Source of the DNA: Thermoanaerobaculia bacterium
Lineage (GTDB): Bacteria > Acidobacteriota > Thermoanaerobaculia > Multivoradales > Multivoraceae
Length of the DNA: 64,000 nt
Reading direction: 5' to 3'
NCBI GenBank assembly: GCA_963664405.1
Contig: OY761158.1
Location: forward strand, 2,624,001-2,688,000
In this document: in pieces, positions 1 through 64,000 of the stretch
Layout: every line of letters begins with the position of its first letter
Position numbering within the stretch: position 1 is the stretch's first letter
Program-made: the position numbers and the translations under genes
The notes under the pieces: generated by a model
The model's input: only the letters and a program-made list of their open reading frames with translations
Database searches by the model: none
What the model was told of the DNA's origin: nothing

Positions 1-136
1 CCTCCCATTCCCCGACCAGAAAGTGCGCGTCGGCGCATTCGGGGTCCGCCAGCGCGGAAGATTGTGCAGTTGCGATCGACGCACAGAAGAGGGTGGCTGC
101 CACCGATGCGCGGCCGAGATCTCGTGTCAAACCCAT
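1..136 (-). CDS. Secreted hypothetical protein, N-terminus only (runs off the window edge); possibly DUF1579-like
   Basis: Manual translation MGLTRDLGRASVAATLFCASIATAQSSALADPECADAHFLVGEWE; GGAGG RBS upstream; signal-peptide-like stretch; F-x-x-G-x-W motif. Confidence 0.5.
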   Translation of the reverse strand, partial: MGLTRDLGRASVAATLFCASIATAQSSALADPECADAHFLVGEWE

Positions 137-178
137 GTCGTCCTCCTTCTGGAGATGCGCCGATTCGCAGTCGATTCG

Positions 179-721
179 CTACGCGGGCAGCGGCCCGACC
201 TGCTCGAACCAAACCTGTACCTTGCCCTGGTCGACGAGGAACATACATGTATTGGTCACCGTTTGAGGGCCATCGGTGGTGGTGAAGTTCTCTCGACGCA
301 CGTGAATGACCACGTGTCCCAGCGCTTCTTCACGCGTGATCGTGAACTTCGGATCCTTCAGTGGAGGCATGACCCTCTTCATCGCGTCCAGGATCGTCGC
401 TCGGCCCTTCATCTCCGAGCGGGCCCACTCCCCGCTCGCCGCATGAGTCCAGAACCGGGCATCCTCGGCGAGGAGGCTCGAGAACCGATCCCAGTCCATG
501 GTCTCGAGCGCCTTGATGAAGTCGCGCGTCGTCTGTCGATTCGCCTTCTCGTCCGCCGTCAAGGCGGCCCCCGGCTCCGGCGCCGTCAGGGCGGCGCGCG
601 CCGACCGCGGGACGAAGGCCGCCGCAACGACTCCCAACGACGTCGATGCCAGCAGACGACGGCGATCGACGAGACGTCGCGCCTCGCGGACGAGGCGTGG
701 TGCCTCGGGTGTCGCTCTCAT
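179..721 (-). CDS. Tat-exported NTF2/SnoaL-like (limonene-epoxide-hydrolase-like) protein
   Basis: ATG 2 nt after the receptor stop; twin-arginine DRRRLL plus hydrophobic signal; NTF2 pattern DFIKALETMDWDRFSSLLAEDARF...GRATI. Confidence 0.7.
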   Translation of the reverse strand: MRATPEAPRLVREARRLVDRRRLLASTSLGVVAAAFVPRSARAALTAPEPGAALTADEKANRQTTRDFIKALETMDWDRFSSLLAEDARFWTHAASGEWARSEMKGRATILDAMKRVMPPLKDPKFTITREEALGHVVIHVRRENFTTTDGPQTVTNTCMFLVDQGKVQVWFEQVGPLPA

Positions 722-723
722 CT

Positions 724-3579
724 CTACCAGTCCACACCCACCCGCACCGCCAGCCGCCGCGGATAGGTGTACTGCGAGGGAGTGAGCGCAAGGGGGTATA
801 AGCCGTAGCCCCCCCAGAAATGGTTGGTGTCGTCGTCGAGGACGTTCAACACCTGGAGGTCGACGGCCAACCCGAGCCGATCGCCGAGGAGGAACCGACG
901 CGAGAGACCGAGGTCGAGGTTGGTGTTGGTTGGCATCCGGCGGTCGCCGGTCATCGGCTCGAGTGGAACCGTGACAGCCCCCTGGTTCATTCCGGTCACC
1001 CGCGCCAGATGTCGGTACGGTCTGCCGTCCTGATAGTTGAAGCTGCCTGTCGCCTTGAGCTGCCAGGGCAGGTCGACCATTCCCTGAACCCGAAACACCC
1101 ACGGACGGTCGGCTTGTCCGAGGCCTCCATTGTAGAGATGGTGGTTCGGATCTTTGCCATTTGTAACGACGAAGAAAGTGCCCCCCTGGGTCTGGGCGTC
1201 TGACTGAGGCTGGAATCCCTTCGTCTCCGACCAGGCGAGGGACGAGCTCAGCGACCAGCGGCCGGTGTGGCGCTTCGCGAAGGTGAGGAAAACGGCCTGG
1301 TACTCCTGCTCGTACTTCGAGCCTGGTGGGACGTTGGCGTCCGCACCGGGCGCGTTGCCTTTTCGAGCGGTGGGCTCCACGATGATGTTCTTGAGGATGA
1401 TCGTCTCGCCGGTCAAGGGGTTGACGTAGGGAAAGTCCTCGTAGACGCCGCCGTCGTCGAGCGACCAGCCAATCATATCCGTCGTGTCATGTTTGACGAG
1501 CTGAAGGCCGACGACGTAGTTCCCGAGCTGCTGGTCGTAGCCGACGGCGAACTGGTCCGTCTGGGGTCGCTCCATGCCCTCGCGCGGTAGCCCGAAGGTG
1601 TCCTCCGAGGTCTCGAAGTAGTAGTAGAACGGGCCGTACCGGTTGGAGCTGGAGCCGAAGCGCGCCTGGGGCCGGTCGGGGTGCGGTTGTTGCCACATGG
1701 AAGTGATGTTTTGTTCGTGGTACCTGCCGGCCGACGCCCGCAGGACCCCTTGCTTGCGTCCCTCACCGACCTGGTAGGCGATTCCGAGGCGCGGGTCGAC
1801 GCTGTCATAGTCGACGACGTCGGGGTAGTTGGGCGTGAACTCTCCGGGAACGACGACGCCGCAGCCGATCTCGTTACAAAGGTATTCCTCGAGTACCGGA
1901 AAGGGGGGCAGATCAGCCCCGTCCTGGTCGGCGCGCACTCCGATGTTCAGGGTCAGCCTGTCGGTGATACGCCACGAGTCGTCGACGTAGAGCCCGATAG
2001 CCTCTGCTTTGGCGCCGTAGTAGTGAACTGCGCGGGAGTAGATGTAGTAGTTGGCCCCGATTTTGGAGTAGTACTTGCCGCCGAAACCGGGATAGACGGC
2101 TCCTGCCTTCTGACTGCTGTTGTTGTACTGGATACCGAACTTGAACTCGTGGCTGCCGGCGAGATCGTCGGCGAAGTGCGTCACCTTGGCGTGGCCGCGA
2201 GACCACCAGACGGGGTAGAGATAAGGATAAATCAATCCGCCCAGGGAGGTGGCGGGAGACGTGTTGAAGTCGATGAATGGCGACTCAAAACTGCCGGTCG
2301 CCGCGGTATGATGGGTCAAGGTGTAGATGTTCGACCAGTTGCCCTCGAAGAGGGTGTTGGAACCCAGAACCCCCTGGTAGCCGAGCCGAGTGTACGGCTG
2401 GCCGCTTGCCTGCTGGATGCCGACGGAATTCGGGTTGGCGAGTACGCGACCCCCTGTCGTTGAGAAGCTCGGTCTCTTAACGTCTTCCCACTGGTACCCG
2501 CCCGTCAGCGTATGCGACGGGTGGATCGACCAATCGACCTTGAGGTTGTAGTGGTCTGCCTGACCGTCGGGGATGGTGATGCTAGGAGTGGCGCCGGGAT
2601 TGCGCATGAGCTCCTCCCTCAACCCGATCGAGAGGAAATAGAACAGCTTGTCCTTCTTGATCGGCCCGCCCGACCACAGGGAGTAACTCTCGTAGGTAAC
2701 TCTCTCGAAGCCGCGCTCCACCCCGAACGCGTCCGCGACCTTGGGCCCGGTGGCGGTGGTGTCGTCCCACTCACCGTTATAGGCCAGACGCCCATGGTGG
2801 GTGTTGGTCCCCGACTTGGTGACCACGTTGATGGCCACTCCGGTCATGTTTCCGTACTCCGCCGGGGCGCCGGCGCCGAGCACCTGATACTCGGCGATGG
2901 CGTCGGGGTCGATAGACCCACCAAAGGGAGCGCCGTCATCTGGAATGGAGACGGCGAGTCCGTCGACGTTCCACCCCAGCGACCCAAAATCGCGACCGTA
3001 CGCCCCGATGAACCCCTGATACTCTCCGACGCCCCCGACGCGACCTATCGCGTTGACGCCAGGGGCCAGCAGGGCGAACTCCTGGTAGTTGCGCGTCGTC
3101 GTCGGCAGAGCGTCGATGAGCTCTTCCTGGAAGTCCATGCTGACGGAAGAGCTCGTCACATCGATGAGGGGCGCCTCCGAGATCACCGTGATCGCCTCTT
3201 CGACCCCGGCGACACGCATGGTGAGGTTCACGGTGGCGGCGCCGGAGATGGAGACACGCACACCTTGGACCTCGGCGTTCTCGAGGCCCTCGAGCGTTCC
3301 GGTCACCGTCACGATCCCCGGCGGGAGCCCGGGGATCAACCACTCGCCAGTGGCTCCGGTCGTCGAGGTGCGCTCACCACGTACGACGTCGCCCGTCACC
3401 TGCACCAGCACCCCGGGGAGAGGATCGCCATCCGGCGAGCTGACCGTCCCCCGTACGGTGCCGACGTTTTGCGCGTAGACGGTTGCTGCAGGTAGCAGCG
3501 CCGTTGCGAGAAGAACGAAAGGCATCGCCGAGGTAATGGGACGTAGCCGCATCAGCCAATCCTCCTGAGAAGCCACCAT
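724..3579 (-). CDS. TonB-dependent receptor, Oar-like, with N-terminal carboxypeptidase-regulatory-like domain
   Basis: 951 aa; signal peptide; GTVRGTVSSPDGDPLPGV; plug motif INVVTKSGTN; DDSWRITDRLTLNIGVR; C-terminal aromatic residue. Confidence 0.92.
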   Translation of the reverse strand: MVASQEDWLMRLRPITSAMPFVLLATALLPAATVYAQNVGTVRGTVSSPDGDPLPGVLVQVTGDVVRGERTSTTGATGEWLIPGLPPGIVTVTGTLEGLENAEVQGVRVSISGAATVNLTMRVAGVEEAITVISEAPLIDVTSSSVSMDFQEELIDALPTTTRNYQEFALLAPGVNAIGRVGGVGEYQGFIGAYGRDFGSLGWNVDGLAVSIPDDGAPFGGSIDPDAIAEYQVLGAGAPAEYGNMTGVAINVVTKSGTNTHHGRLAYNGEWDDTTATGPKVADAFGVERGFERVTYESYSLWSGGPIKKDKLFYFLSIGLREELMRNPGATPSITIPDGQADHYNLKVDWSIHPSHTLTGGYQWEDVKRPSFSTTGGRVLANPNSVGIQQASGQPYTRLGYQGVLGSNTLFEGNWSNIYTLTHHTAATGSFESPFIDFNTSPATSLGGLIYPYLYPVWWSRGHAKVTHFADDLAGSHEFKFGIQYNNSSQKAGAVYPGFGGKYYSKIGANYYIYSRAVHYYGAKAEAIGLYVDDSWRITDRLTLNIGVRADQDGADLPPFPVLEEYLCNEIGCGVVVPGEFTPNYPDVVDYDSVDPRLGIAYQVGEGRKQGVLRASAGRYHEQNITSMWQQPHPDRPQARFGSSSNRYGPFYYYFETSEDTFGLPREGMERPQTDQFAVGYDQQLGNYVVGLQLVKHDTTDMIGWSLDDGGVYEDFPYVNPLTGETIILKNIIVEPTARKGNAPGADANVPPGSKYEQEYQAVFLTFAKRHTGRWSLSSSLAWSETKGFQPQSDAQTQGGTFFVVTNGKDPNHHLYNGGLGQADRPWVFRVQGMVDLPWQLKATGSFNYQDGRPYRHLARVTGMNQGAVTVPLEPMTGDRRMPTNTNLDLGLSRRFLLGDRLGLAVDLQVLNVLDDDTNHFWGGYGLYPLALTPSQYTYPRRLAVRVGVDW

Positions 3580-3590
3580 TGCTGTTTTTT

Positions 3591-3634
3591 TAGGTCAATG
3601 ATCGATTGTGGAACACGGACGAAGACCATGTCAA
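3591..3634 (-). promoter_or_regulatory. Sigma70-type promoter of the receptor operon with a possible repressor operator
   Basis: On the minus strand: TTGACA (3629-3634), 18-bp spacer, CACAAT (3605-3610), then the imperfect palindrome GATCATTGACC; a TetR gene lies just upstream. Confidence 0.5.
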
Positions 3635-3766
3635 GCCCCCAAATGCGACTCTGTTCCGCGACACCATGAAGTGGCGCCATGAAGTGGGTCTACATCGCCG
3701 AGCAGAGCTTCGCAGTGGAAGCGTCCCGGCCGAGACGCGACAAGCGTCACTCCGGAACCAACAGAC

Positions 3767-4450
3767 TCAGCGCTCTGCGATCCACAAGACGGCGGCTACG
3801 ACTTCGTTCTCATAGGACGGGTGTCTCAGCCCGCGTATGCTCTCGAGAGTCTCGGGTGGCATCATCGTAGTACCGTCGATCATCGCCGCGACGAGGACGG
3901 CCTTGAGCCGCAGTTGGCTCGCGGTCGCTCCCGGCTGGAGCTCGCCCATAATCGGAGTCAACAGCTCGTAAGTGCGCTCCCAGAACTCGAGCCGGAGAGC
4001 CCGGAAACGTGGACTCCGCTGCGCAACGACGTTGAGAGCCCTCCAGATTGGGACGTGGCTCATCCCAGCGGGGCCATCCTCCCACCGAGCGATGAAGGCG
4101 CGGGTTATGGCACTCAACCTGTCTCTGGGTGTCTGCTCGCGCGCGCAGAGCAGAGCGATCAGCTCGGCGTCGGAGTCGGACTCGGCACAAAACAGCGCCG
4201 CGAGCAGATCCTCTCTGTTCGGGAAGTAGTACTGGAGGTTTCCTAGCGAGATCCCGAGGCCCTTCGCCACACCCCGCAAGAGACCGGAGCCGTTTTCGGA
4301 ATGGTGCAGATGGGCGCGGGCCGCGGCGAGGATCTCCTCACGTCGACGAGAACCCTTCTCCCCGTGGTGGTTCCGTTTCTTCTCAACTGTTGGGGTCTGC
4401 TCTGCAGATTCCAACGCTTCGACCTGTGTGGCTTCACTCGATGCAGGCAT
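3767..4450 (-). CDS. TetR/AcrR family transcriptional regulator
   Basis: RREEILAAAR...LRGVAKGLGISLGNLQYYFPNREDLL helix-turn-helix. Confidence 0.9.
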   Translation of the reverse strand: MPASSEATQVEALESAEQTPTVEKKRNHHGEKGSRRREEILAAARAHLHHSENGSGLLRGVAKGLGISLGNLQYYFPNREDLLAALFCAESDSDAELIALLCAREQTPRDRLSAITRAFIARWEDGPAGMSHVPIWRALNVVAQRSPRFRALRLEFWERTYELLTPIMGELQPGATASQLRLKAVLVAAMIDGTTMMPPETLESIRGLRHPSYENEVVAAVLWIAER

Positions 4451-4560
4451 CTCTTCACGAGCAAGTGACTGGTTCAAAAGCGATCCCGAAGCGCTCGGCG
4501 CGTCGAAGCTCTTAGACCTCGAGGTTTGACCCTTCAGCAGCGAGACCCTAGCACGTCGGC

Positions 4561-5593
4561 GTGGGGCAGTCCTCTCCGATCGTCGTCGGCGACCGCCCCT
4601 TCATCCACGCACGACAGGGTGAGGAAGAAGTCGTCCTCGCCCTCGAGGCGTCCACCGGCGAGGAGCTGTGGCGGCATTCCTACACGGCACCGTTCGTGCG
4701 GTCGAACACGCCCTCCAGTATGGCCCTGGCCCCAAGTCGACGATGCTGGCCGATGGCGCTTCGGTCTACAGCTTCGGCATCCGAGAGCGCCTCCTCGCTT
4801 TGGATGCCAAGACCGGCGCCGTGCAGTGGGAGAAGAGCTTCGAGGACATCTACGACCCTCCCTACCCCGAGTGGGGAACGGCGGCGTCGCCGCTCCTCGA
4901 GGGAGATCTACTGATTGTCCCGATCGGCAACACGACCGAGGAACAGGAGAGGATCATCTCGCTCAGGGAGCTCTGGTTGCCTACGACAAGGCAACCGGCA
5001 AGGAGATCTGGCGAGCAGACGGAATCGCACCCGCCTACGCCTCGCCGATGGCGTTTGACATAGGAGGGGTTCGCCAGATCGTCAGCCTAGGCGACGAGAG
5101 CTTCTTCGGTGTGCGGGCGAGTGACGGCGAGCTCTTGTGGTCGACCGAGTTCGAAACCGCCTTCGACCAGAACAACGTCACCACCATTCTCTACGAGGGC
5201 ATGCTCCTCCTCTCGGGCTACCAGTGGGGCACCGCGGCGCTCAAGGTCGAGCCCCCGAGAGGGGGTGGCGGCGTACTCGTCGGTAATCGCGGTAGGGAAT
5301 CGCCTGCTGGCGCTGACCGACGCCGCCGAGCTCAAAGTGATCGCGGCCGACCCCGAGGGCTACCGGGAGCTGGCTTCCTGGGAGGTGGCGACGTCGACCA
5401 CCTGGTCGCACCTGGCGCTGGCCGGATCACGACTGTACGGTACGTGAAGGACGAAGAGAACCTGGCAAGCTTCGAGCTGCCCGCGCGCGACACCAAGGCC
5501 ACCGACAGCCACCCGACGCGCACCGCCGCCAAGGCTGAGGGGCGCGGAAAGGCTCACGGTTCGCACGACACCGAGGCGATGAAGATCGAGTGA
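4561..5593 (+). pseudogene. PQQ/BamB-like beta-propeller protein, split over several frames and lacking its N-terminus
   Basis: Propeller repeats ALEASTGEELW, ALDAKTGAVQW, AYDKATGKEIW, RASDGELLW fall in different frames; about 4 frameshifts. Confidence 0.75.
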
Positions 5594-5793
5594 GACGGCG
5601 AGACCGCCAACGTCAGCGGTGTTCGCTGGATTACGATAACCTTCGGACTCGAAATGCTGGTAGATCAGTGCGACGGAGAGTGGCGGCTCACCTTTATGGA
5701 CTTCGACAGTACAGGTGTCTCGAAAGGCACCCCGGGGAGAAACTGACATGGGCTCCAGCTTCCACATCCAAGAGATTCGGAACGGAGGCCATC

Positions 5794-6567
5794 ATGCCGA
5801 CGATTGATCATTCTATGGACGGCAAGGTCGCACTGATCACCGGGGGCTCCAAGGGCATCGGTCGTGCCATCGCCCTGGCGTTTGCCGAGAACGGTGCCGA
5901 TGTCGCGATCGCGGCCCGAGGTCTCGAGGTACTCGAGGCTACGGGTGGAGAGCTGCGGGAGCTCGGCCACCGCGCATTAGCGATTCCCGCCGATGTCGGT
6001 AGCACCGAAGCACTCGACGACCTCTACGAGCAGGTGGTCGCCGAGCTCGGTGGCATCGACATCCTGGTCAACAACGCAGCCGCCGGCGGTGGCGGCACCC
6101 CGATCTCCGAACTGAAGGAGGAGGATTTCCAGCGGGTGATGGCAATCAACCTGTGGGGACCGATCAGGCTGTCACAGCTGTGCCGGACCTCGATGAAAGA
6201 GCGCGGCGACGGCATGATCATCAACATCGCGTCGAACGAGGGCGTCCGGGCGTCGCCAGGGCTGGGCATCTACCCGCCCTCCAAGGCGGCGTTGATCAAC
6301 TTCAGCCAGATGATCGGCAAGGAGTGGGCGAAGGACGGCATCCGCACGGCTGCCATCGCTCCCGGTCTGGTCCGGACTGAGCTGGCGGCGGGCCTGATCG
6401 AGTGGGTCGAGAAAAACAACATCGCCATCAACCCGATGGGCCGCATTGCGGAGCCGGAGGATATCGCGGCCCTGGTGTTGGCCCTGGCGACTCAGGCAGG
6501 AAGGTTCACGACCGCGACCACCTACGTTCTGGACGGCGGTGAGCTGAGTGCAGGGCCGCTAGGCTAG
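5794..6567 (+). CDS. Short-chain dehydrogenase/reductase
   Basis: TGGSKGIG, NNA, YPPSK catalytic motif; GGAGG RBS. Confidence 0.92.
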   Translation: MPTIDHSMDGKVALITGGSKGIGRAIALAFAENGADVAIAARGLEVLEATGGELRELGHRALAIPADVGSTEALDDLYEQVVAELGGIDILVNNAAAGGGGTPISELKEEDFQRVMAINLWGPIRLSQLCRTSMKERGDGMIINIASNEGVRASPGLGIYPPSKAALINFSQMIGKEWAKDGIRTAAIAPGLVRTELAAGLIEWVEKNNIAINPMGRIAEPEDIAALVLALATQAGRFTTATTYVLDGGELSAGPLG

Positions 6568-6624
6568 ACTAGCCTCTGCCCTCGCGGCGTCGAGCCGCGT
6601 CAACGCCTCCAAACGGGACTCCAG

Positions 6625-7281
6625 ATGAAGTTGCTGGTGGCGAACCGAGGAGAGATCGCGATCCGGATCGTGCGGGCGGCGGCGGAGCTGGGCATCCCGA
6701 CGGTGGCGATCTATCCCGCCGATGATGCGGGGTCGCTGCATACCGGCAAAGCGGACGAGGCCTTCGCCCTCGAAGGCGTCGGCACGGCCGCGTACCTCGA
6801 CCTCGAGCAGATCATCGGCGTCGCTCGAGCTGCCGGCTGTGATGCCATCCACCCAGGTTACGGCTTCCTGGCGGAGAACGCGGACTTCGCGCGCCGATGC
6901 GCCGAAGAGGGTCTGACTTACATCGGCCCGAAAACGGAGGCACTGGAGCTCTTTGGTGACAAGGCCCGCGCCCGGGCCGCGGCGACGGCGGCCGGTGTGC
7001 CGATCGTCCGCGGCCTCGACCATGCGGTGTCCTTGGAGGAGGCAGCCGCCTTCTTCGACGATCTCGGCTCGCAACCCGGGCAGGGCCGCGCAATGATGAT
7101 CAAGGCGGTCGCGGCGGGGGCGGTGGTCGCGGGTCGCGGATGGTCGAGCGTGCCGAGGAGGTTGCAGCCACCTATGAGCGATGCTGCACCGAGGCGCAGA
7201 CCGCGTTCGGTAAGGGCGAGGTCTATGTCGAGGAGCTCATCCGGCAGGCGCGCCACGTGGAGGTGCAGATTCTCGGTGATC
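6625..7281 (+). pseudogene. Biotin carboxylase (acyl-CoA/pyruvate carboxylase) N-terminal fragment
   Basis: KLLVANRGEIAIR, IHPGYGFLAEN; frameshift in the GGGGRG region near 7120; homology stops at ARHVEVQILGD. Confidence 0.85.
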
Positions 7282-7416
7282 GAGGGGGACGCCGCCGACG
7301 TGCGGTATCTGAAGAACGGCGCGGCGAAAGCGATCCGCACCCTTCGCGCCGCCGACGCCGCACCCACGGATCGGGTGATCGGGTTGTCGCCGCTACAGAT
7401 TCAGCGCCGCTTCACC
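7282..7416 (+). pseudogene. Possible tyrosine recombinase internal fragment fused to the carboxylase
   Basis: EGDAADVRYLKNGAAKAIRTLR...DRVIGLSPLQIQRRFT resembles the segment before the H-x-x-R motif in Cre-like recombinases (recalled similarity only). Confidence 0.4.
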
Positions 7417-7672
7417 GAACGAATCACCCAGGCCGCGGTAGAGAAGATCGGCGCAGGCGTGGTGGAGCGCCTCCGGGCCGGAGTCCTCCGGCATAACCAA
7501 CTGCGAAGGTATGAGAAGGAAGAGAAGAACGCGAGGGTTCATTGACTTGACTCGTTCGAGGGATAGGGCGGCGGGGTAGTAGCTGCCTCCCGGTTGGTGC
7601 CAACCCCCTGGGGGCTCCCCTACTTCCGGTTCACCCGCCGTCTGATTCCCTCTTTATGAGTTCCCCTCTCCC

Positions 7673-7936
7673 ATGCCGACCGCTGCCCCCAAGCACAGCT
7701 CCACGGTCTATAGCGGCAAACCGCGCGGATGGATCTACGGCGCGAGACATCGGCGTTGGAGACGAGCTGTTCTCGACCGTGACCCCCTCTGCGTAGGCTG
7801 GCCTTGCGGCCGGCATTGTCTAGAGGAGGCGCGCCACGCGGATCACATAACCCCGCTCCGGCTAGGCGGCGCGCCTTACGAGCTGGAGAACGGGCAAGGA
7901 CTTTGCCCCGGGGTGCCATGCCCGGAAGACGGCTGA
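7673..7936 (+). CDS. Phage HNH endonuclease (packaging-associated), probable C-terminal frameshift
   Basis: RWRRAVLDRDPLC...C...HADHITPLRLGG...NGQGLC. Confidence 0.8.
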   Translation: MPTAAPKHSSTVYSGKPRGWIYGARHRRWRRAVLDRDPLCVGWPCGRHCLEEARHADHITPLRLGGAPYELENGQGLCPGVPCPEDG

Positions 7937-8190
7937 GGGCTTATAAGTGAGGAGTGTTAGTAGGGGTGATACCGGGCTCGGCAGCAAACACGCATCACCC
8001 CTCCCCTTATGTCAACATGTCGCGACTAGGACACCCCTGTGAGGCCCTGAGAGGCCACGTAGCGGCCCGAACGGGTACGGGTGGAGGGGTGGCCATTATT
8101 CTGATAAAATAGGCGATCTGACGACGCGCCCGTGTCCTAGATATCGTGTCAATATGAATTTTCCTAATTCCAAGCTAAGATGTTAGCCTA

Positions 8191-8679
8191 ATGAGACGCA
8201 GAACCCAGGCACAGAAGGAGCTACTAGGAACGGCTAGGGCGGATCGCTCCCTCAGTCATTCGCCTGTAGACACTGTGCACCCGAAGCCGCCCGCTGAGTT
8301 GTCGAATAAGGCAAGGGTCATATGGCGCAAGCTCTGTTTTCGCATGGCGGAGGACGGTACGCTCAAAGCTAAGTACGAGGGCGCTATGGCTGGCTGGTGC
8401 GCGGCCTGGGCGCGCTGCCGGGAGATGGAGGCTATACTTAAAAAAGACGGCCCCCAGGTGCTTCATACGGGCGTGAACGGGCAGGTAAATATGGCAAAGC
8501 ATCACCTATTACAGCCGCTCAACATGGAATATAAGTTAATGCGCTCGTTCCAGGCCGATCTTGGCTTGTCGCCAAAAGACGCACAAGTGCTAGATATCTC
8601 TGAGCCCGTTGACGAGGATGAGGATATAGGGGCGAGGTATCTGAGGGGCGATGATCCTAGACCCGATCGTCCAAACTGA
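8191..8679 (+). CDS. Phage terminase small subunit, P27 family
   Basis: PKPPAELSNKARVIW...KHHLL...FQADLGLSP; lies between HNH and terL. Confidence 0.8.
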   Translation: MRRRTQAQKELLGTARADRSLSHSPVDTVHPKPPAELSNKARVIWRKLCFRMAEDGTLKAKYEGAMAGWCAAWARCREMEAILKKDGPQVLHTGVNGQVNMAKHHLLQPLNMEYKLMRSFQADLGLSPKDAQVLDISEPVDEDEDIGARYLRGDDPRPDRPN

Positions 8680-8768
8680 CCCGGCGTCGGCCTACGCTGA
8701 GGCGGTTTGTGCAGGCGAGCTCGTTACCGGGCGGCTAGTGCGTCTGGCTTGTGAGCGCCACCTCTCCC
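8651..8768 (+). pseudogene. Terminase large subunit N-terminal fragment
   Basis: DPASAYAEAVCAGELVTGRLVRLACERHL is a typical TerL start; overlaps terS and then breaks off. Confidence 0.7.
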
Positions 8769-9032
8769 ACGGCCCCAAGGTGCCGAAACCTTGGCCGACC
8801 TGCCCGGCACGGTCCAGGCGCTCCGCGAAACTCCACTCCACCACCAGCGCGGCGGGGCTTCACCCAATCCGATCAGGTGCACCAACTTTGTCACGGCCAG
8901 CCCCCGCGAGCCGAAGCCTTGAGCCGCGCTGTCATTATCGCCTCTGACCGGCGTTGTTGCATGAACACAGGCTGCGGTGGCTGCGGGTGGAGCGGCGTAG
9001 GCTACTGAACAGGCAGGATTGAAGGAGAGGTC

Positions 9033-10519
9033 ATGATCACCGGCGAACTCAAATCCAAAGTGGACAACATCTGGAACACGATGTGGTCTGTGGCGGCATC
9101 TCGAATCCGCTCTCGGTCATCGAGCAGCTCACCTACCTGCTCTTCATCAAGCGGCTCGACGAACTACACACCCTGAAGGAGCGCAAGGCCGCCCGCACCG
9201 GCAAGCCCATCGAGGATCCGATCTTCACCGCCAAGCAGGACAAGCTCCGCTGGTCACGCTTTAGAGAGGCCGCGCCGGAGCAGATGTTTGAGACGGTGCG
9301 CGACGGAGTGTTCTCCTTCATCAAGACGCTCGGGCAGAAGGGGGAGGCGGACGGCGAGGGGGGCTCGACGTACAGCCACCATATGAAGGATGCCCTCTTC
9401 ATGATGCCCACGGCCCGTGTGCTGGCCAACGTCGTCGACCAACTCGACGGCATTGATATGGCCGACAGCGACACCAAGGGCGACCTCTACGAGTACATGC
9501 TCGGCAAGATTGCCACCGCCGGACAGAACGGTCAGTTCCGCACACCGCGCCACATCATCCGTCTGATGGTGGACATGACCGCCCCGACGCCCAAGGACGT
9601 GATCTGCGACCCGGCCTGCGGCACGGCGGGCTTCCTCGTTGCCGCGTCTGAGCACCTAGTGGAGCACCACAGCGACACCATCTACAAGAACGCTACGGCG
9701 CGCCGCCACTTCAACGAGGACACGTTCCACGGCTACGACTTCGACAACACCATGCTGCGCATCGGCAGCATGAACATGCTGCTGCACGGGGTGGAGAATC
9801 CAGACATTTGCTACAAGGAATCGTTGGCCCAGACCGACGATGATGACGCGGAGAAGTACTCGCTGGTCCTCGCCAATCCGCCGTTTGCGGGAAGCCTCGA
9901 CTACGAGTCCACCGCCAAGGATCTTCAGCAGATCGTCAAGACGAAGAAGACCGAGTTGCTGTTCCTCACGCTCTTCCTCCGCCTGCTCCAGACAGGAGGA
10001 CGCGCCGCCGTCATCGTGCCCGACGGCGTACTCTTCGGGTCGAGCAAGGCGCACAGGACCCTGCGCACGATCTTAGTCGAGGAGCAGAAGCTCGACGCCA
10101 TCGTCTCCATGCCCTCTGGCGTCTTCAAACCCTACGCCGGGGTCTCCACCGCCATCCTGCTCTTCACCAAGACCAACTCCGGCGGTACGGACCACGTCTG
10201 GTTCTACAACATGCAGGCGGACGGCTACTCGCTGGATGACAAGCGCACGCCGCAGCCGGAGAAGAGCGACCTTGCCGACATTCTCGCCCGCTGGCAGAAC
10301 CGCGAGGCGGAGCGCAAGCGGCAGCGGACGGACCAGAGTTTCCTCGTGCCCAAGGCCGAGATCGCGGGCAACGACTACGACCTGTCCATCAACCGCTACA
10401 AGGAGCTGGAGTACGAGGCAGTGGAGTACGACCCGCCGATGGTGATCATGGAACGGCTGGCTGAGCTGGAAGAGGAGATCACGAAGGAGCGTACGGAGTT
10501 GGAGAGGTTGCTGGGATGA
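9033..10519 (+). CDS. hsdM: Type I restriction-modification methyltransferase (frameshift near 9090)
   Basis: MITGELKSKVDNIW start with RBS; GQFRTP, DPACGTAGFL, NPPF motifs. Confidence 0.93.
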
Positions 10520-11500
10520 AACTTTGCGCCTCATCCCAATTCCCCTTCGTATGCCTTGGGGATTGCGGAGAAGTTGTTACTGGCTCAACTCCGCCAAAGG
10601 CCAACTCCGATTTGTGGGGGGGCGAGATCCCTTTCGTTACCCCCGCTCAACTTGGTTTCCAACCGCCAATCACGACCGCCGATGAGTATGTTACGAGTGA
10701 GGGTGCAGATCGCGGAAGACTTCTTCCCGAGGGCGCGGTGCTCGTTTGCTGCATTGGATCACTCGGAAAAACAGGCACTGCTGGAGTTCCGCTCATAAGC
10801 AACCAGCAAATCAACGCAATCATCTTTGATCCAATTCAGGTGGATGCACGATACGGCTACCATGCCGCTCGCAGTTTAACTCCTCTACTTGAGCATTTTG
10901 CGCCGTCAACCACCGTTAAAATTGTCAAAAAAAGCGCCTTTGCAGAATTCCAAATCCCCCTCCCGCCCCTCGCCGAGCAGAAGCGGATTGCGGGGATTCT
11001 GGATGCGGCGGACGCCTTGCGGGCCAAGCGCCGCGAGGCCATCGCCCAGCTCGACACCCTCCTCCAATCCACCTTCCTCGACATGTTCGGCGACCCCGTC
11101 ACCAACCCGAAGGGGTGGGAGGTTAAGCCGCTGAACGAACTGTTGGGGGAGAAGTTCACCAACGGTGCCTATTACCCAAAGGACGCGTATTCAAGTGTCG
11201 GAACCCGAATGGTTCACATGGCCAATGCGTTCTATGGCGTGGTGAATCCGAATGAAGTCAAGCGAGTTGATGCTCCGCTTGCTGACATAGAAAAGTATGG
11301 CCTCCTACCTACGGATATCTTGGTCTCTCGCCGTTCCCTTAACTACGAAGGGTCAGCGAAACCCTGCCTGATACCAGAAACAGATGAACCGTTGATATTC
11401 GAGTCTTCGCTGATCCGTGTGCGGCCAGACCCCTCTCTGCCAAGATGCTTGAGACATCTCGCCACCCCTTAAATAGAGTAGGGCGGAGAGGTGAAACCTG

Positions 11501-12055
11501 ATGTCTGAAGAGAGGAAGATGCAAGAGATGAGATCAGCAGGCACGTCCATTGCGGTCCGGGGCGAGGAGGAGGTTTCCCAGCTTCCCCCGTGCGCCCAGC
11601 TGGGGTCCGCGGAGGCGCCGACGGGCGAGCGTAGCGAGCACGGAGACGCAGCAGCGTGCGCCATCTGGGCGCGGCCGAGCCCTGTGTTGGATCCTGAGGT
11701 GGTCGCCAAGCCAACGCGGCGAACCTTCACGGCCGAGTACAAGCTGCGAATCCTCGAGGAAGTCGAAGTGGCCACGCCTGGCGACATCGGCGCGATCCTG
11801 CGTCGCGAGGGATTGTACAGCTCCCACCTGACGGCCTGGCGCAGGGCACGCAGGACCGGCGCTCTGCGAAGGCTGGGCCGAAGGCGAGGGCGCAAGGCGA
11901 AGTCCGGCAATCCGCTGGCCAAGAAGGTCGAGCAACTGGAAAAGGAGCTATCCCGTACTCGCGAGGCGCTGCGCAAGGCAGAGCTGATCCTCGAAGTGCA
12001 GGGAAAAGTTGCCGGGCTGCTGGGCTTCAACCTCGAGGACGGGAGGAGCTCCTGA
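11501..12055 (+). CDS. IS3 OrfA (HTH transposase)
   Basis: RRTFTAEYKLRIL...LRREGLYSSHLTAWR; slippery G GGA AAA at 12001-12007 opens into the -1 OrfB frame. Confidence 0.85.
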   Translation: MSEERKMQEMRSAGTSIAVRGEEEVSQLPPCAQLGSAEAPTGERSEHGDAAACAIWARPSPVLDPEVVAKPTRRTFTAEYKLRILEEVEVATPGDIGAILRREGLYSSHLTAWRRARRTGALRRLGRRRGRKAKSGNPLAKKVEQLEKELSRTREALRKAELILEVQGKVAGLLGFNLEDGRSS

Positions 12056-13058
12056 TGGCCGCAGCCGAATTGGCGCTGCAGGTCGGCGTCAAGCCGTCCT
12101 GTGTCGCTCTCGGCGTGGCACGGGCGACCCTGTACCGTCGTCGGAAGCCATCTACCGGGCCGCAGCCCCGGCCAACACCTGCCCGGGCTCTGAGCGAGGA
12201 CGAGCGCCAAGCCGTCCTGGGCGTCCTGGACTCGCCTCGCTTTGTCGACCGTGCCCCCGCCGAGGTCGTCGCCACGCTCCTGGACGAGCAACGCTACCTC
12301 TGCTCGGAGAGGACCATGTACCGCATCCTCGCTGCGCGAGCGCCGGTGCGCGAACGGCGTAACCAGCTTCGCCACCCCGACTACACCAAGCCGGAGCTGG
12401 TGGCGGCCGCCCCCAACCAAGTCTGGTCCTGGGATATCACCCGATTGCGGGGTCCTGAGAAGTGGAGCTACTACTACCTCTACGTCCTGCTCGACATCTT
12501 CAGCCGCTACGTCGTCGGCTGGATGCTCGCGCCCCGCGAGAACGCCAATCTCGCCGGTCGCCTCATCGAGGAGACCTGCTGCAAGCACGACGTCAAACCT
12601 GAGGTGCTCACCCTGCACAGCGATCGGGGCTCCCCGATGACCGCCAAGTGCACGGCTCAGCTGCTCGCCGATCTGGGACTCACTCAGTCGCTCAGCCGGC
12701 CCCAGGTCTGTGACGACAACCCCTTTTCCGAGGCCCAGTTCAAGACCCTCAAGTACCACCCGAGCTTCCCCTCCCATTCGCCAGCCAGGAGGCCGCCCAG
12801 GCTTTCTGCAGGACCTTCTTCCCTTGGTACAACACCGAGCACCGCCACGGTGGGATCGCCCACCTGACGCCGCACGGCGTCCACCACGGTCGAGCGGAGC
12901 AGGTCCTTGCCGCACGGCAAGTCGCGCTCGATGGCGCCTTCCAAACTCACCCAGAACGCTTCCTCCGAGGGCGACCCATCGTCGCGCCTTTACCTGGAAC
13001 CGTTTATATCAACCGGCCTGAGGATCCGCCGGCCTCGACCGAAGAGGACCTTCACTAA
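12055..13058 (+). CDS. IS3 OrfB DDE transposase (frameshift near 12780)
   Basis: PNQVWSWDIT, LHSDRG, DNPFSEAQFKTLK; the C-terminus YNTEHRHGGI is in another frame. Confidence 0.85.
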
Positions 13059-13388
13059 TTTATGACTCAAGGTGTCTCAAAGTTCTTGACAGGTTCCGGA
13101 CCGGGAGAGAGTTCTAACGATCTACCTCTTTCACTATCTTTTGAACGACCGGGCTCGAGCGAAGTATGTATTCCCGCTAGTGACTCGTTCTACGATTTCG
13201 GGAATCAGTCAGTCGAACCTAATGAAGGTGAAGATCGTGCTGCCTCCCCTCGACCTCCAACACCGCTTCGCCGCGATCGTCGAATCCGTCGAGCAACAGA
13301 AGGCCAGCCAGCGCGCCCACCTGGACGAACTCGACACCCTGTTCGCCTCTCTACAATCCCGCGCCTTCCGTGGGGACCTCTGAGCCCC

Positions 13389-16300
13389 ATGGAAATCTCA
13401 GCAAACTTCGCGTTCCTGGAGCAGGAGTTTCCACATGCGGCGGAGAGCGGGAGCTATGCCGAGCGGCACGTCTACGGTGACCCCCGAGCCTCGTGCTTCC
13501 ATGCCCGGCACGCGCTGGAGCGTCTGGTCATGCGTGTCTACAAGGTCGACAAGACCTTGAGTCCGCCGAAGATCACGAACCTGGACGGCTACCTCAATGA
13601 GACTGCCTTCCGCGACCTCGTGCCCGAGGTCATCTGGCAGAAGGCCGAGTACATCCGGCAAGCGGGCAACGTGGCGGTACACGGAAAGAAGATGCCCAAG
13701 CCGGAGACTGCGCTGGACATCGTGCGGGAGCTTTCGCACGTCTTCTACTGGGCGGGCCGCACGTACCTGCGGAAGGGGGCGGAAAGCCTGGCCGGGAAGA
13801 CCTTCGACGAATCACTCGTCCCGAAAGTGGAACCGGCAGCTGTGCCGGCCAGCGTCGAGGAACTGGACGCTCTGAAGGCGGAGCGGGACGCTGCCGAGGA
13901 GGCTCACAAGGAGCTAGAGAGGGAGCTGGAGGCATTGCGTGTACGGCTCGCGGCGATCAAGGCGGAGAACGAAGCGGTCCCCGAGGCCCACGACTGGAAC
14001 GAGGACAAGACTCGACGGCTGCTCATCGATCTCGCGTTGAACCGAGCGGGTTGGTCGCTTGGTGGGCCACACGACCGGGAATACAAGGTCACGGGGATGC
14101 CCAATGCGCAGGGCGTGGGCTATGCCGACTATGTCCTGTGGGGAGACGACGGCAAGCCGCTGGCGGTGGTGGAGGCGAAGAAGACCACCGTCGACCCGGC
14201 GGTGGGCCAGCAACAGGCGAAACTCTACGCCGACTGCCTGGAGGCGATGCACGGCCAGCGTCCGGTCATCTTCTACACCAACGGCTACCAGACATGGCTG
14301 TGGGACGACCTCGCCTACCCGCCGCGGACCGTCGCGGGGTTCTATAAGAAGGACGATCTGGCGTCCCTGATCATCCGCCGAGCCCAGCGCGCCCCGCTCG
14401 ATGTGTCGCAGGTGAAGGACGACATCGTCGAGCGTTACTACCAGAAACGGGCCATCGGCAGCATCGGCGAGCAGTTCGCGCAGACGCGACGCAAGGCGCT
14501 GCTGGTGATGGCCACCGGCAGCGGCAAGACACGCACGGCGATCGCCCTGGTGGACCTGCTGCAACGGGCGGGCTGGGTGAAGCGGGCGTTGTTTCTGGCC
14601 GATCGGGTGTCGTTGGTCAACCAGGCGGTGAGTGCCTTCAAGGCGCACCTGCCGGAATCGAGCCCGGTGAACCTGGTGACCGAAAAGGACAAGGCGGGCC
14701 GTGTCTACGTCTCCACCTATCCGACGATGATGGGACTGATTAACGAGACGAAGGGCAACGAGGCGCGCTTCAGCGTCGGGCACTTCGATCTCGTCATCAT
14801 CGACGAGGCGCACCGCTCGGTCTACCAGAAGTACGGCGCGATCTTCCGGTATTTCGATTCGCTCTTGGTCGGCCTGACCGCGACGCCTAGCGAGTACGTC
14901 GACCGCAACACCTACACCCTCTTCGACCTGAAGCCGGGCGTGCCGACCGACGCCTACGAGCTAGAAACTGCGGTGGCGGACGGCTTCCTCGTGCCGCCGC
15001 GAGCGGAGCAGGTGGACCTCAAGTTCCCCCGCGAGGGTATCGACTACGATTCGCTCAGCGACGAGGAGAAGGAAGAGTGGGAGAGCCTCGACTGGGGCGA
15101 TGACGTCGACGAGAACGGCCTTCCCGAAAGGGTCAACGCCTCCGCCATCAACAGCTGGCTTTTCAACAAGGACACCGTCGACAAGGTGCTCCAGCACCTG
15201 ATGGAGCACGGCCACAAGGTCGAAGGCGGCGACCGGCTGGCCAAGACGATTCTCTTCGCCCGCAACCACGAGCACGCGAAGTTCATCGAGGAGCGCTTCA
15301 ATCACCATTACCCACACCACAAGGGACACTTTGCGCGGATCATCGACCACTACGCCAAGTATCCGCAGAGCTTGCTCGACGACTTCTCGCAGAAGGACAA
15401 GGTGCCGCACATAGCGATCTCGGTGGACATGCTCGATACCGGCATCGACGTACCCGAGGTGGCGAACCTGGTCTTCTTCAAGCCCGTCTACTCGAAGATC
15501 AAGTTCTGGCAGATGATCGGACGAGGCACGCGTCTGTGCCCGGCGCTGTTCGGGCCCGACGACGACAAGCGGGACTTCCGTATTTTCGACTTCTGCTTCA
15601 ACTTCGACTTCTTCCATGAGAATCCCGACGGCAGGGAGAGCCGCGTTGTTGTCCCGCTCGGCACACGGCTCTTTCGGTACCGGCTGCAGCTTCTGGACCA
15701 TGTTCATAGGACGCCGGACCTGGCCCCGGATGCCAAGCTCGCGGGGTCCCTGAGCACGGAGCTTCATCGGGAAGTGGCGGCGATGAACCGCGAAAACTTC
15801 ATCGTCAGGATGCACCTGGAGGCAGTGGACCGCTTCCGGGAGCGCAAAGCATGGGAACAGCTCAGCGAGGCTGACCGTAAGGCCCTGCACCGTGAGGTCG
15901 CGGGCCTGCCCAGCGAGATCGAGAACGATGACATCGAGTCGCGAATGTTCGATCTCACAGCTCTCCGCATGCAGCTTGCCCTGGCCGAGGGCGACCTGGC
16001 CGTCGTCGAGGCTTACCGGCAGCGGATGGTCGAGATCGCCATGCTGCTGGAGGAGAAGACCACGATCCCTGCAGTGAAGGCCCAGCTCGCGTACCTGGCC
16101 TCCATCCAGGAGAGCGGCTTCTGGGAGGAGATCGACCTCGACGGTCTCGAAGATCTGCGCCTGCGGCTACGTGGGCTGGTGCGTTTCCTCGACAAGAAAA
16201 AGCGCAAGGTCGTCTACACAGATTTCCAGGACGAGGTCCTGGGCAGGCGTGATGAAGCGTTTGTCTCCATGCCGAAAATGACCGGCGCGCTGTATGAGAA

Positions 16301-16802
16301 GAAGGTCAAGAGCTACCTCGACAACCATCTCAACCACATCGTGATCCACCGGCTTCGGACCAACCGGCCGCTCACCAGCGCCGACCTGAAGGGGCTGGAG
16401 TCGACTCTGGTCGAGATCGGTGAAGGGGATGGGAAGATGCTCCTCTCCGGCTTGCTGGCCCGTAGCGAGGCCCCTTCGTTGGCCCACTTCGTGCGCAGCC
16501 TGGTGGGCATGGACCGGTCCGCCGCGCAGTCGGCGTTCTCCGAGTTCTTGAACGATCGGAGTCTCACTGTCCCACAGATCCGCTTCGTCGAGATGGTGAT
16601 AGACCAGCTCACGGCCCGAGGCGTAATGGAGGCATCGGCTCTCTACGAACCGCCCTTCACCAACCTGCACGCCGGGGGGCCGGAGGCGTTGTTTGGCGGA
16701 AAGAAAAACGTGATCGAAGGGATTTTCGACACACTGAAGGCGGTCCAGTCGGGGTTGATGGTGAAGGCAGGGTCAACGCCAGGAAGAGTCGCCCTGCTGT
16801 GA
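13389..16802 (+). CDS. hsdR: Type I restriction endonuclease subunit R (EcoAI/EcoEI-like, N-terminal DUF4145-like domain)
   Basis: ADYVL...VEAKK nuclease motif, MATGSGKT, DEAH, QMIGRGTR; EcoEI-type C-terminus. Confidence 0.93.
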   Translation: MEISANFAFLEQEFPHAAESGSYAERHVYGDPRASCFHARHALERLVMRVYKVDKTLSPPKITNLDGYLNETAFRDLVPEVIWQKAEYIRQAGNVAVHGKKMPKPETALDIVRELSHVFYWAGRTYLRKGAESLAGKTFDESLVPKVEPAAVPASVEELDALKAERDAAEEAHKELERELEALRVRLAAIKAENEAVPEAHDWNEDKTRRLLIDLALNRAGWSLGGPHDREYKVTGMPNAQGVGYADYVLWGDDGKPLAVVEAKKTTVDPAVGQQQAKLYADCLEAMHGQRPVIFYTNGYQTWLWDDLAYPPRTVAGFYKKDDLASLIIRRAQRAPLDVSQVKDDIVERYYQKRAIGSIGEQFAQTRRKALLVMATGSGKTRTAIALVDLLQRAGWVKRALFLADRVSLVNQAVSAFKAHLPESSPVNLVTEKDKAGRVYVSTYPTMMGLINETKGNEARFSVGHFDLVIIDEAHRSVYQKYGAIFRYFDSLLVGLTATPSEYVDRNTYTLFDLKPGVPTDAYELETAVADGFLVPPRAEQVDLKFPREGIDYDSLSDEEKEEWESLDWGDDVDENGLPERVNASAINSWLFNKDTVDKVLQHLMEHGHKVEGGDRLAKTILFARNHEHAKFIEERFNHHYPHHKGHFARIIDHYAKYPQSLLDDFSQKDKVPHIAISVDMLDTGIDVPEVANLVFFKPVYSKIKFWQMIGRGTRLCPALFGPDDDKRDFRIFDFCFNFDFFHENPDGRESRVVVPLGTRLFRYRLQLLDHVHRTPDLAPDAKLAGSLSTELHREVAAMNRENFIVRMHLEAVDRFRERKAWEQLSEADRKALHREVAGLPSEIENDDIESRMFDLTALRMQLALAEGDLAVVEAYRQRMVEIAMLLEEKTTIPAVKAQLAYLASIQESGFWEEIDLDGLEDLRLRLRGLVRFLDKKKRKVVYTDFQDEVLGRRDEAFVSMPKMTGALYEKKVKSYLDNHLNHIVIHRLRTNRPLTSADLKGLESTLVEIGEGDGKMLLSGLLARSEAPSLAHFVRSLVGMDRSAAQSAFSEFLNDRSLTVPQIRFVEMVIDQLTARGVMEASALYEPPFTNLHAGGPEALFGGKKNVIEGIFDTLKAVQSGLMVKAGSTPGRVALL

Positions 16803-17022
16803 ACCCGCTGACCCGCGCACGCTCGTCCAGATTGGCCCTTGCCGACGATGCCAGGGTAGCGCCCAGAATCGTGCGAATTTATACGCTAAGAGGTTTCGAG
16901 TCGGTGCTTGCTGGATCGGTGCAGGTATCGACCGGTACGAAGACGAGCTTGAGTTTCCAAGATGGACCACAGGCAAAGAAGGCCCGTGGGGTCACCGAGC
17001 CGCAAAAGCTTACAAAAGCTAA

Positions 17023-17590
17023 CCCCAATTCGCGAATAAATCAGGCGGCTCGGAGGGCTTTAGCGACTCTTTGGAAGTCTTGTTGAGCGGCGGCTGAAGT
17101 GCCGAGGTCGAGGGTGATTCGGCCAGCAGGGTGAAGGAGGACGCCGGCTCGGCCGAGGAGTTTGAATCGCAGGGTGTGGATGGTTTCGAAGCGATGCAGG
17201 GTTCTCCGTTTGCGACTCCGTGATCGGGGTTGCGGACGTGCCGCGACCTGAAAGGACCGGGTGAGGTTGAAAGCGAGCACGCTGAGGATCTGCCAAGCGG
17301 CGTTGGCACCGGCTTTCAGGCTCGGGACACAGTTGAAAGCGAAGCCGTTGCGCAGCTCGGCGTACGCCTTCTCGTGCGTTCCCCGACCGTTGAGGAAGTG
17401 CCAGAGATTCAGGCCGTTGAGGGACTTGTTGGTGGTGATCGCCGAGTACTCGTAGTGGCCGTCGTCGGGATCGACCAGGTCCAGCTGGAAGTTCTTGCGG
17501 GTCTCGTAGGCCACTCGCTTGCGGTACAGCACGATGCGGCGTAGCTGATTCCAGGGAGCAACCCGTGTGCGGGTCTCGCAGTAGCTCACC
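17023..17590 (-). mobile_element. IS1380-family remnant (transposase C-terminus plus one end)
   Basis: YEYSAITTN...NGRGTHEKAYAELR...ANAAWQILSVLAFNL; ends TTATTCGCGAATTGGGG. Confidence 0.8.
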
Positions 17591-17768
17591 GAAGACTTGC
17601 CGGGCTCTCTGCTCCTGGTCTTTGGTCAATTGTCGTTGGCAGGCGAGAGGGTGCTGGCGGTGCTTCGCGCCCTATCGACCGGGCCCTCGGTGCAAGCTGT
17701 GTGAGGGTCGCCGAAAACCCGCAAAAGATGCGTCTCGACTCTCCGAGAAGCGGGCCTGTTATCGGCGG

Positions 17769-18122
17769 TCATAAAGTGCGGGATTCCGGCTGTGTAGTGG
17801 CGCTTTTGGTTTCATCCTCCTCGAGAAGGGACCGGTGCCGAAGGAGGATGTAGCGGACGTATTGAGGGTCGAGCTCGTCGTTGGTCAGGGCTCGATGTAC
17901 GGAGCGGTAGTAGGCAAGTGAGTGAATCTGCGGCAGCGGATCGGTGCTGAGGCGCCGTCGCAAGGTGGCGAGTCGAATGGCATGGGCAAGCTCTTCGAGG
18001 GGGACGTTGGCTTGATAGAGCTTGTCGGCGATGGCCCAGTCTCGGCGCCGAGGTCTAGGCGGGGTTTTAGGAGCGTCGAGGTAGAGGCGGATGAGCTCGG
18101 CGCGATACTCCTGTCGGATCAC
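17769..18122 (-). CDS. IS21-A downstream accessory protein, function unknown
   Basis: GTGA overlap with the istB stop; homologous to 25793-26149 (Y...L..LY...P.TP...D......L...I.SLAY...Y..Y). Confidence 0.75.
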   Translation of the reverse strand: MIRQEYRAELIRLYLDAPKTPPRPRRRDWAIADKLYQANVPLEELAHAIRLATLRRRLSTDPLPQIHSLAYYRSVHRALTNDELDPQYVRYILLRHRSLLEEDETKSATTQPESRTL

Positions 18123-18892
18123 GAGGTCTTCGCACTGCGCCGTCGAGGGCGAGTGCCGCTTCGGCGGGCCGAAGCGCGCTTCTTGGCGTGCTCCTTGGAC
18201 TCCTTGAGCCGATAGGAATCGCCCTCGATGTTGACGAGCTCGCAGCGATGGACGAGGCGATCGACGATGGTGACGACGGTAGTAGCGTTGGGGAAGACCT
18301 CTCCCCATTCTCCAAAGGACTTGTTTGTGGTGATGAGAAGGGACTTATTTTCGTACCTGCGGGAAACGACCTCGAAAAGTAGATCGGCGTGGCGCGTGTC
18401 GTAGGACAGATATCCGAGCTCGTCAATGCAGAGCAGGGATGGGCGCGCAAAGAGCGCGAGCTTGCGCTGAAGGCTGGTCGAGGAGTCTTGTTCGGCGAGG
18501 GTGTTGAGCAGCTCCGAGGCGGTGAGGAATCGGGCGGTGGCTCCACGTAGTACGGCTTGATGGGCGAGATTCTTGGCAATGAGCGTCTTGCCGATGCCGT
18601 TTGGCCCTATCAAGACAGCGTTGTGCCCTCGGGCGAGCCACTCGAGCCGAAAGAGATCTTCGATCTGCTCGCGGTCGATCTTCTTGGGCCAATTCCAGTC
18701 GAAGTCGGCCAGCGGCTTGAAGGTGCCGAGCCGGGCCCGACCCAGGCGTCGCTCCAGTCCGCGACGGGCTCGCTCCTGCTCTTCCCAGTCGAGCAGGTCG
18801 GGGAGCCAGGGTTGGTTGGCGACCTCATCCCAGTGGGCTAGGAGGCCATGGAGTTTCAGGGCTGTGGCACGCTCTTGGTCGGTGTTGTTCAT
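18119..18892 (-). CDS. istB: IS21-A IstB AAA+ ATPase
   Basis: GPNGIGKT, LLCIDELGY, ITTN, IVDRLVH, GDSYR. Confidence 0.93.
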   Translation of the reverse strand: MNNTDQERATALKLHGLLAHWDEVANQPWLPDLLDWEEQERARRGLERRLGRARLGTFKPLADFDWNWPKKIDREQIEDLFRLEWLARGHNAVLIGPNGIGKTLIAKNLAHQAVLRGATARFLTASELLNTLAEQDSSTSLQRKLALFARPSLLCIDELGYLSYDTRHADLLFEVVSRRYENKSLLITTNKSFGEWGEVFPNATTVVTIVDRLVHRCELVNIEGDSYRLKESKEHAKKRASARRSGTRPRRRSAKTS

Positions 18893-19197
18893 TCGTCGTC
18901 CTCCTCGTCGTTGGGGTTGTCGTAGTCGGCCAGTGCATGGGGAGTGACCGTGAGCTCCCGGATCCTGGGATCGTCGGGGAGCTGGACAGGCAGCGCGGGT
19001 AGGAGTCCCCGCTCGTGGCGCCGACGATCGAGGATGAGTCGCACCGCTTCGGGATGCGGGGTGAGAGTGAGCACGATAATCGATGGGAATGTTGGCCATT
19101 CTGAGCACGGTAGGTGAGGGAAGGGTGTTTGGTCCCTCAAGTAGTGTGCTCAAGACTAGGTCCGTCGGCATCATCCCCGCCGAAGGCGGGCCGTCGG

Positions 19198-20561
19198 GGA
19201 TCCGTCCCGAATGCTGTGGAAATTGAGAATGGCGTAACCTCCTAGTGGTCAAACACATCGCCGGTTAGGGCGAACGGAGGATTACGCCATGGTGGAGAAT
19301 ATCAACGAGGAAGGGGAAGCTGCACGCTTCCGTCAGGACATTCGTTCGTTGTTACGCGAGCGTGTTCGTGCGGCGATCGAGATCACACTCGAGGAAGAGC
19401 TGTCCGAGGCGCTGGGCTGCAGCGCCTACGAGCGTTCAGGCGAGCGTGCGGGCTATCGCAACGGCAAGCAGCGTCGTCTGATCACGACGGCGTGTGGGTC
19501 GAAGGAACTGGACATTCCACGAGGACGGCTAGTCGGCGAGGATGGGGCCAGCGTAGAGTTTCGCAGTGCGATCGTGCCGCGTTACGCTCGTCGTACGCAG
19601 GAGGTCGATGACGCGATCCTGGGTGCGTATCTGGCTGGCGCTAACAGCCGCCGGATCAAGAAGGCATTGGCTCCGCTGCTGGGTGAGGAGCACCTGTCCA
19701 AGAGCGCAGTTTCGCGTGTGGTGTCTCGGCTGAAGGAGCTTTTTGCTCGCTGGAGTGAGCGCGATCTGTCGGAGGAGTCCTACGTGCTTCTGTTTCTCGA
19801 TGGCTTTCACCTGAAGGTCCGCTTGGCCCGTCGAGTGGTCTCGGTACCGGTGCTGGTGGTGCTGGGTGTGACTCCGGACGGCACCAAGGTGCTGGTGGCC
19901 TTACGTTTAGCCGCGAGCGAGGCCGCCGAGCACTGGAAGTGGCTGATCGAGGATCTGAAGGCCCGAGGTCTTCAGGCTCCGCGCTACCTGGTCACGGATG
20001 GCCACAAAGGGCTGGCCGCGGCGCTGAAGGCTTGGCCTGAGGTCAAAGTCCAGCGCTGCGTCCAACACAAGTGGGAGAATCTGAAGAAACACTGCCCGGT
20101 GCACGCACACGACGAGCTGCGGCGTGACTGGCACTCGATCGTACGAGCCGAGGACGCGGCACAGGCCCGCAAGGCCTACGCGGCGTTCGTCACCAAGTGG
20201 TCGCGACTAGTCCCGGCGGTGGCTCGCAGCCTTGAGGAGGCAGGGTTCCAGCTACTGACCTTCTACGAGCTCCCCAAATCGCTGTGGAGTTCGGTGCGCA
20301 CGACCAACGCTCTGGAGAACCTGAACCGCGAGTTTCGTCGCCGCACTAAAACCCAGGGCTCCTTTGCCACCGAGGCTGCCGGCGTCACGCTCCTCTGGGG
20401 GCTCGTCGCCTTCGGGCAGATACACCTGCGAAGGATTAACGGCTACCGGGCGCTTCAGCTCCTGCTCGAGGTTGAGAGGGCCGCGTAAACGGTAGGATTT
20501 AGCAAAAGACGACTCGGAGGACTACGCCTGAACCCATTTCCACAAAAAACGGGACACATCC
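19198..20561 (+). mobile_element. IS256-family insertion sequence
   Basis: IRs GGATCCGTCCCGAATGCTGTGGAAAT and ATTTCCACAAAAAACGGGACACATCC; 8-bp TSD GCCGTCGG (19190-19197 and 20562-20569). Confidence 0.92.
19289..20488 (+). CDS. IS256/Mutator transposase
   Basis: GYRNG, LFLDG, VTDG, QRCVQH, TTNALENLNREFRRR. Confidence 0.95.
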   Translation: MVENINEEGEAARFRQDIRSLLRERVRAAIEITLEEELSEALGCSAYERSGERAGYRNGKQRRLITTACGSKELDIPRGRLVGEDGASVEFRSAIVPRYARRTQEVDDAILGAYLAGANSRRIKKALAPLLGEEHLSKSAVSRVVSRLKELFARWSERDLSEESYVLLFLDGFHLKVRLARRVVSVPVLVVLGVTPDGTKVLVALRLAASEAAEHWKWLIEDLKARGLQAPRYLVTDGHKGLAAALKAWPEVKVQRCVQHKWENLKKHCPVHAHDELRRDWHSIVRAEDAAQARKAYAAFVTKWSRLVPAVARSLEEAGFQLLTFYELPKSLWSSVRTTNALENLNREFRRRTKTQGSFATEAAGVTLLWGLVAFGQIHLRRINGYRALQLLLEVERAA

Positions 20562-22198
20562 GCCGTCGGGGCCTGACGCGCAGTCCATACTTGTTCTTTC
20601 GCTGATCACGCTGAACGAGGGCTGACACGCAGCGATGGGATGAACGGCACGCTATCTGATGGGCGATCGAGGCGGTTCGCCGAGCTTCCATCGCGCTTGG
20701 GCCCCTGGTTGCGCCCTCAGATACCTTGAACGGAACACCCATTCCCACCAGACAACGTGATCGGGTTTCCTCGAATCGCCATCAAATACTGTGAACAAGA
20801 CCGTCTGAGGCAAGTGGCAGCGAAACGCAGCTTCGGCTAAGTCCTTCAAAAGGCTACGCGACCATCACTTATCGTGATCGGACCGCCATCGATTATCGTG
20901 CTCACTCTCACGGGGATCCTTTTTCGAGGGCCTCGTCGATCGCCACTGCAAGCTCCCTGGGTCCACTCTCGGCAAGGAGCTCGAGGAGTCTGGCGACGGC
21001 ACTCGAGAGTCGTCTCTGCCGTCGGGCCAGCTCCCGCAGGAGCTCTTCGGCCTGGGGCACCGTACGCAGCAGGTAGTCCTGGCCGCGCTGTGTACGTGCC
21101 TCGCGTTTCTGTCGTTCCAGCTCTTCTAGGTGACGGGGGTCTTCGATGATCTGGCCCTTGTCCCAGGACCTTGTGTGCTCGGCGATGAGCTGCTCGCGAT
21201 CGAAGATGCGCACACGCTCCGGGTCTGCGGCGATCTGTAGCGAGCGGGCGATGCGATCATGCGGGATCGAGTAGCGATTCGCATCGAAGCTCAGGTAAGG
21301 AGTGCGCCGCGTGATCCGCTCGACCCATTCGTGGCAGGGGAAAGGCTGCGCCGGAAGGCTCACGAGATGAGAGCGCTCCTCGAGATAGGCCTGCTCGACG
21401 GTGCGACGCCGGTCCTGGGGCCACGGGCGCTTCATCGCTCGGTCGCGACACCACTCCAGAGCGTCCCGGTTCAGCGCTTCTCTGTCCCAGGTGCGACGCA
21501 GCGGAAAGAAGGAAGTTCTGACAAAACGAATGGCTCGTTCGACGCGACCTTTTTCATTTCCTCGTCTGGGAGCAACGGGCCTTGGATCAAAGCCGTAGAA
21601 GTCGGCGAGCTCGAGAAGCCGTGGATGAAAGCGAATGGCGCTGCGGCGCCGCTCGAGCACAGCGCTGCGCAGATTGTCGTAGAGGTGGATCTTGGCCAGA
21701 CCCTCAAAGAAGGAGAAGGCGAGGACATGCCCGGTCAGGAAGCTCGGCAGACGAGCGTCGTAGAAGAAGTGCAGAAAGAGAGCTCGCGAGTAGCTCAGCA
21801 CCATGACGAAGGCGTAGAGACGGCGCTCTCCGCCATCGACCTTTCGGGTGCCGAAGTGAGCCCAGTCCACCTGGGCCTGTTCGCCGGCAAGCGTACGGAG
21901 CACAAAGAAAGCCTCAGGCGCCTTGCGGGGGCGCAGGCCGAGCTCGGCAATGCAGTGGCGGAAGTGATCCTCCCCACCGGGATAGTCACGCTTCTTGACC
22001 ATCTCGTAGAGCACGCTCGCCGGCAGCTCCGGGTAGCGCTCAAAGACTTCCTGGATGAAGGGGACGAAGCGATCGACCATGGACGCTCGTCGCGGCGATC
22101 GAGGCCGGCTCAGCCCTTCGCGTCGAAGGACTCGAGTGACCGTCGAGTGATGGATTCCCAGATGGCGGGCGATCGTGTTGCGCCGCCAGCCCTCCGAC

Positions 22199-22690
22199 TC
22201 ATAGAGACGGCGGATCTCGGCGGCGAGCTCGGGAGAGATCATCCCGCGCCCGCCTGCGCACCGGGCGTACTCGGCGCGATCGCAAGAAGTCGTGGCGGAC
22301 AATCGGCTCGCAAGGATGGCGGCACAGCCTGCAGAGAAGCTCCTCGTTCCGACCTCCAACGGACAAGCCTTGCAAAAACAACGGAAGCGGCGCGGTGGGC
22401 CATGACGCCACCGTCGCAGGGCAGCCCCCGGTGCGGCAACTGTGATGCGTCACTTTCTTTGAGCCTTGCTGCTTGCAATCTCGATAGGCCTGCTGACGAC
22501 GAGCATGCAAGCGGCGCCCTCGCGGCGTCTGCTGATAGCGACGCCCGGCCCCGCGAAGGCTGTGGCGCCGAGCCTCATCCCGGCACTCCGGCGTGCAATA
22601 ACGATGGCCGCGATCGCACCAAGAGCAAATGTAGACAGCTTGCCGGCAACGATCGCAAACGAAACGGCGACAATCGGGACGGCGGCGCAC
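22199..22690 (-). CDS. IS21-A upstream Cys-rich (zinc-finger-like) accessory protein
   Basis: GGAGG RBS plus GTG; CxxC-x6-CxxCDRGxRYC, RYQ..RGR..HA.RQ..YR, KVTH, distal CxxC; homologous to 23126-23521. Confidence 0.75.
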   Translation of the reverse strand: MRRRPDCRRFVCDRCRQAVYICSWCDRGHRYCTPECRDEARRHSLRGAGRRYQQTPRGRRLHARRQQAYRDCKQQGSKKVTHHSCRTGGCPATVASWPTAPLPLFLQGLSVGGRNEELLCRLCRHPCEPIVRHDFLRSRRVRPVRRRARDDLSRARRRDPPSL

Positions 22691-23125
22691 GGCCCAGGCC
22701 TCCTTCGGCCTGGACTTCGCCACCCGCAGGCGGAATACTCCCTCTTCTGGGGCGTCATACCCCAGGTGTTGATGGCTGCGAGAAAGCGCATCCCGTTGGC
22801 TGCGAGCGCAGTTTCCGGGATGGAGTGAGCTGAGGGCTTCGCGACCGCGGGAAAGCTAGGCCTTCTTCAGGAAGGGCGGCATCATCCCGCCGGAACGGCG
22901 GTCCGGGTGCGTGGTCCCGGCGGCGTGTTTGCGGTCGGAAGAGATGCGTGAGTCGGTGTAGGGCTTTGCAGTGCGGGCTCTGCTCTGATAGAGCAGGCCG
23001 ACCAGAGACGGCGAGAGCCCGGGAAAGCGAAGTAGAAAACGCCCCGGGCTCTGCCCCAAACCGCAGCATTAGCTGCGCTTGCAGTATGGCAGAGAGTCGG
23101 GGTCGTCGTCGAATGGGAGGCGACG

Positions 23126-23521
23126 ATGCGACCGGACTACCGACTCTTCGACTGTGCTCGATGCCGTCGGCGTATCTCGCTGTGCTCGCACTGTGACCGT
23201 GGCCAGCGTTACTGCCGGGCTTGTGCTCTGGTGGCTCGTCGGGAATCGACTCGGGCGGCCGGCCATCGGTACCAGCGAAGCCTCCGAGGTCGGCATTGTC
23301 ATGCCGCCCGTCAGGCCCGCTACCGTCGGCGCCAGCGCGAGCGGGCAGAGAAAGTGACGCATCAGGGTACCCCAGGCGGTACTTCGGGGAGGACACTGTG
23401 TCGGATCGAGACTCCGAGGCGCGAAGTGCGCTACGACCCGAGGAATCCGCGATGCATGCAGTGTGGAGAGGCCTGCCGAGAGTTTGTGCGAACGAGCTTT
23501 CGTCGTTGCCGACGGAGATAG
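23126..23521 (+). CDS. IS21-B upstream Cys-rich accessory protein
   Basis: GGAGG RBS; CARC..CSHCDRGQRYCRAC..KVTHQG..CMQCGEAC. Confidence 0.78.
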   Translation: MRPDYRLFDCARCRRRISLCSHCDRGQRYCRACALVARRESTRAAGHRYQRSLRGRHCHAARQARYRRRQRERAEKVTHQGTPGGTSGRTLCRIETPRREVRYDPRNPRCMQCGEACREFVRTSFRRCRRR

Positions 23522-23525
23522 GGGC

Positions 23526-25036
23526 GTGATCGACGCACAGCTGCGCGGGGAGATCCGTCGTCTGTTCCTGGTCGAGAAGTGGAAAGTCGGCACGATCGCT
23601 CGACAGCTACAGCTGCACCCCTCAACCGTGCGCCGGGCGCTGGAGAAGTCCGGCGTGCTACCCCAGCAGCGACGAGGGAGGATGATCGATCCTTACCTGC
23701 CGTTCATCGAGCAGGTGCTCGGGACCTACCCACGACTGCCGGCGAGCCGTCTCTACACCATGGTGGTGGAGCGCGGCTATCCAGGAGGCCCGGATCAGTT
23801 TCGCCACCTGGTGGCCTCGATGCGACCGAAGCCCCAGCGCGAGGCGTTTCTCTCGCTGCGCATGCTGCCAGGAGAGCAGGCGCAGGTCGACTGGGGCCAC
23901 TTCGGTCGGCTCCGCGTCGGCCGGGCACATCGTCGGCTCTATGCCTTCGTCTTCGTGCTGTCGTTCTCGCGCACGGTCTTCGTGCACTTCACCCTCGACA
24001 CTCGTCTCGAAACCTTCTTGCACGCTCACCAGCTGGCCTTCCACCTACGTCGACGGCGTCGTCAGGACCGTTCTGTACGACAACCTGCGAACCGCGGTGA
24101 TCGAGCGGCAGGGAACCGCGGTGCGCTTCCATCCCGTGCTGCTCGATTTCGCCAGCCACTACGGCTTCCTTCCCACCGTCGCCGCGGTGGCTCGGGGAAA
24201 TGAAGAAAGGCCGCGTCGAGCGCGCAATCCGCTTCCTGCGAAGCTCGTTCTTCGGCGCCCGAACGGTGAGCGATTTGGATCGTCTGAATCGGCAGGTCCT
24301 GGAATGGTGCCAGAGGTCGCAGCGCAGACCCTGGCCGCAGGACCGACAGCGAACCGTGAAAAGCGCCCTGGCCCAGGAACGACCTCGACTGCTTGAGCTT
24401 CCCGGAGACGACTTCGAAACCGACCTGCGACTGGAGATCAAGGTCAGAAAGACGCCGATCGTGCGCTTCGACCTCAACGACTACTCGGTGCCGCACAGTC
24501 ATGTGCAGAGGACCGTCACGCTCCTCGCCAGCGAGCATCGGGTGCGGATCCTCGATGGCCAGGAGCTCCTCGCCGAGCACCCTCGCTCGTACTCCCGGGG
24601 CGAGCAGATCCTCGATCCTCAACACCTCGAGGAGCTCCTCGCTCACAAACGCAGGGCCCGACGACACCGGGGCTTCCATCGGCTGTTTTCCGCTGTGCCT
24701 CGATGCGAAGAGCTGATGCAGCAGCTCGCCGAGCGAGGCGAGAACCTCGGAACGCAGACCGCCGGCCTGCTCCGACTCCTGCGCCAGTACGGCCCCCAGC
24801 GACTCGACAAAGCCGTGCGCGAAGCGCTCCTGAACCACGCACCGCGATTCCAGTCCGTCCGGCTCCTACTCGAACGGCACCAGCGCGGCCTCGGTCAGCC
24901 CCCGGCTTTACCGGTGCCGCTCAGCCAGGAGCTCCAACAGCGAGATCTCTCCGTGAGACCGCACAACCTCGAGGACTACGACCAACTTGGAGGCAACGAC
25001 GATGGCCCGACCCAGGAAGAGTCCAACGATCCCTGA
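23526..25036 (+). CDS. istA: IS21-B IstA transposase (two frameshifts near 24045 and 24203; possible pseudogene or read errors)
   Basis: GEQAQVDW; YDNLRT and KGRVER lie in shifted frames. Confidence 0.88.
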
Positions 25037-25796
25037 CGAACCACTACGAGAGCTCGCCCGATCCCTCGGCTTCTACGCCCTCGTCGACGACTGGGGCACC
25101 TACCGAGAACAGCCCTGGCTCGAACAGCTGCTGCGCAAAGAAGAGGCCGAGCGCAAACGGCGCAGCCTCGAACGGCGCATCCGCACCAGCCGCGTCGGGC
25201 TCTTCAAGAGCATCGCCGACTTCGACTTCTCCTGGCCCCAGCGCATCGACCGCGAGCAGATCCAGGATCTGCTCACCCTCCAATTCCTCGACGACATCAC
25301 CAACGTCATCCTCCTCGGACCCAACGGTGTCGGCAAGACCATGATTGCCAAGAACCTCCTCTACCAGGCGCTGCAACGAGGGGCCACCGCCAGCTTCGTC
25401 ACCGCCTCCGACATGCTCAACGATCTCGCCGTCCAGGAAACCCCCTCGGCGCTCCAGAGAAGGCTCTCCAAATACACCCGACCCTCGCTTTTGGCAATCG
25501 ATGAGCTCGGCTATCTCTCCTACGACCACCGCCACGCGGATCTCCTCTTCGAGGTCGTCTCCAGGAGATACGGCAACAAGCCCATTCTTCTCACCACCAA
25601 CAAGCCCTTCGCCGAATGGGCCGAGGTCTTTCCCAACGCCTCCTGCGTCGTCACTCTCGTCGATCGACTCACCCACCACGCCGAGATCGTCAAGATCGAG
25701 GCTAACTCCTATCGCCGCAAGGAGGCCAAGGAGGCTGCTGAAAAAAAGGCCAAGGACCGCGCCAAAAGGCGGAGCGCAGCACGACGACGCTCATGA
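25002..25796 (+). CDS. istB: IS21-B IstB ATPase
   Basis: GPNGVGKT, LAIDELGY, LTTN, VDRLTH, SYR. Confidence 0.93.
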   Translation: MARPRKSPTIPDEPLRELARSLGFYALVDDWGTYREQPWLEQLLRKEEAERKRRSLERRIRTSRVGLFKSIADFDFSWPQRIDREQIQDLLTLQFLDDITNVILLGPNGVGKTMIAKNLLYQALQRGATASFVTASDMLNDLAVQETPSALQRRLSKYTRPSLLAIDELGYLSYDHRHADLLFEVVSRRYGNKPILLTTNKPFAEWAEVFPNASCVVTLVDRLTHHAEIVKIEANSYRRKEAKEAAEKKAKDRAKRRSAARRRS

Positions 25797-26149
25797 CCCG
25801 AAGCCACTATCGGCGCCAGCTCCTCCGCCTCTATCGACTCCTTCCCGACACCCCGCACCGCTTCCACCACGGCGACCGCGTCATCGTCGACCAGCTCTTC
25901 GACCAAGACCTGCCTCTCACCGTCCTCCAGGCCGCCCTCCTCCTCGGCTCCGCCCGACGCGCATGCCGAGATCCGCGCCTACCAAAGCTCCAGCCCATCC
26001 GATCCCTCGCCTACTTTCTCCCCATCCTCCGAGAACTCCCCACGACGCCACCCCCCGAGGGGTACCTCGACTATCTGCGCCACACCCTGAGTCACGCCTC
26101 GCGGGGACAAAAAACCGACTCGCAGCCAACTAAGTGCGCTTTCTCGTAG
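25793..26149 (+). CDS. IS21-B downstream accessory protein, function unknown
   Basis: ATGA overlap with istB; homologous to 17769-18122; its stop lies inside the right IR. Confidence 0.78.
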   Translation: MTRSHYRRQLLRLYRLLPDTPHRFHHGDRVIVDQLFDQDLPLTVLQAALLLGSARRACRDPRLPKLQPIRSLAYFLPILRELPTTPPPEGYLDYLRHTLSHASRGQKTDSQPTKCAFS

Positions 26150-26604
26150 CCGGTAACACCAGGCCTTCCGGCGGTGGGCGGTCACCTTGCTTGGAGTCGC
26201 CCCCGCCGGTCTCCCCATACTCCCACCTGCCACGCTGCTCGCGCGCTCGCGCGCGACGATGATGCTGAAGAGACTCTCAGCAGGAAACGCGGTCAGAAAG
26301 CCGGGATCGCGCGCTTCTTAAGCGCCGTTGACAGGCGTGTAACAGTCTGAAGGGGGATCGGGACCAGGCGTATCTAAGGGCTAGAATGGGCGGTAGGATT
26401 TAATGTGGCTATCAAGTATTATTTGGGGATTATATACGAGAGTGCCGAAGGTTTGGGAGGTGAAGTGTGAGTGATTCAGGGCATCCCGACTACGTTGCAG
26501 AGGCTCTGGGGGCCTTCATGCGTGAACAGCCGCGGTGGACGTACTGGCCGCGTGAGCGGTTGACCGTCCGATGGGCCGCCCGGTAGCTCACCATGAGGTC
26601 GAGC

Positions 26605-27258
26605 CTAGACGGAACCTTGTGAGTCGTGGTCGTGCGCACACCGTGCCACGAACAGCCCCTCAATCGAAGCTCGACGAAACCTGCTCAACAAGACCAACTT
26701 CGCGGCTGCAAAGTGGGCTCCGGTGGTGAGCACGTCGTCGACGATGACAATCACAGTCGGTTCTGGCGTTGAGCGTGTTTCCTCAATGCGGTAGCGTTGT
26801 GCGATCTCCCGTGGCCGGGGCCGCATGCCAGTCGGCTTTTCGTGGGCAGGGACGGTGCTCTCGTCCTGAACGAGAAGTTCGCTCACGTTCCACGCCTGAT
26901 CATCAGGCCGAGCAACGCGAAGCATTCGCGTTAGTCGGTCGTCATAGAGAGGGTCGCCGGGTGCCTTCGACGGCGGCATCGGTACGAACGCATGGCCCTC
27001 TGGGGGAACTGGAACTACGGCACGCCGGAACGCCGTGGCGATCGTGTCAATCGCATCCTCCTTGTATTTCCACTCAGGTCTCCCTTGCCGGCTCATCGAC
27101 TTCTTGAAGTTCGAGATCAGGCTGTTGGTCGAGCTGTAGGCAAAGCCTCGTCCAGCGACGTACTCGCCGAGGAAGTAACAGCGGTCCTCGCTGATGAGCC
27201 AGCGGTGGTCGGCCCGCGTCAGCTCGTCGACTAGTGTGAAGCGATCAGGCAAACTCAC
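26605..27258 (-). CDS. Phosphoribosyltransferase-fold (ComF-like) protein
   Basis: VPMPPSK and the PRPP-binding motif IVIVDDVLTTGAH; overlaps the dprA-like gene. Confidence 0.85.
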   Translation of the reverse strand: MSLPDRFTLVDELTRADHRWLISEDRCYFLGEYVAGRGFAYSSTNSLISNFKKSMSRQGRPEWKYKEDAIDTIATAFRRAVVPVPPEGHAFVPMPPSKAPGDPLYDDRLTRMLRVARPDDQAWNVSELLVQDESTVPAHEKPTGMRPRPREIAQRYRIEETRSTPEPTVIVIVDDVLTTGAHFAAAKLVLLSRFRRASIEGLFVARCAHDHDSQGSV

Positions 27259-28213
27259 GTCGGATGTCGGCGTAGTCCTGGACCCTAACCGCTCCCTTTT
27301 CCGCTAGGCGTGCAGGCCACGTCAACTGCGGGTTCCGAAAGCAACTGTCGAGGACAAACAGCTTCCGTCCCTGGTGCAAGGCTGCGCGTGCCTGAGTCAG
27401 CGTGCCCGAGGTCTCGCCCGCTTCAACGATGATAGACGCCTCCGAAAGCGCTGACATCACTACGTTGCGCTCCGGAAAGAACAGGCGGTTGCGGCGATAG
27501 TCTTGCGACTCGTACCGCTCGAGGGGAACCGGACTCACGACCAGAAAACGCTCGGCAATACGACGCTGCAGGTCTGCGTGAGCCCTCGGATAGACGTGCG
27601 AAAGTGGTGTGCCGATGACCGCGATTGTTCGCCCGCCGCACTTGATGGCCGTCTCGTGGGCGACCCGATCAATGCCGGCCGCCAACCCCGAGATGATGGT
27701 GAAGTCGTCGGCGACGAGGTCGCGGACCAGATTCCGGGTGCATGCACACCCATTCTTCGACGGCTTCCGGGTTCCGACCACCGCGACCGACCGCGACGCT
27801 ACTAGGTCCCAACATCCTTGGTAGTAGAGAAGCTCAACCGGATGGGCCGCATCCCGCAGTTTCGTCGGGTACTCGCTGGCACCGTTCACGCTTACGCCAA
27901 ACCGCGGAATCTCGGCTTTGGCGAATCGCTCCTTGACGGCGGCAGCGTGGCTAAGAGCGTCCTCCTCTGACACGAAGTGCGACGGCACACGCTGGGGATG
28001 CTCGGCAAACCGCTTCGCGAGTGACCTGAAGGTGGTGCGCGGATCGGACCACAGGACTTCATACGCTCCCATCTCTCGGAACGGGGAAATTGCCCGCTCC
28101 TCAAACGAGGATTCAACGGGAAGAGGTAGCGTTCCGCTGGCGTCTTTGCCGACGACTGACATTCCCACCGCGGAGACTCTAGCAGATGCGGCCACTAGCG
28201 AACCTGCTCTCAT
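27245..28213 (-). CDS. DprA/Smf-like protein (alternative start 28162)
   Basis: VAVVGTR, IISGLAAGID, FPERNVVMSALS, VEAGETSGT; no C-terminal winged helix. Confidence 0.9.
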   Translation of the reverse strand: MRAGSLVAASARVSAVGMSVVGKDASGTLPLPVESSFEERAISPFREMGAYEVLWSDPRTTFRSLAKRFAEHPQRVPSHFVSEEDALSHAAAVKERFAKAEIPRFGVSVNGASEYPTKLRDAAHPVELLYYQGCWDLVASRSVAVVGTRKPSKNGCACTRNLVRDLVADDFTIISGLAAGIDRVAHETAIKCGGRTIAVIGTPLSHVYPRAHADLQRRIAERFLVVSPVPLERYESQDYRRNRLFFPERNVVMSALSEASIIVEAGETSGTLTQARAALHQGRKLFVLDSCFRNPQLTWPARLAEKGAVRVQDYADIRREFA

Positions 28214-28397
28214 TACGCTTCATTACCGCCCATACTGCCAGCTTTCCATCGGACTGGCAACCTAGGCGGGCAGCCCCAAGGGCGGCTGTGTGGCGTCCCG
28301 GCGAGTATCTCCGCGCTGGCGGCGAGCGGTCGGGCATGAAGCCGCCGCGCTTCGTCTACCAGTAGGCAGCTCCCCACGTCTCCTGCCTCTTGACTTC

Positions 28398-28745
28398 TAG
28401 CGCCAAGACTGGCACCGTCATGGAGGGATCGAAGATCGGATTCCAGAAGTGGATGATCGCCGCCTTCCTGCTGACGACCAGCCTCAAGAGCGTGTCGAGC
28501 ATGAAGCTGCACCGCGACTTGGGCGTAACGCAGAAGACCGCGTGGTTCATGGCGCAGCGGCTTCGCGCTGCGTTTGAAGCGGGCGGGCCAACCGTGCGTT
28601 TCGAGGGTCCAGTCGAAGTGGACGAGACGTTCGTGGGCGGCAAGCGGAAGAACATGCACGCCAAGAAGCGCAAGAAGCTGGAAGGACGCGGCACCGTGGG
28701 GAAGACGGCCGTGGTCGGCATCAAGGATCGGGAGACGAAGCAAGC
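28398..28745 (+). pseudogene. IS1595-family transposase internal fragment
   Basis: KTGTVMEGSK..SSMKLHRDLGVTQKTAWF..VEVDETFVGG..KTAVVGIKDR; truncated at both ends. Confidence 0.88.
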
Positions 28746-28991
28746 AGGCTTTCCCGGGCAGTCAGGAGCAGCCTCAAGAGCCGTCTGCTCACCTCCTGCT
28801 CACCAACTCAGCCAAACTGCCCGGGATTCAAGGGGTCGAGGGTTGTCCCAACACAAGAGAGGGACCACCGGGTTCAGGGAGCCCGAAATCACCGCTCAAG
28901 TCCTACCTATCGCCTACCCCGGCCCCGAGCGTCGATCTACGCCTCACTCATGAAGAAAGAGTAAGTCGTGCGTAGAGAACAAGTTAGATGC

Positions 28992-29068
28992 TGGTATCCC
29001 CAACGGGATTTGAACCCGTGTTGCCAGCTTGAAAGGCTGGAGTCCTGACCAGGCTAGACGATGGGGAC
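28992..29068 (-). tRNA. tRNA-Glu (TTC)
   Basis: GTCCCCATCGTCTAG...CTTTCAA...GGTTCAAATCCCGTTGGGGATACCA cloverleaf with CCA end. Confidence 0.97.
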
Positions 29069-29135
29069 ACGAGGCACGAGAGACCCTAGAAGGGCTCGCT
29101 GTCGAGTGCCGAATTTTAGCACAAGGCGCAGCGCT

Positions 29136-29963
29136 TCAGACCTCTGGGGGCGTCGCTCCTTGCGCGTCCGGCCTCAGTTCCAACTCTAGGCTTGTCGTCG
29201 AAAACTGGACCTCGCCGAAGCCGAAAGTGCCGAGGAAGGTCCCTTCGTAGAGGGCTCCCGCGCCCGGCATGATAGCGGTGGTCGAAAGCTCGGCGTCGCT
29301 ACGAGCGAGTAAGCCACCATCGCTGTCCAGAAGGCTGACAGTCACGACAACGACGCTCGCGACCATCGGGCTACTATTTCGCAAGGAGCCCCGAATGGTG
29401 ACCTCTCCGTCTCCTGACGAATCCTCAATCCAACTGACGACTTCTACCGGTGAGGTGCCAGGCAACTGCAGAGCCGGTCGGATCTCCAAACGGTCAGATG
29501 ACGGGACCAACGACGCCGCCTGGACCGCGCCGGAATCGCTAGGGCTCTCGTCGCCCGTAACGTCATCCTCCGAAGCCACTACCGCAACCGCTTCGAACTC
29601 CGGCAGGTCCCCATCGGTGAGTACCAGGACCGGGGCACGCTCCTCGGCCTCCGCAGGCTTCGCCTCCGGCTTGCTCTTCTTCTCGCTCAGTTTGCGACTC
29701 GCATCGATGTCCACGGAAGCCACTCTGACCGATGAAAGCGAACCCCGAGGCGTCGTGAAAATGACCCGGCCGCCCTGAACCGTCCAGGAACCCTTGGTCT
29801 CTACTTCGTCGCCAGAGTCCAGAACGAGCCAGTCGGCAGCGGCAGGAAGAGCGCCCATCACCAGCAGCGCCACCGCTAGCAGCAAGACAAGGGGACTGGC
29901 TCCAGCGACGGGGGTCCGAAGACCCGGATTCGTCGACGGCGTGTTGGGAGAGTTTCTCGTCAC
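29136..29963 (-). CDS. Secreted hypothetical protein with a C-terminal Ig-like (FxLYD-like) domain
   Basis: Signal peptide ending AAA-DW; VTIRGSLRN...VTVSLLDSDG. Confidence 0.6.
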   Translation of the reverse strand: MTRNSPNTPSTNPGLRTPVAGASPLVLLLAVALLVMGALPAAADWLVLDSGDEVETKGSWTVQGGRVIFTTPRGSLSSVRVASVDIDASRKLSEKKSKPEAKPAEAEERAPVLVLTDGDLPEFEAVAVVASEDDVTGDESPSDSGAVQAASLVPSSDRLEIRPALQLPGTSPVEVVSWIEDSSGDGEVTIRGSLRNSSPMVASVVVVTVSLLDSDGGLLARSDAELSTTAIMPGAGALYEGTFLGTFGFGEVQFSTTSLELELRPDAQGATPPEV

Positions 29964-30269
29964 GACAGCCTCCTCTCGAAGGAGTTCGGAAATGCCTGAG
30001 TGATTATAGGCTCTTCGACCGATCAGCGACGATCCGAAAGCCGCCCCCCCTATAGCCTCGGCCCTGGATCGCCGCTGGGCTCTAGGCCCGCAAGACCGAT
30101 GCCAGAGCTGCGGGCGCGAGAAAACGCTCAGATCAATCGCCTTACTCGCAACCAGCGCGGACGCTCTCGGGCAGGGCTGTTACCGAACTACACATATACG
30201 CCGCGAGTGATATTCCGAAGTGGAGAACCGAGCACGGAATCGTCGCTTTCAATCTTCCGCCCCAAACCG

Positions 30270-30483
30270 GCTGTCCGAGGACATCGAGGTCATTCGCCGA
30301 GCGTTCCCCCAGACTTATGTCCTGAGACCACCGAAGACTCACAATCTGGTGGCCATCGCAACCCCGGAGGAGGCGGTGGGTGTCGACGAGCTGATGCAAC
30401 GAGGCCGGGCACTGGATGACCGCTTCGGGACCGAGCTCTCCTTCGCCGAGCTCGCCGGCCAGATCCTCGATCGCGGCGATTGA
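30270..30483 (+). pseudogene. C-terminal fragment, possibly of a spermidine-synthase-like protein
   Basis: IRRAFPQTYVL...NLVAIAT pattern; no N-terminus visible. Confidence 0.35.
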
Positions 30484-30494
30484 AGCACCAGGCC

Positions 30495-33242
30495 CTAAGG
30501 AACCTCACCACTCTCCAGGCGCACCGGTTCTCCGAAGCCGAGACTCACGACGTCGTCCTCGATCTCGGCGAGATCGCCGAACACCAACCAGGTGAGTTTG
30601 TCGGGTTGGATGAACTTCGCCGCCGCCGCATTGAGCTCGCCCTCGCTGAGCCGCTCGACGTTGGCCGCGTAGTCGTAGTAGTACTGCGGTTCGTAGCCAT
30701 ATCTGACCATCGTCGTGGCCGCCTCCTCGAGATCCTCCAGGGTCTCGAAGCGTCCGGGTAGCCTCAGCACCATATGGCGCTTGATGCTCTCGAGCTCTTC
30801 GCCGCGGATCGCTCGCTCGCCGGCGATGCCACGAATCTCAGCTAGAACCTCGAGCATGGATTCTTTGGTCTTGTCTCTCTGGACCGGGGCGATCACGATC
30901 ATCGGCCGCGGGCCACGCGCCTCACGAAGAGCACCATAGACACCGTAGCTCCAGTGCTTGTCGAGGCGCAGATTGCGGTTGAGCCGCGACGTCGCCATGC
31001 CGCCGAAGAGTCGCATGACTGTCTCCATCGCAAGGTCTTCGGGCTGCCCCCCAGGGAGGGAGAGCTGTGCCGCCACGATGACCGACTGCGGAGCGCCAGG
31101 TTTGTCGACGAGATACACGTTTCGACTCTTGCTTGGCGCCATTTCGGACAGATTCTTCTTCGGAACCTCTGCCCTCTGCCAGCTGCCGAAACCGGGCTCG
31201 ACCTGTCTTACCAGCTCGTCCATGGTGATGTCGCCGGCGACGATCAGGGTCGAATTGTTTGGGCGAAGCCAGGTGTTGTGCCAATCGGCGAGGTCCCTCC
31301 GAGTGAGACTCTCGACACTCTCCAGTGTGCCAGACCCTGTCAGCGGGCTCGAGTAAGCATGGCCGGCCCCGAAGAGTAGCGGGGGTACCAGGCGGAGCGC
31401 GGCAGCGGTCGGCTGCGCGAGCTCCTGCTCGATCCGCGCCAGCTGCCGGCGCTTCACGATCTCGAAGGCCTCCGGCGGAAAGGCCGGGCTCAGGACGATG
31501 TCGGCGTAAATCTCTAGAGCCTCGCCAAGGCCTGCCTTCAGAGCTCGCAGCCGGACGAAAGAGAGATCCAAGGAATTGTCGGTGGTGACAAAGGCCCCCA
31601 GAGCATCGAGATCGTCGACCACCTTGAAGCCATCCCGGCTGTCGGTCCCCTCTTCCATCATCTCGAGGGTCATCCGGGCCAAGCCCATCTTCTCCCCGGA
31701 GTCAGCGGCGAAGCCGGCATCCGAAGCCAGAGTAAAATTCACCAAAGGCACCCCGCGGCGCTCGAGTAGGAGCAGCTGGAGACCGTTCTCCAGCTGCCGC
31801 GACTGGACCTCTGGGAAAGGCAGCTTCGAGCGCTCCGTGAGCGCCGGCAGCACCGAGCGATCAACGTCTGTGCCGCTGCCTTCGAGCTCTGGATATGGCA
31901 CCACCGTGAGTGTGTAGTGATGCCGCCCCAGCCAGTCGCGACTGGTGGCCAGAACTTCTTCGCTCTGGGCTCTTGCCATTGTGCGAAAGCTGTCGAGGTA
32001 GGCCTCGGGGCTGCCACCGTAGGTCATGCTCGCAGCGAGCACGTCGGAACGGCCGCCGAATCCGCCGAGGCGCTCGGTTCCGCGGACGAAGGAAGCAACG
32101 ATACGCGCACGCGCTCGCAGCAGCTCTTCGTCCGTCGGGCCGCTGCGGTGGAACTGGTCGAGAATCGCATCCATCTCGCGCTCGACTTCGGCCGTATCAA
32201 CACCCGGTCTCACCGTAGCGGTTACAGAGAACAGGCCCGAAAGCTCTAGATCCTCCATATCGGCACTGACCGAGGTCGCGAGCCTCTTCTCATAGACCAG
32301 CGCGCGGTCCAGGCGGGCGCTCTTGCTGCCACTCAGGACGCTCGCGACCAACTGCAGATGCGCCGACGCGTCGCTCCCCCATCCAGGAACGTGGTAAACC
32401 CGATAAATTCGAGCCTGAGGTACGCGGTCCTCGAGCACATCTCGAAGGTCGTCCTCCAACCTCGGCACCCACCGCTGGTAACGAGGAACAGGAGGCCCCG
32501 GCGGAATGGCCCCGAAGTACTTCTCGACCAACTCGACGGCTCGATCTACCGTGATATCTCCGGCGAGAGAGAGCACGCAATTTCCCGGACCGTAGAAAGT
32601 GCGGTACCAAGTGCGTACGTCTTCGAGAGTTGCCGCTTCGAGGTCCTCCATGCTGCCGATCGTGGGCCAGCTATAGGGGTGGGAGTAGGGATAGATCGAC
32701 TCGACCACGCGAGTGAATACGCGGCCGTAGGGGCGGTTCTCGCCCTGGCGTTTCTCGTTCTGAACCACGCCACGCTCGCGCTCCAAAGACTCAGGGGTGA
32801 TCCGAGCGGCGAGAAATCCCATCCGGTCTGATTCCAAAAATAGCGTCCGCTCCAGCGCCGAGGTTGGGACATCCTCGAAAAAATTCGTGCGGTCCCCGTT
32901 GGTGGTGCCGTTGCGGTTGTTGGCTCCGAGGTCATCCATCGCCTCACGGAAGCCGTGCGGATAGTTCTCGCTGCCGTTGAAGAAAAAGTGCTCGAAGAGG
33001 TGCGCAAATCCTGTCCGGCCCCGACTCTCGTTGCGAGAGCCGACGTGGTACCAGGTATTCACCGAGACGATGGGCAGACTGTGATCTTCGTGGACAAGAA
33101 GTACCAGACCGTTGGGCAGCACCCGGGTCTCGTGCTCGATACGCAGTAGGCCGAGATCGAGAGGGTCCAGACCCTGTGCACCGGTGGCAATGGCCCACGC
33201 CGCACCCAAGACCGCAAGCACAAATGACTTCCACGACGCCAT
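30495..33242 (-). CDS. M16 (pitrilysin/insulinase) zinc peptidase
   Basis: Signal peptide; TGFAHLFEH inverted Zn motif; two M16 halves. Confidence 0.95.
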   Translation of the reverse strand: MASWKSFVLAVLGAAWAIATGAQGLDPLDLGLLRIEHETRVLPNGLVLLVHEDHSLPIVSVNTWYHVGSRNESRGRTGFAHLFEHFFFNGSENYPHGFREAMDDLGANNRNGTTNGDRTNFFEDVPTSALERTLFLESDRMGFLAARITPESLERERGVVQNEKRQGENRPYGRVFTRVVESIYPYSHPYSWPTIGSMEDLEAATLEDVRTWYRTFYGPGNCVLSLAGDITVDRAVELVEKYFGAIPPGPPVPRYQRWVPRLEDDLRDVLEDRVPQARIYRVYHVPGWGSDASAHLQLVASVLSGSKSARLDRALVYEKRLATSVSADMEDLELSGLFSVTATVRPGVDTAEVEREMDAILDQFHRSGPTDEELLRARARIVASFVRGTERLGGFGGRSDVLAASMTYGGSPEAYLDSFRTMARAQSEEVLATSRDWLGRHHYTLTVVPYPELEGSGTDVDRSVLPALTERSKLPFPEVQSRQLENGLQLLLLERRGVPLVNFTLASDAGFAADSGEKMGLARMTLEMMEEGTDSRDGFKVVDDLDALGAFVTTDNSLDLSFVRLRALKAGLGEALEIYADIVLSPAFPPEAFEIVKRRQLARIEQELAQPTAAALRLVPPLLFGAGHAYSSPLTGSGTLESVESLTRRDLADWHNTWLRPNNSTLIVAGDITMDELVRQVEPGFGSWQRAEVPKKNLSEMAPSKSRNVYLVDKPGAPQSVIVAAQLSLPGGQPEDLAMETVMRLFGGMATSRLNRNLRLDKHWSYGVYGALREARGPRPMIVIAPVQRDKTKESMLEVLAEIRGIAGERAIRGEELESIKRHMVLRLPGRFETLEDLEEAATTMVRYGYEPQYYYDYAANVERLSEGELNAAAAKFIQPDKLTWLVFGDLAEIEDDVVSLGFGEPVRLESGEVP

Positions 33243-33370
33243 AGACAGATGCCTCCGAAAGTGATGAATATCACTTCCGGAGGCGCCCTGTCTCTCTCCT
33301 GCGGCTGCGCCGTCCCCGGCGCACTGATTGCTAGCCGAAGGAAACAGTACCGATCACTTAAAGAGAATGG

Positions 33371-33712
33371 CTACCCGATGGCTACGGTCCCGGTCTCCCC
33401 GGTGCGGATGCGAACGCACTCGGCCATATCGAAGACAAAGATCTTCCCGTCGCCGATGCGACCGGTCTTCGCCCCGCCTGTTATCGCCTCGACGACGGTA
33501 TCTAAGTACTCGTCGTTCACAGCCACCTCGAGTTTCACTTTACGCAGCAAGCTGCCCGACTCTTTGTGGCTGCGGTAGACCTCTGAGACGCCCTTCTGCC
33601 GGCCCCGCCCCATCACATTGGAAACGGTTACCAAATGAATATCGCTGTCCTTCAGCCTGTCGAGGACCTCGTTCTTACGGTCCGGCTGCACGATGGCGAT
33701 GATGTATTTCAT
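33371..33712 (-). CDS. glnK: P-II nitrogen regulator
   Basis: GRGRQKG, TGRIGDGKIFV, RIRTGE; adjacent to amtB. Confidence 0.9.
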   Translation of the reverse strand: MKYIIAIVQPDRKNEVLDRLKDSDIHLVTVSNVMGRGRQKGVSEVYRSHKESGSLLRKVKLEVAVNDEYLDTVVEAITGGAKTGRIGDGKIFVFDMAECVRIRTGETGTVAIG

Positions 33713-33728
33713 GATCTCTCCTCCCGCC

Positions 33729-35048
33729 TTAGTCGACCAGAGTGTAGGCAGACTCTCGATGCGATGTGACATCGAGGCCGACTCGCTCGTCGTCTTCGTC
33801 GACGCGAAGACCGACGATCTTGTCAATCACCTTGAGCAGAATGAACGAAACTACGCCAGCCCACACGATCGTGAAAACGACAGCTTTGAGCTGGATGGCG
33901 ACCTGACCTGCATTGCCGTAGAAAAGGCCATTGGTGTCGTTGCCCGGCACCATGTCGGTGGCCCAGAGACCGGCAGCGATGGCCCCCCACATTCCGGCGA
34001 CACCGTGGACGCCGAAGACGTCGAGGGAGTCGTCGTATCCGAACTTCTCTTTGATGACGGCCAAAGCGAAGTAGGCGCAGATTGAGGCACCTAGACCCAC
34101 GCCGAGAGCGCCCATCGCGTTGACCGAGCCGCAAGCCGGCGTAATCGCCACAAGCCCGGCGACAGCTCCGGTAATGACCCCGAGCAGGGTCGGCTTCGAG
34201 TTGAGGACCCAGTCGAGAGCACCCCAGGTGACAGCGGCGGTCGCGGCGGCAATATGAGTGACCACGAAAGCATTCGCCGCCGAGCCGTTCGCGGCGACGG
34301 CGCTGCCGGCGTTGAAGCCGAACCAGCCGAACCAGAGCAGACCGGTGCCGAGCACGGCGAACGGGAGGTTGTGTGGCGGCGAGATGCCCCTCGGAAAGCC
34401 CTGTCGTTTGCCGAGCAAGAGCGCAGCGACCAGGGCTGATACTCCGGCGTTGATATGCACCACAGTGCCGCCTGCAAAGTCGAGTGCGCCGTCGGCGCCA
34501 AGGCCGAAGAAGCCACCAGCGCCACCCCAGACCCAGTGACAAACCGGCGCGTAGACCACCAACAGCCACAGGCTCATGAACAGACAGATGGCACTGAACT
34601 TCATGCGCTCGGCGAACGCACCGATCATCAGCGCAGGGGTGATAACGGCGAACATCGCCTGAAAGATCATGAACAGCTGGCCGGGGATTGCGGTGCCGTC
34701 CCAGGCATCGAAGCCCACGTCGCGGAGGAACATGTAGTCCAGGCCGCCGACGACTCCACCGAGGACGTCAGAGCCGAAGGCCAGGCTGAAACCGACCAGC
34801 ACCCAGAGAATGGTCATCAACCCCATGCACAAGAAGCACTGCATAAGGATGGACAAGACGTTCTTGCGTCTGACCAGGCCGCCGTAGAAGAAGGCGAGGC
34901 CCGGTGTCATCAACAGCACTAGTGCGCAGCTCGTCAGCATCCACGCCGTATCTCCGCTGTCAATACCCTCCTGGGCCGCCGCCGGAGGCGCCAGACCGAG
35001 GAACATGAAGAGCGCTATCAGGAGCAAGGCCCCGCGCGGTGAACTCAT
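33729..35048 (-). CDS. amtB: Ammonium transporter
   Basis: PGLAFFYGG, DFAGGTVVH, WFGWFGFNAGS, DDSLDVFGVHG. Confidence 0.97.
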   Translation of the reverse strand: MSSPRGALLLIALFMFLGLAPPAAAQEGIDSGDTAWMLTSCALVLLMTPGLAFFYGGLVRRKNVLSILMQCFLCMGLMTILWVLVGFSLAFGSDVLGGVVGGLDYMFLRDVGFDAWDGTAIPGQLFMIFQAMFAVITPALMIGAFAERMKFSAICLFMSLWLLVVYAPVCHWVWGGAGGFFGLGADGALDFAGGTVVHINAGVSALVAALLLGKRQGFPRGISPPHNLPFAVLGTGLLWFGWFGFNAGSAVAANGSAANAFVVTHIAAATAAVTWGALDWVLNSKPTLLGVITGAVAGLVAITPACGSVNAMGALGVGLGASICAYFALAVIKEKFGYDDSLDVFGVHGVAGMWGAIAAGLWATDMVPGNDTNGLFYGNAGQVAIQLKAVVFTIVWAGVVSFILLKVIDKIVGLRVDEDDERVGLDVTSHRESAYTLVD

Positions 35049-35206
35049 CGCTACCCTCCTTCGAATCGTGATGTACGGAACAACAGCATCGTACTCGCAA
35101 CAAAAACTCTCGCGCAACGACGAACAAAAACGTCGCATTGGAGGCGCGAAGGACTTTTTTTGAGCACTCGCATCAAAGCAGGCCGAGGGCGACCCTGTAC
35201 GAGTTG

Positions 35207-38200
35207 ATGACACACAGCCGCCTTGAACCCACCCCCGCTAGACAAACTCGACCCCCTCAGAGGCGTCGTCCTCGAGCGATCGTCGCTGCCCTCATCGCTC
35301 TCTCGCTGTCGGCAGTCATAGCCGAAGCGCAGATCTACCTCCCCGATTCAGACTCGGTCGCCTACTCGGCGTACGCCGCCATCGCCGGCACCAAGATCAC
35401 AGCGCACCGCGGGAGCTCGGTGAGGGGAGACCTCCACTCCAACAATAGAGTGACGATCCGTCTCCGAGCCACCGTCGATGGAGACGTCACGGCCGGGCTC
35501 AGGATCAGGCAGCAGGGTGTAGTCACCGGGACAGCCACCGAGGGGGCGCCGCTGGTCGATCTCCCATCTCCGCCGAGTCGGAAAGCGGCAGTCGCCATCG
35601 CAGACCGCACTTTCACGGGTGACCAAGTCTTTGTCGACGAGGTTTTCAACGACGTCATCTATGTCGATGGCAACGTTTCGATTCGGGGCTCGATCAACGG
35701 TGTCGGTTCCGTCATCGCGAGCGGGAAGATCGTGGTCGAGCGCCTCGATTTCGCCGGAGAGGTCGCTCTCGACGCGACGACGCGGCTCGCCCTGATCGCA
35801 TCGGGCAAAATCGAGGTGGGCCGATACCGAGCTCTGCGAGGGGCCCTCGTGACTGGCACGCGTCTCGTTCTGAACCAGGATTGTCGGTTCGAGGGTGTGC
35901 TTGTCGCCTCGAAGAGGATCGTGATCGCGAGCGACTCAGTGGTCAGCTTCGTCGATCCAGTCGGCGACACAGTAGAGCCCGCGCTGAGCTTGGTGGCTCC
36001 GAGCTCTCCCCTCGTCACCGCCGTGACTCGGATCGACCTAGCCTTCTTCTACGCCGACGACGGCACCGGATTGGATCTGGCGAGCCTGCGGGTACTCTTC
36101 AACGGCGCCGACATCACCGATGCTTGCCTGCCCGAGGCGGTCGTGGCCTCCTGCCCTGCGACTCTAGCGGGATCGGGCGAACAGACCGTAGAGGCAACCA
36201 TCAGCGACTTCGCGGGCAACATAGCGAACAAGACCTTCCACTTCGAGGCCACTCTGGACGAGGCGGCGCCCACCGTAGTCATCAACTCGCCCGCTTCGGG
36301 TGCGATCGTCTCCACCCCCCTGCTCCTGATCTCGGCGTCCGTGGCGGACGACGGCGAGGTCACGATCGTCACTGTGAACGGCAGGGTCATCGAGCCCGAG
36401 AACGGACAGATCTCCAGCCAAGTGAATCTCCGTGAAGGCGCGAACCGAATTGAGCTAACCGCCAGAGACGGCACCGGCAAGACCGCTGCTGCGGAAGTCG
36501 AAGTGACCCTCGACACCCCCAGCTCACACTTTCTAGACCCATCGAAGAGGCTTTCATAAGTAACAGCGCCTCCCTCAGAGTGGTCGGAGTCGCCGCCGAT
36601 GCGACCGGCATCTCTGCCCTGAAGATCGGCAACACCTCGGTCAACCCGACCGAAGGAGCGTTCGATGAAGAAGTGGCGCTCGCCGAGGGCGCCAACAGCA
36701 TTCGGGTCACCGCTGAGGATGGGGCCGGCAACCAGACATCTGTCGAGCTGGAGGTCCATCGATTCACCTTGCCGGTGATCGCGATTCTGGCGCCCGAAGA
36801 CGCCACTCTTGTTCTAGGGACGACAACCGAGGTCAGCGGAACGATCAGCGACCCAACCGCCACGGTCGAGGTGAACGGTATCCCCGCACAGGTCGTCGGC
36901 TCCGAATTCGTCGCCCAAGATCTACCGATCGGTAGTGGAGCCAACCTGTTCAAGGCGGTCATAACAACCGCGAGCGGGCGACAGGCGGCCGACTCGATCA
37001 CCCTGTTCCGTGATCTGACGCCGCCAAGAGTCGTCATTGAAGAGCCGAGGAACGGCTCACGTGTCTTTGAGCCGACCCTCTCCGTGACCGGCATGGTCAA
37101 CGACATCGTCGTCGGAACCGTGAACTCAGAGCAGGCCACGGTTACCGTCAATGGTCAGCAGGCTGAGGTGTCGAACCGCTCATTTCGCCTTGACCGAATC
37201 ACTCTGAGCCCGGGTGAGAACGTGATCACCGCAACAGCGGTGGACCCCAGCGGCAATAGGAGCCAGGAGACAACGACCGTTCACTTCGAGGCACCCGATG
37301 GGCCCACGATCGCCATCTTCGGCGGCGACGGCCAGAGCAGCGTTATCGGCTCGCTTCTACCCGCGCCCCTATCGGCCATGCTTCGAGATCGGAATGGCGC
37401 ACCGGTGGCGGGAGAGCTGGTCACTTTTCGCGCGGTCGGCAACGACGGCTCTCTCGATGTCGGTCTCAGACAAGTGGCTCTCAGCACCGATGGAAACGGC
37501 CTGGCACAGGTGGGCTTCACCCTCGGGCGACGAGCGGGCAATCAGACCATCGAAGCCACCGCGGTCGGTTTCAGCGGCCGGGCGGTCTTCAACGCGATCG
37601 CGCTCCCGGCCCAGGCCGCGCTCCTGGTCCCGGACTCCGGCGATCAGCAGGTCGGAATCAGCTCACGGGAGCTCCCTGAACCACTGGTAGTTGTCGTCAC
37701 CGACAGTGGCTTCAACCGGCTCGGAGGGATACCCGTGACTTTCGAGATCGTCGAGGGGGAGGGTCAGCTGGAGAATGGTCTCGAAAAGTGGGTCGTGGTA
37801 TCTGACAGCGACGGGCGCGCCGCTGCCCGCCTGACTCTGGGCGCACCGGAGGGAGTCGCCAATAACGTGGTCCAGGCGCGCCTCGGAGACGAGCCTGATG
37901 ATCCGGCCGTCGCCTTCACCGCGGCCGCTCAGATCGCCGGGCACCCGAGCCTCACAACGATTAGTGGTCTGGTTCTCGACAATACAGACTTGCCGGTCCC
38001 CGGCGTAACCGTGACGGTGGCAGAGAACGCCGCAGCCAGCCAAAGCGATAACTCCGGCTTCTTTCACATCATCGGCGCACCGGTTGGGGCCCTGCACCTC
38101 ATCGTCGACGGAAGCACGGCCCAGCGGCCCGGCTCGTGGCCAACGCTCGAGTTCACGCTGACGGCGGTGCCCGGGCGCGACAATTCGCTGGGCCGACCCA

Positions 38201-39462
38201 TCTTCCTACTTCCGCTCGCCACTCAGAACGCACTCTTCGTCGACGAAGGGAGCGGAGGCGTACTCACCATAGCCGAGATTCCCGGCTTCTCGCTGGAAGT
38301 GGCGCCGGGGTCCGTCACGTTCCCCGATGGCTCCAGTACGGGGGTCGTCACCGTCACTCCCGTTCACAGCGACAAGATCCCGATGACCCCAGGCTTCGGT
38401 CAGCAGCCGCGCTTCATCGTAACCATCCAACCGGCCGGAGCGAAGTTCGACCCACCCGCTCCACTCACCCTACCGAACGTAGACGGCATGGTGCCCGGCG
38501 AGGTAACGGAGCTCTATTCCTTCGACCATGATCTGGGGCAGTTCGTCAGCATCGGGCCAGGTACGGTCAGCGACGACGGTACGCGCATCACTTCGAACAA
38601 GGGGGTCGGCATAGTGAAAGCCGGCTGGCACTGCGGTGGCAACCCGGGGCCGCCGGGCTGGCCCCACGACTGCCCCCTCTGTCGACGCTGCGTCTCCGGG
38701 ATCTGCGTGCCGGACTCGAGTCAAACCCCGCTCCAGTTCGCCGACGACGACTGTCTGTTTCAGGGCTGCGCTCACGGCACTCTTCTCGACTTCGAAACAG
38801 ACCTGGAGACACCTCCGCAGATAGCCGACAACTGCTTCAATGAGATCTGTCCCCGCGACGAGAAGCGGCTCGACCTCAACGACGCGCCGCTCCCACTCGA
38901 GTGTTGTGGCAATCTGAAGATCGATCTCCCCGAGGGTAGACTTACCGGCATCTACGATCCCGATAATGAATGCTGTGTCGACGACGGACTACTGATCGTC
39001 GACAAAGGCCCACCGCTGGACGATATTGAGCTATGTCCGCAGAGGTCGCGGCCACCGCTCAGCGAGCTGCCCTACGACTACCAAGGCTGCAGCGTTCCCG
39101 CCGTGGTAACCATGATCGCGGGCTTTCACTCCCCGAACAACCCCGCGGGCGGGCAGAGCACGCACTTCAGCGACTTCGACCTCGGCCCTGCCGCACAGCA
39201 CAACCTGCCCTGCGACGTCCACGACGCGTGTTTTCAATCATGCAAAACCACCGAAGCAGAGCGCACGATGTGTGATGACGACTGGCAAGACGCTCTGCTC
39301 CGTGTATGTGAGCTGGCGATGAGCCACCCGGTGGACGGTCAGGACCTCTCAATCATTCATCGCTGCTTTGTGGCCGCAAACGTCTACTTCCAAACAGTTA
39401 GCACCTTAGGGAAGTTCTTTTTCGAAGCGAACCAGAAGGACTTCTGTCAATGCTGCGACTAG
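35207..39462 (+). CDS. Large secreted Ig-repeat protein with a C-terminal phospholipase A2-like domain (one frameshift near 36517)
   Basis: Signal peptide, beta-helix-like N-domain, repeated Ig domains (L.EGAN.I...A.D..G), Big_1/carboxypeptidase-regulatory-like domains, Cys-rich linker, CDVHDACFQSC; frames join at the C-run GACACCCCCAG. Confidence 0.75.
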
Positions 39463-39605
39463 ACCAGCGTTTCCAAAGTTCGTGCTGCATAGCTCGAGCT
39501 CATTCTGTTCGCTGGCCAGGCGCGCCGACGCAGGCATATTGGGCAATATTCGAGGAGCGCGGGGGCGCCCAGCCAACGCCGGCAGCGGGCAGAAGGGGCC
39601 GAGAT

Positions 39606-40823
39606 ATGTGCGCGAACTTTGGAAACGCTGGTCTAGCTATCAGAACGGGTCTCTTTCTGTTCGGTCTCTTCGCTTTGATCGTCGCGGCGAGGCCCCAATC
39701 GCTCCGAGTCGAGTGGTCTGAGCTGATGGATCACCCGGGCATTCGAGCCACGGTAGAGTGCGTCGCCGCGACTCCCCAAGGTGGCGTGCGCATACTGTTC
39801 TCACCTCAGCGCTCGGCCGCGGCGGAAGGGAGCCAACAGTTTTCCCTCTTGAGCGTCGGGCCCGATGGCCGGGCTACCGCGCCAGGTCTGCTGCCGGTGG
39901 CGACCGCCCCGAGTCTCATCCTAAGACGTGGAGGGTGTGCAAGCCTTTCAAACGGCGATCTCTTCGTGGTGGGCTCACTGCGATCGACGGGCGAGCTTGC
40001 CTTCTTCTCCGTCGACGAGCGCGGGAGGATTGCCGCTTCAGGGAAGCTTCTCGGACCTTCGGACGGTTGGAGCCCCGACAAGGTCATCCGCACCTCCCGG
40101 GACCGCCTCCTAGCGGTCGGCAGCAGGGCCTCCTCCGATGCGAGATTCGCCCTCGTCTTCGACTCCCAGGGGAACATCGAATGGAAGCTCGACGCCTCGG
40201 CCGCTCGCGGCGTCACCTTTCAAGACGTACTCGAAATGCCGAATGGCGACTTTGTTCTCTGCGGTTTCGAAAACTCGGATCCACAGGCCATCGCCGAGTC
40301 CTCCAACAGCATCTTCGGACTCCTTCCCAAGAACCTCTGGGTGGGGAGAGTCAGCAAAGAAGGGAAGCTGCTCGCGGAGCGTCGTCCGGAGGGACTCGAG
40401 TGCCGTCTCATGCTGCGGGGCGCCACCCCCATTCTCATCTTCGACCGCGGCCAGATCGGCACCGGCGAATTGGTACAAGCGGAGCTTTCAGAGAGCCTCG
40501 AGATCGTCGAGGAGCACGTCATGCTCGAGTCCTTCGCGCGGGCCTTCTCGCTGCCTGTGGCAACGTTCGCTGACAGCTCGGTCCTGGCTCTCGAAGCCCG
40601 GGGAGAGCAAGCTCCCGTGCTCTATCTATTCGGTCCCAAGGTGGGCAGAAAGCTGGACGAGCTTGCCGAAGAAAGGCTTCAGGCCGCTCTTCCGCTCCTC
40701 ATCGCATCCGGAGAGAGCGTCTTCGATGTGGCGACGGACTTCCAGTTTGCAGACGAGACAGAGGCTCGGTCGATCGTAGCGAAAACGCGAGTGACGAAGA
40801 TTGTTGTGGAAGTAGATCCCTGA
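39606..40823 (+). CDS. Secreted beta-propeller-like hypothetical protein (candidate immunity protein)
   Basis: Signal peptide; blade-like repeats VDERGRI, FDSQGNIEW, VSKEGKLL. Confidence 0.6.
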   Translation: MCANFGNAGLAIRTGLFLFGLFALIVAARPQSLRVEWSELMDHPGIRATVECVAATPQGGVRILFSPQRSAAAEGSQQFSLLSVGPDGRATAPGLLPVATAPSLILRRGGCASLSNGDLFVVGSLRSTGELAFFSVDERGRIAASGKLLGPSDGWSPDKVIRTSRDRLLAVGSRASSDARFALVFDSQGNIEWKLDASAARGVTFQDVLEMPNGDFVLCGFENSDPQAIAESSNSIFGLLPKNLWVGRVSKEGKLLAERRPEGLECRLMLRGATPILIFDRGQIGTGELVQAELSESLEIVEEHVMLESFARAFSLPVATFADSSVLALEARGEQAPVLYLFGPKVGRKLDELAEERLQAALPLLIASGESVFDVATDFQFADETEARSIVAKTRVTKIVVEVDP

Positions 40824-40952
40824 CAAGACGCCGGCGAAGCGCCGGCCGGTCTAGAAAACATCGATAGCGCCCTCAGTTGAGGAGGTCGGACGAGCCGACT
40901 CTTGGCGGGAGCTGTGGCTAAACGAAGGGAGCAGTACGCCGTGAACCATTCA

Positions 40953-43900
40953 ATGCAAAGGATCTTGACTCTACTTCTGGCGGTCGTTGCTGCAACGCTC
41001 GCGCGAGCCCAGGATCAGCCTCCTTCTCTAGACGAGACCTGCCTTGTCAGCGCGCTCAATCGAAGCGCACGGGTCCGCGAAGACGGTAGCTGGGTGCTCC
41101 CCAATGTGCCCTCAAACTTCGGCCAGATCCGCGTCCGCGCCACCTGCCTCGACGGAGGTGTCTCGCGCTCAGGGCAGTCGGGATTCTTCACTCTTCCCTT
41201 CGGCGGCGTCGCTCGGGTCGCGGACATCGCATTCGACAGTCCACAACAGATCCCCTCTACACTATCGATCGCATCGCCGGTCGCCGTGCTCAACGCCGTC
41301 GGTGAGACCGTGGCGCTACTCGTCACAGCCACCTTTGCCGATGGGTCGACAGGCGACGCAACTCCCAGCGCGTCGGGCACCAACTACCGGAGTAGCAACC
41401 CTGCAACCGCGACGGTGAGTGCGCAGGGCCTGGTCAGCGCGGTTGCCAGCGGAACAGTCTTGATCAGCGCTACGAACGAGGGAGCGCTGGCGCTGCTCCA
41501 GCTCCGCGTGTCAGCCGGGGCCGACTCCGACGGCGACGGCCTTCCGGACGACTTCGAGATCGACAACGGACTGGACCCCAACAACCCTGCCGACGCCCTC
41601 GAGGATCGCGACGGCGATGGCCTTGCAACTCTGGACGAATTTCAAAGGGGGCTGGACCCCTTCAACCCCGACACCGATGGTGACGGCCTCTTCGACGGCG
41701 CCGAAGTCAAGGATCTGGGTACCGACCCGCTTCTCTTCGATAGCGACGACGACGGGATCTCCGATGGCCTGGAGCTCAGCACCGGAACAGACCCTCTCGA
41801 CTCCAACAGTTTCAACTACGCGGCGGTGCTCGTCTCGCTCGAGGTCCAGCCGCCGACCTTCGCCCTGATCTACGACACCATCAGGCCCGAGGCTTCGATC
41901 CAACTGACCGCGATCGGTCGACTCACCGACGGAACCTCGGTCGACCTCAGCTCACCGAGCCGAGGCACGTCTTATCTGTCGAGCGACCTCGGTGTCTGTA
42001 GCTTCAGCGCTGAGCCCGCTCGGATCTTTGCAGGCATTCCGGGCGATTGCACGATCAGCGCCGTGAACAGCGGATCGGTCGGTACCGCACACGGGCTCGT
42101 ACAAACCTTCTCGCCGGTGCTCGTCGGCAGTGTGGAGATTCCGGGAGGCGCCAACGATGTCGCCGTGGTGGGCGACTACGCGTTCGTCGCCGCCGGCGCC
42201 GCCGGCCTTCAGGTAGTAGACATCTCTGACCGACGCCTACCTACTGTCACTTCCGCAGCGGCCACTCCCGGCACCGCCAACGCCGTCACCGTCGACGGCC
42301 CTCTCGCCTACCTCGCCGATGGCGCTGGCGGGCTGCAGATCGTCGATGTCTCAGATCCTCTGTTCCCCTCTCCACTCGGCGGCCTACTCTTGCCCGGCGA
42401 CGCGCTAGGCATCGCAAACGCGCCCCCGATCACCGTCCTCGCCGACGGTAGCGGAGGGATCCAGATCGTCGACACCTCGGATCCTCAGCGCCCGACTTTG
42501 CTGGGAAGCGCGGCGACCTCCGCACCTGCCTTGGACGTAGAACTCGATGAGACCGCGACCACGGTCTTCGTCGCTGTGGGTGCGGCCGGTATCGAGGTGT
42601 TCAGCCTCGCGGTCCCGACGAACCCAGTGCGCTCAGGCGGCCTTCCGACTCCGGATGCGCGCGCGGTCGCCGTCAGAGGTGACTACCTCTTCCTCGCCGA
42701 TTTCGTCAACAGCTTCAGCGTCATCAATGTCCTCGACCCGGCTCTGCCCTTTCTCGAGGCGTCGACGAGCCCGCAGCTCACAGGGCTCGCGGTCGACATC
42801 GCCACCTACGACGACTTGGCTTTCGTCGCGGACATCGGCTTCTTTGCCAACGACGCCATTCCGATCGTCGACATCTCGACACCCCAAAGCCCAGTACCGA
42901 GGGCACTACTTCCGTTGGGCAGAGATGACCCCGGGCGTGCGGTTGTAGCGGATCAGAACTACGTCTACCTCGCAGCCGGGCGCCCTGGGACCGGCCGGCT
43001 CCACATTGGCCAGTACCTCTCACTCGACGATCCCTTCGCCGAGGCACCGACGATCACGATCACCTCACCCGACGACGGAGACCGAGTGTCGCCAGGGTCG
43101 GTGCTTCAACTCCGGGCCACCGCCGACGACGATGTCGGCATCCTGGCCGTCGACTTCCTCGTAAACGGCTCTCGGGTCGGGCGAGATCAGTCGCCGCCGT
43201 ACGGGGCGGGGTTTGTCGTCCCCGACGCAACAGGAGTCCTCAGCATCGGCGCCGAGGCCTTCGATTTCGCGGCGAATCGAACCCGCGCGAGGGAGGTTGA
43301 CGTGGCGATACTCGGGGTGGGGCAAACGACCATCACCGGCACTGTCGAAGACGCGCTGGGAGCCCCGGTGGCGGAGGCACTCGTGGTTCTGCCACAGGCG
43401 GCAAGCACGGTCTCAGACAGCGACGGAAATTTCACCCTGCTCGATATTCCGGTGGCCGGCGGCGCGGTCGTGGTGCTTGCCTCCGCCTTCATCGATGGCG
43501 CCAAGCACCGCGGCGCCTCCGCGCCGACCGTACTGGCAGTTGGGGGCACTACAGACGTCGGAGCCATCGCTCTGGAGCCCTTGGAGCTTCTGTACCCAGG
43601 TCCGCGGATTCTGAGCAGGAACGCCATCGCAATGGCTGAAGCGGACTTCGATCTCGACGGTCTCCGAGATCTCGCGATCGTTCACTCCACGGCGCAAGGC
43701 GGCGTTGAGATCCTGAGAGGGCGCGGCGATGGTCGGTACACGACCCCGCAGCGACAGGCCATCGTCGGCGCCGACTTCCTCGTCGCCGGCGATCTCGACT
43801 TGGACGGCGCTCCCGATCTCGTTGTCGGGTCGTCAACGAGCGGGCAGTTGAGTGTGCTCGTGAATGACGGCCTCGGCGCGCTCGAGATCCGCCAGGGCCT

Positions 43901-45677
43901 CGCCGCGGCGGGCTCACCTCGAGGCGGGAAGATGGGCGACTTTGACAGCGATGGGCTTGTTGACCTGGCGGTGGTTAACCGTGTCGGCAACGATGTGTCG
44001 ATTTTCCTCGGCAACGGCGACGGGTCTCTTCGAGCCCCGATCGAGATTCCAGTTGGCGGCTCCCCGGAAGATCTGGTCGTCACTGACTTCGATCACGATG
44101 GCCGTCTCGACCTCGCAACGCCGAATCGAGACGACCTGACCCTGAGCGTCGTACTCGGCGACGGCAAAGGCGCTTTCTCGAGCACAGGGCCGATACCGGT
44201 CGACTCGCTGCCGCTTCGTCTCGGAAGCGGTGATCTCGATGTCGACGGGATCACGGACCTCGTCTTTGCAACCGGAGACTCAGGCGCCTCCTCCGGCAGG
44301 AGAAGATTGTTCGTACAACTCGGGCTCGGCGACGGGTCGTTCGCCCTAGCCTCGACCGTCGGCGGCTCGATCGGCGGCACTCCCATCGCGATGGCGGTGA
44401 GCGACCTCGATGTCGACGGTTTCCTCGACGTCGTCGTCGCTCGTGACACGACGGCCGCCTGCGACGACCTTCGCATTCTCCGAGGCGATGGACGGGGCCA
44501 ATTCCCGTTCGGAGATATCCGAACCCTAGCCGACGGGTGTCGAATCCGCGATGTCGTCACCACTACCTCAGACCAGGACACCTTCCCGGATCTGGTGGCC
44601 CTCGACGAATGGGGTGCGACCACATATCTGGGCATCGGCGACGCCCTCTTCGAGTCCCTGACCGCAATGGGCAATGTCGGCGCCCCTCGCCAAGCCATTG
44701 CCAGCTTCGACATGGACCTCGACAGCCACCTGGACATCGTGAGCTTTCCCCTCTTCGGCTCTCCCCTGCTGTCGAAAGGCAACGGAGACGGCAGCTTCGA
44801 GAGCGCCGTGCCCGCCGGTGCCGGTCTCTCCAGTCGATCGATGGCGATCGGCTACATCGATGGGGACGGCGTTCCAGACATCATCGTCGCGCAGCTCGGC
44901 GACCTGGCAGTGCTCTTGGGTAACGGGGACGGCACATTCTCCTCGCCGATCTTGACTCCGACCCCGAGCGGGATCGGCTCTCTACTTCTCTCGGACCTCA
45001 CCAGTGACGGCGGGGTCGACGTCGTGGCCACGATCTCCAATCTCGATGCGGTGTTTGTCTTCGAGGGCCAGGGAGGCGGGGCCTTCGCGCTCGCAACGAC
45101 CCTGTCGACCGGGCTCTCTCCTCAATCAGCCGTGATCTCAGACTTCAGCGGAGATGGCCGCCAAGACCTGGCAACCGCGAACAAGGCCTCCGAGGACGTG
45201 TCGGTCTTCCTTGGTAACGGAGACGGCAGTTTCGGGCCCGAGCTTCGATTCGCGGCGGGAAACGACCCGGTCTCGATCACCTCGGCGGACTTCAATCTCG
45301 ACGGGATCCAAGATCTCGCTGTCGCCAACGGCCCCACTCGCGCGACCGAGTCCGATGGAGCATCTATTCTGCTGGGAAATGGCGACGGGAGCTTTCAGGC
45401 CGCCTCTCACCTCTCTGCGGACGGTAATCCAAGGCGAGTCACGGTCACCGACGCGGACGGCGACGGCGTCTCCGACCTCGTTCTGGTCAATAACGAAACC
45501 GACGACCTCACCCTAATCCTCGGTCGTGGCGACGGGAGCTTCGCGGCCCCTGAGCGCTTTCGCACCGGACAGGGGCCGGTCTGGATAGATGCGGCCGACA
45601 TCAACCATGACGGTCGCCCGGATCTGATCACCGCAGATGAGGATCACCGCCGCATTTCGATTCTTCTTCATCGCTGA
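40953..45677 (+). CDS. Giant secreted adhesin-like protein: Ig (Big_2-like), Ca-binding TSP3-like repeats, LVIVD repeats, Ig, FG-GAP/VCBS repeats
   Basis: DSDGDGLPD repeats, GLQVVDIS repeats, many DxDxDGxxDL and LGNGDGSF repeats. Confidence 0.88.
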
Positions 45678-45986
45678 AGCGGAGGGAGACAGCGCAATGA
45701 AAGTAAAAACCGGCGCCACCGCTCCGGGACAGGCGTGGGGCCGATTTGATCCCGCGGCGGCGAAACGCGCCCCCGGGGGCTCTACGAGCGAGATCGCCCA
45801 GGCCGGCAGTGCCCAGCGCGACAACGCGCAAGAGCAACCCCGAGAAACGAGACTCGTAACGGTCCCTCAAGAGTCGATGGTACGCTGAACCTCGATTCGA
45901 AAAACCAACGGCCCGAGCGCACACGCCACGGCTCTTGATCCAAGGTTCACGCCCAATAAGCTTCCAAGCGAGCGGTACACAACAAG

Positions 45987-46367
45987 GTGCACTCGAGCTC
46001 CCTGATCGCGCCGCTCTGGCGTTTGATCGAAGAGGCTCCCAACATCCTCGAGCTGAGGACCCAGAAGATCCTTCACCTCGACAACGTCCGTAGCGTCGTC
46101 AAGAACTCCTTCGTCATAAATTACGAGCGGCTCGCGGATGAGCCCGATCTCTTGCACGCAATGGCTCGTAACTTCGGCCTTCAGACAAAAAACTTCGCAA
46201 TCACCCCAGAGCCCAACTATCTCAGAGCGGGAGGTCGAAGGGATGAGCGGTTCGCACCGAAAGTCTATCCGCCGATCTCAGCGACCGATCTTCGTTTCGT
46301 CGACGAGACTCTCGACTGGGATGTCGAGCACGGCATCGGGTACAGCTCGAGCGACTATCGACGATGA
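45987..46367 (+). pseudogene. C-terminal fragment of a hypothetical, possibly sulfotransferase-like, protein
   Basis: VINYERL..EP and LDW..E..IGY patterns; no convincing start. Confidence 0.3.
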
Positions 46368-46425
46368 GATCCAACGCCGACGTAACAGGCCATAGTCTGA
46401 CGGCCTCAATCCCAGGAGATCCGCG

Positions 46426-47517
46426 ATGAGCAACGAGTTCCTCTCTATCGAAGCCGAGCCCCTGCGCCGCCTCGCCGAGGCCATCGTTCGTGAAGGAGGT
46501 AGCAGCACCGAAGAAGCGGCCATCGTCGCTGATCATCTCGTGCGTGCCAACCTCGCCGGCCACGACAGTCACGGTGTCGGCATGTTGCCGGCCTATGTAC
46601 ATCTCCTCGGTGTGGGCCTGCTCAAACCCGGTGACGGCCCTGAGCTGATCAAGGATGACGGTGCCATCCTCCAATTCGACGGCTGCAGGGGGTACGGTCA
46701 GCGGGTTGGGAAAGAAGCCATGGAGGCCGCGATCGCACGATGCCGCGATACCGGGGTTGTGCTCATGTCGCTGCGCAACACCAGTCATCTGGGTCGGATC
46801 GGCACCTACGGAGAGCAGAGCATCGCCGCAGGGCTGGCCTCGATCCACTTCGTCAACGTAACCGACCACGCACCCTTGGTCGCGCCTTACGGGGGCAGCG
46901 ACGCTCGCTTCTCCACCAATCCCATCTGCCTTGCCATGCCCGGCACCGCAACGACAGAGCCAACTCTGCTCGACATGGCGACCAGCAAAGTGGCAATGGG
47001 GAAGGTACGAGTGGCGCACAACAAGGGGGTCGAGATGCCTCCCGAGTGCATCATCGATACCGAGGGCCAGCCCACCAACGACCCCGAGATCATGTTCCAA
47101 CAGCCGCGAGGTGCGCTACTACCCTTTGGTGCCCACAAAGGCTACGGCCTAGCGCTCTTTTGCGACCTCTTCGCCGGAATTCTCAGCGGCGGCTCCACCT
47201 TGCAGCCAGGGATCAAGAAGCAGGGCGGCATCATCAACCAGATGCTGACCATCGTCCTCGACCCTGAACGCCTGGTCGCTCGCGACTGGCTGGAGGAGCA
47301 GCTCGACGCCCTCATCGCTCACGTCAAGGGATCTCCGGCCGCCCAGCCTGACGAGCCGGTCCTGGTTGCCGGCGATCCGGAGCGCATGACCAGGAGCGAG
47401 CGGCTACGAGATGGCATCCCCATCGATGCACGTAGCTGGGATGAGGTCCTGGCAGCGGCGGAAACAGTAGGGATCGCGAGAGAGAAATCTCTGAGCCTCG
47501 CCGGACTCCAGGACTGA
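46426..47517 (+). CDS. Ldh_2-family malate/lactate/ureidoglycolate dehydrogenase (YbiC-like)
   Basis: GHDSHG, HLGRIG, STNP, LLDMATS, HKGYGL. Confidence 0.92.
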   Translation: MSNEFLSIEAEPLRRLAEAIVREGGSSTEEAAIVADHLVRANLAGHDSHGVGMLPAYVHLLGVGLLKPGDGPELIKDDGAILQFDGCRGYGQRVGKEAMEAAIARCRDTGVVLMSLRNTSHLGRIGTYGEQSIAAGLASIHFVNVTDHAPLVAPYGGSDARFSTNPICLAMPGTATTEPTLLDMATSKVAMGKVRVAHNKGVEMPPECIIDTEGQPTNDPEIMFQQPRGALLPFGAHKGYGLALFCDLFAGILSGGSTLQPGIKKQGGIINQMLTIVLDPERLVARDWLEEQLDALIAHVKGSPAAQPDEPVLVAGDPERMTRSERLRDGIPIDARSWDEVLAAAETVGIAREKSLSLAGLQD

Positions 47518-47612
47518 TCGACTGACAGCATCAGTGTCTACGAGGTCGAATAACACCAGGCGCACACACGTAGTATTCAGTTGAGAACCCGGCACGTCAG
47601 TCCCGCCAATCT

Positions 47613-48515
47613 ATGAGCGACGCAATAAAGCTCGAAGGAGTCACTAAGACCTTTGGCAGAAAGGTCGCTGTCAGGGATCTGAGCCTCTCGGTTCCCAGCG
47701 GAGCCCTATACGGGTTCATTGGCCCCAACGGGGCCGGCAAGACGACCTCGATCCGCATGATCATGTCGATCCTGTTGCCCGACCGCGGCGCGGTGAGCGT
47801 GCTAGGCCACGGCTCGGCGTTCGAGGCCAAGGATCGCACCGGCTACCTTCCCGAAGAACGCGGCCTCTATCGAAAAATGAAGGTCGGCAGTTTCCTGCGC
47901 TTCCTCGGCGGCCTCAAGGGTCTGGGTGGCAAAGACCTGCAGCGGCGCATCCGCCGCTGGCTCGAGCGGGTCGAGCTCGGATATGTCGAGCACAAGAAAT
48001 GTGATGAGCTATCGAAGGGCATGCAGCAGAAGCTGCAATTCATCGCCGCCGTGATTCACGAGCCCGAGCTCCTCATTCTCGATGAGCCGTTCAGCGGCCT
48101 CGACCCCATCAACATGCGTCCACTGCGCGATCTCATCGCCGAGCAGCACCGGCAAGGAGCAACGGTCATCTTCTCCACCCACGTCATGGTGCATGCCGAG
48201 GAGATCTGCGATCACCTGGTCATGATCGACGGGGGCGAAAAGGTGCTCGACGACTCGCTTGCAAACATCCGGCAACGCCACGACCCGCGCTCCATCTGGT
48301 TCGAGCCGCTCGATGCCGCGGCCGATATCGAGCCTCTGGGGCGCATCCCAGGGGTCGAGCGGGTCGAGGCGGTTGACGAGCGCTACGAGATCGGTCTGGC
48401 GGAGAGCGCCGATGTCGCCAGGATCATGCGCGATCTGGTCAACGCCGTTCCGACGGCGGCAGTCGAACTGCGGCGGCCGACACTCGAGGATGTCTTCGTA
48501 GAGATCGTCGGCCTC
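47613..48515 (+). CDS. ABC transporter ATP-binding protein (NatA-like); natural stop lost
   Basis: GPNGAGKTT, LSKGMQQK, LDEPFSGLD, PTLEDVF, then read-through into unrelated sequence. Confidence 0.88.
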
Positions 48516-49290
48516 CGGCCTAGAGCCGGAGGCGGTGCAGAGACTGACCGCGGTGCGTCGCACCCGTTCGATCACGGTCACCGCGGAAGGCGAGCAGGAG
48601 ACCAACAAAGTGCTGAACACTCTGCTGCCTGGAGCGTTCATGGTGTTGCTTCTGATGTCGGTCTTGACCAGTGGGCAGAACATGATGACCAACACCATCG
48701 AAGAGAAGTCCTCGCGAGTCGTCGAGGTGCTGCTCAGCGCGGTCTCACCGATGGAGCTAATGACCGGCAAGATCTTCGGCCAGATGCTGGTCGGCTTCGT
48801 CGTGCTGGCCCTCTACGCGGCGATGGGAATCGCGGCGCTCGTCAGCTTTGCCGCCCTCGGCCTTCTCGATCCGATGCTGCTGATCTATCTGCTCCTCTTC
48901 TATCTCATCGCCTACTGCTACATCGCCTCGATGATGGGCTCGATCGGCGCCGCGGTCAACGAGCTACGCGAAGCTCAGGCGTTGATGACACCGGTGATGC
49001 TGGTGATCATGATTCCGTGGCTGCTGTGGCTACCGATCACTCGTGATCCGAACTCGACCTTCGCAACCGTCACCAGCTTTGTGCCCCCTATCAACAGCTT
49101 CGTGATGTTGCTTCGCATCACCTCTACCGACCCGCCGCCGACCTGGCAGATCTGGCTCTCGATCACAATCGGTGCCGTCGGCGTCTACTTCGCCCTACGG
49201 ATCGCCGCCAAGATCTTCCGCATCGGGCTCCTGATGCACGGCAAGCCACCCAACCTCGCCACCCTCCTGCGCTGGGTGAGGCAAGCGTAG
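48516..49290 (+). pseudogene. ABC-2/NatB-type permease lacking its N-terminal half
   Basis: IEEKSSRVVEVLLS..GKI..KIFRIGLLMHGK; joined directly to the ATPase gene near a repeated CGGCCT. Confidence 0.8.
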
Positions 49291-49324
49291 CCAGCCGCCG
49301 ATCCCACCTTCTCTCTGAAGCGCA

Positions 49325-50089
49325 TCACCCTCTCGGGCGAGACTTCGGGCCGCCTTCGAAAGGTGCTGAATGGAGCAACATGTGGGCCGGGCCATGAGGG
49401 CCGTTGATGGCGGCGTTCTCGCCGTAGATGTGCTCCTTCATAGTGCGGAACACTTCGCGGTTCTTTCCCAGCCGGGCAAGCTCCTGTGCTGTCTCGACCG
49501 CGCGCTCCCGAATCTCCTCGAGAGAGGCAGTCTGCTGAACGATGCCGGCGTCGAGGGCGTCGGGCCCGGTCCATCGCTTGGCGAGCTGCACGGTCTGGAG
49601 GAAGGCGCCGGCAGGCACTTTGGCGCGGAAGAGAGCGAGCTCTTCATCGGGGATCGTCATACCGAGCTCCACTTCGTTGGCGCACACGAAGCCGCGGTCC
49701 TCGCGCATGACGCGCAGGTCATGGCTCAGCGCGAACATGAAGCCGGCGCCGAAAGCATGGCCGTTGATCGCTGCGACGGTGGGAATGGAAAACATCATCA
49801 GCCGACCGAAGAGCGCCATCACCTCCACACTGAACACACTCCGATCGCCACCCGGGTGCTCGCTCGAAGGCTCCGACATCATCCACTCGAGATCGAGCCC
49901 ATTGGAGTAGAACTTGGCATTGTCGGAGGCGGTGACCAGCGCTGCGGGTCCCTCGGACGCCTCGACCTCGTCGAGTGCTTGGACGACCGCGCGTGTGAAC
50001 GTCGTATTCCAGCGATTCTCGTCAGCCGCCATCGTGAGGACGAAGACGTCGCCCTGCTTCTCCAGTCGTATCAGCTCCTGGTCGCTCAT
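49325..50089 (-). CDS. Enoyl-CoA hydratase/isomerase family protein (delta3,delta2-isomerase-like)
   Basis: KFYSNGLDL, PTVAAINGHAFGAG, NEVELG. Confidence 0.9.
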   Translation of the reverse strand: MSDQELIRLEKQGDVFVLTMAADENRWNTTFTRAVVQALDEVEASEGPAALVTASDNAKFYSNGLDLEWMMSEPSSEHPGGDRSVFSVEVMALFGRLMMFSIPTVAAINGHAFGAGFMFALSHDLRVMREDRGFVCANEVELGMTIPDEELALFRAKVPAGAFLQTVQLAKRWTGPDALDAGIVQQTASLEEIRERAVETAQELARLGKNREVFRTMKEHIYGENAAINGPHGPAHMLLHSAPFEGGPKSRPRG

Positions 50090-50367
50090 CCCTTCTCCTC
50101 AACGAGGAATGCGAACCAACCCCGACTCGGTGTCATCGGCGAAGGGTAACACCTGACCGTCACGAGTCTCGACTTTGACCCCCTGTCGTCCCCGGATTAT
50201 CCCTGCGACGCTCACCGCTAAGCGCCCAGAACGGGGGACTCACCAAGCGCACGAATGTTTAGGCGGTTCGATCTATGCGTGTCGTGTGCCGCCACATTTT
50301 GCGACATCTCGACAGAGCTAGACCGTGCCCGACTTCTAGTCACTCACCCAAGAATCTCCCGGGGCCC

Positions 50368-51417
50368 TCAGCGTGCGGAGGGTCGGTAAGGATCTGGAGT
50401 TCCTGGCTCGATCGGCGGCTCGGCCTGTAATGAGGTCAGATGCTCCGTGAGGATCTCGCTCATAGGCCAGCGAACCCAGAAGTGGCCGGCCGTTGCCTTG
50501 GTCAGGGGGTACTCCTCTTTCGGATCGCTGTACAGGTTGTAGAAGCGCGGAAAGTCGTAGGTCCTCTTAGCGTCCGTGCCGCGCTCAACTTCCTTGAACA
50601 TCATCTTCCAATTACGCCACTTCACGCCAAAGAGATCGTTTCCCACGTAAACGATCAAAGCATCTCGGTTCGACTTCTCTTTCTTCCCCATTAAGAAGTC
50701 TGATTGGTCGATACTGTCGATGGCGCGATCGGTCGGCACTTCCCCTCCGGCGAGGTTTGGGAAGGTAGCGAACATGTCGATCTCGTGCACGATCTCGTTG
50801 GAGACGGCTCCAGCTGGCACCATCCCTGGCCAGCGGATGATGAAGGGCACCCGTAGACTGCCTTCCAAACCGGTGAAGTAGCTGCCGCGCCAAGGCCCGC
50901 CCCATCCGTTGTGTCCCGGTAGCATCTCTGGCCCGTTGTCTGAGGTAAAGACGAAGATCGTCTCGTCCCGGATGCCGAGCTCGTCCAGAGTGTCCAGCAG
51001 TTCACCGGTATAGGCGTCAATCTGCATCAACACGTCCCCCCAGTCACCGTTGCCACTCTTGCCGCGAAACTCCTGACTCGGCACGACGGGCATGTGGGTC
51101 TGGGTGTACGGCAGGTACGCGAAGAAGGGTTTCCCCGCCCCCGCCTGTTCTCGGATGAACGCCTTCGCTCGGTCAGTAATCTCCCGGTCGATCTCGGGTC
51201 GCAGCTTCGAATCGAAAATCTTGACCTGCGTAGGCTCCTCGCCCTTCTTGCCGTCATAGACGTACTCAGGTACGACATAGGGGCTGAGCCCCTCGGCAAC
51301 GACTGCATTGAACTGGGCCTGGTCCGGTCACAGGCTCTCGTCGGTCGAATTCGGGATTCCGTACCATTCGTCGAAGCCCTGATCCGTTGGGAAACGCCCT
51401 TCGGTGTGGCCGAGGTG
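50368..51417 (-). pseudogene. Arylsulfatase lacking its N-terminus, with an in-frame TGA near 51327
   Basis: HLG...QGFDEWYG, PFFAY..H.P, FTSDNG, EGSLRVP; the CxPxR active-site region is missing. Confidence 0.85.
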
Positions 51418-51418
51418 T

Positions 51419-52131
51419 GCGCTCGGCTACCTCTCGCGCGAGGAGATCCAAGCACTCCTCGAAGCCCCCGATCGCTCCACACCGTCTGGACGGCGCGACG
51501 CGGTCCTCTTCGCCGTCCTCTACAACACCGGCGCACGGGTCTCGGAGATCACGGGCCTGCGCGTCTCCGACGTCCTCCTCGATCGCGCCTCCCTCCTACT
51601 GCACGGCAAAGGACGCAAAGAGCGCGTCGTCCCCCTCTGGAAATCCACCGCCAGTCAGCTGCGTGCGTGGCTATCACGCATCGAGCGGAGCCCTGACGCG
51701 CACGTCTTCCCGAATCGCACCGGCAAACGACTGTCGCGCTCCGGTGTCGAACACCGACTACGCGTCGCGGTCTCGACCGCCACGCTGCGATGTCCCTCTC
51801 TCGCCGCCAAACGGGTCTCGCCCCACACCCTGCGACATACCACCGCCATGCACCTGCTCCAGGCCGGGGCCGACATCACCGTCATCGCCCTGTGGCTTGG
51901 CCATGAAAGCACCGACACCACTCATCTCTATATCGAAGCCGATCTCAAGATGAAGCAAGACGCCCTCCAGCGCATCGATGACCCCGCACCCGCGCCGTTG
52001 CGCTTCCAGGCGTCTAATCGACTCCTCGCCTTCCTTGAGGCGCTCTGACTATGCCGAGTACTACTCCTCTCAAACGCCCGCAAATACGCGCTCCACCAGC
52101 TCAACTCCGCATAGTCAGGAACTCGGCATAG
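51419..52131 (+). mobile_element. RIT-type element remnant: 5'-truncated tyrosine recombinase (stop 52048) plus terminal repeats
   Basis: GARVSE, HGKGRKER, HTLRH, LGH, Y; C-terminus LLAFLEAL; 11-bp IR CTATGCCGAGT (52049-52059) and ACTCGGCATAG (52121-52131). Confidence 0.8.
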
Positions 52132-52246
52132 CACCCAGAAAGACGACAAAACCGCTCAGCGAGGACTTATGCAGTTCCAGCTATTGGTGGTCGAGTACCT
52201 AGGCCATTCGGCTTCGGCCTCACAGATCCGTGCTCGAAGATTTCCC

Positions 52247-55200
52247 TCACACGGCTCTTCTCGAAGGTAACCCAAGGCTAGCAAAGAGATCTCCCTGGAC
52301 GGTGGGTAGTCGAGGTCTCGGAAATGGAAATCGGCGCAGGACCTGCTTCTTGTAAGTCTCCCAGTTCAGCGACCGTCGGCTTCGACGACGAAGCCATCGG
52401 TACCAGATCCGGGTCACCTGGTAGTGAAACGAGGCCAAGGCCCGCTGGTTGTTCGGCAAACCGTAGTACCGGTAGTGACCGCGCAGCACGCTGCAGAGCC
52501 AGCGATGCTGCTCGGCCAGGGGCCGATGCATCCGGCGCCGGGCTTCCAGTCGGACCTCCCGCAGTTTCCGCGACAGCCGCTTCGACTGCGTCTTGCGCTT
52601 GCAGACGAATCGCCCATCCCGAGTCCACCCACAGTAGTGCGTGAGGCCCAGGAAGGCGAAGGTCGAGGGGCGACGCTGCCCGAGCCGCTGTCGGCGCAGG
52701 GCTGGAAGCCGACCGAATTCGATCAGCCGCGTCTTCTCCGAGTGGAGCTCCAGGGAAAACTCCCGAAGGCGTTTCTCCAAAGCCACCCGCAGTCTTTCTG
52801 CATCGTCCCGGTACTGAAAGCCCATCACGAGTCGAGTAGGGCGGGGGAATCTCACCCCCACCCCCTCACAGAACCGGACGTGAATGTCTCCACTCATCCG
52901 GCTCTTACCATCCAGCCTTCGCCTGAGACGACATGAAGCGCCAATGCGCAAAGAGATGTGGATCCCGGTCACGGACTTTCCGCACCCACTGATCCGATCT
53001 CCTTCGATGTCTCCGCAGACGTTTGTATTTCGCCCTCGCCCAGCGAGCCAGATGACGATCAAGATGGCAAAGGGACGGATAGAGCGCCGACTTGTAGTAC
53101 CGACCGTAGTAGTTGATCCAGCCCTGGACGATCGGATTGAACATCCGAGCCAGGTCGTCCACTTGCTTGTCGATCCGACAGTCGAGACGCCAGCCCCGAA
53201 TGGTCTGACGCATCGCTTTACCCGCCGCGTTGCTCACGCCGGGACTGAAGTTGACGAAGTACTTACCCCAGCGATTCTTCGATCGCCGAGCACGAAACGT
53301 GTAGCCCAAGAAGTCAAACTTCTCGTTCTCGTACGTCCCCCGTCGGTCGTCATCCTTGCAGTAGACGATCTTCGTCTTGCGCGGATGCAGCTCAAGCCCA
53401 CATGCCGCAAAGCGACCCGCGAGCTCCTGCTTCAGTCTCTGCGCTTGCTCCGCCGTTCGGCAATGGCAGATCGCATCGTCAGCAAACCTCTCGAACGGAA
53501 TGTCCGAGTGGTGACGCGCCATCCACCGGTCGAACGCATAGTGCAAGAAGAGGTTCGCCAGCAGTGGTGAAACCACCGACCCCTGGGGAGTCCCCCTCTC
53601 CCGAGACTCAAGAGTGCCATCCTTCAACTGAACGGGGGCACGGAGCCACCGCCCAATGTAGAGCAGCACCCAACGGCAATCCGTGTGGTAACGCACCGCC
53701 CGCAGCAGAAGATCGTGATCGATCGCGTCGAAAAAACCTTTGACATCGAGATCCAAAACCCAGTCGTAGCGCCAGCATCGCTGCCGCGCCACACCCAACG
53801 CACCAAGCGCTGATTTCCCGGGCCGGTACCCGTAGGAGTCTGGGTGGAAGTGTGTCTCCACCTCGGCCTCCAGGATCCTCTTCACGACCGTTTGCGCGAT
53901 CCGATCCGCCACGGTTGGCACACCCAGGGGACGCGTTCCACCGCCGGGCTTCGGGATCTCTACCCGCTTGACCGGCGGCGGCATGTAGCTCCCTGATGAC
54001 AGCCGATTCCACAGCTTGTACAGATTGTCTCTCAGACGCTCCTCGAAAGCTGCCAACGACTGCCCATCCACGCCTGCCGCGCCTCGGTTTGCCTTTACCC
54101 GCTTGTACGCCTCCCAAACCCACCGCTTGGGAATGCGAAAGGGCTTTGCCTTCGCCAAAGACTCCTCCCGTTGCCGGTTGGCCTCCGGACCCGGCTGGTT
54201 GGTGCCGCGCCTTCGCTCCGGCCCCATTACAGGACCTTCCTCACTACTACGCGCGACTCCGCCCCTGTGCCCCGCATCGGTACTCTCTTCCTCATGGGTC
54301 GACCACTTGGAATTCTCCCTTCGCATCGGGACGACAGGTTCCCACGTTCCACACGAGAGCCTGCATCGAGGTCACGCCGCCTTGCTGCCGGACGCCGCCT
54401 GGGCTGTAGGCAGGTAACACCCAGACTCCTCCCGGAGTAACGACTCCCTCCGGTTTTGACGTCGTCCCTACGCTTTCGACAGGTCATCGACGGTTCGCTT
54501 GCGCTCGTCTCCTCGATCCACACCTGACGGAATCTTGTCCCGCCTTTTCCAGCGACGCTCACCACCCGGGCTCTTGACCCGCGCAGCTCGTGGCGGTTTG
54601 AAGCCTGCACCTGCATGCCGGCTCCGAGGGGCCCACCCTCATCTCTCGTGTAGCAAGGCTGCTCTAGAACACCCAATTACATGAGTACTCCTTTCGCGCC
54701 GTCGTGGCGCACAGTCGTCAGCAAAGCGCACGATGGACACTCGTCCTCGCGCGTGTCGCCTACGCCACTGATGGACCCACAGATCCAGCACGTAGTGCAG
54801 AAAGACGTTCCCCAGCAACGGACTAATGCCCGCCCCCTGGGGCGTTCCCCTCGTCGTCTCTGTCCACTCCTTCTCCTCCACAACGCCGGCCCGTAGCCAC
54901 CCACGGATCAACCGCAGGATCCTCCGGTCGGCGATCCGATGCGCAAGCATCCGAAGCAACCACTCGTGGTCTACCGAGTCGAAAAAGCTCCGTATGTCCG
55001 CGTCCAGTACCCAGTTCACGTTCTGCGACATCACCGCCGTGTGAAACGCCTTCAGAGCATGGTGCGGGCTGCGGCCTGGCCGAAACCCGTACGAGAAGCC
55101 CAGAAAGTCCGCCTCGTACACCGCACTCAGCACCTCGGCCACCGCTCCCTGGACGATCTTGTCCTCCAGAGCCGGCACACCGAGAGGCCTTGATCCACCC

Positions 55201-55565
55201 TCCACCTTCGGTATCCACACCCGCCGTACCGGGCAGGCCCGGTATCGACCTCGATGGATCCGAGAGTGCAGTTCCTCGAGCTTGCGCTCCAGATCCTGCT
55301 CGTACTCTGAGACCGTCACTCCATCCACGCCCGCCGCCGCTTGGCGGCGAAGGCGACGAAATGACCGCTCCAAGGCTTCGGGTGTTACGTGATGCAACAG
55401 CGCCGTAAACCCCGCCCTGCGATCCCTCTTCGCTGCCTTGTTCACCCGAGTGAGACGATGCCTCCAGGCTACCCGGCTCTGCGTCCGGACTTGGGACCTC
55501 TCACCCGGAATCCCTTCGAGCTGGCCGCTTCCCTCCACGCGTCTCGTTTCCTTCGACGGTTTCAT
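52247..55565 (-). CDS. ltrA: Intron A reverse transcriptase/maturase, split by intron B (55565-54713 + 52830-52247)
   Basis: AAGVDG, RPLGVP, GTPQG, RFADD|FVMGF joins in frame (479 codons); no endonuclease domain. Confidence 0.9.
52831..54712 (-). mobile_element. Group II intron B (class D-like) inserted at the FADD codons of the intron A RT
   Basis: 5' GTGCG at 54712; D5 GAGCCGGATGAGTGGAGACATTCACGTCCGGTTC; 3' CTACTCGAC; EBS1 is complementary to the 5' exon. Confidence 0.93.
52905..54326 (-). CDS. ltrA: Intron B reverse transcriptase/maturase (true start probably near 54157)
   Basis: KPFRIPK..EAYKRVKANRGAAGVDG, GTPQG, RFADD, FDFLGYTF, GWINYY. Confidence 0.93.
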   Translation of the reverse strand: MRRENSKWSTHEEESTDAGHRGGVARSSEEGPVMGPERRRGTNQPGPEANRQREESLAKAKPFRIPKRWVWEAYKRVKANRGAAGVDGQSLAAFEERLRDNLYKLWNRLSSGSYMPPPVKRVEIPKPGGGTRPLGVPTVADRIAQTVVKRILEAEVETHFHPDSYGYRPGKSALGALGVARQRCWRYDWVLDLDVKGFFDAIDHDLLLRAVRYHTDCRWVLLYIGRWLRAPVQLKDGTLESRERGTPQGSVVSPLLANLFLHYAFDRWMARHHSDIPFERFADDAICHCRTAEQAQRLKQELAGRFAACGLELHPRKTKIVYCKDDDRRGTYENEKFDFLGYTFRARRSKNRWGKYFVNFSPGVSNAAGKAMRQTIRGWRLDCRIDKQVDDLARMFNPIVQGWINYYGRYYKSALYPSLCHLDRHLARWARAKYKRLRRHRRRSDQWVRKVRDRDPHLFAHWRFMSSQAKAGW

Positions 55566-55569
55566 CAGT

Positions 55570-57602
55570 GTCGGGTCGGAGGAGGCGCCCGCGGTTACCC
55601 GCAGGCTGGCCTCCGTCCGCCGCTCAAACCGGACGTGCAGATTTCCCGCATCCGGCTTTCACGAAGACGCCCCCTTGGGGGAAGAATCGATGGAAGGAAT
55701 CAGACCGACAAGGTTCACCAAGCCCATCTCGCCGTACAGCGTGGCCTTGGGCAGGCTGTCCCACCCTTTACAGCGCCAGCGCTTGTGACGGTGCGACCAG
55801 AGGCGCCGCACCACCCATGGGTCGAGCTGGTGAAAGAGCCGTCGGACGTGGGCACGTTTGTAGTAGTGCCCCCATCCACGCAGGACCGGATTCAGCTGTT
55901 CGATCAGCTGCTCGGTGGTAACCGGTGCCTTCCGCCGCGTCCGACCGCGAATCTGCTGCTTGAAGTGCTGGATCGACTTCTGAGTCGGGTAGGCATACAG
56001 GGCGCCCGAAAGGGCACCGCTGCGGATCTTCGCCCGCGGCAGCCGAAGCTGCTTGCCGAGCTTGATCTTGTACCCGAGAAACTCGAAACCATGCTTCACG
56101 TGCACGATCCGCGTCTTCTGCGGATTGATGGAGACACCGAGCCGCTCCAAGATCCTCGTCGCCACAGCCAAGGCTTTACGAGCCTCAGCCGCGGTCGAAG
56201 AAGTGAGGACCCAGTCGTCGGCATACCGCGTGAGTCGAAACCCTCTGCGTCGCATCTCCTGATCAAAAGGAGTCAGAAGAATGTTGCTCAGCAAGGGCGA
56301 TACGACCCCGCCCTGCGGAGTCCCACGCTCAGTCGGAAACAGGCGACCCTCCGCGAAGCTCCCGGCCTCGAGTACGGAGCGCAAAAGCCTCAGCACCCGA
56401 CCGTCGGAAACCCGTTGGCTCACGAGCATCAACAGCTTCTCGTGGTCCACGCTCCCGAAGAAATCCCTCAGGTCCGCGTCCACGATCCACTCCTTGCCCG
56501 ATTGGATCTCCTTCCAAACCTTGCGCAGAGCCCCGTGTTGGGATCGCCCTCGACGGTATCCGAAGCTGGCAGCATCGAATACCGGCTCGAAGATCGGCTC
56601 CAACCGGTTCAGCATCGCTTGCTGGCAGACACGGTCATAGACCGTGGGGATGCCCAACGTGCGGTACTTCCCCGGCTGGCCCGCCTTCGGGATCCGCTTC
56701 TGCCTCACGGGTTGCGGTCGGTACTCATCACGACACAGCTCCTCGTGAAGTCTGTCGAGGTGCTCAGAGAGCCCCTCGGAGAACTCCTCGATGCTCTGGC
56801 CGTCGATGCCGCCCGCGCCCCGATTGGACTTGACGCGTTCCCAGGCGATCTCCAGGTTCTTGCGCTTGTACACCTTGTCGATCAGAGAGTGAATCTTCCT
56901 CTCTCCCGACGGGTTGATCCAGTCAGCCAGTCTCCTCGGCTGTCGATGTTCGGGTTTTTCACTCATGGAACTATCCAGCCTCGACCGCCTTACTCGCTCG
57001 CCTTCCTTCTCTCCCCTACCGTCTTCGCCGGCCGCCTTCCCCAGCTCACACAGCTGCCGCTCCTCGCGGTCACACGGCTTTCACCGCGCTTGAAGTACTA
57101 CTCGACCGTCCGACTGCTCGCCGCGCATCCCTTCCCACTTCGCTTGCGCTTATAGGGTCCGTTACCGCGGTGCCACCCGCAGACACGACGAGCTCTCCCA
57201 GGGTCACACGCTGATCTTCCGTACCGTGCCGTCCGCAAACACCTTGGTGCGGTGGGTGGATGAAAAATGCCTTCGCCTCCATACTGCAGGCTCGACCTTG
57301 TCCCACCTTTGGCCGACCGGTTCGTCTTCGGGGTGGCCCCCATCGACTACGGCCCGGTACTTCTCCGCAAGCCCTTCGGATCCCACCTCGCGGTGGACAC
57401 CCTGCCCTCCGAAGTCTCACGAGAGCTGGCTCCAGGTCACCCTTGGCTGTTTCCGGGTTTCCCCTTCGTGCCCGTTTAGAGCTCTCCATACCTGTCTCCC
57501 ACTTCGGCCAGCGAGGCATTACCCCCGCTTTTGGATACGACGCCCCTCATCCGAGCGCCGGAGGGACTCAAACCCTCCCGATCAACGCGCTGCCTGGCGC
57601 GC
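55570..57602 (-). mobile_element. Group II intron C inserted into the RNA scaffold of intron A
   Basis: 5' GCGCG at 57602 (or GTGCG at 57604); D5 AAGCCGGATGCGGGAAATCTGCACGTCCGGTTTG; 3' CCCGAC at 55570. Confidence 0.88.
55659..56966 (-). CDS. ltrA: Intron C reverse transcriptase/maturase
   Basis: HSLIDKVY, GAGGIDG, GTPQGG, RYADD, FEFLGY, LRGWGHYY. Confidence 0.94.
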   Translation of the reverse strand: MSEKPEHRQPRRLADWINPSGERKIHSLIDKVYKRKNLEIAWERVKSNRGAGGIDGQSIEEFSEGLSEHLDRLHEELCRDEYRPQPVRQKRIPKAGQPGKYRTLGIPTVYDRVCQQAMLNRLEPIFEPVFDAASFGYRRGRSQHGALRKVWKEIQSGKEWIVDADLRDFFGSVDHEKLLMLVSQRVSDGRVLRLLRSVLEAGSFAEGRLFPTERGTPQGGVVSPLLSNILLTPFDQEMRRRGFRLTRYADDWVLTSSTAAEARKALAVATRILERLGVSINPQKTRIVHVKHGFEFLGYKIKLGKQLRLPRAKIRSGALSGALYAYPTQKSIQHFKQQIRGRTRRKAPVTTEQLIEQLNPVLRGWGHYYKRAHVRRLFHQLDPWVVRRLWSHRHKRWRCKGWDSLPKATLYGEMGLVNLVGLIPSIDSSPKGASS

Positions 57603-58065
57603 ACTATCAGCCAGTCCGACTCCCGACCTCAGCTCAGCGCCGCGCTGTGGTTCTCCCTCGCGCGACGCCCCCGACGGGGACCAGCCCGTCGGACCCGGTC
57701 GGGTCTCCTGGGTTCCGATGACGACCTTTCGTACGTGACACAGGCCACGACCCCGGTGGAGCGACACCGCCTCGCGCTAGCGGCGATGCACATGCTGCCT
57801 TCATGCTCACGAAAACACTCGGCCTCCACGACTTCGCTTTCTTTCGGGGCTGACTCCCTGCACCCTGCACGACTCCTGTCTACGCTTCGAACACGACGTT
57901 ACCGGCGCGCCCGCAAGACTCGGTTCTCACCTGCCCGCTACGGCTTTGGTGAAAGAGGACTTGCACCTCCATGTCATACATCAGCTTTGCCCAGCACACT
58001 CGTGGTCCGCCAGAAACTACGACACACCGGCGGCGTTCCCACGCCCACGCAGCGAGCAAGGCCAG

Positions 58066-58761
58066 CTACGGAGAACCGCCCTTCACTAGGACCAACAGCT
58101 TGTCGTTCTTCCAGCCGCCTGCGAGCTCAGGGTGCTCGGGGAGCACGAAGGCGGCGAAGTCGAGAGCGAGCGGCTCGAGCGCTGCTTCGAAGATCTCCTC
58201 TGGTTGGCTCTCGAACACGTCCTCGACGATCAGCGCCCCGCCGTCTGGGAGGAAGGGGAATATGACGCGCACCTGGTCCTCCGGTTGGTGGGTCGAGTCA
58301 TCGATCACGATGTCGAATCGGCCCTCGGCGGTCCGAAAGGCAGACTCAATGCTCGCAGCACTTCGCACATCGATCGACAGGTAGCGAACACCTGCCAGGC
58401 CGAGCGCTTCGCTTAATGCGATGTGCCTAGCGTTCGCATCGAACCCGATCAGATCTGCGTTGGGGAAGTAGGCGCGGAGCATCTGGATACCAGCACCCGC
58501 TTCGATTCCGATCTCGGCGATGTGGATCCTCTCTAGTCGCCGGGTCGCAAAGAGCAATTCGTATACGGGTGTGTAGGCGTGCCGGTGGGGGGCGGGTTGG
58601 CCCGAGCGCACGAAGGTGTTGAGTACGCTCTTGTCGGTCCCAAACGCACCGCCGAGGCGACAGAGCTCCCCCTCGAAGCCACTGGAATCGATCCTGAGTC
58701 GCGGGATCGTCAAGGATCTCCAGCCCTTACACTCCCGGATAGGCGCGTCGGCTTTGACCAA
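58066..58761 (-). CDS. Class I SAM-dependent methyltransferase (GTDK-type O-methyltransferase-like); start uncertain
   Basis: FGTDK..H.Y..VY..EIGI..GAG..FPNA.LIGFD..FDIVIDDSTH..IVEDV. Confidence 0.75.
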   Translation of the reverse strand: MVKADAPIRECKGWRSLTIPRLRIDSSGFEGELCRLGGAFGTDKSVLNTFVRSGQPAPHRHAYTPVYELLFATRRLERIHIAEIGIEAGAGIQMLRAYFPNADLIGFDANARHIALSEALGLAGVRYLSIDVRSAASIESAFRTAEGRFDIVIDDSTHQPEDQVRVIFPFLPDGGALIVEDVFESQPEEIFEAALEPLALDFAAFVLPEHPELAGGWKNDKLLVLVKGGSP

Positions 58762-58824
58762 GTGGAGGGGGCGGGAGATCAGCCGTCAGCATGACGGAGT
58801 CTGCCCTGGAGCTCGACAAAAGCG

Positions 58825-58897
58825 CACCCATGCCCCCTCCACCCAAGGAGGAGACCACCTCATGGTGGCCGGGCTTCGTGCCTGCTTCTAACGCCAT
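58825..58897 (-). pseudogene. Ser/Thr protein kinase N-terminal fragment
   Basis: MALEAGTKPGHHEVVSSLGGGGMG matches a decayed kinase start with glycine loop. Confidence 0.55.
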
Positions 58898-59011
58898 TGA
58901 ATGGCCGCCATTGTATCGGTTGCCTAGCCGAGGCTATTCAGAGCCGAGAAATCGGGTGTCGCCTTCCACCCGCTATGTGAAGTTTCACATAGGTGGTGCA
59001 TCGCGACAGGC

Positions 59012-59848
59012 TCAATTCGACCCCTGCACCTCCACGTTCGAGAGCTTCACGGTCGAGAGCAGCTCCATGTTCTCGGCGACGAAGTCCGACGTCAGCTGGA
59101 GGACCGAGAAGCCCTGCCCGTCGATCGCGTAGTTCTCCTGATCCGTGAAGAGCACACCGCCAACCCGCTGCGACCCGCTGACCTTGCGCAGGCGAAGGCC
59201 GTTCGTGAAGTCGTACCCGAACATCGCCATCTCGCCGGTCTCCGGATCGAACCAGTACATGTATTGGTCGTCGGCGTCCGTCGACGTGCCCGGCTCGAAG
59301 CTCACTCGAACCTTGTGTAGCTCTTTGCCCTCCCAGATGTCGAGCCCGAGATCCTCCCGGTAGACCTCAGCGCCATTGATCCCATACGGCAGGAAGGGGA
59401 AGTAGACCCTGGCGTTCACGAAATTGCGGGCCCGCTGCGCCGTCTCCTCGTCGAGCTCGAACGGTTCACCATTGTCCCAACGCTCCACCGATGTGTTCGT
59501 GTAGTGGACCTTGCGCTCGACCTGGTCGCGGCCGACCTTTCCCGTCACGGTGTAGTCGAACTCGCCGCTGTTCCTCGTCACGAGGAGGTCGAAACTTCCC
59601 GACCGCGACGTCACCGTTAGAGCCGTCCTTGAGGCCTCGTAGATGTCGCCGCCGTGGAATTCGATGGCTCGGTCGACGATAGGCAAGCTTGTGGGCTTTT
59701 CAGCTCCCGATGCCGGGACCGGTGACGCGACGTCGGCCCCTCCCTGTTCTCCCTTCTCGGCCTCTGGCAAAGCATCCGAGCAGCCCATCCCCAGCGCCAG
59801 AACGAGACCGCCAAGCGGGATGAGAAAGGTCGGTTGTTTGAGCTTCAT
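59012..59848 (-). CDS. Hypothetical lipoprotein (DUF6503-like)
   Basis: Lipobox-like LGMGC; AIEFHGG, YFPFLPY, DQYMYWFD. Confidence 0.7.
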   Translation of the reverse strand: MKLKQPTFLIPLGGLVLALGMGCSDALPEAEKGEQGGADVASPVPASGAEKPTSLPIVDRAIEFHGGDIYEASRTALTVTSRSGSFDLLVTRNSGEFDYTVTGKVGRDQVERKVHYTNTSVERWDNGEPFELDEETAQRARNFVNARVYFPFLPYGINGAEVYREDLGLDIWEGKELHKVRVSFEPGTSTDADDQYMYWFDPETGEMAMFGYDFTNGLRLRKVSGSQRVGGVLFTDQENYAIDGQGFSVLQLTSDFVAENMELLSTVKLSNVEVQGSN

Positions 59849-60231
59849 TCTCTGGCCTCCCTCTGGCATCGGATCACGAGATCATCGCTTGTCGCAAATG
59901 TGAATCCATTCCTCTACGCGCTCGCGTGCCCGAGCGAGCATCTCTGTGCTGATGTCGACACCGACGAACACACCCTCTCTGGACCAACGGTCTCGGCAGC
60001 CCGCAGGGCAATTGGAGTGATCGTGCTGTCGTGAAATCTGGCGGTTTGCGACAGACGCCGCTCCCACCAGCAAGCGGCTCATTGCATTAGCCACGGCGGT
60101 AAGATCCCGCTCAACATGCGACCGGCGGAAGCCATCTCGGCGACCTCCCGGACAGAACGTAAGTGTGACACTAGACACCGAAGAGGATCGCGTCCACGGC
60201 TCGATTCTCTTCGTAAATCATTGAGGCTAAG

Positions 60232-60307
60232 TGGTAGGCCGTGAGGGGATCGAACCCCCGACCCGCGGATTAAAAGTCCGCCGCTCTACCAACTGAGCTA
60301 ACGGCCC
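60232..60307 (-). tRNA. tRNA-Lys (TTT)
   Basis: GGGCCGTTAGCTCAG...CTTTTAA...GGTTCGATCCCCTCACGGCCTACCA. Confidence 0.97.
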
Positions 60308-60351
60308 CTCTGCAGTATAACTATCTCGCCAGTGGGCTGAAACTCCGGTGC

Positions 60352-61638
60352 CTATTGCAGCAGCGGGTGCCCTTTGAGCACGGTTTCTTCTCGCCTCGGT
60401 CCCGTCGAGATCAAGCCCGCCTCGGCTCCAACGAAGGTCTCGATATAGCGCACATAGTCCTTGGCCGCATCGGGCAGGGACTCGTAGGTGACCAGGCCTT
60501 CGGTCTTCTGCCCCCAGCCAGACAACACCTCCAAAATAGGCTCGACCTCATCGAGGGTGGCGGTGTCGGCGGGGAAGTCCACCACTTCCTTGCCGTTGAT
60601 CAGGTAGCCGACACAGACCGGGATCTCGTCGAGAGAGTCGAGTACATCAAGTTTGGTCAGGGCGATCGCTCCAACGCCGTTGACTCGGCGGGCGTAGCGA
60701 GCAGCGACCAGATCCAGCCAGCCACAACGCCGCGGACGACCCGTGGTGGTGCCGTATTCGTTTCCGCGCTCGCGGATCTTCTCCGCCGAACTGCCTTCGA
60801 GCTCGCTGGGAAACGGGCCTTCGCCAACCCGGGTGGTGTAGGCCTTGAGCACCCCAACCACCCCTTCGATCGAAGTGGGTGGCACCCCGCTTCCGGTGGC
60901 GGCGAAGCCCGCGGTGGTGTTGGAGCTGGTAACAAAGGGGTAGGTCCCATGGTCTACGTCGAGCAAAGCTCCCTGGGCGCCTTCGAAAAGTACCCGGCGG
61001 CCTTCGTCGAGCCAGTCGTTGAGCAGACGCGAGCCATCGCAAGCGTAGGGCTCGAGTCGACGGCGCCACTCTCCCGCCGCTGCGACGGTCGTGCTGAGAA
61101 GCCTTTCTCGCTCCGCCGGGTCGGAGATCTCCGGCCCCTGCCGCGATACCGAAGCCCTCAGGCGATCCTCCCAATTCTCACTCATGAGATCGCACAGCCG
61201 GAAGCCTGAGCGCGCCACCTTCGCTTCATAGGCGGGTCCGATCCCTCGCGAAGTGGTGCCGATCTTGTCTTTGCCCAGGGCCTTTTCGCGCGATCCATCC
61301 AACGCAACATGAATGTCGAGCAGCAACTGCGCTCGATCCGAGATGAAGAGCCGATCACGAGTCACGACATCCGCCTGCTCCAACTCGTCGACCTCGTCGA
61401 GGAAGGCCGGCGGATGAATGACCATGCCGTTGCCGAGAACGCAGACCGTCTCCGCACTGAGGATTCCGGACGGGATCAGATGCAGAGCGAAGTGGCGATC
61501 GCCGAACTTCACTGTGTGACCGGCATTGTGGCCACCTTGATAGCGAACTACGCCGTCGAAGTTCGGCGAGATCAGGTCTACGACCTTCCCCTTCCCCTCA
61601 TCTCCCCACTGCATGCCGACGACTACAACCCCGCTCAT
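60352..61638 (-). CDS. purA: Adenylosuccinate synthetase
   Basis: QWGDEGKGK, GGHNAGHT, EGAQG, GTTTGRPRRCGW. Confidence 0.97.
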   Translation of the reverse strand: MSGVVVVGMQWGDEGKGKVVDLISPNFDGVVRYQGGHNAGHTVKFGDRHFALHLIPSGILSAETVCVLGNGMVIHPPAFLDEVDELEQADVVTRDRLFISDRAQLLLDIHVALDGSREKALGKDKIGTTSRGIGPAYEAKVARSGFRLCDLMSENWEDRLRASVSRQGPEISDPAERERLLSTTVAAAGEWRRRLEPYACDGSRLLNDWLDEGRRVLFEGAQGALLDVDHGTYPFVTSSNTTAGFAATGSGVPPTSIEGVVGVLKAYTTRVGEGPFPSELEGSSAEKIRERGNEYGTTTGRPRRCGWLDLVAARYARRVNGVGAIALTKLDVLDSLDEIPVCVGYLINGKEVVDFPADTATLDEVEPILEVLSGWGQKTEGLVTYESLPDAAKDYVRYIETFVGAEAGLISTGPRREETVLKGHPLLQ

Positions 61639-61783
61639 TCTGGCTCCTCTCGCAACAAAGCAGCAAACAGTAACACAGCCATCCAACCCCTCGATCGTGG
61701 TCAAGCGAGCCCCGTCTCCGGATGCTGTCGAGATGCTCGACCCCGCCTCTGAACTACCCTCGGACTGCTAAGATGAGAACTCG

Positions 61784-62608
61784 ATGGAGTCCCTCCTCGA
61801 CGCTGCGGTCATCTTGCTGCCAATCGCCTACCTACTGGTAGCGGTGGACTATGGATTCCTGTTCTTCGCCGGCCGCTCGCTGGCTCCTAGAAGCGCGAGC
61901 TTCGGGCTGCGAGGAACCCTTATTCTTCACATCGTCTACCTGGGTTTGCTCACCGCCCACTGGAAGCAGTTCCCGGCCGCAACGGTGCCCCAGGCTCTCT
62001 CGATCGTGGCCTTTGCCATCATTACCGTCTACGCCCTCGTCGAATGGTTCGGCAAGGAGCGCTCGACCGGCTTCTGGATGGTGTCTCTCGCCTTCGTCTT
62101 CACTCTGATCGCTTCCCTGATGTCGGGGGGGCCTCCAGAAGATCGGGAGCTGTTCCACAATCCCTTCTTTTTTGGTCATGCCTCACTTGCACTCCTCGGC
62201 TATGCCGCATTTGCCGTCGCGGCGAGCTACGGCTTTCTCTTTCTTCGCCTCTACCGCGAGCTCAAAGCGGGCCGCTTCTCGCTCTTCTTTGGCAAGCTTC
62301 CACCTCTCGAGGTCCTCGAGCGCATGATGTCCGGTGCCTTGATGGTCGGCTTTGTCGCCCTGACCGGAGCAGTCTGCACCGGCTTCATCTGGGCCCGGGA
62401 CGTGCTCCCAGGGCAATGGCTGAGCGACTCGAAGATCATCGCCACGCTACTCACCTGGGGCCTCTACGCTGCAGCCCTGGTGCTTCGACGTTTGCGTCGC
62501 TGGCAGGGCCGAGAGATGGCTATAGTCAGCCTTGCCGGCTTTGCCGCCGTTTTGTTCTCCTTCTTTGCGGTAAACCTCTGGTTCTCGGACTTTCACTCCT
62601 TTCGCTGA
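61784..62608 (+). CDS. ccsA: Cytochrome c biogenesis protein CcsA/HemX-like
   Basis: About 8 TM segments; LPPLEVLE, W..D.K motif, terminal His; upstream of hemA. Confidence 0.8.
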   Translation: MESLLDAAVILLPIAYLLVAVDYGFLFFAGRSLAPRSASFGLRGTLILHIVYLGLLTAHWKQFPAATVPQALSIVAFAIITVYALVEWFGKERSTGFWMVSLAFVFTLIASLMSGGPPEDRELFHNPFFFGHASLALLGYAAFAVAASYGFLFLRLYRELKAGRFSLFFGKLPPLEVLERMMSGALMVGFVALTGAVCTGFIWARDVLPGQWLSDSKIIATLLTWGLYAAALVLRRLRRWQGREMAIVSLAGFAAVLFSFFAVNLWFSDFHSFR

Positions 62609-62609
62609 G

Positions 62610-63914
62610 ATGCCAGCAACCAAGCAAAGCCAAACGCAAGGTGAGATACCCACGCTGCTCGTCGGCGTCGATCATCACTGCGCGCCTCTCGAGCTGCGCG
62701 AAAGGGTCGCCTACACGTCGGAAAGCGCCGAGGAGGTGCTGGTGCACCTGGTCGCGCAGAGCCATATCGAAGAGGCGCTGCTGCTGTCGACGTGCAACCG
62801 GACCGAGGTCTACCTGCGACATCACGACGAGCAGAAGGCCTTCCAGCGAGGACTCGACCTGGTGTTTCTTGATCGCGCCAAGGAGGTCAAAGAGGAGGGG
62901 CGCTTCTATGTAAAGCACGGCACTGAGGCGGCCCGGCACCTGCTCAGCGTGGCGGCGGGCCTGGAGTCAATGGTGCTCGGCGAGCCCGAGATTCTCGGCC
63001 AGGTCAAGCAGGCGGCGGCGCTCGCCGAAGGCATCGGTACGTCGGGCGTCATTCTCAGACGCCTGGCTCGAAGTGCCGCCACGGCCGGACGCAGGGCTCG
63101 CGGCGAGACTGCCATCGGTGAAGGCGCGGTCTCCTTCGGGTACGCAGCCGTCGACCTCGCTCGGAGTATTTTCGTCAATCTCGAGAGCAACTCGGTCCTG
63201 ATCCTGGGAGCAGGAGAGACCTCGGTAACGGTCGCCAGAAGCCTGATCGAGAAGGGTGCGAGGAAAGTGCAGGTCGCCAACCGCGGCCAGGATCGAGCCG
63301 ACGCCTTCCTTCAGGAGTTTCCACTGGCTAGCGGAGTCGCCTTCGATAGGCGCCTGGAAGCACTGGGAGACGCCGATCTCGTAGTGGCGGCAACGAGCGC
63401 GCCGGAAGCTATCCTCAGAAGAGAGGATGTGGAGCAGAGCTTGCGGCATCGCAAGAACCGACCCTTGCTGATAGTCGACCTCGGGGTGCCGCGTGATGTG
63501 GACCCGGCGGTCGGCAACCTCGCCAACGTCTTCTTGCACGACATCGACTCGTTGGAGCAGCTCATCGAGCGCAATCTCAAGCGGCGGCGCCAAGAGGTAC
63601 CGCGCGTCTCCCAGATCCTCGAGGAAGAGCTCGAGCGCTTACTGATCTGGTACGCAAGCCTCGCTGCCGCTCCCTTGGTCGCGCAACTGCATCGGCGGGC
63701 GGAGGAGATTCGGGCGCGAGAGATCGCCGATCATCACCATCATTTTCCGGAGTCCACACACGAGCATCTCGCCAATCTCACCAGATCCATCGTCCGCAAG
63801 ATCCTGCACCATCCGAGCTCGCAGCTGCGCGAGGCATCCAGCACCGAGAACCTCCATCACCTCGCCGCCCTCAAGGACCTCTTCCGCCTCGACGAGGACG
63901 ACGAAGAGCGCTGA
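62610..63914 (+). CDS. hemA: Glutamyl-tRNA reductase
   Basis: STCNRTE, GLESMVLGEPEILGQVK, GAGE, DLGVPRD. Confidence 0.96.
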   Translation: MPATKQSQTQGEIPTLLVGVDHHCAPLELRERVAYTSESAEEVLVHLVAQSHIEEALLLSTCNRTEVYLRHHDEQKAFQRGLDLVFLDRAKEVKEEGRFYVKHGTEAARHLLSVAAGLESMVLGEPEILGQVKQAAALAEGIGTSGVILRRLARSAATAGRRARGETAIGEGAVSFGYAAVDLARSIFVNLESNSVLILGAGETSVTVARSLIEKGARKVQVANRGQDRADAFLQEFPLASGVAFDRRLEALGDADLVVAATSAPEAILRREDVEQSLRHRKNRPLLIVDLGVPRDVDPAVGNLANVFLHDIDSLEQLIERNLKRRRQEVPRVSQILEEELERLLIWYASLAAAPLVAQLHRRAEEIRAREIADHHHHFPESTHEHLANLTRSIVRKILHHPSSQLREASSTENLHHLAALKDLFRLDEDDEER

Positions 63915-63920
63915 TTCGAG

Positions 63921-64000
63921 ATGCGTCTGCGCCTAGGCACACGCCGCAGCCCACTGGCTCTGGCTCAATCCACCCTCGTCGCCCGCAAGCTGGAAGGTCT
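63921..64000 (+). CDS. hemC: Hydroxymethylbilane synthase, N-terminus (partial)
   Basis: MRLRLGTRRSPLALAQS directly after hemA. Confidence 0.88.
   Translation, partial: MRLRLGTRRSPLALAQSTLVARKLEG

Follow-up and report, generated by a model that had tools for sequence, protein, structure and literature searches.

A large clade of IS21-family insertion sequences with two conserved genes besides istA and istB

The structural model for transposases under the control of a dedicated AAA+ ATPase is IS21, which has been described as a system of two proteins. In the window analysed here, a 64,000-nucleotide stretch of the genome of a Thermoanaerobaculia bacterium (Acidobacteriota), two nested IS21-family elements, A and B, each carry four genes inside their inverted repeats. 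The additional genes are a Cys-rich ORF before istA (here ZnF) and an ORF of about 118 codons after istB (here O4). The locus raises the question of whether these two ORFs are working parts of the transposition unit or chance cargo.

Element A is interrupted twice, by an IS256/Mutator-type element and by element B. Its features in the window are as follows.

17757..26333, minus strand: element A, IS21-family insertion sequence, 3326 bp net (from uninterrupted genome copies), TGT..ACA ends
17769..18122, minus strand: O4 of A, 117 aa, with a GTG start in the GTGA overlap with the istB stop; matches the O4 HMM
18119..18892, minus strand: istB of A, 257 aa (PF01695, E 1.2e-59); an intact copy lies elsewhere in the genome
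18889..19061, minus strand: 3' part of istA of A, severed by the IS256-type insertion
about 19062..20910, plus strand: IS256/Mutator-type insertion sequence within istA of A, with 26-nt perfect inverted repeats
19289-20488, plus strand: IS256-type transposase gene (PF00872, E 2.2e-87)
20911..22242, minus strand: 5' part of istA of A; the protein starts MISPEL
22199..22690, minus strand: ZnF of A, about 163 aa, with a GTG start and GGAGG 8 nt upstream
26159..26333, minus strand: left-end leader and IRL of A, parted from the remainder of A by B

Comparison of copies across the genome gives the ends of A as TGTCAACGGCG... and ...CGCCGATAACA. Of the eight copies in the genome, seven lie between matching 5-bp target duplications; the one in the window does not. 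ZnF of A overlaps the start of istA by 44 nt.

Element B comprises the following features.

22767..26158, plus strand: element B, IS21-family insertion sequence, 3392 bp, nested in the 5' leader of A
22767..22806, plus strand: IRL of B, from the inverted repeat search
23126..23521, plus strand: ZnF of B, 131 aa, pI 11.5, 12 Cys, with GGGAGG 6 nt before the ATG
23526..25036, plus strand: istA of B, broken in the window copy by 1-bp insertions at 24044 and 24203
24987..25796, plus strand: istB of B, 269 aa from a TTG, with an ATG at 25002 (PF01695, E 1.8e-62; NF038214, 210.6 bits)
25793..26149, plus strand: O4 of B, 118 aa, overlapping the stop of istB in ATGA; its final codons lie within the IRR
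26119..26158, plus strand: IRR of B, from the inverted repeat search

The 5-bp duplication CCAGG flanks B in the window; the element has TG..CA ends (TGTTGATGG...GGTAACA) and inverted repeats of 40-45 nt at 80%. The genome contains 21 further full-length copies at 99.9% identity, 3390 bp long as against 3392 bp in the window, and 18 of the 21 copies having both ends show a 5-bp duplication. The insertions at 24044 and 24203 are private to the window copy, being absent from the other 21 copies and also from a public DNA run. Because its istA is broken by these two private insertions, the window copy of B is dead. The window copy of A is dead too, and both families are intact elsewhere in the genome. 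A and B are thus real, recently active, multi-copy insertion sequences.

The two elements have diverged in their proteins and ends. Protein identity between A and B is 40% for ZnF, 50% for IstA, 60.5% for IstB and 34% for O4, and their inverted repeats are not alike. The sequence-only reading of this locus had described two four-gene IS21-family elements of these sizes with different ends and diverged proteins, and the other genome copies confirm both the coordinates and the divergence. It had also noted a ribosome-binding site of its own for the Cys-rich ORF and an RTGA overlap between istB and the following ORF; both hold for each element (GGGAGG and ATGA in B, GGAGG and GTGA in A).

We assessed how widely this layout is conserved by scans seeded with O4 (218 of 242 stretches confirmed, 80 kept), with ZnF (242 of 249 confirmed, 80 kept) and with IstA (80 loci kept, of which 78, with at least 450 nt upstream, were testable). 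IstB lies directly upstream of O4 in 79/80 O4-seeded loci, and the complete order ZnF-IstA-IstB-O4 is present in 57 of the 64 that have more than 2900 nt upstream; the remaining seven lack ZnF or a complete IstA and look truncated. IstA adjoins ZnF in 76/77 ZnF-seeded loci, the sole exception being a split ZnF. Every testable IstA-seeded locus (78/78) has a same-strand ZnF upstream of IstA, within 200 nt in 73 of them. The ZnF profile retrieves 3857 representatives at 50% identity (E ≤ 1e-3). In an IstA tree of 135 rows, all those bearing ZnF form one clade of 112 with SH-like support of 99, to which none of the 23 ZnF-less rows, drawn from an unbiased sample of Acidobacteriota, belongs. ZnF thus defines a single IstA clade.

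The istB stop and O4 start share an RTGA overlap in 74/79 loci. Between the ZnF stop and the start of IstA the median spacing is -4 nt, with 186/202 loci in the range from -60 to +30 nt. Across 18 disjoint pairs (17 counted for O4), median dN/dS is 0.25 for ZnF (below 0.5 in 17/18 pairs) and 0.16 for O4 (below 0.5 in 17/17), compared with 0.10 for IstA and 0.06 for IstB. Constraint on ZnF is looser than on the core genes, with one disjoint pair reaching 0.59 and one very close pair giving 1.52 at a dS of 0.025. Both ORFs are thus under purifying selection, inside the inverted repeats of recently multiplied elements. ZnF, upstream of istA and usually overlapping it or a few bases away, marks the whole clade. 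A small gene is translationally coupled to the istB end, and in A, in B and in most acidobacterial members it is O4. Because hundreds of relatives keep this layout, we read the extra genes as working parts of an IS21 branch that is apparently undescribed. Our main reading, to which we assign a probability of about 0.6, places A and B in a large and ancient IS21-family clade whose transposition unit consists of four genes.

What the two proteins do has to be argued from position, charge and coupling, because neither has a recognisable relative in sequence or fold: no Pfam, NCBIfam or PDB relative was found for ZnF or for O4 (Pfam E ≤ 0.01). ZnF has eight invariant Cys residues in its family alignment, forming the CxxC pairs C10/C13, C20/C23, C30/C33 and C110/C113. 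Strands at 5-9 and 16-20 of the AlphaFold model (pLDDT 80), together with these pairs, have the features of a zinc ribbon. The eight conserved Cys make up two predicted zinc sites, and ZnF also has an Arg-rich helical hairpin. Rhodanese_C is weakly matched by 16/36 members (best E 0.0065). Tentatively, ZnF may be co-produced with IstA as a partner that binds nucleic acid; its site of action would be the leader or the ends of the element, where it would either aid transpososome assembly or throttle it. Carriers in culture include Aromatoleum, Mesorhizobium, Burkholderia, Cupriavidus and Methylotuvimicrobium. The gene is mostly absent from standard annotation: most plasmid matches have no feature beneath them, as we confirmed for the Aromatoleum aromaticum EbN1 plasmid, and in Methylotuvimicrobium alcaliphilum 20Z the annotation at the match is just a 64-aa hypothetical ORF.

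O4 is basic, with five helices in a confident AlphaFold model (pLDDT 90, pTM 0.80) and nine invariant columns, among them R55, R56, S71, Y74 and Y91. Foldseek against the PDB and a viral library returned nothing at E ≤ 0.001. In a wide VIA-align search the best 50 rows were mostly C-terminal helical subdomains of AAA+ proteins (Z 4.6-7.1; 65-82 aligned residues, rmsd 2.5-4.6), with DnaD domains (Z 5.2-5.5) and a helicase-loader inhibitor also among the weak matches; the top Z of 7.1 is under the level that this tool treats as meaningful for helical bundles, and the likeness to AAA+ lids and DnaD is weak.

What follows istB differs among clade members: the slot is occupied by O4, by an unrelated protein of 64-75 aa that ends in acidic residues and PF, or, in alphaproteobacterial members, by a protein with DUF3991 and Toprim_2 domains. 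Because other members have unrelated occupants, O4 is not essential to IS21 chemistry, and because the slot is exchangeable, its occupant is best seen as an adaptor and not as part of the catalytic core. O4 also occurs outside IS21. In five copies of a second transposon in the same genome, a homologue of O4 (78 aa aligned with O4 of B at 41% identity, E 2e-15) directly follows an AAA_22 ATPase gene, with an 8-nt overlap, beside an rve transposase. As in A and B, the O4 homologue is the last of four genes and overlaps the ATPase gene, and a small ORF of DNA-binding type lies upstream of the transposase. However, the transposase (rve/HTH_32) and the ATPase (AAA_22) belong to other families, and the first gene encodes an HTH protein rather than ZnF. 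Among 401 sampled genomes this context was found only in the source genome and one near-identical genome. O4 is thus common to transposons that use two different ATPase families, IstB and AAA_22. A published account describes Tn6049 of Cupriavidus metallidurans CH34 as a 3.5-kb element in 12 copies, with the ATPase gspA (PMC2864759).

These observations support the earlier proposal of dedicated accessory genes, through the conservation of the ORFs far beyond A and B, their synteny, their coupling and purifying selection. Two qualifications apply to O4, which is neither universal in the clade nor exclusive to IS21. From its position, O4 could with some plausibility work upon, or together with, the target complex to which the ATPase is bound, and so modulate either the capture of targets or the hand-over that follows strand transfer.

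The best surviving alternative, to which we give a minority share of our belief, assigns the two genes to separate tasks. ZnF would do no more than repress ist expression or transposition, as a brake on copy number, and the post-istB protein would connect the product of strand transfer with replication or repair in the host. O4, the short protein with its acidic tail and the DUF3991-Toprim protein would be alternative recruiters of priming or restart. ZnF is indeed very basic and placed where the regulators of IS1- and IS3-type elements sit. The Toprim/DUF3991 occupant in alphaproteobacteria, the acidic residues plus PF that end the 64-75-aa occupant (a tail that may resemble the SSB tip), the DnaD and helicase-loader-inhibitor matches of O4, and the relation of IstB to DnaC-type loaders (weak NCBIfam matches) would fit such a link to replication. 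Against this, the structural likenesses of O4 are all under the reliable level.

We consider it unlikely that the clade combines a fixed subunit with a plug-in slot. ZnF would then be a required DNA-binding subunit of the transpososome, an obligatory fifth player, and the istB-coupled gene would encode an exchangeable adaptor between the ATPase-bound strand-transfer complex and host replication or repair. The adaptor would be O4, the short protein with the SSB-tip-like acidic tail, or the primase-like Toprim/DUF3991 protein, and O4 would be portable, also serving TniB-type ATPases. If true, this would reveal how IS21-type elements bring transposition to its end, which two-protein in vitro systems leave unaddressed.

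It is quite improbable that O4 is a target selector that takes the place of tniQ after tniB and steers the ATPase to preferred sites. O4 is always the next gene after an AAA+ ATPase, and this in two transposon families. However, no two of the duplicated 5-bp targets (18 for B, 7 for A) are alike, and the 30-nt flanks of the insertions contain no consensus. The insertion sites thus do not favour the earlier hint at a part in target choice. Pfam scans of O4 reveal no likeness to TniQ, which is not among the families matched by 26 O4 members at E ≤ 5. Nor is TniQ among the best 25 of 26 families matched by 36 ZnF members at E ≤ 5, and a weak TnsD match lies in the HTH of IstA, not in ZnF.

Insertion sequences can carry passenger genes, but we regard it as very improbable that ZnF and O4 are cargo without a role in transposition: ZnF occurs throughout the clade, where the tree points to one origin, and in 78/78 IstA-seeded loci, and is not free-standing (76/77 ZnF-seeded loci), start-stop coupling to istA and istB is conserved, and O4 recurs beside a second transposition ATPase. 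It is barely credible that the ORFs are not genes, their frames kept open by high G+C or by DNA-level constraints such as transposase sites in the ends; the genome is G+C-rich with many long spurious frames and the final codons of O4 lie in the IRR, but dN/dS is well below 1, Cys and aromatic columns are invariant at 40-50% identity, AlphaFold models both proteins confidently, and ribosome-binding sites and RTGA coupling are present.

On the four-gene reading, two more proteins have travelled with the core genes of a large IS21 branch across many phyla, and ZnF and O4 become concrete candidates for a part in regulating a well-understood machine, in capturing its targets or in processing after integration. 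We found no published description of a four-gene IS21 layout, and structural papers present IS21 as a system of two genes, with no mention in them of zinc or accessory ORFs (PMC10122671, PMC11208146, PMC12486865).

Other transposons offer partial parallels. ZnF resembles IS1 InsA and IS3-family OrfA in being small, basic, encoded just before the transposase gene and equipped with a zinc-binding motif, although no sequence relation was found. InsA and OrfA are small upstream DNA-binding regulators. The ZnF/istA junction varies between an overlap of 53 nt and a gap of 72 nt, and there is therefore no sign of a programmed frameshift fusion. Tn5053/Tn402, with the gene order tniA-tniB-tniQ, and Tn7, with TnsC followed by TnsD/TniQ, resemble A and B in having one more protein encoded after the DDE transposase and the AAA+ regulator; in those systems it works through the ATPase. 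However, no likeness of O4 (118 aa) to TniQ or TnsD was found in the Pfam scans, and A and B have no visible target preference.

A further comparison is with IS21 itself. The IstA proteins of A and B contain rve and Mu-transpos_C_2 domains, and that of B scores 245 bits against NF033546 (cut-off 160). IstB follows directly after istA and matches PF01695 in both elements, with 210.6 bits against NF038214 (cut-off 200) in B. Both elements have inverted repeats with TG..CA ends and a 5-bp target duplication, the family range being 4-8 bp. A and B thus share with IS21 and IS5376 a coupled istA and istB, in that order, and TG..CA ends. They differ in being 3.3-3.4 kb long and in carrying not two genes but four, with a predicted zinc-binding gene before istA and a coupled gene after istB. 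Because four conserved genes lie inside the inverted repeats, A and B represent a variant within the IS21 family and not typical members of it.

Three insertion sequences lie nested within window positions 17757-26333. Comparison with other copies in the 6.78-Mb genome set the limits of element B and confirmed the sizes that the sequence-only reading had assigned to the two IS21-family elements, 3326 bp net for A and 3392 bp for B.

Features in and around the nested elements (window coordinates)
13062-16802, plus strand: HsdR-like type I restriction subunit, 1246 aa, with an N-terminal DUF4145
17041-17589, minus strand: DDE_Tnp_1_4 transposase fragment, abutting the right end of A
26333 to 17757, minus strand: element A, cut twice
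about 19062-20910: IS256/Mutator-type element in istA of A, with 26-nt perfect inverted repeats (PF00872, E 2.2e-87)
22767-26158: element B, the second cut in A, 175 bp from the left end of A
26605-28213, minus strand: DprA-family protein (PF02481, E 3e-57; weak SLOG match), just past the left end of A and adjoined by a 217-aa ORF without a Pfam match

Element B begins TGTTGATGG, ends GGTAACA and has inverted repeats of 40-45 nt (80%). The genome carries 21 other full-length copies at 99.9% identity, and a perfect 5-bp duplication, CCAGG for the window copy, flanks B in 18 of the 21 copies with both ends. Two copies, at G000:C1:5444193 and 6746428 in the window's own genome, occupy sites 5 nt apart within one repeated sequence (...GCGGCGATCTGGGGCACCCT...), an indication that another repeat family serves as a target. 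No sigma-70-type promoter was found within B.

Both window copies are dead. In that of B, 1-bp insertions at 24044 and 24203 put istA out of frame twice; they are private to it, being absent from the other 21 copies and from the contig of a public DNA run. That of A is cut twice and lacks the 5-bp duplication present in 7 of 8 copies; uninterrupted copies run the full 3326 bp with ends TGT..ACA. Intact, recently multiplied members of both families are found elsewhere in the genome (loci L011 and L012). The missing duplication, together with the DDE_Tnp_1_4 fragment at the right end of A, suggests that this area is a rearranged insertion-sequence graveyard.

Each element encodes four proteins: a Cys-rich basic protein (ZnF), IstA, IstB and a protein of about 118 aa after istB (O4). 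IstA and IstB pass both the NCBI IS21 models and the Pfam models, and the proteins of A and B have diverged, as had been claimed.

Products of the four genes, with sizes read from intact copies, and identity between A and B
ZnF: 131 aa in B, about 163 aa in A; 40%
IstA: about 502 aa in B, about 499 aa in A; 50%
IstB: 269 aa in B, 257 aa in A; 60.5%
O4: 118 aa in B, 117 aa in A; 34%

The translation signals proposed for the two additional genes are borne out. In B, the ATG of ZnF is preceded by GGGAGG at a spacing of 6 nt; in A, the gene starts with GTG at 22690, with GGAGG 8 nt before it. The start codon of O4 overlaps the istB stop as ATGA in B and GTGA in A, an RTGA overlap retained in 74 of 79 loci, and the right inverted repeat contains the last codons of O4. 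From ZnF stop to IstA start, the distance lies between -60 and +30 nt in 186 of 202 loci (median -4). Both additional genes are under purifying selection, with median dN/dS across 18 disjoint locus pairs of 0.25 for ZnF and 0.16 for O4, the medians for IstA and IstB being 0.10 and 0.06; one very close pair (dS 0.025) gave 1.52 for ZnF. Eight cysteines are invariant in the ZnF alignment, which also keeps the basic stretch RYQ...RGR..HA.RQ..YR.R...KVTHQG, and O4 keeps the motifs PIRSLAYF and GYLDYLR. ZnF has a pI of 11.5, with Arg and Lys making up 38 of 131 residues, and its AlphaFold model (pLDDT 80) shows, besides a long helical hairpin, a zinc ribbon on a beta-hairpin and a C-terminal CxxC. 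O4 is modelled as a five-helix domain (pLDDT 90, pTM 0.80). Among assembled contigs from one DNA run and three metatranscriptome runs, the only exact RNA-library match was a 247-nt contig within istB, and no RNA-library contig covered ZnF or O4.

The two genes are conserved well beyond A and B. A protein collection clustered at 90% holds 30 relatives of O4 and 232 of ZnF, and a profile search with ZnF recovers 3857 cluster representatives at 50% identity. We ran three context scans with our own HMMs, taking one genome per species and keeping the best 80 loci per scan; synteny was recovered in all three. Among the best 80 O4-seeded loci, IstB lay directly upstream in 79, and the four genes kept their order in 57 out of 64 loci with sufficient upstream DNA, the remaining 7 looking truncated. 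Seeding with ZnF placed IstA adjacent in 76 of 77 of the best loci, the exception being a split ZnF. Seeding with IstA, which cannot favour ZnF, gave a same-strand upstream ZnF match in all 78 of the best 80 loci that had at least 450 nt upstream, no more than 200 nt away in 73 of them.

For contrast, we sampled 151 Acidobacteriota genomes, taking from each no more than its best IS21-type IstA. ZnF was present in 4 of the resulting 30 loci; one of the loci without it, L183, comes from an unpublished genome. In an unrooted FastTree phylogeny of 135 IstA sequences, a single clade of 112 rows (support 99) holds every ZnF-bearing row, and the 23 rows without ZnF fall outside it. Inside the clade a single row is labelled as lacking ZnF, that of the split gene in L159; four others are truncated by contig ends. 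ZnF marks a single IstA clade. Hosts of the clade include Acidobacteriota, Pseudomonadota, Planctomycetota, Myxococcota, Verrucomicrobiota and others, with cultured strains among them; members are also carried by Herbaspirillum and Mesorhizobium. On a plasmid of Aromatoleum aromaticum EbN1 the ZnF ORF carries no annotation at all, and on one of Methylotuvimicrobium alcaliphilum 20Z annotation at that place is limited to a short hypothetical ORF of 64 aa.

What follows istB varies across the clade. Among the best 80 IstA-seeded loci this slot held O4 in 2, a short protein in 43 and neither in 24, and 11 loci were too short to tell. The short protein, of 64-75 aa, occupies the slot in a proteobacterial sub-clade and has no detectable relation to O4 (hhalign probability 0.13%). 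Some alphaproteobacterial members instead carry a protein of 290-300 aa with DUF3991 and Toprim_2 domains.

Other occupants of the slot (coordinates within each locus)
L113, 7678-7893: 64-75-aa protein coupled to istB; also in L100, L110, L125 and other proteobacterial loci
L218, 4788-5681: DUF3991+Toprim_2 gene after istB
L226, 4794-5663: DUF3991+Toprim_2 gene after istB; also in L244, L254 and L273

In the IstA tree, O4-bearing rows are spread over the two major halves of the clade and include the basal lines of A and B; the short protein is confined to a nested clade of 48 rows. O4 therefore looks like the ancestral occupant, later replaced, as far as a quick unrooted tree can indicate. In locus L295 (G230:C6), IstB and an O4 domain share one open frame of 538 aa, separated by a linker some 120 aa long. 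We do not count this as evidence of a fusion, as its sister copies lack the joint frame; in them O4 lies in a separate frame with an N-terminal extension of roughly 130 aa.

O4 is also not confined to IS21. The window's genome holds five copies, including L282 (G000:C1:536900-541700), of a second four-gene transposon in which an HTH ORF, an rve transposase and an AAA_22 ATPase are followed by an O4 homologue, which shares 8 nt with the ATPase gene and has 41% identity to the O4 of B (E 2e-15). Of 401 sampled Acidobacteriota genomes, 19 contain O4 relatives; among these the AAA_22 context is limited to the window's genome and one near-identical genome, and IstB is the neighbour elsewhere. A locus scan seeded with this homologue found nothing beyond the near-identical genome.

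Neither protein has a family in Pfam or NCBIfam or a PDB sequence-profile match at E<1, and in the ESM Atlas both fall solely into clusters of hypothetical proteins. The ZnF fold found no match (best Foldseek E 4.6; best VIA Z 4.2, covering the helical hairpin only). That of O4 weakly resembles lid subdomains of AAA+ proteins (Z at most 7.1) and DnaD-type domains (Z 5.2-5.5), in both cases under the tool's meaningful level for helical bundles, and Foldseek gave no hit in the PDB or in a viral library at E<=0.001. We dropped the idea that O4 substitutes for a lid missing in IstB, because a legend in PMC11208146 places sensor II on C-terminal helices of IstB.

The original observation is thus confirmed, and its interpretation as two dedicated accessory proteins is supported. 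However, two qualifications apply to O4, whose slot varies and which also stands beside an AAA_22 ATPase. As ZnF is extremely basic, zinc-ribbon-like, made with IstA and universal in the clade, it would most simply be read as a nucleic-acid-binding partner at the ends or leader, serving as an assembly factor or a brake. For O4, being preceded by two different transposition ATPases points to a putative site of action at the ATPase-bound target complex.

The variety of slot occupants (O4, a short acidic-tailed protein and a primase-like protein) raises a bolder reading, in which the slot protein would serve as an adaptor to the replication or repair machinery of the host. At its C-terminus the short protein has acidic residues and then (P/L/I)(P/E)F, as in ...DPELPF, ...TDPPF and ...DDKIEF, a tail that may resemble the C-terminal tip of bacterial SSB, which recruits replication and repair proteins. 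We consider this adaptor role unlikely. A role for O4 as a target selector is not favoured, because the target sites (18 for B, 7 for A) are all different and show no consensus.

Structural studies treat IS21 as a system of two proteins (PMC10122671, PMC11208146, PMC12486865), and term searches in these papers turned up neither zinc nor an accessory ORF. Nor did full-text literature searches yield a description of a zinc-finger or fourth gene in IS21 elements; individual elements may be registered in ISfinder or TnPedia. By every core criterion A and B belong to the IS21 family, from which they differ in gene number; their interest, moderate to high, is that a well-understood transposition machine gains two conserved, testable extra parts.

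Follow-up and report, generated by a model that had tools for sequence, protein, structure and literature searches.

The locus at positions 52190..57999 of the window, the whole 64,000-nucleotide stretch analyzed, raises the question of whether three group II introns that appear to lie one inside another form a genuine nest, how such a nest was built, and what it means for the intron that harbors the other two. The structure occupies 5810 nt of the chromosome of a Thermoanaerobaculia bacterium. Its outer intron, A (1895 nt alone), and its inner introns, C and B, all lie on the minus strand with the coordinates proposed in a preliminary description, whose three D5/D6 ends, boundaries, and junctions (GACGACT|TCGTG and GATAGT|ACTGAT) we confirmed in the sequence. 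Very probably this is a genuine bacterial three-intron nest, formed by site-specific retrohoming of two intron-hunting lineages into A.

Layout and boundaries of the nest

Read in the direction of the introns, A opens with a 397-nt segment (57603..57999) that contains the D1–D3 RNA as well as the domain-IV stem's 5′ strand and matches RF02005 (Rfam group-II-D1D4-6, 57742-57963, 143 bits). Inner intron C follows (55570..57602, 2033 nt), and after it a middle segment of A (54713..55569) made up of 4 nt, the ATG at 55565, and the N-terminal 284 reverse transcriptase (RT) codons as far as FADD. Inner intron B (52831..54712, 1882 nt) separates this from the 3′ segment of A (52190..52830), which holds the C-terminal 194 RT codons, in frame from FADD and with their stop inside D5, and domains V/VI. 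Three D5/D6 matches to RF00029 reached at least the gathering score, one per intron (A, 52190-52259, 45 bits; B, 52831..52906, 64.7 bits; C, 55570..55660, 42.2 bits). The D1–D4 region of B matched RF01999 (54522-54640, 108 bits), and that of C gave a weak match to RF02001 (57208-57397) at 30.9 bits, slightly below the cut-off of 32. Each guest has an intact protein gene of its own, encoding 435 aa in C (55659..56966; Pfam RVT_1 6e-42, GIIM 3e-19) and 473 aa in B (52905..54326; RVT_1 2e-39, GIIM 1e-16), or 440 aa from the likely start, ATG 54227. With pairwise RT identities of 33–42% and three different D1–D4 families, the introns represent three distinct lineages, as had been suggested; in a PDB comparison, class C RTs were the top matches for A, B, and C alike, which does not discriminate among them.

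The ends of B are fixed by its three genomic copies, which are 100% identical and share exactly these termini, and those of C are proven by a target that occurs both filled and empty elsewhere in the genome, in an ORF-less intron family, D. A begins with GTGTG at 57999, and a second A-type copy at 3.05 Mb (A′) begins at the same base with another flank; the 3′ end of A was placed by the D6 alignment alone. The predicted exon joint of A is CACGA|CACCAATAG, and A and A′ both end their upstream exon with CACGA|. A methyltransferase-like ORF lies on one side of A and an integrase gene on the other. The idea that A is a class C intron behind a terminator hairpin found no clear support, the sequence ahead of A forming only a weak 5-bp stem and that ahead of A′ none. 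Three complete 5′ ends had initially been reported; those of A (GTGTG) and B (GTGCG) fit the GUGYG consensus, but the C of the window starts with GCGCG (U2 to C) instead of the consensus GUGCG, with which the three other C copies begin (GTGCG).

With three copies of B and four of C, the guests are repeats of 1.9–2.0 kb, beyond the span of short reads, and a nest of this kind could in principle be an artefact of assembling repeated elements. We consider this most improbable: the genome consists of one contig of 6.78 Mb, an independent contig from a metagenome repeats the A5′|C junction at 97% identity, the B|A3′ junction was found again at the 3.05 Mb locus, and the insertions are base-precise, with both the frame and a conserved motif restored. 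The suggested search for an uninterrupted A was productive, yielding an A-type intron without guests in a genome of the same family that is colinear across both insertion sites. The N-terminal RT piece of A (54713-55565) covers RVT_1 positions 1-155 of 205 (Pfam) and shares 58% identity with the RT of locus L014, which is uninterrupted; the C-terminal piece, which had no Pfam match at E ≤ 0.01, maturase included, is colinear with the uninterrupted L014 protein and 48% identical to it.

Inner intron B and the RT active-site target

B lies one base past the FADD codons of A's RT gene, splitting the ORF as originally described, and its removal rebuilds an A frame of 478 codons with no stop and no frameshift. 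With B in place, the A frame enters B and stops 24 codons past FADD, so that the later RT motifs and the maturase part require removal of B, which bears out the earlier claim that a full A maturase depends on it. Every genomic copy of B sits within the RT gene of an A-type or C-type intron, at FADD + 1 nt in A and at YADD + 1 nt in the C-type RT, and no copy of B or C was found outside another intron in this genome. B has been mobile very recently. Its protein contains only RVT_1 and GIIM among Pfam domains; an endonuclease domain was not found.

The same target recurs in relatives of B from many phyla, which share 56–77% protein identity with it. Across 79 loci of many phyla, 30 of 74 flanked candidate 5′ ends of the B family fall directly after [YF]ADD + 1 nt, a fraction to be read with the heuristic nature of the intron-end calls in mind, some of the 44 other ends being misplaced. 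Upstream of these [YF]ADD-site ends, the flank encodes an RT N terminus ending at YADD in 27 of the 30. A plasmid of the cultured bacterium Sinorhizobium meliloti has the same YADD-site arrangement; we rejected the label RmInt1 for the S. meliloti plasmid relatives, since the one inspected was another YADD-site intron.

The EBS1 of B (AGTCGT, 54440..54445) lies in a hairpin loop and pairs with ACGACT, the six final exon bases, and across the family this loop changes in step with the 5′ exon. As RNA, AGUCGU would pair with A-Y-G-A-Y-U, and both Asp codons would be accepted because its two G residues can form G-C or G-U pairs. B would in this way target the DNA of the RT active site, inserting one base past YADD/FADD codons in the RT genes that other introns carry.

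The YADD site has been described as the habitual target of the lineage of B.th.I3 (Bacillus thuringiensis), M.a.I5 (Methanosarcina acetivorans), UA.I3 (an uncultured archaeon), and P.l.I2 (Photorhabdus luminescens) (PMC2504315). Characteristic of the lineage are insertion at the RYADD-coding motif of RT genes in other retroelements, with the 5′ exon supplying IBS1/IBS2, and 58–67% nucleotide identity to the named members across the full length. Judged by target site, size, and protein as described there, B belongs to this YADD-homing lineage. Shared with them, according to that description, are a similar length (1882 nt in B, "about 1.8 kb" in the paper), a protein without an endonuclease domain, a 5′ exon consisting of RT active-site codons (..GCTGACGACT| for B, AGGTATGCTGATGACT in the paper), and the formation of twintrons by insertion into RT ORFs that belong to other group II introns (PMC2504315). 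B differs in being a new copy in a new bacterial host, and in that, within a single genome, it has entered RT genes of two lineages, A and C, that are not related to each other.

Inner intron C and domain IV of its hosts

Four nucleotides (4 nt) separate C from the downstream ATG of A. C follows the D1–D3 RNA and stands between a helix strand and a small hairpin; a D3-like hairpin and a helix, H1, are predicted in the 5′ segment of A. By position this site is domain IV of A, a domain that tolerates a whole ORF. C does not hit a core motif of the A ribozyme, as had been proposed, and the companion claim that C must be removed before A can fold is not supported in that form, since the catalytic core could in principle adopt its structure even while C is still in the RNA. 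In studied group II introns the start-codon stem-loop is the main binding site of the intron protein, and C splits A's start-codon stem-loop, by analogy a putative protein-binding site.

The four genomic copies of C all lie within A-type introns or family D, and the D target variants that carry C are also present empty in the genome. The C of the window holds the sole uninterrupted full-length C ORF in the genome, the other copies being cut by B, deleted, or truncated, and it is the only copy without B. It differs from two 99% copies by 14 substitutions, position 2 included. AGTATG (57280..57285) is a tentative candidate for its EBS1, with pairing of 6/6 at TGTATT| and of 4/6 at GATAGT|, the target in A; in the same tentative comparison an older C copy has AGTTTG and sits at CGAAGT|. 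Given its GCGCG 5′ end and the 4/6 pairing of the candidate EBS1, the C of the window may splice poorly or not at all.

Among relatives of C whose 5′ flank spans 25 nt or more, 39 of 57 sit at the same domain-IV-like motif of other introns. A host D1–D4 match lies just upstream in 13 of 20 scanned loci, a same-strand RT ORF begins just downstream in 28 of 50, and the hosts include at least four Rfam D1–D4 types. These sequence comparisons indicate that the C lineage is widespread and that the domain-IV site is its habitual target. A helix around the C site is only moderately supported: among the 34 sites that were reconstructed it was clear in only 14, by a crude count the longest helix averaged 5.35 bp, slightly above the 4.73 bp of shuffles, and RNAalifold returned no consensus structure for the 34 sites. 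C would recognize a conserved domain-IV stem-loop at the start region of its host (..AGTCGGA..N6..TAGT|AC.GA.GAAG plus a hairpin). We did not find an ORF-bearing, domain-IV-homing habit of the C lineage in the published literature searched.

As far as the published accounts describe them, the closest precedents for the nest come from Thermosynechococcus, with its twintrons, and Methanosarcina, with its nests. In Thermosynechococcus elongatus, TeI3 (F3) is reported inside domain IV of TeI4 (F1), where it lies between the first and second ATG of the ORF (Mohr, Ghanem & Lambowitz 2010, PMC2882425). As reported there, those twintrons resemble C in that the inner intron occupies host domain IV at the start of the host ORF, the inner copies are nearly identical and the outer introns diverged, and the lineage targets insertion-sequence genes too (PMC2882425). 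C differs in that it encodes its own 435-aa RT/maturase, whereas TeI3 is described as ORF-less and using the outer protein; in being unrelated to its hosts; and in lying 4 nt upstream of the ATG rather than between two ATGs (PMC2882425).

The second precedent is archaeal, whereas the present host is bacterial, the bacterial SSU and LSU models being the best in their clans. Nested group II introns of Methanosarcina acetivorans were reportedly described by Dai & Zimmerly in 2003 (RNA 9:14). Our comparison with this species draws on the review PMC4424553 and on PMC1712230, whose accounts have in common with the present nest and genome repeated site-specific homing into other introns, the lack of a host gene in the flanking exons, and recombinational loss of copies, here at the 3.05 Mb locus. 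The present locus holds three introns rather than the up to five reported for Methanosarcina (PMC4424553), and within a single host one guest interrupts the protein-coding sequence and the other the RNA part. With nests of that size in print and both sites habitual for the lineages of B and C, the double hit is not the unusual event it had been taken for.

Consequences for the outer intron and recombination among nests

On the proposed mechanism, B and C would each have retrohomed site-specifically into A, an outer intron without an endonuclease domain. Only RNA freed of B by splicing could be translated into the full A protein, and the domain-IV protein-binding module of A would be whole only after C leaves, so that A would be hostage to both guests. 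Four sequencing runs were examined, two of them RNA libraries (X17 and X20), which may contain DNA; these two yielded only short pieces of B and C and none of the RNA joints. Contigs from two DNA metagenomes bridge both sites without B or C (joints 52830>54713 and 55569>57603/57605), and we read these as empty alleles of relatives, not as splicing.

The nest might instead be an inert relic in which A is a dead landing pad, no splicing cascade operates, and only B, perhaps also C, is alive. This genome has no uninterrupted A-type RT gene; both of its A copies are invaded, and A′ is missing D5/D6 and its central portion. Similarity between A and A′ is no more than 87–93%, whereas the B copies are identical, the 5′ end of C is non-consensus, and the Methanosarcina nests have been presented in print as perpetual homing sites (PMC4424553). 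However, the A RNA still scores well (143 bits for D1–D4, 45 bits for D5/D6), its joined ORF is intact, and dN/dS is 0.33 over the C-terminal 140 codons of A and A′, although this constraint could predate the invasions. A may be dead and might chiefly act as a landing pad, and we regard the relic as a possible but rather doubtful account of the whole nest.

The locus could also have arisen by homologous recombination or gene conversion among pre-existing nests rather than by two homings into this A. Recombination has acted in this genome: the 3.05 Mb locus, with the order A′ 5′ part, C as far as YADD, B, and A′ 3′ part, is clearly its product, a recombination-deleted nest. Composites of C carrying B at 3.05 and 6.40 Mb are identical across C positions 1-1391, and a metagenome contig runs from the 5′ part of A through C into the 3′ part of D, although this chimera may be an assembly error over a 2-kb repeat. 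The C of the window, however, is set apart by its 14 differences and by being the sole copy without B, and both guests occupy the canonical sites of their lineages, which makes direct homing the simplest route and an origin by recombination unlikely.

Taken as a product of site-specific homing, the nest is a new example of known intron-in-intron parasitism, with little that is new in principle. It provides a bacterial counterpart of the archaeal nested-intron arrays in which filled and empty sites, a deleted sister locus, and an uninterrupted relative can be compared, and it displays at one locus both known modes of intron-on-intron insertion, into active-site codons and into the domain-IV start region. 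Because B must leave before the A protein can exist, the dependency of that protein is testable, and the nest offers material for work on splicing order and target recognition, including B's wobble-tolerant EBS1 and the 5′-terminal GC of C. Annotation pipelines miss the outer introns of nests (PMC8919778), so the locus is also useful for annotation.

B-type introns occur in C-type RT genes in this genome and at locus L086, C-type introns occur in domain IV of B-type introns (L180 and L200), and contig L142 joins the 5′ half of A's ribozyme to the protein and 3′ half of D. It is plausible, and we suggest it tentatively, that B and C are widespread lineages for which parasitism on other group II introns, and potentially on one another, is the main way of life, and that shared inner introns may act as portable homology through which recombination removes or shuffles the halves of outer introns that are not related, as at the 3.05 Mb locus and in contig L142. 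The B of the window itself carries an unoccupied copy of the C target.

Anatomy and boundaries of the nest

Three group II introns, all on the minus strand, make up the nest: an outer intron A (57999..52190; 1895 nt without its guests), intron C (57602..55570, 2033 nt) and intron B (54712..52831, 1882 nt). Our reading of the sequence reproduced exactly the figures given in a preliminary description, and the three domain V/VI (D5/D6) ends it had noted (52190-52259, 52831-52906 and 55570-55660, minus strand) all reach the Rfam gathering score. The introns belong to three different D1-D4 families, with minus-strand matches to RF02005 in A (57742-57963, 143 bits), RF01999 in B (54522-54640, 108 bits) and, weakly, RF02001 in C (57208-57397, 30.9 bits against a cut-off of 32), and their proteins, three distinct reverse transcriptases (RTs), share 33-42% pairwise identity. 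B and C each hold a complete minus-strand RT/maturase ORF with RVT_1 and GIIM domains (52905-54326 and 55659-56966, respectively). The RT of A is in two minus-strand pieces: the N-terminal piece (54713-55565) covers RVT_1 positions 1-155 of 205 and ends ..VRFADD, and the C-terminal piece (52250-52830), which alone gives no Pfam match at E <= 0.01, continues in frame as ..FVMGFQYRDD... Joined across B, they form 478 stop-free codons, so that B, as described earlier, interrupts the RT ORF of A and its removal restores the frame. The minus-strand junctions read from the sequence are GATAGT^ACTGATG across C, GACGACT^TCGTG across B and, expected for the exons of A, ..CACGA^CACCAATAG (here and below, ^ marks a junction or insertion point).

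The genome holding the window is one contig of 6.78 Mb, and repeated copies within it define most of these boundaries. B has been mobile recently: its three copies are 100% identical across all 1882 nt, the one in A following ..TTTGCTGACGACT^ and the other two lying within C copies after ..TATGCCGACGACT^, i.e., past C's own YADD codons. C has four copies, one in A, one in A' (a second A-type copy at 3.05 Mb) and two in D, a family of ORF-less introns of ~805 nt (Rfam D1D4-4). The D flank comes in two variants, each found once empty and once filled. For ..GGCTCGAAGT^ACTGATGAAGCC, the empty copy is at 2592542 and the filled one at 2891252; for ..GGCTTGTATT^ACTGA.GAAGCC, they are at 6214739 and 6396937, respectively. 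These pairs fix the ends of C to the base, and filled and empty D sites show no target duplication. The similarity of A' to A begins at the identical base in a flank that is unrelated except for a shared ..CACGA^, which fixes the 5' end of A; its 3' end is set by the D6 alignment alone. The D copies with empty C targets span 2592086-2592889 and 6214283-6216270, and one member of the family has an RT ORF, alongside several ~805-nt derivatives that lack one.

Relatives of A without guests were also found. A genome of the same family carries an uninterrupted A-type intron (L014; RF02005, 182 bits) whose RT reads ..VRYADDFIVGFERQEEAERF.. and is 58% identical to the N-terminal and 48% identical to the C-terminal piece of A. 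Contigs from two DNA metagenomes join 52830 to 54713 and 55569 to 57603/57605; these bridging contigs are A relatives without B or without C.

The nest lies outside any housekeeping gene, 67 nt downstream of a methyltransferase-like ORF. Its neighbours are a plus-strand ORF of the phage-integrase family (51404-52045), a minus-strand C-terminal piece of a sulfatase (50371-51093) and, on the other flank, a tRNA-Lys(UUU) gene (60232-60307), a setting suggestive of an integrated element or island. Bacterial SSU and LSU rRNA models score best within their clans, so the host is a bacterium. Elsewhere in the window, a ~1.85-kb repeat (19060-20910), with ends that match a ~480-nt element present at >15 genome places, is probably an insertion sequence with miniature derivatives.

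Intron B and its YADD-homing lineage

A search with the B protein against one genome per species yielded 577 relatives; 79 loci were retained. Among 74 candidate 5' ends with flank, all set by a heuristic, 30 fall exactly one base past [YF]ADD codons, in the phase seen in the window; of the other 44, some are misplaced by the heuristic and the rest follow other motifs, e.g., WYLDE^, KYEEV^ and WAxDI^. The 30 YADD-site relatives span Acidobacteriota, Actinomycetota, Nitrospira, Chloroflexi, Bacillota and Proteobacteria, and in 27 of them the upstream flank is an RT N-terminus stopping exactly at YADD, from a host that is A-like (57-61% identity to the L014 protein) or C-like (up to 73%). One cultured example, on a Sinorhizobium meliloti plasmid, is a 67%-identical relative that follows ..CGCTATGCGGACGATT^ in a gene annotated as reverse transcriptase.

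A hairpin loop at B positions 260-281 contains AGTCGT (window 54445-54440), the complement of the last six exon bases, ACGACT. Because the loop changes with the exon across the family (CTTCGT with ..ACGAAG^, GACTTC with ..GAAGTC^, TTTTAT with ..ATAAAA^ and GGTTGTGG with ..CCACAACC^), we identify it as EBS1, the intron loop that pairs with the end of the 5' exon. As we read the pairing, two G of this EBS1 stand opposite the third positions of the Asp codons, such that GAC and GAT would both be accepted. Tourasse & Kolsto 2008 (PMC2504315) describe B.th.I3, M.a.I5, UA.I3 and P.l.I2 as related introns of ~1.8 kb that lack an endonuclease domain, use RYADD codons as IBS1/IBS2 and give rise to twintrons; by this published description, B is a new member of the lineage. 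Three B-family loci (L048, L109 and L222) contain tandem introns, the 3' end of one abutting the 5' GTG of the next.

Intron C, domain IV and reciprocal targets

Scanning metagenomes with the C protein identified 80 loci (65-100% identity). Insertion sites were counted for the 57 copies whose 5' flank is 25 nt or longer, the other 23 loci lacking usable flank. The site ..(G/A)AGTC(G/A)G(A/C)..N6..(C/T)(A/G)TAGT^A(C/G)(C/T)GA.GAAG, with a small hairpin after it, is occupied by 39 of the 57; 14 lie in a W.xDETY coding motif, which looks like a transposase gene, and four elsewhere. A same-strand RT ORF begins ~60-250 nt past the end of C in 28 of the 50 loci that extend 300 nt or more downstream, and the hosts concerned are A-like, B-like (56-73%) or more distant. 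Rfam scans of 20 loci placed the end of a host D1-D4 (types -6, -3, -4 or -2) shortly upstream of the 5' end of C in 13 (two of the seven without a match have <80 nt of upstream flank) and a host D5/D6 further downstream in 9. Sub-lineages at transposase-like sites occur in both guest families (C-type, L149-L169; B-type, L032-L036, L059, L068, L070, L074 and L094), at WYLDE^, KYEEV^, WAxDI^ and W.xDETY^, with EBS1 loops that match the exons.

In A, the site of C follows a D3-like hairpin and precedes the ATG by 4 nt, and is therefore in domain IV by position. The preliminary description correctly placed C inside the RNA of A; the catalytic core it took to be interrupted is whole, and its statement that C must splice before A can fold was thus too strong. 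A 6-8 bp helix between bases -16..-5 and a stretch 30-70 nt downstream is present in 14 of 34 reconstructed C sites, in 13 different sequences (e.g., CTGGCTG/CGGCCAG in A and GGGGCTC/GAGCCCT in D), and a hairpin of at least 4 bp immediately follows 29 of the 34. Mean helix length over the 34 sites is only slightly higher than in shuffles (5.35 vs 4.73 bp), which makes a stem-loop structure at the site reasonable but not strongly indicated. A candidate EBS1 of C, AGTATG (window 57285-57280), pairs 6/6 with TGTATT^ and 4/6 with GATAGT^ of A; an old C copy at 2.89 Mb has candidate EBS1 AGTTTG and site CGAAGT^.

The nearest published parallel is in Thermosynechococcus, where TeI3 introns lie within domain IV of TeI4, between its first two ATGs (PMC2882425). 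The TeI3 introns are ORF-less, whereas C has its own protein and is unrelated to its hosts. We found no published description of an ORF-bearing, domain-IV-homing lineage in the literature searched, outside which most subscription papers fall.

B itself contains, in its domain IV (54245-54260, minus strand), an unoccupied C-type target, ..GGAGTCGCGCGTAGT^AGTGAGGAAGG.., with the ATG in the next hairpin. C-type introns occupy the equivalent site of B-type hosts in two metagenome loci (L180 and L200), indicating that the B and C lineages can invade each other. Serial nesting like that at 6.40 Mb recurs in another phylum, on a 3711-nt Acidimicrobiales MAG contig (L086): the host intron there (Rfam D1D4-3, 110 bits) contains a C-type intron whose RT is 73% identical to that of C, with a B-type intron after the C-type YADD codons.

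PMC4424553 and PMC1712230 report nests containing as many as five introns, with repeated homing and loss through recombination. PMC7306698 remarks that the neighbours of bacterial group II introns are most commonly other group II introns. Since multi-intron nests, a YADD-homing lineage and domain-IV twintrons are already in print (PMC4424553, PMC1712230, PMC2504315 and PMC2882425), the nest in the window is a further, well-documented case, to which two unrelated guests in one bacterial host, a GC 5' end and reciprocal targets between the B and C lineages are modest additions.

Expected splicing and state of the copies

The nest would be transcribed from upstream, with the B and C proteins made from their own ORFs and each splicing its own RNA. 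Because the frame of A, with B present, ends 24 codons into B, the A protein would be completable only after B has been removed. Removal of C would restore the module of domain IV that surrounds the start codon of A; this module anchors the protein in studied introns such as Ll.LtrB, and by analogy it may do so in A.

Within the genome, only the C copy in the window has a full-length ORF free of interruptions. Fourteen positions separate it from the two 99% copies, and the change at one of these turns the 5' GU into GC. Starts of GCG(C/T)G rather than GTG(C/T)G, at heuristic ends, also occur with different flanks in several relatives (L147, L176, L178, L193, L206-L208 and L142), and GC 5' starts may, with some uncertainty, be tolerated in this family. 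As the exon ends in GT, GC-start copies recreate GTGCG 2 nt upstream, and a shifted 5' splice site is conceivable.

Both A-type copies in the genome carry invading introns. Over the 140 codons after B, A and A' give a dN/dS of 0.33 in a small sample, and the constraint behind it may predate the invasions. The locus of A' (3046586-3050756) begins with the 5' part of A' (93% to A), continues with C as far as its YADD (positions 1-1391) and then B (100%), and ends with a 3' part of A' (87.5%) that lacks D5/D6. Recombination of B-in-C with B-in-A' would leave this order, and the locus has the look of a four-intron nest in which two B copies recombined. Over C positions 1-1391, the composite of C carrying B at 3.05 Mb is identical to the one at 6.40 Mb. 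At 6396003-6401199, an ORF-less D carries C, which carries B in its YADD codons, and this D also bears a ~480-nt repeat with many copies in the genome. A 4717-nt metagenome contig from a 97%-identical relative (L142) joins the 5' part of A and C (starting GCGCG, as in the window) to the 3' part of D, including D's RT and D5/D6; it represents a recombinant outer intron or else an assembly error across the 2-kb repeat.

Follow-up and report, generated by a model that had tools for sequence, protein, structure and literature searches.

Our results indicate that intron B, one of three nested introns in the 64,000-nucleotide stretch of Thermoanaerobaculia DNA analyzed here (hereafter, the window), is very probably a mobile group II intron without an endonuclease, from a lineage whose exon-binding sites (EBSs) have become adapted to pairing with DNA that codes for the reverse transcriptase (RT) active site, R-[Y/F]-A-D-D. 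Specifically, EBS2 (GCGUA) would pair with UAYGC at exon positions -13 to -9 and EBS1 (AGUCGUU) with GAYGAYN at positions -7 to -1, and this pairing with the RT motif would direct reverse-splicing into the RT genes of other retroelements, a single nucleotide past the second of the two Asp codons. The target expected for B homing would be TAYGCNGAYGAYT. At each of the three synonymous C/T positions (one in the Tyr codon and one in either Asp codon), the guide has a facing G residue, while the fourfold-degenerate third position of the Ala codon falls, unpaired, between IBS2 and IBS1, so that a single guide can accommodate most of the synonymous ways to encode the motif.

The nest lies on the minus strand, as do all features described below. 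Its outer group II intron, A (52190..57999), spans 5810 nt with both inner introns and 1893 nt of its own (by subtraction), from 5' GUGUG at 57999 to 3' ...CUCGAC at 52190. It matches Rfam RF02005 at 57963-57742 (143 bits) and, for D5/D6, RF00029 at 52259-52190 (45 bits), and its similarity to a second genomic copy begins at 58008. Inner intron C (55570..57604; 2035 nt) interrupts A 4 nt before the RT gene of A starts with its ATG, and encodes an RT ORF (56966-55659; Pfam RVT_1 and GIIM) with D5/D6 (RF00029) at 55660-55570; its copies elsewhere in the genome have common sequence from 57624 on. The second inner intron, B (52831..54712), splits A's RT gene one base past its FADD codons. Exon 1 of that gene (54713..55565) ends in R-F-A-D-D plus one nucleotide and carries an RVT_1 match (E 4.6e-26) that stops at profile position 155 of 205, and exon 2 (52247..52830) resumes with F-V-M-G-F-Q-Y, runs to the stop codon, and shares 84% amino acid identity with the sequence flanking B copy 2 on its 3' side. 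A and B form a twintron, in that A's D1 (RF02005) lies upstream of B, its D5/D6 downstream, and the RT exons without B rejoin in frame as a 478-aa read-through ORF with the junction RFADD-FVMGF. B would presumably have to splice out before A's RT could be made.

B itself is 1882 nt long and retains the parts of a mobile group II intron, namely, a 5' GUGCG, domains V and VI (52831..52906; RF00029, 64.7 bits), the 3' end ...CUACUCGAC, an RT/maturase ORF, and the EBS/IBS pairings; its ends were set by three 100% identical copies, and a domain I segment was recognized at 54522..54640 (Rfam group-II-D1D4-2, 108.3 bits, E 2e-21). The ORF (52905..54326; 473 aa) matches only RVT_1 (1.9e-39) and GIIM (1.4e-16) in Pfam, with no Pfam match to an endonuclease domain (HNH or En). 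Given that such a domain is lacking, B presumably uses replication-fork priming, and it is likely to be mobile at present. Sequencing runs were compared with 52100-58050, two of them from RNA libraries and two not; the RNA contigs covered only fragments of B and contained no spliced exon-exon joint. The one relevant joint, which connects 54711 with 56212 in runs X1 and X2 and has 22 letters on its shorter side, was rejected as a splice product, as it equals the B-in-C DNA junction of other genomic copies.

The 5' exon of B reads ...CGC TTT GCT GAC GAC T, ending at 54713, and is followed by the intron's GTGCG from 54712. Within it, IBS1 (GACGACU, 54713..54719; exon -7..-1) is partnered by EBS1, which lies at 54445-54439 (intron positions 268-274) in the hairpin CCGGAG-GGAGUCGUUA-CUCCGG (54432..54453), and IBS2 (UUUGC, 54721..54725; exon -13..-9; UAUGC at C-type sites) is partnered by EBS2 (54469..54473; intron positions 240-244). 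At the window's FADD site, one of the five EBS2 pairs is a U-U mismatch, at -12. A first-pass annotation of this DNA had named the same sequence elements, all of which lie on the minus strand where it placed them, and had proposed that the two guides lie at EBS positions.

That proposal holds in an alignment of 57 introns, in which the proposed pairs were standard in 87.1% of cells, versus 68.2% when shuffled and 34-41% in slid controls, and none of 500 shuffles reached the observed value; judged from these sequences, guide-exon pairing exceeds chance by far. At least 591 relatives exist, of which the top 80 were used as the source; 17 of these 80 loci did not enter the examination, and nine rows were removed from the alignment because GTGYG was not found at the aligned 5' end. 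EBS1/IBS1 was paired in 93.6% of cells, with compensatory two-sided changes at 7/7 pairs, and the stem presenting EBS1 was paired in 97.9%, also with compensatory changes. EBS2/IBS2 was paired in 75.7%, with compensatory changes at 5/6 pairs. EBS2 had been put forward as six bases (AGCGUA, 54474-54469), of which the five in GCGUA pair with exon -13..-9, but the sixth (A, facing exon -8) was paired in only 11/57 introns. Further, RNAalifold arrived unprompted at the IBS2/EBS2 helix as well as the EBS1 hairpin with its terminal loop, in agreement with the covariation.

The relatives of B occupy similar codons. Alignment rows ending in [YF]xDD codons numbered 30/57, one of them degenerate (NADD); with B itself left out, the 5' exons of 28/56 relatives end in [YF]xDD, plus the one degenerate NADD. 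Half of the relatives examined, from seven phyla, lie at YADD-type codons of RT genes. Where the upstream ORF at such sites reached 40 aa or more, 22/26 matched RVT_1, all stopping at profile position 155, and 13/24 downstream exons carried GIIM, the group II maturase domain; a Photorhabdus relative (62% amino acid identity), for example, is inserted at CGCTACGCGGACGACT within an RT bearing a maturase domain. Of the 30 YADD-type rows, 28 have GCGUA as EBS2 and 27 have NGUCGUU as EBS1. Homologs with the same EBSs insert mostly in RT motifs, in favor of the first-pass reading. In the YADD-type rows, the exon varies at its wobble positions (C17/T13 at -11, T18/C12 at -5, C16/T14 at -2, and all four bases at -8), and just 18/30 have a pair at -1. 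The retargeted relatives have guides altered to fit their own exons (e.g., GGUGGUC with GACCACC, and GGUUGUGGC with GCCACAACC), and in four relatives of B the target is K-Y-x-D-H of an IS66 transposase gene.

One potential explanation for the preference for RT genes is that it largely reflects retention bias, whereby B can reverse-splice at any match of ~12 nt but insertions persist only in dispensable mobile elements, such that survivorship and motif abundance shape what is seen. Consistent with this, one relative cleanly interrupts a gene for a GH94 glycosyl hydrolase, where the sequence CGT TAT GGC GAT GAT T (RYGDD) resembles the RT motif, with GH94 Pfam matches on either side of the intron. 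The literature also limits site conservation to IBS1/IBS2 (PMC2504315) and describes mobile elements as the general residence of group II introns. Against it, the guide has been kept over seven phyla exactly where it is complementary to the RT motif, with G facing the synonymous positions. Further, among sites in this genome with the matching 13-mer ending in T, 3/7 in RT genes are occupied, which is itself only a minority, versus 0/16 outside RT genes (Fisher one-sided p ~0.02, with the non-RT status of the 16 taken from a tblastn list and three spot checks). This strict motif count was used in place of a wobble-permissive genome scan (at least 11/12 positions paired), which returned 2355 matches and was uninformative. 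We therefore consider retention bias doubtful as the main cause, and regard it as a complement to RT-motif targeting, not a replacement.

Within its own genome, the identical copies of B are found once in the FADD codons of A (5' exon CGCTTTGCTGACGACT) and twice in the YADD codons of C copies (5' exon CGGTATGCCGACGACT), and the 3' exon +1 position is T or G among them and variable in relatives. The RTs of A and C share just 33-35% amino acid identity, which argues that the insertions into these different RT lineages were independent. It had been suggested from the window that B is programmed for the Y-A-D-D codons, making it a hyperparasite of retroelements that could also strike further RT genes, and the identical B in two C-type RTs, along with the half of its relatives noted above, support that suggestion. 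The RT of the window's own C was also proposed as an unoccupied candidate; its site (TAT GCC GAC GAC T at 56213..56225, encoding RYADD plus one nucleotide) is indeed empty, and its 16-mer, CGGTATGCCGACGACT, is the same sequence that precedes B at the two other C copies. The window's C thus offers an identical homing site that is still empty.

Alternatively, the three copies could stem from duplication or recombination of one ancestral nest, with no homing involved and B now an inert passenger. B copy 2 is a chimera with a C-type 5' flank and an A-type 3' flank, as expected from recombination between two B copies, and deletion by homologous recombination is known in nested archaeal introns (PMC4424553). 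This chimeric copy reflects a recombination product, not a clean homing event. However, the copies of B are 100% identical, whereas their hosts differ by 1-2% (C hosts, 97.8-98.9% identical to each other) or by ~12% (A-type flanks, ~88%); duplication could not place B at the homologous codon of two unrelated RT genes; and the ORF and ribozyme domains are intact. We thus view duplication without homing as very improbable. Finally, although 5' exon pairing is universal in group II introns and the window alone offers one site, the notion that the complementarity is trivial and YADD a coincidence of that site is refuted by the genomic copies in two RT lineages, the 29 further rows at [YF/N]xDD, the RVT_1 host genes, and a lineage already described as having this target.

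Whether B spares its own RT gene is a separate matter. Its own FADD codons read TTT GCT GAC GAT G (53486-53474), and the GAC GAT G spelling had been thought to avoid self-targeting through mismatch. The A-G mismatch at -1 and the G-U pair at -2 do exist, but they are the only differences from a good target, and 6/30 occupied YADD-type sites carry the same -1 G. As the window site is itself FADD, neither FADD nor the -1 G sets B's own gene clearly apart, and self-avoidance is at best weakly suggested by the sequence. Most close relatives carry YADD in their own RTs, in contrast to the FADD of B.

In B, nature provides a clear example of a mobile element whose RNA guide is directed at the codons for the catalytic site of a competitor's enzyme, and it shows how, codon degeneracy notwithstanding, a guide of only ~12 nt can come to match a conserved protein motif. 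More tentatively, such a guide may read a protein motif, as opposed to one DNA sequence, leaving almost any RT gene open to invasion, and YADD-targeting seems to be the ancestral state of a large clade with members in many phyla, within which sublineages were perhaps retargeted to IS66 transposases and other sites. If so, these introns would be long-lived hyperparasites that may keep other retroelements in check. The locus offers a ready test system, with an intact intron, three identical copies, an identical empty site in C's RT, and natural site variants at hand (FADD versus YADD, as well as variation at -1 and +1).

The principle of introns that target RT codons was reportedly already published by Dai and Zimmerly in 2003. 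Given that the principle dates from 2003 and 2008, our finding confirms and extends known biology, and does not open a new field. Active-site-codon targeting is already in print, and B is a further case of it. Neither the degeneracy-tolerant guide design nor the clade-wide scale was found in the literature searched, the scope of which did not include Dai & Zimmerly 2003 and Simon et al. 2008; the Porphyridium paper and a 2025 Mobile DNA paper name YADD merely as an RT motif.

The closest known system is the RYADD-targeting lineage of B.th.I3, M.a.I5, UA.I3, and P.l.I2, whose target, AGGTATGCTGATGACT, encodes RYADD (Tourasse & Kolstø 2008, PMC2504315). The lineage resembles B in that its 5' target (IBS1 plus IBS2) consists of the RT active-site codons, in the same form as B's sites; in its length of ~1.8 kb (1882 nt for B) and its RT without an endonuclease domain; and in its insertion into other group II introns, within their RT ORFs, forming twintrons. 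B differs, by comparison with the description of the named members given there, in that one identical intron occupies two RT lineages of one genome and in that one of its sites is FADD, not YADD, and the present survey further brings in many phyla, sublineages with new targets, and a look-alike site outside RT genes. Membership in the lineage would call for 58-67% nucleotide identity to the named members at full length and a "B-like" RNA structural class; the Rfam assignment of B is D1D4-2. A scan for the published B.th.I3 junction returned three metagenome-assembled (MAG) loci and no Bacillus, and in a tblastn search against plasmids (515 records), B. thuringiensis was absent among the top 40 matches listed. 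B.th.I3 falls within IEP group g2 (Toro & Martínez-Abarca 2013), in which the introns' own RT carries FADD, not YADD.

Beyond this lineage, the nest recalls others in which introns home into introns. In Methanosarcina acetivorans, whose nested introns are described by Zimmerly & Semper 2015 (PMC4424553), site-specific intron-into-intron homing is likewise repeated, several introns are nested with no host gene involved, and copies are lost or reshuffled by homologous recombination, as may be compared with the chimeric B copy 2; the present nest is bacterial and holds two inner introns side by side in one outer intron (A[C, B]), whereas those of M. acetivorans stack up to five. In Thermosynechococcus elongatus, Mohr et al. 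2010 (PMC2882425) describe TeI3 within TeI4, with identical inner and diverged outer introns, as in the B nest, and read this as recent independent insertions. Insertion beside the start of the outer ORF is reminiscent of intron C, 4 nt from A's ATG; yet those inner introns lack ORFs, use the outer intron's protein, and insert between two ATGs, unlike B, which has its own RT and lies in active-site codons. Finally, group II introns specialized on other mobile elements, such as RmInt1 in ISRm2011-2 (PMC1802570), also have their homing site within another mobile element, but the target there is one insertion sequence, whereas that of B is a catalytic motif common to a whole enzyme superfamily.

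Rfam matches on the minus strand of the window group into three sets of components of group II introns, and comparison of copies within the genome set the boundaries of the outer intron A (57999-52190) and of the two introns nested in it, C (57604-55570) and B (54712-52831; 1882 nt). Specifically, C sits 4 nt ahead of the start ATG of the reverse transcriptase (RT) gene of A, and B lies one base past the FADD codons of that gene, with a 5' exon ending ...CGC TTT GCT GAC GAC T at 54713 (-) and the intron opening with GUGCG from 54712. With B removed, the RT of A reads through in frame as …VRFADD-FVMGFQY… over 478 aa, its upstream half matching RVT_1, broken off at profile position 155 of 205. 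B itself carries the 5' GUGCG, a D1 match of 108 bits, D5/D6 at 64.7 bits, and an ORF of 473 aa with RVT_1 and maturase domains, in which a domain search found no endonuclease domain. An ORF that ends at 58066 lies upstream of the nest, which is about 2.2 kb away from one (60235-60307, -) of two tRNA genes matched by Rfam in the window (the other at 28995-29068, -).

The first-pass annotation had proposed that two loops of B serve as exon-binding sites (EBS1 and EBS2) directed at the YADD codons of RT genes, and every sequence element it named is present where it was placed. The hairpin CCGGAG-GGAGUCGUUA-CUCCGG (54453-54432, -) carries EBS1, AGUCGUU (54445-54439, -; intron positions 268-274), and AGCGUA, which holds EBS2, precedes it (54474-54469, -; intron positions 239-244). 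Relatives came from a search with the RT of B (best 80 of at least 591, 57-73% amino-acid identity); 63 loci had sufficient flank and yielded 65 five-prime segments, 17 loci had not enough, and dropping the 9 rows in which the aligned 5' end lacked GTGYG left 56 rows plus the window. In this 57-row alignment, the proposed pairs were standard in 87.1% of cells, against 68.2% in shuffles (0/500 reaching the observed value) and 34-41% for slid partners. EBS1 and its exon partner IBS1 were paired in 93.6% of cells, with both-side changes at 7/7 pairs, and the stem presenting EBS1 in 97.9%. EBS2/IBS2 showed compensatory changes at five pairs; the proposed sixth, between A and exon position -8 (counted upstream from the insertion point), was paired in only 11/57 cells, and EBS2 is thus five bases long, GCGUA. 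Run without any hint, RNAalifold recovered the IBS2/EBS2 helix and placed EBS1 in a terminal loop. Guides also match exons in relatives with other targets (for example GGUGGUC/GACCACC; GGUUGUGGC/GCCACAACC).

Of the 30 YADD-type rows, 28 have GCGUA as EBS2 and 27 have NGUCGUU as EBS1; the synonymous positions of the exon vary freely (-11, C17/T13; -5, T18/C12; -2, C16/T14) and all four bases occur at -8. A G stands opposite each of the three C/T positions and pairs with either base, and the third position of the Ala codon falls within the IBS2-IBS1 gap. At a YQDD site (L028; TAT CAG GAT GAT A), EBS2 matches, reading UGGUA.

The 5' exon ends in [YF]xDD plus one base in 28 of the 56 relatives, and in a degenerate NADD in one more. 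RVT_1 was matched in 22 of the 26 upstream ORFs of at least 40 aa at such sites (window included), every match ending at profile position 155; the 24 downstream exons gave a group II maturase domain (13), a weak RVT_1 tail (4), nothing (4), or HNH, GH94 and GntR (one each). Together with three copies of B in two RT lineages, this bears out the proposal that B can hit other RT genes. The GH94 case (L004, 2610-4500) is an apparent ectopic hit on an RT-motif look-alike in a cellular gene: a glycosyl hydrolase gene is cleanly split by a B-like intron at CGT TAT GGC GAT GAT T (RYGDD), with GH94 Pfam matches up to profile position 301 on one side and from 306 on the other, which shows that nucleotide sequence is recognized, not RT function. 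Profile searches of the flanking ORFs assigned no family to L014, L041 or L075. Other sublineages have other target places. Four introns (L074, L076, L077, L078), whose clade has EBS1 altered to GGUGGUC, target IS66 transposase genes between K-Y-x-D-H and L-P-L-Y-R (IS66 domains in 4/4), and three (L002, L003, L005) occupy a W-[YH]-L-D-E site in a gene without a Pfam match. On a ribozyme tree with exon and EBS columns masked, each of these two groups forms one derived clade, and the YADD-targeters are scattered over the entire tree and seven phyla; this is compatible with YADD specificity being ancestral, on an unrooted tree with several rows from one MAG. In some relatives (L017:3152-6883, the L075 3' flank, L048), B-like introns stand in head-to-tail tandem, the 3' exon of a copy starting at once with GTGYGCCAC, the 5' end of the copy that follows. 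The B-like intron at L009:569-4460 measures about 3.9 kb instead of the usual 1.87 kb or so, with some 2 kb extra between ribozyme 5' part and RT ORF, possibly another nested element in the place that C takes in A.

The source genome, a single contig of 6.78 Mb, holds three copies of B, 100% identical. The copy in A follows the 5' exon CGCTTTGCTGACGACT; the other two, preceded by CGGTATGCCGACGACT, lie within copies of C, so that the C-type site, earlier listed as an unoccupied candidate in the window, holds B in two other C copies. Amino-acid identity between the RTs of A and C is only 33-35%; the C hosts agree with one another at 97.8-98.9%, and the A-type flanks at about 88%. Identical B copies in such diverging hosts suggest that A is oldest, followed by C and then B, and that the B insertions were recent and independent. 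One B copy is a chimera, with a C-type 5' flank and an A-type 3' flank, the product expected of recombination between B-in-C and B-in-A of one nest. This copy, copy 2 (G000 C1:3046577-3050759, L084), has an A-type 5' part and the 5' half of C on one side and, on the other, an A-type RT 3' half whose nucleotide identity to that of the window is 87.6%. An A-type D5/D6 was not found further downstream, and the arrangement looks like a deletion in which two B copies of a window-like nest had recombined. C is nested too: in the window (55570-57604, -) and at copy 2 it occupies an A-type intron (Rfam D1D4-6), 4 nt before the ATG of the RT gene. Two other C copies (G000 C1 ~6396957-6400873 and 2891272-2892598; L085, L086) lie in a different host, which bears an Rfam D1D4-4 match on the upstream side. 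The insertion site is similar in all of them (GGGAGTCGGA... followed by ACTGAYGAARCCG), and C, like B, thus seems to be an intron that homes into other introns.

The motif T[AT]YGCNGAYGAYN occurs 128 times in the genome, 23 times ending in T. By tblastn, seven of these 23 lie in RT genes, three occupied (A and two C copies) and four empty (the window's C, at TAT GCC GAC GAC T, 56225-56213, -; a deleted C copy; two other RTs); none of the other 16, classed as non-RT by the tblastn list and three spot checks, is occupied. A repeat reading ...TATGCAGACGACT then CCCCGTGA (G000 C1:4571880, +; 6507190, -; 3046534, -) matches B's guide perfectly but has no insertion; at 4571880 the frame around it stays open for only 17 codons, which rules out an RT gene there. 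B's own motif (TTT GCT GAC GAT G, 53486-53474, -) pairs with the guide throughout except for A-G at -1, with G-U at -2, as in most relatives. However, 6/30 occupied YADD-type sites carry the same -1 G and only 18/30 are paired there, leaving the proposed self-avoidance plausible but weak.

With this exception, the first-pass observation is confirmed and its interpretation supported by guide-target pairing and covariation, precise in-frame insertion, intact parts and identical copies in two RT lineages. We infer that B RNA, bound to its own RT, would reverse-splice at TAYGCNGAYGAYN into DNA that is single-stranded or opens briefly. As B has no endonuclease, cDNA synthesis would be primed from replication-fork strands, as PMC2504315 proposes. 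The RT of A would be made only once B, and probably also C, had been spliced out. B would disable the intron that hosts it as DNA, but not necessarily as RNA. The B locus provides a clean natural test system.

In the literature full texts searched, a set to which Dai & Zimmerly 2003 (the founding paper), Simon et al. 2008 and supplements did not belong, we found no wobble-tolerant design, many-phylum spread, GH94 look-alike site or retargeted sublineages. The idea of an RT-motif-targeting intron is correct but not new, given published RYADD-targeting introns. Specifically, Tourasse & Kolstø 2008 (PMC2504315) place B.th.I3 within an RT gene, its target, IBS1 and IBS2 included, being the active site AGGTATGCTGATGACT (RYADD), and describe RYADD-targeting introns as mutually related, endonuclease-less and about 1.8 kb; a 2018 review says the same of B.th.I3, and Toro & Martínez-Abarca 2013 give FADD in group g2, which includes B.th.I3. 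Further, Mohr et al. 2010 took identical inner and diverged outer introns as a sign of recent insertion, and Zimmerly & Semper 2015 describe nested introns in archaea that home repeatedly and are deleted by recombination.
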